The notes under the pieces were generated by a model that made no database searches, was not told where the DNA came from, and saw only the letters and a program-made list of their open reading frames with translations. Position numbers and translations under genes: made by a program. From the IMG/VR virus record IMGVR_UViG_2851933302_000006: a stretch of DNA of 16,351 nucleotides; one strand, written 5' to 3'. This document shows, in pieces, positions 1-16,351 of this stretch; position 1 is the first letter of the stretch, and every line of letters starts with the position of its first letter. Origin of the DNA: a virus. Lineage: Duplodnaviria; Heunggongvirae; Uroviricota; Caudoviricetes.

Positions 1-1266
1 ATGAAGCTCAGCGCCAGACAGGTCGAGACCGCAAAACCAAAAGATAAAACCTACAAAATGGCCGATGGCGGCGGTTTGTACCTTGAGGTTTCGGCCAAAG
101 GATCAAAATATTGGCGTATGAAATACAGACGCCCCTCTGACAAAAAAGAGGATCGCCTCGCTTTTGGTGTTTGGCCTACTGTGACGCTTGCTCAGGCAAG
201 AGCAAAGCGCGATGAAGCCAAAAAGCTATTAGTGCAGGGCATTGATCCAAAAGCCGAACAGAAAGAGGCTCAGGCCGAGAACTCGGGGGCATATACTTTC
301 GAAACCATTGCTCGTGAATGGCATGCCAGCAACAAGCGCTGGAGTGAAGACCATCGATCTCGCGTTCTTCGATATCTTGAGCTTTATATCTTCCCTCATA
401 TTGGTTCGTCCGATATTCGTCTACTCAAAACCAGCCACCTGTTAGCCCCAATTAAAAAAGTTGACGCTAGTGGAAAACACGACGTCGCTCAGCGCCTGCA
501 ACAGCGTGTAACGGCCATTATGCGTTATGCTGTACAGAACGATTACATTGACTCGAATCCGGCCAGTGATATGGCTGGTGCGCTATCTACAACCAAAGTG
601 CGACATTACCCTGCGTTACCTTCCTGCCGGTTACCTGAGTTTCTTGCACGTCTCGCTGCATATCGTGGTCGTGTAATGACACGGATCGCAGTCGAGCTTT
701 CCTTACTGACTTTTGTGCGTTCCAGTGAGTTACGTTTCGCGCGTTGGAATGAGTTCGACTTCGATAAAGCCCTTTGGCGCGTACCTGCAAAGCGGGAGGA
801 AATTAACGGGGTGCGTTACTCGTATCGTGGTATGAAGATGAAAGAGGAGCATATTGTTCCTCTTAGTCGTCAGGCGATGAATTTGTTAGGCCAGTTGAAG
901 CAGATTAGTGGTGATAAGAAACTGCTTTTCCCGGGCGATCATGACGCAACTAAGGTTATGAGTGAAAACACAGTAAACAACGCATTACGGGCGATGGGAT
1001 ATGACACTAAAACCGAAGTTTGTGGGCATGGATTTAGAACGATGGCGCGTGGTGCACTGGGGGAGTCGGGGCTATGGAGCGATGATGCGATAGAGCGTCA
1101 GTTAAGCCATACAGAACGAAATAATGTACGCGCGGCTTATATCCATACTTCTGAGCATTTGGACGAACGTCGATTGATGGTACAGTGGTGGGCTGATTAT
1201 TTGGAAGAGAATAAACTAAGAATGATAACACCATTTGATTACGGAAAAATATCTAATATAAAGTGA
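1..1266 (+). CDS. int: P4-family tyrosine integrase. The ORF starts at window base 1, so the true start could lie upstream.
   Basis: 421-aa ORF. The N-terminal arm-binding-like region (LYLEV...KYWRMKYR) and a C-terminal catalytic region with HGFRTMARG (HxxR) and a conserved Tyr (RAAYIHTSE) are typical of phage integrases. It sits at the edge of the element. Confidence 0.9.
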   Translation: MKLSARQVETAKPKDKTYKMADGGGLYLEVSAKGSKYWRMKYRRPSDKKEDRLAFGVWPTVTLAQARAKRDEAKKLLVQGIDPKAEQKEAQAENSGAYTFETIAREWHASNKRWSEDHRSRVLRYLELYIFPHIGSSDIRLLKTSHLLAPIKKVDASGKHDVAQRLQQRVTAIMRYAVQNDYIDSNPASDMAGALSTTKVRHYPALPSCRLPEFLARLAAYRGRVMTRIAVELSLLTFVRSSELRFARWNEFDFDKALWRVPAKREEINGVRYSYRGMKMKEEHIVPLSRQAMNLLGQLKQISGDKKLLFPGDHDATKVMSENTVNNALRAMGYDTKTEVCGHGFRTMARGALGESGLWSDDAIERQLSHTERNNVRAAYIHTSEHLDERRLMVQWWADYLEENKLRMITPFDYGKISNIK

Positions 1267-1291
1267 GTTTATAAAAATCAACTTTTGAAGC

Positions 1292-1309
1292 GGGGGGATT
1301 CCCCCCCCC
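1292..1309. terminator. G6-ATT-C9 hairpin between the convergent int and cargo genes; possible bidirectional terminator or structural element.
   Basis: GGGGGGATTCCCCCCCCC lies between the int stop (1266) and the minus-strand ORF stop (1324), flanked by repeated AACTTTT. No U-run directly abuts the stem, so terminator function is uncertain. Confidence 0.35.
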
Positions 1310-1323
1310 AACTTTTATAAAAA

Positions 1324-2217
1324 TTAAACATCTTCTCGACGTTTAGAGTTTGCGCGATATAGCGTTCTGGTTATATGGGATGTGAAATAGTCCTCATCTA
1401 AAAAATGCAATAATCTTTTTACATCTTTTCTTATTTGCGGCATTTTTATTTTTTCTAATTCACCGATTTTTTCAGTTTCTAGAACAACACCAATTTCAGC
1501 CGCCGATATTCTTAACTCAGTCACAGAGTAGTCCTCAAGTATTCTTGATTTATTAATCAAGGAAACTTTCTTTCTAATAACAGAGTCAGCAATTGTTGTT
1601 AAATCAAAACCCGGAGCTACTGAAAATTTTTCATGAGAAGAAAAACTTGTTAATTCTTCATTAGTGGCTTCTCTGAAATAAGCATCTACATCAAATATCC
1701 TGCGGAGCATATGGAAGCTTTTAAACTTTAATTCTGTACCTGCAAGAATAGCTGTTAGCTTATTGTCGATGACTATACCATGCTCAGTAGACTGGCAAAA
1801 GGTATTGCTTGCCTGAAATGGTTTTTGGAAAATTGTTCTTCTGTTATCAATAACTTGCCTTTTATCGAAGCTTTGGATTAAGGCAGTTGCAGGTTTTCCA
1901 TCCTCTTCAGGATAGCCTGAAAACAGAGCGATTATATTGAAGACTGATATTTCTTCCGGCTCCCATGGAGGGATAGTTGTGGGATTATTAATAGCATCTA
2001 ATACAGCGATAACATCATCAAAGTCAGGAATGACAAAAAACTCATCTCCACTAGTGATGTAGCCACCTGAAAATTCTACGCCTTCTGTATAGCGTTCTTC
2101 AAAAAAAGTTTTTTGTTCATTGAATAGCTGTGTGATTACATTTTGAGTCGGCCTGTCAGTAACAATTTTTACAATGCGTGTGCCAACTGTATTATCTGTT
2201 ATTGCAAACAATTCCAT
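1324..2217 (-). CDS. Hypothetical cytosolic protein, second gene of the hotspot two-gene operon; possibly KwaB-like (unconfirmed).
   Basis: 297-aa ORF that looks AT-rich by eye. It starts 8 nt downstream of the membrane-protein gene with an AGGA-type RBS. There are no hydrophobic segments and no motif I can assign with certainty. Confidence 0.7.
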   Translation of the reverse strand: MELFAITDNTVGTRIVKIVTDRPTQNVITQLFNEQKTFFEERYTEGVEFSGGYITSGDEFFVIPDFDDVIAVLDAINNPTTIPPWEPEEISVFNIIALFSGYPEEDGKPATALIQSFDKRQVIDNRRTIFQKPFQASNTFCQSTEHGIVIDNKLTAILAGTELKFKSFHMLRRIFDVDAYFREATNEELTSFSSHEKFSVAPGFDLTTIADSVIRKKVSLINKSRILEDYSVTELRISAAEIGVVLETEKIGELEKIKMPQIRKDVKRLLHFLDEDYFTSHITRTLYRANSKRREDV

Positions 2218-2225
2218 ATTTATTC

Positions 2226-2741
2226 CTATATTGCTATATATGTGTAATCAGTAAGCTTAATCAAATTAACACGATTGCCTGATGCTTTTAACAGTGGCTT
2301 TTTCGATAATATAACAAAGCTTACGCCTGTATCGTCTTCGGCTTCATAATATTTATATCCCCAAAATGATAATAATGGGTTGAAACTGTAGGAACCTGAA
2401 AAACTGATGTAAAAAAATAAACTCACAGCAAAGAAAGAAGCAATCCTAATATCCATAAATGCATCTGGACCACTGATTAAGGGAAATAAATAGGTTAAGA
2501 AATAATTTGTTATCTCCTTATCTGCTGGAGAGGCGGTAGTTAATTTTTTACTGGTTACAGAATTATATTTAATTGCGTATTTAACAATCAAAACACACAG
2601 TAAAAGTATAATTGCACACAATGATAAGTAAGCAATCATAAATTTATAGTGTTTTGATATACATGAAAGAAAAGCTAAGGTAAAAAATACCGGAGCAACT
2701 GAGCTGGCAGTAAGAAGATATTTGGCAAGCTTATTTAACAT
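2226..2741 (-). CDS. Small integral membrane protein with about 4 predicted TM helices, first gene of the hotspot operon; possibly KwaA-like (unconfirmed).
   Basis: 171-aa ORF with four hydrophobic stretches (e.g. VAPVFFTLAFLSCIS, FMIAYLSLCAIILLLCVLIV, YFLTYLFPLISG, IRIASFFAVSLFFYISF). A strong RBS (AAGGAGG on the minus strand, + coordinates 2747–2753) sits 5 nt before the ATG. Confidence 0.75.
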   Translation of the reverse strand: MLNKLAKYLLTASSVAPVFFTLAFLSCISKHYKFMIAYLSLCAIILLLCVLIVKYAIKYNSVTSKKLTTASPADKEITNYFLTYLFPLISGPDAFMDIRIASFFAVSLFFYISFSGSYSFNPLLSFWGYKYYEAEDDTGVSFVILSKKPLLKASGNRVNLIKLTDYTYIAI

Positions 2742-2915
2742 ATTATCCTCCTTATCTGCCCTGGTATCTGTATATAAAAACAGTATAACATCAATTTAAG
2801 CATCAAAGAAGATAATAAAAATCAATTAAATCATAATGATGCCTGCGTTTTTAAAGTGTGGGCTTTTGGAGGCGGGTAATGTACGCGCGTATTCCCTGGA
2901 GATTCCATTTAAAAG

Positions 2916-2931
2916 GCTACGTATGTAGCCT
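2916..2931 (-). terminator. Candidate intrinsic terminator downstream of the 103-aa gene.
   Basis: Palindrome GGCTAC-GTAT-GTAGCC, followed on the minus strand by TTTTAAAT. Confidence 0.4.
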
Positions 2932-2938
2932 CATGTAT

Positions 2939-3250
2939 TTAAGAGTACTGGCCCCAATCTCTGGCAATAAACCAGTTTGGCGTCCAGCTAACAAACTCTT
3001 GCGGATGAAAGTTTTGAGGGATTACAACTAGAGATACAATCGCTTCAGGTTGCAAACTGAGAACATGACTTTTTTTATCGCTTTCGTAATCCCAAAAATG
3101 GAATCTGTCACTTTTATCATGAGCTCTACGACTAGGACCGAAGTCCATAGGCGCAGTTAATCTTGTGATTGTCGCGTTATCTTCTTTTGAATAAAAAGTT
3201 AGCTGAATTTTTAAACAACTATGAATGGCATCAATGAATTTATCGCGCAT
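2939..3250 (-). CDS. Hypothetical 103-aa protein, orphan cargo gene adjacent to cos.
   Basis: Clean ORF with an AAGGAG RBS about 5 nt upstream of the ATG (minus strand). Composition is intermediate. No recognisable motif. Confidence 0.6.
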   Translation of the reverse strand: MRDKFIDAIHSCLKIQLTFYSKEDNATITRLTAPMDFGPSRRAHDKSDRFHFWDYESDKKSHVLSLQPEAIVSLVVIPQNFHPQEFVSWTPNWFIARDWGQYS

Positions 3251-3376
3251 ACGTTCTCCTTTGTAGTTACTAAATTAATATCCTCTATTGATAGATTATT
3301 GTGTGTGATCATTGCGGCATTTAATAAAACGTAATGAGTTCATTGTATTTTATTTATGTTATCAGCCTTGCGCGCA

Positions 3377-3395
3377 GTGCTTTCCCCGCCACGCC
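3377..3395 (-). other. cos site (19-nt cohesive-end sequence of the P2/P4 type).
   Basis: The + strand reads GTGCTTTCCCCGCCACGCC. This is the reverse complement of the recalled P2/P4 cohesive end GGCGAGGCGGGGAAAGCAC with one mismatch, and it lies immediately beyond psu as in P4. Confidence 0.7.
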
Positions 3396-3495
3396 CGCCC
3401 GCTTTGCAGGGCGGTTTTAATGCAGTTGTACTGACACGCTCAGACTGCGCCGGGAATGGCGCGGTCTGCAGAAAATGAGGCAGGGAAACGCATGC

Positions 3496-3530
3496 AAAGC
3501 CATGCACCTTATCGATGCATGGCTTTTTTC
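3496..3530. terminator. Hairpin with T-run between cos and psu; candidate terminator.
   Basis: AAAGCCATGCA...TGCATGGCTTTTTTC: a palindromic stem with a T6 run on the + strand and a weaker U-tract on the minus strand. Confidence 0.5.
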
Positions 3531-3559
3531 AGTAAAAACGGGCGGATTTTCGGGGAATT

Positions 3560-4132
3560 TTACACAGACTGACGTGATGCCAGTTGCGCACTTTTACGCG
3601 AAAAAATCATGTTCTGCGCAGGAGTGAATTTTTCACGGCTGTCATCCACCGAAGCCGCGTCAGGCCTGAATCCGATGGTCGTTAAAATGTCGCTATCCTG
3701 TGCGGAATAATTAATTTTTTCCCCCTTCGCAAGCCAGGACAGAAGGGCTTCACGCAGGGCATCTGTGGCACGCTGTATGGCACAGTTTCGGGCAATGGCC
3801 GTCAGCTCACTGTAGCCCATCAGCTCCGGTGCCAGTGCCGCCGCCAGTGCTGTGCCGTGCTGCTGCATAAAATCATTCAGCCGGTCGCGGATGCTGATGT
3901 GCTGAACGGCTTCATGCGAACGAATATAACGACCGGCGGCCTGATTCACCTGCCATTTTCTGACTTCGATAATATTGCGTAATTCGTCCAGGCGACTGAC
4001 GTTTCTGCCTTCTCCTGACAGAAGCCGCAGATATTCCTGTTCGGCCGCAGCCAGCTCATTTTTGCGTTGCAGCCATGCTGCTTTGTTATTCTGACAGGTG
4101 TCAAAGGCCTGCTGTAAGGCTGTGCTTTCCAT
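3560..4132 (-). CDS. psu: Polarity suppression protein Psu (capsid decoration / Rho antagonist).
   Basis: 190 aa, the same length as recalled for P4 Psu. It is the last gene of the sid-delta-psu operon, next to cos. Confidence 0.88.
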   Translation of the reverse strand: MESTALQQAFDTCQNNKAAWLQRKNELAAAEQEYLRLLSGEGRNVSRLDELRNIIEVRKWQVNQAAGRYIRSHEAVQHISIRDRLNDFMQQHGTALAAALAPELMGYSELTAIARNCAIQRATDALREALLSWLAKGEKINYSAQDSDILTTIGFRPDAASVDDSREKFTPAQNMIFSRKSAQLASRQSV

Positions 4133-4205
4133 CGTTATCTCTTTCTCATCATGCTGAAGAATAAAAATACGGTGTGTGGCGACGGCCGGTGTTAACCGGC
4201 AGCCC

Positions 4206-4706
4206 TCATTCCAGACGCAGCGAATATGATTGTGTTTTTAACCGTACTGGCGGCAGTTCCTGTTTTTCATGCAGGCGTTCTGCCAGTTCGTCCGGCGTGA
4301 CCGGGCGGACAATGAAACGGTTGATGGTCTGAAGCGTTTTAAACACCAGACCACAGCCCGGATCCGTGCACACATAAAAACGCTCGGTGACTTCCTGAGA
4401 CAGACGCCGCGATGTTCTTGACAGTGCAAGGCCTTTACATCTCCGACAACAATATCCGGTAACAAGCATTCTTTTCGGGCGTTTCATACTGCCGGAGGCT
4501 GACGTCAGTGAATCGCGGTATCTCTGTTTGCCTGAAATGTATTCCATTCCTGAATCTTTACTGTCAGAGAAAAAGCTTTCACTCGCTTCAAATGTCGCAG
4601 AGCAATAAATATTCCGGCACTGTGCAATCATTATCTTGGTGCCATCGTCCATGAAATGTGCGCGGCGGGTGTGAGCAACATGTCCACACGACGGGCAGTA
4701 AATCAT
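4206..4706 (-). CDS. delta: Delta late transcriptional activator (tandem Ogr-type zinc finger).
   Basis: 166 aa with two Cys4 zinc-finger units (CPSCG...C..IYC and CCRRCKG...CTDPGCG), the duplicated Ogr-like architecture. Confidence 0.9.
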   Translation of the reverse strand: MIYCPSCGHVAHTRRAHFMDDGTKIMIAQCRNIYCSATFEASESFFSDSKDSGMEYISGKQRYRDSLTSASGSMKRPKRMLVTGYCCRRCKGLALSRTSRRLSQEVTERFYVCTDPGCGLVFKTLQTINRFIVRPVTPDELAERLHEKQELPPVRLKTQSYSLRLE

Positions 4707-5437
4707 GACAGCAGTCCTCTGGCCTTAAGCTCTGCTCCCTGCTGGTCTATTTTGTCCTGCCACACCTTGCGCTGTGCCGGTGTGCCTGCCACCTCATAAT
4801 CCATGTGCGGGAGTGTTGCCGCTGACAGTCCGGTCAGCCGGAGAACCGGCTCGCCGGTGAGGCTGATTTGCATCTGTTTTATTTTCTGTTCCAGCGATGA
4901 TTTCACCTGCTGCATGACAGCCTTTTCCGGTGCGACGTAGCCCTGATGGCCGGTGGTGTTGGCGAGCGGATTTTCCTGTACCTGGATGCTCAGATGCATT
5001 GCCCGGACAAGCGCCTCACAGGTTTCATTCAGGGCGTGTTCCAGCTCATGCTCTGCATACAGACTCAGCAGGTGATGATGTGCCTTCCGGTAGGCGGTGG
5101 CCGTGCTGTCACACGCCCCTTTCAGGCGTTCACGTTCGAAATTCAGCACCACGGCCAGATTGTCATATTCCTGTACCAGCTCCCGGCGTGCCACGCGCTC
5201 AATGTGGCGCTGTTTCAGCTCGTCGCTCAGGACACCACCGGCTGCACGAAAGGCCGTGCGCCAGTCGTCAGCGTCGTTTCCGTCGGCCTGCGCCAGCGCA
5301 TTTTTTTCCTGCTCTGCCCGTTCAATGGCCGTGACGGTCTCATCCATCAGGCGGGCGTTCTCAAGATGGGCGGCTCTGGCCTTTTCCAGTTGTGCCAGCG
5401 CGGGTTGCAGATATTCAGGGATGGTGTTGTCAGACAT
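4703..5437 (-). CDS. sid: Sid capsid size-determination (external scaffold) protein.
   Basis: The ORF track gives 266 aa from an upstream ATG. The internal ATG at 5437 (MSDNTIPEY...) gives 244 aa, has a GAGGAGCCGG RBS, and overlaps the delta start by 4 nt. It is coiled-coil-like and rich in A/E/L/Q. Confidence 0.85.
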   Translation of the reverse strand: MSDNTIPEYLQPALAQLEKARAAHLENARLMDETVTAIERAEQEKNALAQADGNDADDWRTAFRAAGGVLSDELKQRHIERVARRELVQEYDNLAVVLNFERERLKGACDSTATAYRKAHHHLLSLYAEHELEHALNETCEALVRAMHLSIQVQENPLANTTGHQGYVAPEKAVMQQVKSSLEQKIKQMQISLTGEPVLRLTGLSAATLPHMDYEVAGTPAQRKVWQDKIDQQGAELKARGLLS

Positions 5438-5459
5438 TTTCCGGCTCCTCGTCACTTCA

Positions 5460-5530
5460 GGTTGAGAAAATTGTGACGTACACCGGACAACAACACGACG
5501 CATTGCAGATGTGCCAGCCCTGACACAGGA
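5460..5530 (-). promoter_or_regulatory. Psid late promoter with two Delta/Ogr-type TGT-N12-ACA sites.
   Basis: Dyads are at 5510–5527 (TGT gccagccctgac ACA) and 5472–5489 (TGT gacgtacaccgg ACA). With the sid ATG at 5437, their centres fall near -55 and -18 of a start around 5462, matching what I recall for P4 late promoters. Confidence 0.6.
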
Positions 5531-5606
5531 GACTCATCCTCAGACCGGCAAGCCAGGAAAAGGTCGCAGGAAAAACCGGCTTACTGTTTGTTTTTTTATA
5601 TTTTAC

Positions 5607-5709
5607 TGTTCACCTCTGTTCACCATAAGAAAAAAATAAGTAATACAGTAAGTTAAAGGGTGAACAATCGCAGTAATGACTGTTCACCGTCTGTTCACCA
5701 CTGTTCACC
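5607..5709. repeat. Cluster of TGTTCACC iterons (five direct, one inverted): alpha-binding replication element, either ori1 or crr.
   Basis: TGTTCACC at 5607–5614, 5617–5624, 5681–5688, 5692–5699 and 5702–5709; inverted GGTGAACA at 5659–5666. The cluster is flanked by AT-rich DNA. Confidence 0.75.
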
Positions 5710-5867
5710 CGTTGATGGGCTTTTTATGCTGTTTATTACTGTTTATTTTTATTAATTCACTGAAATAAATAAGAAAAAACAATTTGTATTTCACTATAAT
5801 TTTTTCCAGCTCCTTCCAGAGCGTTTTAAAGCTATCTGGCGCTGATGTGCAAAAAACACACAGCCAT

Positions 5868-5935
5868 TGTAAGGCTGCCGGAACAAATCCCCCCTGTTGC
5901 GTCTGCTGAAAATATTCACAAAATAAAGCGCTACC
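5868..5935 (+). promoter_or_regulatory. Candidate divergent late promoter (PLL-like) with a TGT-N12-ACA site upstream of vis.
   Basis: TGT aaggctgccgga ACA at 5868–5885, about 55 nt upstream of a plausible start near 5931. I did not find a clean second dyad. Confidence 0.4.
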
Positions 5936-5987
5936 CGAAGCCGGACGGACTTATCCGGTGCTGTATGGACATTAACGAGGTAGCTCG

Positions 5988-6254
5988 ATGCAAGCTGTTT
6001 TTTCTTCCCCGTCTCCCGCCCCTGTGACGCCACTGATGCCGCTGCCGGACATCACGCAGGAGCGTTTTTTACGTCTGCCGGAAGTGATGCACCTGTGCGG
6101 CCTGTCACGCTCGACCATCTATGAACTCATCCGTAAGGGGGAATTTCCGCCGCAGGTGAGTCTTGGCGGTAAAAATGTGGCCTGGCTGCACTCTGAAGTC
6201 ACCGCATGGATGGCCGGGCGCATTGCCGGACGCAAACGGGGGTACGACGCATGA
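5988..6254 (+). CDS. vis: Vis / AlpA-family excisionase-like DNA-binding regulator.
   Basis: 88 aa, matching P4 orf88/Vis as recalled. Carries the AlpA-type helix-turn-helix ([26 protein letters not shown]). GAGG sits 7 nt upstream of the ATG. The internal ATG at 6036 is an alternative start. Confidence 0.75.
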
Positions 6255-6289
6255 TGATGCCCGCTCTGCAAAAACTCCCTTTTTCTGGC

Positions 6290-6319
6290 TTGCCTTTTTC
6301 CGGCATTTGCGGATATAGT
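6290..6319 (+). promoter_or_regulatory. Candidate sigma70 early promoter (PLE-like).
   Basis: TTGCCT (6290–6295), about 18-nt spacer, TATAGT (6314–6319). The first immunity-like segment begins about 25 nt downstream. Confidence 0.4.
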
Positions 6320-6343
6320 TTTTCCGCTGCCGCAAAATCGGCA

Positions 6344-6612
6344 GCCGGGCGTGAGAACCCGAGTATGTTATCGGCGACATATGACGCGCCATGCGTCTTT
6401 TTTTGTGTCGCAATCAACGCCACAGAGCGCCAGATTATGGTGTGGCGTGTGGTTTGCCGTGCAGGTATGATCCTGTTCGCAATCGCATGTTATGCCACTG
6501 AGTCAATGGTAGCTCAGGCGGGGCAGCCTCCGGGCTGGCCGGTATCCGATAACGCCGGTATTCTCACCCCCGTCTGGGCTATCGCCATCGAGCGTGAGAA
6601 CTCCGGCGATAG
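6344..6612 (+). promoter_or_regulatory. RNA-immunity-like region: two direct segments (seqA-like, seqC-like) each complementary to an intervening segment (seqB-like, CI-RNA-like).
   Basis: 6344–6376 and 6588–6612 share GCGTGAGAAC. 6544–6571 contains CCGATAAC...TTCTCACCCCCG, complementary to both in two blocks. Confidence 0.45.
6520..6590 (+). ncRNA. Possible CI-like immunity RNA containing the seqB-like segment; boundaries are approximate.
   Basis: Position and complementarity pattern only. The processing sites cannot be determined from sequence. Confidence 0.3.
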
Positions 6613-6833
6613 CGTCATTTACGCTGTTATCGGAGGTTGCCTTATGGCTACGACCCTTACCCCCTCACACCCTGAATTTGTCTTTGTGTTTGCCGCTGTC
6701 CGTCGCGCAGACCGCCATCCCCGTATCTGTATGCTTCGCACCGTCGCCGGTGATGAACGCAGCGCCCGCCGTTCCCTTGTCCGTGACTATGTGCTCTCCC
6801 TTGCTGCCCGTCTGCCGGTGGTGGAGGTGTCCC

Positions 6834-7121
6834 GTGCGTAATAAAAAAGCCCCTCAGACCGTCTCAGCGCGTCATGACGCCCGTGAACACCTCAGCATTG
6901 AGGCTTACCATAAGCTCAACCGCGCCAGCGCCGTATCCCGGTTTGTTGGGGGTGATTTGATTCACCGTGAACTCTCCGGCCTGCATCAGCTCTACATTCC
7001 GCATATTTTCAGCTACCTGAATGAAGATATTGATTTTGTGCTGAATGAGCTGAAAGCCAAAGGCCTGTGCCGCGATTTTCTCGCCCAGCAGAAAGACCGG
7101 GGAGACAAGACGCATGTTTGA
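6834..7121 (+). CDS. epsilon: Epsilon-like protein (helper-prophage derepressor in P4).
   Basis: A GTG start at 6834 with a GGAGG RBS 6 nt upstream gives 95 aa, the recalled length of P4 Epsilon. Its stop overlaps the orf151 start. Confidence 0.65.
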
Positions 7122-7569
7122 TTTTCCCCAGCCCGGTGAGATTTACCGTTCTGCCGGTTTTCCCGATGTGGCCGTGGTCGGCATTCTGGAAGACGGTATT
7201 CCGTGGGAAATGCCGTACCGCTGCCCGGACATTGTCTGGAATCCGTACCGCCGTAAATTCAGTATCCTTGTGCGTATCCTCGCTGACGGGCGCACCACAG
7301 ACATCCCGCTGGGGCGTTTTCTGCGGGAATTTACCTGTGACCGTCCTGACCTGTTCAAACGCAGCCCCGTAAACCGGCATGCGGTACTGAAAGAAATGGC
7401 CGGAGACCCGGAATTACAGAAATGGCGGGAAAAATATCTGGATATTTACCCGCAGGACACTGTTCCGGTCAGCCGGGCAGCACCGGTGGCGCGGGAATGG
7501 CGGGAAATTCCCCGCACGGAGCCTGACCCGGAAACCACCCCGGATAACAGTTACCGCAATTATCTGTAA
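7114..7569 (+). CDS. orf151-like protein, conserved P4 left-operon ORF of unknown function.
   Basis: Exactly 151 aa, in operon position between epsilon and alpha. Confidence 0.7.
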   Translation: MFDFPQPGEIYRSAGFPDVAVVGILEDGIPWEMPYRCPDIVWNPYRRKFSILVRILADGRTTDIPLGRFLREFTCDRPDLFKRSPVNRHAVLKEMAGDPELQKWREKYLDIYPQDTVPVSRAAPVAREWREIPRTEPDPETTPDNSYRNYL

Positions 7570-7704
7570 TTAAAAAACGACACCCGAAAAATTAAATGTG
7601 CGTATTCGCGCAGGGATACGCACGTCTTCAGGAGACGCAGATATGCCTTATCAGTTAATGCAACCGGCACGGAATGCAGTCATCTGTCACAGGGAGGAAA
7701 GCAA

Positions 7705-8025
7705 ATGAAAACACCCTTACCGCCCGTCTTACGCGCTGCCCTTTACCGTCGCGCTGTCGCCTGTGCCTGGCTGACCGTGTGCGAACGTCAGCACCGCTAC
7801 CCGCATCTCACCCTTGAGTCACTGGAGGCGGCCATCGCCGCTGAGCTGGAAGGCTTTTATCTGCGCCAGCACGGTGAGGAAAAAGGGCGTCAGATAGCCT
7901 GTGCCCTGCTGGAAGATTTAATGGAATCCGGCCCCCTGAAGGCCGCGCCGTCGCTGTCCTTTCTCGGGCTGGTTGTGATGGATGAACTCTGTGCCCGTCA
8001 CATAAAAGCGCCGGTACTGCACTGA
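7705..8025 (+). CDS. orf106-like protein, conserved P4 left-operon ORF of unknown function.
   Basis: Exactly 106 aa. GGAGGAAAG RBS precedes the ATG. It lies immediately upstream of alpha. Confidence 0.7.
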
Positions 8026-8039
8026 AGGAGAACAACACC

Positions 8040-16351: not shown

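Follow-up and report, generated by a model that had tools for sequence, protein, structure and literature searches.

A minimal protein with a predicted WYL fold from the WYL-Kiwa cassette, cargo of the cos-proximal hotspot in a P4-like satellite, belongs to a widespread family most often found next to ABC-type ATPases

The characterized WYL regulators, such as BrxR, CapW, DriD and PafBC, all combine the WYL domain with an N-terminal wHTH domain and dimerize through a WCX domain (PMC11662680). Binding of ssDNA has been reported for CapW, DriD and PafBC (for CapW, see PMC11662680), and in CapW, the ssDNA pocket is lined by a serine of beta1, both arginines of the RWHVR motif and one further arginine (PMC11662680). 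The closest described counterpart of the locus analyzed here is system 14 of the P4 hotspot systems of Rousset et al. 2022, where protein 1, denoted 'WYL/DUF4868' in Table S1B, has exactly the 103-aa sequence considered below, and KwaA and KwaB are likewise identical to those encoded in our sequence (PMC9122126). System 14 was found 93 times among 5,251 loci; PF13280.8 was assigned to the 103-aa protein in Table S1B, and a one-line domain note states that the WYL protein 'perhaps regulates' Kiwa (PMC9122126). The three genes were cloned together with the native upstream region as pFR79, 'WYL-Kiwa'; this entry comes after the heading of Table S2B, 'additional tested systems', and is absent from the seven validated P4 systems (PMC9122126), so that in the parts of the paper covered here, no phenotype is attached to the cassette.

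The missing HTH and the wider family are not discussed in the passages of Rousset et al. 2022 covered here (PMC9122126). The paper on Domainator counts the identical three-CDS hotspot simply as 'Kiwa', and the passages of the Kiwa mechanism paper that we consulted make no mention of a third Kiwa gene. Searches of titles, abstracts and passages for WP_001205027, for OLD combined with WYL, and for KwaA or KwaB combined with WYL returned nothing relevant beyond Rousset et al. 2022, and the RefSeq name of WP_001205027 is 'hypothetical protein'. The identity of the gene as the WYL component of the WYL-Kiwa hotspot cassette is thus already known. Here we show that the gene belongs to a conserved family, which we denote mini-WYL, and that across bacterial phyla, its members most frequently open a tightly spaced operon of two genes, the second of which encodes an ABC-type ATPase effector.

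By gene content, the entire stretch of 16,351 nucleotides analyzed here (hereafter, the window) is a P4-like satellite prophage that contains psu, cos, int, delta, the ORF in the position of sid and the alpha primase. At its far end, the hotspot is bounded by a P4-type tyrosine integrase gene (1-1266, plus strand; Pfam Arm-DNA-bind_3, Phage_int_M and Phage_integrase), which is followed, on the minus strand, by kwaB, encoding the DUF4868 Kiwa effector (1324-2217; PADLOC KwaB PDLC00222, E 6.5e-117, and Pfam KwaB), kwaA, encoding the Kiwa component with four TM segments (2226-2741; PADLOC KwaA PDLC00216, E 1.6e-76), and the mini-WYL gene for a stand-alone WYL-fold protein of 103 aa, WP_001205027 (2939-3250). 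The P2/P4-type cos cohesive-end sequence of 19 nt, GGCGTGGCGGGGAAAGCAC, lies at 3377-3395 on the minus strand with one mismatch to GGCGAGGCGGGGAAAGCAC; this is the single match in the window, where none is expected by chance. On the other side of cos, psu (3560-4132, minus strand; Pfam Psu, E 1.3e-88) forms the near boundary, followed by delta (4206-4706) and the ORF in the sid position. Other genes in the window encode an Ash-family protein, a DUF5375 protein and the alpha primase-helicase of 777 aa. The mini-WYL gene is therefore cargo of the P4 cos-proximal defence hotspot between psu/cos and int, and the window and system 14 (PMC9122126) represent the same system in the same position between psu/cos and int, with no difference. 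The setting proposed in the earlier note, a gene beside anti-phage defence in a satellite hotspot, between a two-gene operon and cos, is borne out, with kwaA and kwaB located downstream on the same strand.

Several additional features of the window lie outside the cassette. A perfect G6/C8 hairpin (GGGGGGATTCCCCCCCC, 1292-1309), probably a bidirectional terminator, separates the convergent integrase and kwaB genes and lies near one end of the insert cloned by Rousset et al. In the psu-cos interval, a GC-rich hairpin (GCCATGCA...TGCATGGC, 3493-3530) with TTTTTT after it on the plus strand resembles a terminator for transcription entering from the cos side. Past the alpha primase gene, the segment 10587-15216, which may be a second cargo region or a flanking island, contains three ORFs: the first encodes 111 aa; the second, with a TTG start, encodes 658 aa (11688-13664, plus strand) and has no Pfam or PADLOC match; and the convergent third encodes an HNH_2 protein of 309 aa (14287-15216, minus strand) that matches the PADLOC HNH and type IV restriction models.

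The mini-WYL ORF (2939-3250, minus strand) starts with ATG, 126 nt from cos, and encodes a product of 103 aa. The Shine-Dalgarno sequence AAGGAG (3256-3261, minus strand), read directly from the sequence, is located 5 nt upstream of the ATG, so that both the gene and the ribosome-binding site recognized previously are confirmed. The AT-rich spacer of 126 nt (3251-3376) that separates cos from the ATG is the presumed promoter region; a promoter scan detected no sigma-70-like site with at least 9 of 12 matching positions on its minus strand. A hairpin 6 nt past the stop codon (2913-2932, minus strand; eight pairs with an AUAC tetraloop), between the mini-WYL gene and kwaA, is a weak terminator candidate: it is followed by UUAAAU, its U tract is short (UUUU, then AAAU), the folding energy of -13.8 kcal/mol (z = -1.6) was equalled in 13 of 200 shuffled sequences, and the terminator scan flagged it solely on the plus strand. 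Thus, the hairpin described in the earlier note exists, but its strength as a terminator does not hold up, and because there is no sigma-70-like site and the hairpin is only weakly terminator-like, the separate transcription unit with its own promoter still has to be inferred. The start of kwaA is 197 nt downstream of the mini-WYL gene on the same strand.

Far from being the orphan that it had been taken for, this is a real and conserved gene. A word-indexed search yielded 91 homologues with 43-99% identity, nearly all of 103-110 aa; a scan of one genome per species identified 98 loci encoding relatives; and 404 clusters were recovered from 1.84 billion representatives by exhaustive profile searching. 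The 98 loci span Gammaproteobacteria, Bacteroidota, Cyanobacteria, Actinomycetota, Bacillota, Acidobacteriota, Armatimonadota, Saccharibacteria and other taxa, and between very distant phyla, family members share 40-65% identity. In an alignment of 34 sequences, 18 columns are invariant, including S21, R30, P34, R49, H51, W89, W93, R97 and W99, with W53 present in no fewer than 90% of the sequences. The variant in E. coli strain S1 is 92.9% identical to the window gene in DNA and 96% in protein, as expected under purifying selection. The protein has no match in Pfam, NCBIfam, PADLOC or PHROGs. The median pI of the family is 6.5, that is, near neutral.

The earlier note held that nothing assigned a function to this gene; structure prediction, however, gives the protein a WYL ligand-binding fold, in line with the published annotation of the same sequence. 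In the AF2 model (pLDDT 93.7), a single N-terminal helix of 10 residues precedes an Sm-like barrel of five strands, after which comes a conserved tail rich in tryptophan, and the predicted fold superposes on solved WYL domains. Given the Sm-like barrel, one could think of a Rho inhibitor of the Rof/YaeO type complementing Psu, but Rof is not the closest structural match, and we consider this scenario scarcely credible. Sequence similarity to WYL domains is faint: the Pfam WYL model PF13280 did not match the window protein at E values up to 10 and hence did not reach the gathering threshold, it matched 3 of the 34 family members with a best E value of 0.042, and a profile search of PDB sequences with mini-WYL returned a chance match alone (E 1.4). 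We also compared the mini-WYL profile, using hhalign, with a profile built from relatives of the pEFER BrxR. The resulting alignment of 83 columns (P = 0.0036, with a probability of only 9%, a suggestive score that is not significant alone) coincides exactly with the BrxR WYL domain (residues 138-221), in a register that agrees with the structure; the same comparison starting from single sequences was not significant.

In this register, mini-WYL S21, R30 and P34 align with BrxR S156, R164 and P168, and R49-F-H51-F-W53 aligns with R177-W-H-V-R181, so that H51 is equivalent to H179 and W53 to R181. The WYL signature residues are thus present, namely, the beta1 serine (S21), the R-x3-P motif of beta2 (R30 and P34), R49 and H51, all of which map to the face that binds ssDNA in CapW and BrxR. 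The family has its own variant of the RWHVR strand, R-[FY]-H-[FL]-W, where the near-invariant W53 replaces the second arginine of BrxR and CapW, and the conserved tail with W89, W93, R97 and W99 sets mini-WYL apart from these regulators. Two of the four residues that contact ssDNA in CapW are not conserved, that is, about half of the pocket is kept.

The predicted structure also differs from BrxR, CapW, DriD and PafBC in lacking both accessory domains. Only the 10-residue helix precedes the barrel, leaving no N-terminal wHTH, and about 23 residues follow it, compared to about 90 after the WYL domain of BrxR, leaving no WCX. The best-scoring 150 of the 404 clusters consist of proteins of 63-190 aa, mostly 100-110, and therefore, none of these is fused to a full wHTH-WCX regulator. 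As far as the structure model and the lengths of these 150 representatives indicate, the mini-WYL family contains neither an HTH nor a WCX domain, a point not previously reported. WYL1, the Cas13d accessory protein, is much larger (about 390 aa, with extra domains) and shows no sequence relationship to mini-WYL beyond the fold.

Among E. coli genomes, the whole mini-WYL gene always accompanies Kiwa: 31 complete genomes carry it, kwaAB is present in every one, and the cassette is nearly invariant. This link was observed in one E. coli P4 lineage only. Searches with the window KwaA and KwaB using phmmer matched at only two loci, both from E. coli, and detected no Kiwa near the best 80 of the 98 homologue loci outside E. 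coli, where a divergent Kiwa could escape such a search. Kiwa was accordingly dropped as a candidate general partner of mini-WYL, and mini-WYL does not qualify as a conserved third Kiwa component, even with KwaA and KwaB next door in the window.

Kiwa also occurs with a damaged mini-WYL gene. In at least three E. coli genomes (about six when those with a damaged kwaB are included), kwaAB is 92-93% identical to that of the window, and the WYL gene is reduced to its final 73 nt (window 2939-3011). These kwaB-kwaA copies (L111 5001-6710, L112 5001-6693 and L003 6001-6073 in our numbering of loci, all on E. coli chromosomes) are located within an ICE-like island encoding ArdC, DUF1281, an N6-methylase and PilI, adjoin a P4-type integrase pseudogene, and look like a decaying captured fragment of a satellite hotspot. 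Since intact kwaAB persists with the truncated gene, Kiwa does not strictly require WYL. Three further E. coli genomes retain only about 105 nt (window 2907-3011). The WYL gene is immediately preceded by an IS1 copy in FORC_042 and S1 (L001 6355-7052 and L002 6368-7051); in FORC_042, this element separates the WYL gene from psu/cos, and in S1, the remaining satellite is absent beyond IS1.

To characterize the partners of mini-WYL elsewhere, we counted species-level loci among the best 80 of the 98, including MAG contigs of uncertain origin. In about 30 of these 80 loci, mini-WYL is operonic with ABC-type ATPases, namely, OLD-family nucleases, PDC-S06 and PDC-S46. In about 21 of the 80, a gene for an OLD-type ATPase with the same orientation overlaps mini-WYL or lies no more than 60 nt away. 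This partner, mostly immediately downstream of the mini-WYL gene, is a protein of about 600 aa that combines AAA_15 with an OLD-like TOPRIM domain and matches the PADLOC Old, GajA and AriA models. OLD-linked loci come from Actinomycetota, Armatimonadota, Acidobacteriota, Bacillota, Bacteroidota, Saccharimonadia (CPR) and Gammaproteobacteria, and in the family tree, OLD-linked members are scattered, so that the linkage is either old or recurrent. At other loci, the partners are AAA_13 ATPases with end-to-end matches to PDC-S06 or PDC-S46; the PDC-S06 subtype PDLC04889 directly follows mini-WYL in Photobacterium, at two Clostridium loci and on an Arcobacter plasmid. Where mini-WYL precedes unrelated effectors, there are gaps of 3-50 nt, and at two loci (L021 and L041), the mini-WYL gene is downstream of its partner.

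Thus, OLD nucleases (P2 Old, GajA and class 1 OLD) and the PDC-S06 and PDC-S46 ATPases are the commonest immediate operon partners of mini-WYL; none of them is present in the hotspot of the window, where Kiwa is the neighbour instead. No small WYL partner of these ATPases is described in the papers found, as far as the parts covered here extend, and relative to the searched papers, the pairing is new.

On the Arcobacter plasmid CP134847 (L116 1217-12215), an apparent defence island encodes an SbcD-like protein, an SbcC-like protein (1193 aa), mini-WYL, the PDC-S06 ATPase, whose gene overlaps the WYL gene by 4 nt, DUF2779, a NERD-domain protein and a dGTPase. In three distant genomes, a gene resembling class II ribonucleotide reductase is close to the mini-WYL homologue (L068 4938-9593, L040 8281-11901 and L008 9840-12239), and in the first of these, a dCTP-deaminase-like gene also follows the homologue; this proximity may be due to chance.

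This gene order bears on the published suggestion that the WYL protein regulates Kiwa. In its explicit form, mini-WYL would be a transcriptional regulator of kwaAB similar to BrxR and CapW, repressing or activating a promoter in the 197-nt gap and released by ssDNA. Such a role would be compatible with the predicted WYL fold, with the location of the gene upstream of a defence operon on the same strand, as in the case of brxR and capW, and with the length of the intergenic region ahead of kwaA, which leaves room for a promoter and an operator; the proposal of Rousset et al., as worded in the domain note cited above, points in the same direction (PMC9122126). However, elsewhere, the family precedes unrelated effectors at 3-50 nt, without room for an operator, and is downstream of the partner at the two loci mentioned above. 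Furthermore, the absence of the HTH and WCX domains used by all characterized WYL regulators, together with the lack of HTH-fused relatives among the best-scoring 150 of the 404 representatives, argues against a repressor in the style of BrxR or CapW. We therefore consider control of kwaAB by mini-WYL to be unlikely, as we do a DNA-bound repressor or activator in general.

Beyond ATPase operons, mini-WYL is found in a variety of mobile elements. In a P4-like satellite of Y. enterocolitica, delta is directly followed by a 66% identical mini-WYL gene of the same orientation, an arrangement shared with the window; the neighbour of mini-WYL in this hotspot is a DUF2971/PDC-S31 gene, not Kiwa, and the P2/P4 cos sequence was not found in this Yersinia locus with up to three mismatches. 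On prophage contigs from IMG/VR (L101, L103-L107 and L110), a 55% identical homologue is encoded one or two genes after a CI-like S24 repressor and in the same orientation, with Bet/RecT or Sak4 recombination genes further along, in a position like that of rexAB of phage lambda. In E. coli, a copy with 45-50% identity is one of two to five annotated genes on five plasmids of 2.8-4.3 kb, and in the three examined (L113, NZ_AP027752; L114, CP056848; L115, NZ_OY754355), mini-WYL is followed by an unannotated protein of 237 or 172 aa without Pfam or PADLOC matches. We considered the 237-aa protein as a candidate Rep of these plasmids and dropped it: it is unannotated and was found on only seven plasmids and is therefore probably not a common Rep.

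With satellites, prophages and such small plasmids as carriers, a counter-defence or self-protection role also comes to mind, whereby mini-WYL, a domain devoid of an output domain, as would befit a sponge, would sequester the ssDNA or nucleotide signal that derepresses host defences controlled by BrxR or CapW, or blunt host immunity in other ways. Stand-alone WYL proteins of 71-98 aa indeed occur in phage proteomes (BFVD), but tblastn detected no mini-WYL match in 50,697 sequenced phage genomes, the prophage copies occupy the usual site of defence genes expressed in lysogeny rather than that of early lytic genes, and about one third of the sampled species loci pair mini-WYL tightly with OLD or AAA_13 ATPases of the defence type. 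An anti-defence role is accordingly less likely, and we regard it as improbable.

In Pantoea, an 87% identical homologue resides in an island that also encodes AbiE and a type I RM system, apparently alone, with gaps of 340-660 nt on either side. Solitary copies of this kind, along with the small size of the gene, its own ribosome-binding site and its location in a defence hotspot, are what an autonomous single-gene toxin or abortive-infection factor, the guess offered in the earlier note, would predict. We found no support for it: the predicted ligand-binding barrel comes with neither a catalytic nor a membrane domain, the cross-phylum gene order points to a partner protein, and toxicity of the pFR79 clone, which includes the native upstream region, is not mentioned in the passages of Rousset et al. 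covered here (PMC9122126). An autonomous toxin is, in our assessment, very unlikely.

The explanation that we prefer, tentatively, is that this minimal WYL-fold protein of the hotspot cargo is a ligand-sensing accessory subunit that contacts a neighbouring defence effector directly. The conserved top face of the WYL barrel argues for a ligand-binding role, and the tight, phylogenetically broad pairing with ABC-type ATPases argues for a partner protein. By analogy with CapW, DriD and PafBC, mini-WYL would bind a small nucleic-acid-derived ligand, either ssDNA or a nucleotide. Since there is no HTH to bind duplex DNA, it would pass the signal to the effector through protein-protein contact rather than act as a classical repressor, and we infer such direct modulation. 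In the P4 satellite, the partner may be Kiwa or a factor acting in trans.

Several findings speak against this ligand-sensing subunit. The near-neutral pI of the family is not typical of a nucleic-acid binder, and the sequence support for WYL is weak, as indicated by both the PF13280 and the hhalign scores. Two of the four ssDNA contacts of CapW are not retained, and the published cassette comes with no phenotype. In the window, the 197-nt gap and the hairpin disfavour tight translational coupling with kwaA. The link to Kiwa is limited to a single E. coli P4 lineage, and kwaAB is intact in spite of the truncated WYL gene. More specifically, and with greater reserve, we put forward the possibility that mini-WYL is a dedicated trans-acting sensor subunit that gates the OLD, PDC-S06 and PDC-S46 ATPases and, possibly, Kiwa.

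For the window itself, the earlier reading is corrected: what seemed an unassignable orphan is the WYL component of a published cassette, an ordinary finding in itself. If mini-WYL is a sensing subunit, this would account for the detection of infection by some OLD-family and PDC candidate systems and would provide a testable handle on why the cloned WYL-Kiwa is outside the validated systems. In the P4 satellite, mini-WYL would give a membrane-triggered system a further input, ssDNA or a nucleotide. Several systems treated as single-gene, as we take the 'S' in the PADLOC candidate names PDC-S06 and PDC-S46 to mean, would then be two-component sensor-effector systems, and WYL domains would signal via protein-protein contact besides transcription. 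The interest lies in the family, a predicted WYL sensor without the usual HTH that repeatedly precedes OLD-type and AAA_13 ATPases.

Follow-up and report, generated by a model that had tools for sequence, protein, structure and literature searches.

Genes around the locus

The window (the whole 16,351-nucleotide stretch of DNA that we analysed) carries an element with the full P4 gene order: int, psu, delta, sid, alpA/ORF88, epsilon, orf151 and alpha. At the level of the whole element, it has the features expected of a P4-like satellite, and the P4 core genes are all full length. A record from E. coli O18 is 100% identical to the window, and the element is integrated adjoining tRNA-Leu. Going by its sequence, the satellite prophage at tRNA-Leu is intact-looking. 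These genes lie in and around the region of interest (6290-6612):

5988-6254, + strand: ORF88/AlpA-family (Vis-like) gene, homologue of P4 ORF88 (Pfam Phage_AlpA, E = 7e-21)
6251-6841, + strand: long ORF homologous to eta, 196 aa from the ATG at 6251 or 211 aa from the ATG at 6206
6644-6841, + strand: kil / Icd-like gene, 65 aa (NCBIfam NF033153 phage_ICD_like, E = 1.6e-21)
6834-7121, + strand: epsilon, the helper derepression protein (Pfam PF25738 Derepression, E = 1e-50; P4 annotation)
downstream of epsilon: orf151, DUF5375 and the alpha primase (alpha at 8040-10373, by its alpha domains)

These genes are tightly packed. The stop codon of ORF88 overlaps the start codon of eta (ATGA, 6251-6254), kil is the last 65 codons of the long ORF, and the GTG start of epsilon overlaps the stop codon shared by kil and eta. 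Of the cargo genes downstream in the controlled operon, epsilon comes first. Kil has the same protein sequence as the 65-aa ORF of P4. The 140 nt upstream of ORF88, where a PLL may lie, are 98-100% identical to the part of P4 where the late promoter PLL lies.

In the RefSeq record that is 100% identical to the window, PGAP annotates 6251-6841 as a single "Icd-like" CDS and annotates no RNA. The same CDS names appear on the other listed E. coli matches. The P4 immunity region is 87% identical to positions 6290-6646, and it is also 87% identical over the 381 nt at 6280-6660 (13% of positions differ). In this alignment, almost no differences fall in the promoter, the a blocks, the CI stems or kil. 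We identified these RNA features and control sites:

6290-6319, + strand: PLE-type constitutive promoter, sigma-70-like (-35 TTGCCT at 6290-6295, 18-nt spacer, -10 TATAGT at 6314-6319), with predicted activity
6326-6404, + strand: seqA leader / IsrK-like short RNA, comprising a hairpin (6326-6345), a small hairpin with a1 in its loop, b1 and an intrinsic terminator
6347-6357, + strand: a1 target block, GGGCGTGAGAA, which pairs with a' except for one C-C mismatch (6350/6568)
6367-6374, + strand: b1 target block, GTTATCGG, which pairs with b' (the P4 equivalent is TTCACAGG)
6383-6404, + strand: t1-like intrinsic terminator, from a terminator scan (stem 6383-6397, T run 6398-6404)
6502-6589, + strand: CI / C4 antisense RNA (Rfam RF01695), with a predicted mature RNA of about 80 nt (about 6508-6587)
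6545-6553, + strand: b' recognition block, TCCGATAAC, in the loop of the second CI hairpin; a specificity block unlike that of P4
6561-6571, + strand: a' recognition block, TTCTCACCCCC, in a single-stranded CI junction; identical to P4
6578-6586 and 6605-6613, + strand: arms of a hairpin that displays a2 (6590-6600, core GTGAGAA at 6594-6600) in its loop
6626-6634, + strand: b2 target block, GTTATCGGA, which overlaps the kil Shine-Dalgarno sequence (GGAGG, 6632-6636)

The promoter, the seqA leader and the CI RNA

A preliminary description, made from the sequence alone, had proposed a sigma70-like promoter followed by an RNA immunity region laid out as in P4 (CI, seqA and seqC). The promoter at 6290-6319 is identical in P4, and its -10 hexamer is labelled as a consensus -10 in the P4 record X02534. 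The -10 is also conserved in one of our alignments (A2). When we scanned 5700-7200, this was the only promoter-like site, and it lies directly upstream of seqA, as PLE does in P4. Transcription from this predicted promoter would start at about 6326.

The leader that follows matches two Rfam families above their gathering scores. The match to isrK (RF01394) runs from 6326 to 6403 with 71.2 bits (gathering score 50) and covers the model end to end, including the terminator. The match to c4-a1b1 (RF03163) runs from 6313 to 6365 with 50.8 bits (gathering score 46.7). The window has the two 5' hairpins of these families, with a1 shown by the second one, and then the terminator that is part of isrK. 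Across 29 aligned loci, the helices of the seqA leader and the terminator are 97-100% paired. The minimum free energy (MFE) fold includes a third hairpin at 6363-6382, which we rejected: it is only 33-50% paired across loci.

The third family match is to the C4 antisense RNA (RF01695, 74.2 bits, E = 3e-13, gathering score 45), and it is full-length (model positions 1-87). The closing stem of CI (6508-6523 with 6568-6583) encloses two internal hairpins. RNA folding had been suggested as a check, and it bears the proposal out: the MFE of CI is -47.4 kcal/mol (z = -4.4), and the MFE fold is identical to the structure of the RF01695 model. In the 29 loci, all three CI helices are 100% paired, and they contain compensatory changes as well as changes from G-C to G-U. 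In the P4 record X02534, the span of CI is annotated as a region of dyad symmetry. Others have equated Rfam's C4 with the CI RNA of P4, and isrK and c4-a1b1 with seqA (PMC3632133, PMC4825925). With 87% identity to P4, three Rfam matches and the gene order of P4, the proposed layout holds.

Pairing between CI and its targets

The direct repeat that drew attention to this region is present: CGGGCGTGAGAAC at 6346-6358 and CGAGCGTGAGAAC at 6589-6601. Each copy was said to be complementary, in two blocks, to the segment between them. Both copies do pair with it, and a1 and b1 are as claimed, but the second block of the downstream target is at 6626-6634, outside of the segment that had been assigned to it (6588-6612). 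The complementarity is 88% for 6342-6357 with 6561-6576, 77% for 6547-6572 with 6589-6614, and 100% for 6367-6374 with 6546-6553. In other words, as in P4, CI holds recognition sequences that are complementary to seqA upstream and to seqC downstream, all on the same strand.

These repeats are unlikely to have arisen by chance, because the 8-mer GTTATCGG occurs just three times in the 16.3-kb window (0.45 expected), always at the immunity locus and in the order +, -, +, and because shuffled sequences rarely reproduce the pattern. Among 5000 dinucleotide-preserving shuffles of 6326-6640, an 8-mer arrangement of word, reverse complement and word arose 14 times, and two separate 7-mer triples arose 5 times.

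If complementarity were not conserved among relatives, this would argue against a P4-like system. It is clearly conserved, by way of compensatory changes. In the 29 aligned loci, 91.8% of the seqA-CI pairs are paired, and 128 cells have changed on both sides (39 in shuffles). The covariation score for these pairs is 0.646, as compared to 0.193 in shuffles (0 of 500 reach 0.646) and at most 0.117 in slid controls. For the CI-seqC pairs in the same loci, 85.8% are paired, with a score of 0.593 (0.181 in shuffles, with 0 of 500 reaching the observed score, and at most 0.124 in slid controls).

We also considered a broader set of loci. A genome-wide pattern scan gave 120 loci, and in high-GC genomes many of its matches were due to chance. 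We removed roughly half of the 120, which failed a filter for the hairpin and the closing stem. In 55 non-redundant loci, a locus's own targets match for at least 7 nt in 71-91% of cases, while mismatched partners do so in 2-4%. These loci have 23 variants of a' and 35 variants of b', in 42 combinations. All 29 loci lack a pair at column 97/328, inside the helices between a' and its targets; this conserved mismatch limits the a block to 7 contiguous pairs. Because seqA, CI and seqC are all on one transcript, sequence alone cannot separate pairing in cis from pairing in trans.

The downstream target and the start of kil

In seqC, the core pairs between a' and a2 covary. Because a2 and b2 are one base further apart in the window, its row in the family alignment is displaced by one column. 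The b'-b2 helix is 93.5% paired in the family register, as compared to 55.9% in the register set from the window's row. We also considered another second block for seqC, in which CCGGCG (6602-6607) would pair with CGCCGG (6554-6559), and rejected it. This match, which the preliminary description had probably counted, is not a recognition block. CCGGCG contains the palindrome CCGG, and it adjoins the 3' arm of the hairpin that displays a2, with three bases in common.

This hairpin is 98.9% paired across the 29 loci, and three of its pairs have changed on both sides. Its 5' arm has 6 nt in common with the 3' arm of CI's closing stem. From these sequences, a hairpin that shares an arm with the CI stem could link the release of CI to the exposure of a2.

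The b2 block (6626-6634) reaches into the translation start region of kil, whose ATG is at 6644, and kil is nested within eta, as in P4. Also, kil is the first gene that can be translated from the PLE transcript.

A maintained reading frame across the RNA elements

The long ORF crosses seqA, CI and seqC in the frame of kil. The preliminary description considered this 211-aa ORF to be suspect. We disagree: it is the homologue of P4's eta, P4 has the same ORF, and the frame is open in 24 of 25 relatives. In all of the relatives with an intact kil/Icd-like gene, the eta frame has no stop codon in the 354-525 nt before the kil ATG, as compared to 18-264 and 15-48 nt for the other two frames. The sole exception (locus L120) has a truncated kil. 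Similarly, in 24 of 25 loci the seqA hairpin and the kil ATG are separated by a number of nucleotides that is divisible by 3, with six different lengths. Because the long ORF is open and in frame in 24/25 relatives, the region, as judged from these alignments, is both protein-coding and RNA-bearing: the RNA elements sit inside a maintained reading frame. (Kil has been summarised as a truncated form of Eta, PMC10111431.)

The stretch that holds the RNA elements also matches the protein family Phage_ASH from Pfam (amino acids 37-158 of the long ORF, or nucleotides 6314-6679). This is a clear case of a maintained frame over structured regulatory RNAs, which gene finders and protein-family databases (Phage_ASH, for example) do not separate. 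Outside of the kil-bearing group of Enterobacterales, the same RNA layout precedes unrelated genes.

A probable specificity allele unlike that of P4

In the alignment to P4 that had been proposed as a check, the a blocks are identical and the b blocks have changed coherently. The b block in the CI loop is CCTGTGAA in P4 and CCGATAAC in the window, which differ at 4 of 8 positions, and both targets have followed: from P4 to the window, seqA changes from TTCACAGG to GTTATCGG, and seqC changes from TTCACAGGAGG to GTTATCGGAGG. The predicted duplex energies are -32.6 to -36.9 kcal/mol for cognate pairs and -25.3 to -28.2 kcal/mol for P4-by-window hybrids, so the window's duplexes with P4 partners are predicted to be 5-9 kcal/mol weaker. 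The combination of P4's a block with another b block, in the CI RNA as well as in its two targets, probably gives a distinct or partly distinct immunity specificity. Full heteroimmunity to P4 is not assured because the a block is common to both.

Otherwise, the window and P4 share PLE, seqA, t1, the CI RNA (seqB), seqC and kil/eta in the same order. They also share an identical promoter, a blocks, CI stems and Kil; a nested eta/kil frame with putative coupling to ORF88; and the downstream genes epsilon, orf151 and alpha. The remaining differences are small. Relative to P4, the window lacks 9 nt (in frame) between the terminator and CI, its a2-to-b2 spacing is 1 nt longer, and its spacing from the Shine-Dalgarno sequence to the ATG is 1 nt shorter.

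The immI region of P1 and P7 (c4, a1/b1, a2/b2, icd and ant) is another close counterpart. Like the window, it has an RF01695 RNA with RF03163 targets upstream, two recognition blocks, duplicated targets on both sides, a downstream target that covers the ribosome binding site of an Icd-like gene, and a gene for lifting repression after that (ant in P1, epsilon in the window). The c4-icd-ant operon of P1 has been described, with c4 as an antisense RNA and with C1 adding repression (PMC8198154). The window differs from immI in that its element is a satellite, whereas immI belongs to a plasmid prophage; its cargo includes a replication primase; its antirepressor is unrelated in sequence (PF25738); an intrinsic terminator follows a1/b1; and a long eta frame runs over the RNAs. 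We considered whether the locus could be classified as an immI operon and rejected this, although it would function in the same manner: the RNA and the Icd-like gene are present, but the next gene is epsilon (PF25738), which is not from the Ant family.

Two other kinds of elements have similar RNAs. In Salmonella, Gifsy-1 encodes IsrK, with STnc1160 downstream, and 6326-6403 of the window fits the isrK model throughout. STnc1160 has been proposed to act like CI on the terminator of IsrK (PMC4825925). IsrK, from a lambdoid prophage, is described as activating the translation of a longer isoform (orf45/anrP), while the window is from a P4-like satellite with kil downstream. The linear-plasmid prophages phiKO2, PY54 and NAR688 have C4-like RNAs: their DNA is partly similar to the window's CI segment (75-82%), and that of phiKO2 and NAR688 also to its seqA segment. 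These are full-size temperate phages with other downstream genes, and only short stretches of them align with the window.

More broadly, the two blocks might form a combinatorial, recombining address, by which P4-like satellites and other C4 elements would fall into many mutually orthogonal immunity groups, the window being one of them. We offer this as a tentative idea. All four combinations of two a' types and two b' types are found; in a Pantoea element, the b' of P4 is joined to a different a'; and the window combines the a' of P4 with a b' that is absent from the other 54 species representatives.

Proposed mechanism and alternatives

Overall, we conclude, with a probability of roughly 90%, that this region is the RNA-based switch by which a P4-like satellite prophage of E. 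coli maintains immunity (lysogeny) and that it works as CI, seqA and seqC do in P4. Our analysis directly shows the homology, the matches to RNA families, the fold, the pairings and how they covary, the ribosome binding site that b2 overlaps, and the conserved frame. This class of mechanism is already known from P4 and P1; the new part is a specificity allele with a b recognition block unlike that of P4.

The steps would be as follows. The constitutive promoter PLE (6290-6319) would drive a leader with seqA (a1 and b1), the intrinsic terminator, the CI RNA, and seqC (a2 and b2). By analogy to P4, CI (about 80 nt, 6508-6587) would be cut from the leader and would build up. Its exposed b' (in a hairpin loop) and a' (in a junction) would then act in trans on later transcripts. 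Pairing with a1 and b1 would favour stopping at the terminator (6383-6404), and pairing with a2 and b2 would cover the ribosome binding site of kil (6632-6636). If kil is not translated, transcription would not reach epsilon and the alpha primase, which would leave the satellite quiescent. Transcripts from the upstream late promoter would escape this control, as ribosomes coupled to alpA would read the long eta frame through seqA, CI and seqC. The ATGA overlap, the open eta frame, the frame-preserving lengths in 24/25 loci and the P4-like upstream region are sequence features that would be consistent with this escape.

In P4, CI is released by RNase P at its 5' end and by exonucleolytic trimming (by PNPase) at its 3' end. 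Pairing with P4's CI leads to premature termination, both at the intrinsic terminator after seqA and at a Rho-dependent site within or after kil; the sites in P4 are named t1 and timm. The processing of CI, its action in trans, Rho-dependent termination, and the escape of late-promoter transcripts are taken from work on P4 and P1. The mechanism of P4 immunity has been summarised before (PMC4825925, PMC3632133, PMC10111431).

Could the region encode only protein, as a fusion of an Eta/Ash-family domain and an Icd-like Kil, with the repeats as by-products of coding and with no function as RNA? The long ORF spans the whole region with a conserved frame, it matches Phage_ASH, and PGAP annotates just the CDS. 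But the variable blocks change together at three sites, which keeps the base pairing while radically altering the encoded residues, and an intrinsic terminator lies within the ORF. Given also three Rfam covariance models above threshold, CI helices that stay fully paired through compensatory changes, and the same layout before unrelated genes outside of the kil-bearing Enterobacterales, we find this explanation scarcely credible. Decay is another potential explanation: many of the P4-like islands in E. coli are defective, so the RNA elements might be inherited remnants with no current function. This is highly improbable for an element with full-length core genes, whose four target blocks still match CI even though the region differs from P4 at 13% of positions, and whose b' allele is kept in 202 complete genomes.

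Two other explanations accept that the RNAs are functional. The complementary segments might act only in cis, through alternative long-range folds of the leader (an attenuator), with no processed RNA that acts in trans. The single transcript would allow this, and alternative folds do exist, as the conserved hairpin (6578-6586 with 6605-6613) competes with the closing stem of CI. However, the homologous CI of P4 has been described as conferring immunity as a processed antisense RNA (PMC4825925, PMC3632133, PMC10111431); the closed and very stable fold (-47.4 kcal/mol) is typical of a stable released RNA; and the duplicated flanking targets match the layout of c4 from P1/P7, which is described as an antisense RNA (PMC8198154). 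We consider a mechanism that is purely in cis to be very unlikely. Or the short transcript from PLE to the terminator (6326-6404) might be the main regulator, as a dual-function small RNA like IsrK, which acts in trans on the longer isoform and switches on downstream translation, as in Gifsy-1. Besides the isrK match (71.2 bits), P4's seqA has been called a structural homologue of IsrK (PMC4825925), and in a transposon-insertion screen (TraDIS) of S. Typhi, IsrK-like elements of P4-like prophages were required (PMC3632133). Such a role is compatible with control by CI, rather than exclusive of it, but a1 and b1 covary with CI, so their main selected partner is CI, and the targets in Gifsy-1 (orf45/anrP) have no counterpart in the window. 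As the main account of the locus, it seems unlikely.

Distribution and implications

Protein-only annotations hide the element that probably keeps the satellite silent. We noted one paper on RNA-seq and ribosome profiling of EHEC that mentions C4 and isrK, and it left both families out of its analysis. The locus is also a natural allele, with P4's a block and a b block that is swapped three times, and it could show which block decides the cross-immunity of satellites that reside together. More generally, the matched a/b triplets in the 55 loci could help to predict which satellites can coexist, and they are possible orthogonal antisense parts.

The window's type of b' is present in 202 of 5,426 complete genomes of E. 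coli, and some O157:H7 genomes have two copies of the window-type block. The idea that identical immunity types exclude each other from a genome fails.

RNAs of the immunity region

On the + strand, three Rfam families matched above their curated thresholds. These are listed with the other elements that we located, including the recognition blocks (a' and b') of the candidate immunity RNA, CI, and the blocks (a2 and b2) of its downstream target, seqC.

6313-6365, + strand: c4-a1b1 (Rfam, 50.8 bits)
6326-6403, + strand: isrK (Rfam, 71.2 bits)
6383-6397, + strand: stem of an intrinsic terminator, with a T run to 6404 (terminator scan and fold)
6502-6589, + strand: C4 antisense RNA, or CI (Rfam, 74.2 bits)
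6545-6553, + strand: b', exposed by the loop of the second CI hairpin
6561-6571, + strand: a', exposed in the CI junction
6594-6600, + strand: core of a2, in a hairpin loop 3' of CI (hairpin arms: 6578-6586, 6605-6613)
6626-6634, + strand: b2, overlapping GGAGG (6632-6636) 5' of ATG 6644

These Rfam families are the P4 immunity RNAs, CI and seqA (PMC4825925, which also summarises the mechanism), and they are curated families (Weinberg et al. 2010, PMC2864571). The preliminary description had proposed P4-style RNA immunity, and both alignment and folding agree: window 6280-6660 is 87% identical to P4, and CI folds as in the Rfam model, with a 16-bp closing stem (6508-6523 with 6568-6583) around two hairpins (minimum free energy -47.4 kcal/mol, z-score -4.4). 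The immunity system itself is already known, and this locus is a new specificity member, not a new kind. In old P4 records, the immunity region is labelled as a "cI" or "ash" protein gene; the -10 hexamer in those records coincides with TATAGT at 6314-6319, and the dyad-symmetry region coincides with the closing stem of CI (6508-6583). The upstream sigma-70-like promoter that was noticed earlier (PLE; TTGCCT, an 18-nt spacer, and TATAGT, at 6290-6319) is the only such site in 5700-7200.

From about 6326, the leader is predicted to fold into a hairpin, a small hairpin with a1 in its loop, b1, and then the intrinsic terminator. (The blocks a1 and b1 form the upstream target, seqA.) The 65-aa product that starts at ATG 6644 matches NCBIfam's phage_ICD_like (E = 1.6e-21) and is identical to a 65-aa P4 ORF, which has been described as Kil, a truncated form of Eta (PMC10111431). 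The hairpin that displays a2 and the 3' arm of the CI closing stem have 6 nt in common, so the unprocessed leader should have two mutually exclusive folds.

The complementary arrangement is real and is not due to chance. Direct reading and a repeat finder both identified a direct repeat (CGGGCGTGAGAAC at 6346-6358 and CGAGCGTGAGAAC at 6589-6601), and the repeat finder reported a middle segment that is complementary to both copies (6342-6357 with 6561-6576, 6367-6374 with 6546-6553, and 6547-6572 with 6589-6614). The whole window has three copies of GTTATCGG, all in the immunity region and in the order +, -, +, and four copies of GTGAGAA, with three of these in the immunity region and again in that order. 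When we shuffled 6326-6640 while preserving dinucleotides (n = 5000), we saw an 8-mer triple of this order 14 times and two separate 7-mer triples 5 times. The preliminary description had reported this arrangement up to 6612; past that range there is one more match, a perfect 9-nt complement between 6545-6553 and 6626-6634.

Compensatory changes between P4 and the window

The most informative single result is the pairwise alignment of P4 and the window. Identity is complete or almost complete in the promoter, the first hairpin of seqA, both a target blocks, the stems of CI, a', and the coding sequence of kil. What differs is concentrated in three short patches, which have changed in concert.

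Patches that differ between P4 and the window
CI loop (b'): P4 CCTGTGAA; window CCGATAAC
seqA (b1): P4 TTCACAGG; window GTTATCGG
seqC (b2 plus SD): P4 TTCACAGGAGG; window GTTATCGGAGG

This is a three-way compensatory change, which selection for RNA-RNA pairing would predict and which protein conservation would not fit. For cognate pairs, the predicted duplex energies were -32.6 to -36.9 kcal/mol; P4-by-window hybrids were weaker, at -25.3 to -28.2 kcal/mol. Taken by itself, the b block gave -11.5 to -14.5 (cognate) vs. -2.7 to -9.2 kcal/mol (hybrid).

Pairing and covariation across the family

We scanned one genome per species for the pattern of the conserved first half of CI and obtained 120 loci, which were filtered to 55 non-redundant C4-like loci (including P4 and the window). 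These have 23 variants of a', 35 variants of b', and 42 combinations. At the canonical positions, exact complements of at least 7 nt to the locus's own blocks were found for a1 in 91%, b1 in 71%, a2 in 91%, and b2 in 82% of the 55 loci; with partners from loci that have different blocks, complements of at least 7 nt were found in just 2-4%. The blocks keep a regular spacing: the start of b1 is 16 nt downstream of a1, and that of b2 is about 31 nt downstream of a2.

We quantified covariation in an alignment of 29 sequences from the Enterobacterales group. For seqA with CI, 91.8% were paired, and both sides had changed in 128 cells (vs. 39 in shuffles); the covariation score was 0.646 vs. 0.193 in shuffles (reached by 0 of 500), with slid controls at or below 0.117. 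For CI with seqC, in the family register, 85.8% were paired, and the score was 0.593 vs. 0.181 (0 of 500 shuffles), with slid controls at or below 0.124. The internal helices of CI and the leader were 97-100% paired in the 29 loci, and the hairpin that displays a2 was 98.9% paired, with changes on both sides of 3 pairs. The preliminary description had said that loss of complementarity among relatives would refute its reading; clearly there is no such loss, as the pairings are kept and covary in the 29-sequence alignment and among the 55 loci.

The a' and b' blocks assort independently (in the C4-like subset of loci L003-L122 and window 6545-6571), which suggests recombination between the specificity blocks. 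For example, b' AATAAG and b' ATTGAG are each found with a' TTACGCCAACCC and with a' TATTCCTACCCC, and in one Pantoea genome (L072), the b' of P4 accompanies an a' other than P4's. Some C4 loci do not precede kil (L010, L041, L056, L040, L061, and others, from Ralstonia, Cupriavidus, Burkholderia, Thiothrix, and some Enterobacterales). They keep the layout of a1/b1, C4, and a2/b2, and their first gene is unrelated (100-275 aa, not Icd-like), so the RNA module seems to be portable between different cargo genes.

The long eta ORF

The 211-aa ORF that overlies these RNAs had been judged suspect; the evidence instead favours a genuine ORF. The same long frame is present in P4 (214 aa, or 199 aa from an ATG that overlaps the ORF88 stop; the window has an ATGA overlap at 6251-6254). 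In all relatives whose kil/Icd-like gene is intact, the frame of the kil ATG extends upstream without a stop codon for 354-525 nt; the corresponding lengths for the other two frames are 18-264 and 15-48 nt. The kil ATG lies 273, 276, 279, 282, 312, or 321 nt from the first seqA hairpin, a multiple of three in 24 of 25 loci; the indel between P4 and the window is 9 nt. The best reading, therefore, is of a genuine long ORF superimposed on the RNA elements. The sole exception (L120) has a frame-breaking distance of 281 nt and a kil truncated to 50 aa, and is probably a decaying copy. According to PMC10111431, which summarises Forti et al. 1999, translation of full-length Eta occurs solely on transcripts of the upstream late promoter, is coupled to that of the alpA homologue, and prevents termination.

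Pfam's Phage_ASH (PF10554) matches amino acids 37-158 of the eta ORF, or nt 6314-6679, which is the stretch with the seqA, CI, and seqC elements. The methods of PMC8628076 give PF10554 as the profile for epsilon. The epsilon gene in the window matches another family:

6834-7121: epsilon (PF25738), with a GTG start at 6834 that overlaps the kil stop (6839-6841)

What the survey in PMC8628076 followed may therefore have been the immunity region and not epsilon.

Mechanism and alternatives

The homology, the RNA families, the fold, all four pairings with their covariation, and the terminator were observed or computed here, and it was also established that b2 overlaps the ribosome-binding site, that the frame is conserved, and which genes lie downstream. 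The dynamic steps are drawn from work on P4 and P1 (the cited summaries, with the work of Dehò/Ghisotti and of Schuster as background). By analogy, PLE would be constitutive, and CI would be excised from the leader, with RNase P making the 5' end and exonucleolytic trimming making the 3' end, to give a stable RNA that acts in trans. Pairing of CI with seqA would increase termination at the intrinsic terminator, and pairing with seqC would block translation of kil, allowing Rho-dependent termination before epsilon and alpha. Transcripts from the late promoter would escape because ribosomes translating eta pass through the targets.

If the region encoded only a protein, there would be no reason for the changes to preserve pairing, and they do, so that reading is contradicted. 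Attenuation purely in cis is compatible with the sequence but conflicts with what is reported for P4, and a dead remnant is unlikely because both the genes and the complementarity are intact. If the short leader RNA has an IsrK-like role in trans, this would fit alongside CI-mediated immunity and may add to it.

Distribution and annotation

We searched with a 45-nt probe that has b' at its centre, so that only an identical block can give a match. The window's allele was found in 202 of 5426 complete E. coli genomes, and P4's allele in 277. The window's b' is absent from the other 54 species-representative loci.

In RefSeq, PGAP gives the name "host cell division inhibitor Icd-like protein" to the whole 196-aa eta/kil frame (NZ_CP007275 3901707-3902297, or window 6251-6841). 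The Icd-like family match covers only its last 48-65 residues. No RNA feature is annotated over 6251-6841 in this 100%-identical record, despite the three Rfam matches above threshold. Among the E. coli matches listed for the window and P4 alleles, the same Icd-like CDS name lies under the match.

The host element

Window 5900-7200 is 100% identical to a chromosome segment of E. coli strain O18, whose annotated record places it within a P4-like satellite prophage adjoining tRNA-Leu. Its genes run from the integrase through a small accessory block to psu, delta, sid, a gene of AlpA type, the "Icd-like" gene, and four more CDSs, the last of which is the primase; P4 has the same order. Three of those four CDSs have hypothetical or DUF5375 labels in the O18 record. 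By comparison to P4 and Pfam, the first is epsilon and the others are counterparts of orf151 and ORF106. Pfam confirms Psu, Ogr/Delta, AlpA, the "Derepression" family (epsilon), DUF5375, and primase domains in the element. The region 5' of ORF88 is 98-100% identical to P4. The sid-homologous ORF (4703-5503, - strand), which has no Pfam match, is 266 aa from its most upstream ATG, while the RefSeq and P4 version is 244 aa.

The region 3' of the alpha primase (10587-15216) could be flanking chromosome or else a second region for cargo or defence. It has 111-aa and 658-aa ORFs, with no family match in Pfam or PADLOC, followed by an endonuclease gene:

14287-15216, - strand: HNH endonuclease (RefSeq: phosphorothioated-DNA-binding restriction endonuclease)

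The integrase-psu hotspot carries a complete Kiwa defence pair (1324-2741, - strand):

1324-2217, - strand: KwaB (E = 6.5e-117)
2226-2741, - strand: KwaA (E = 1.6e-76), labelled only as hypothetical in RefSeq
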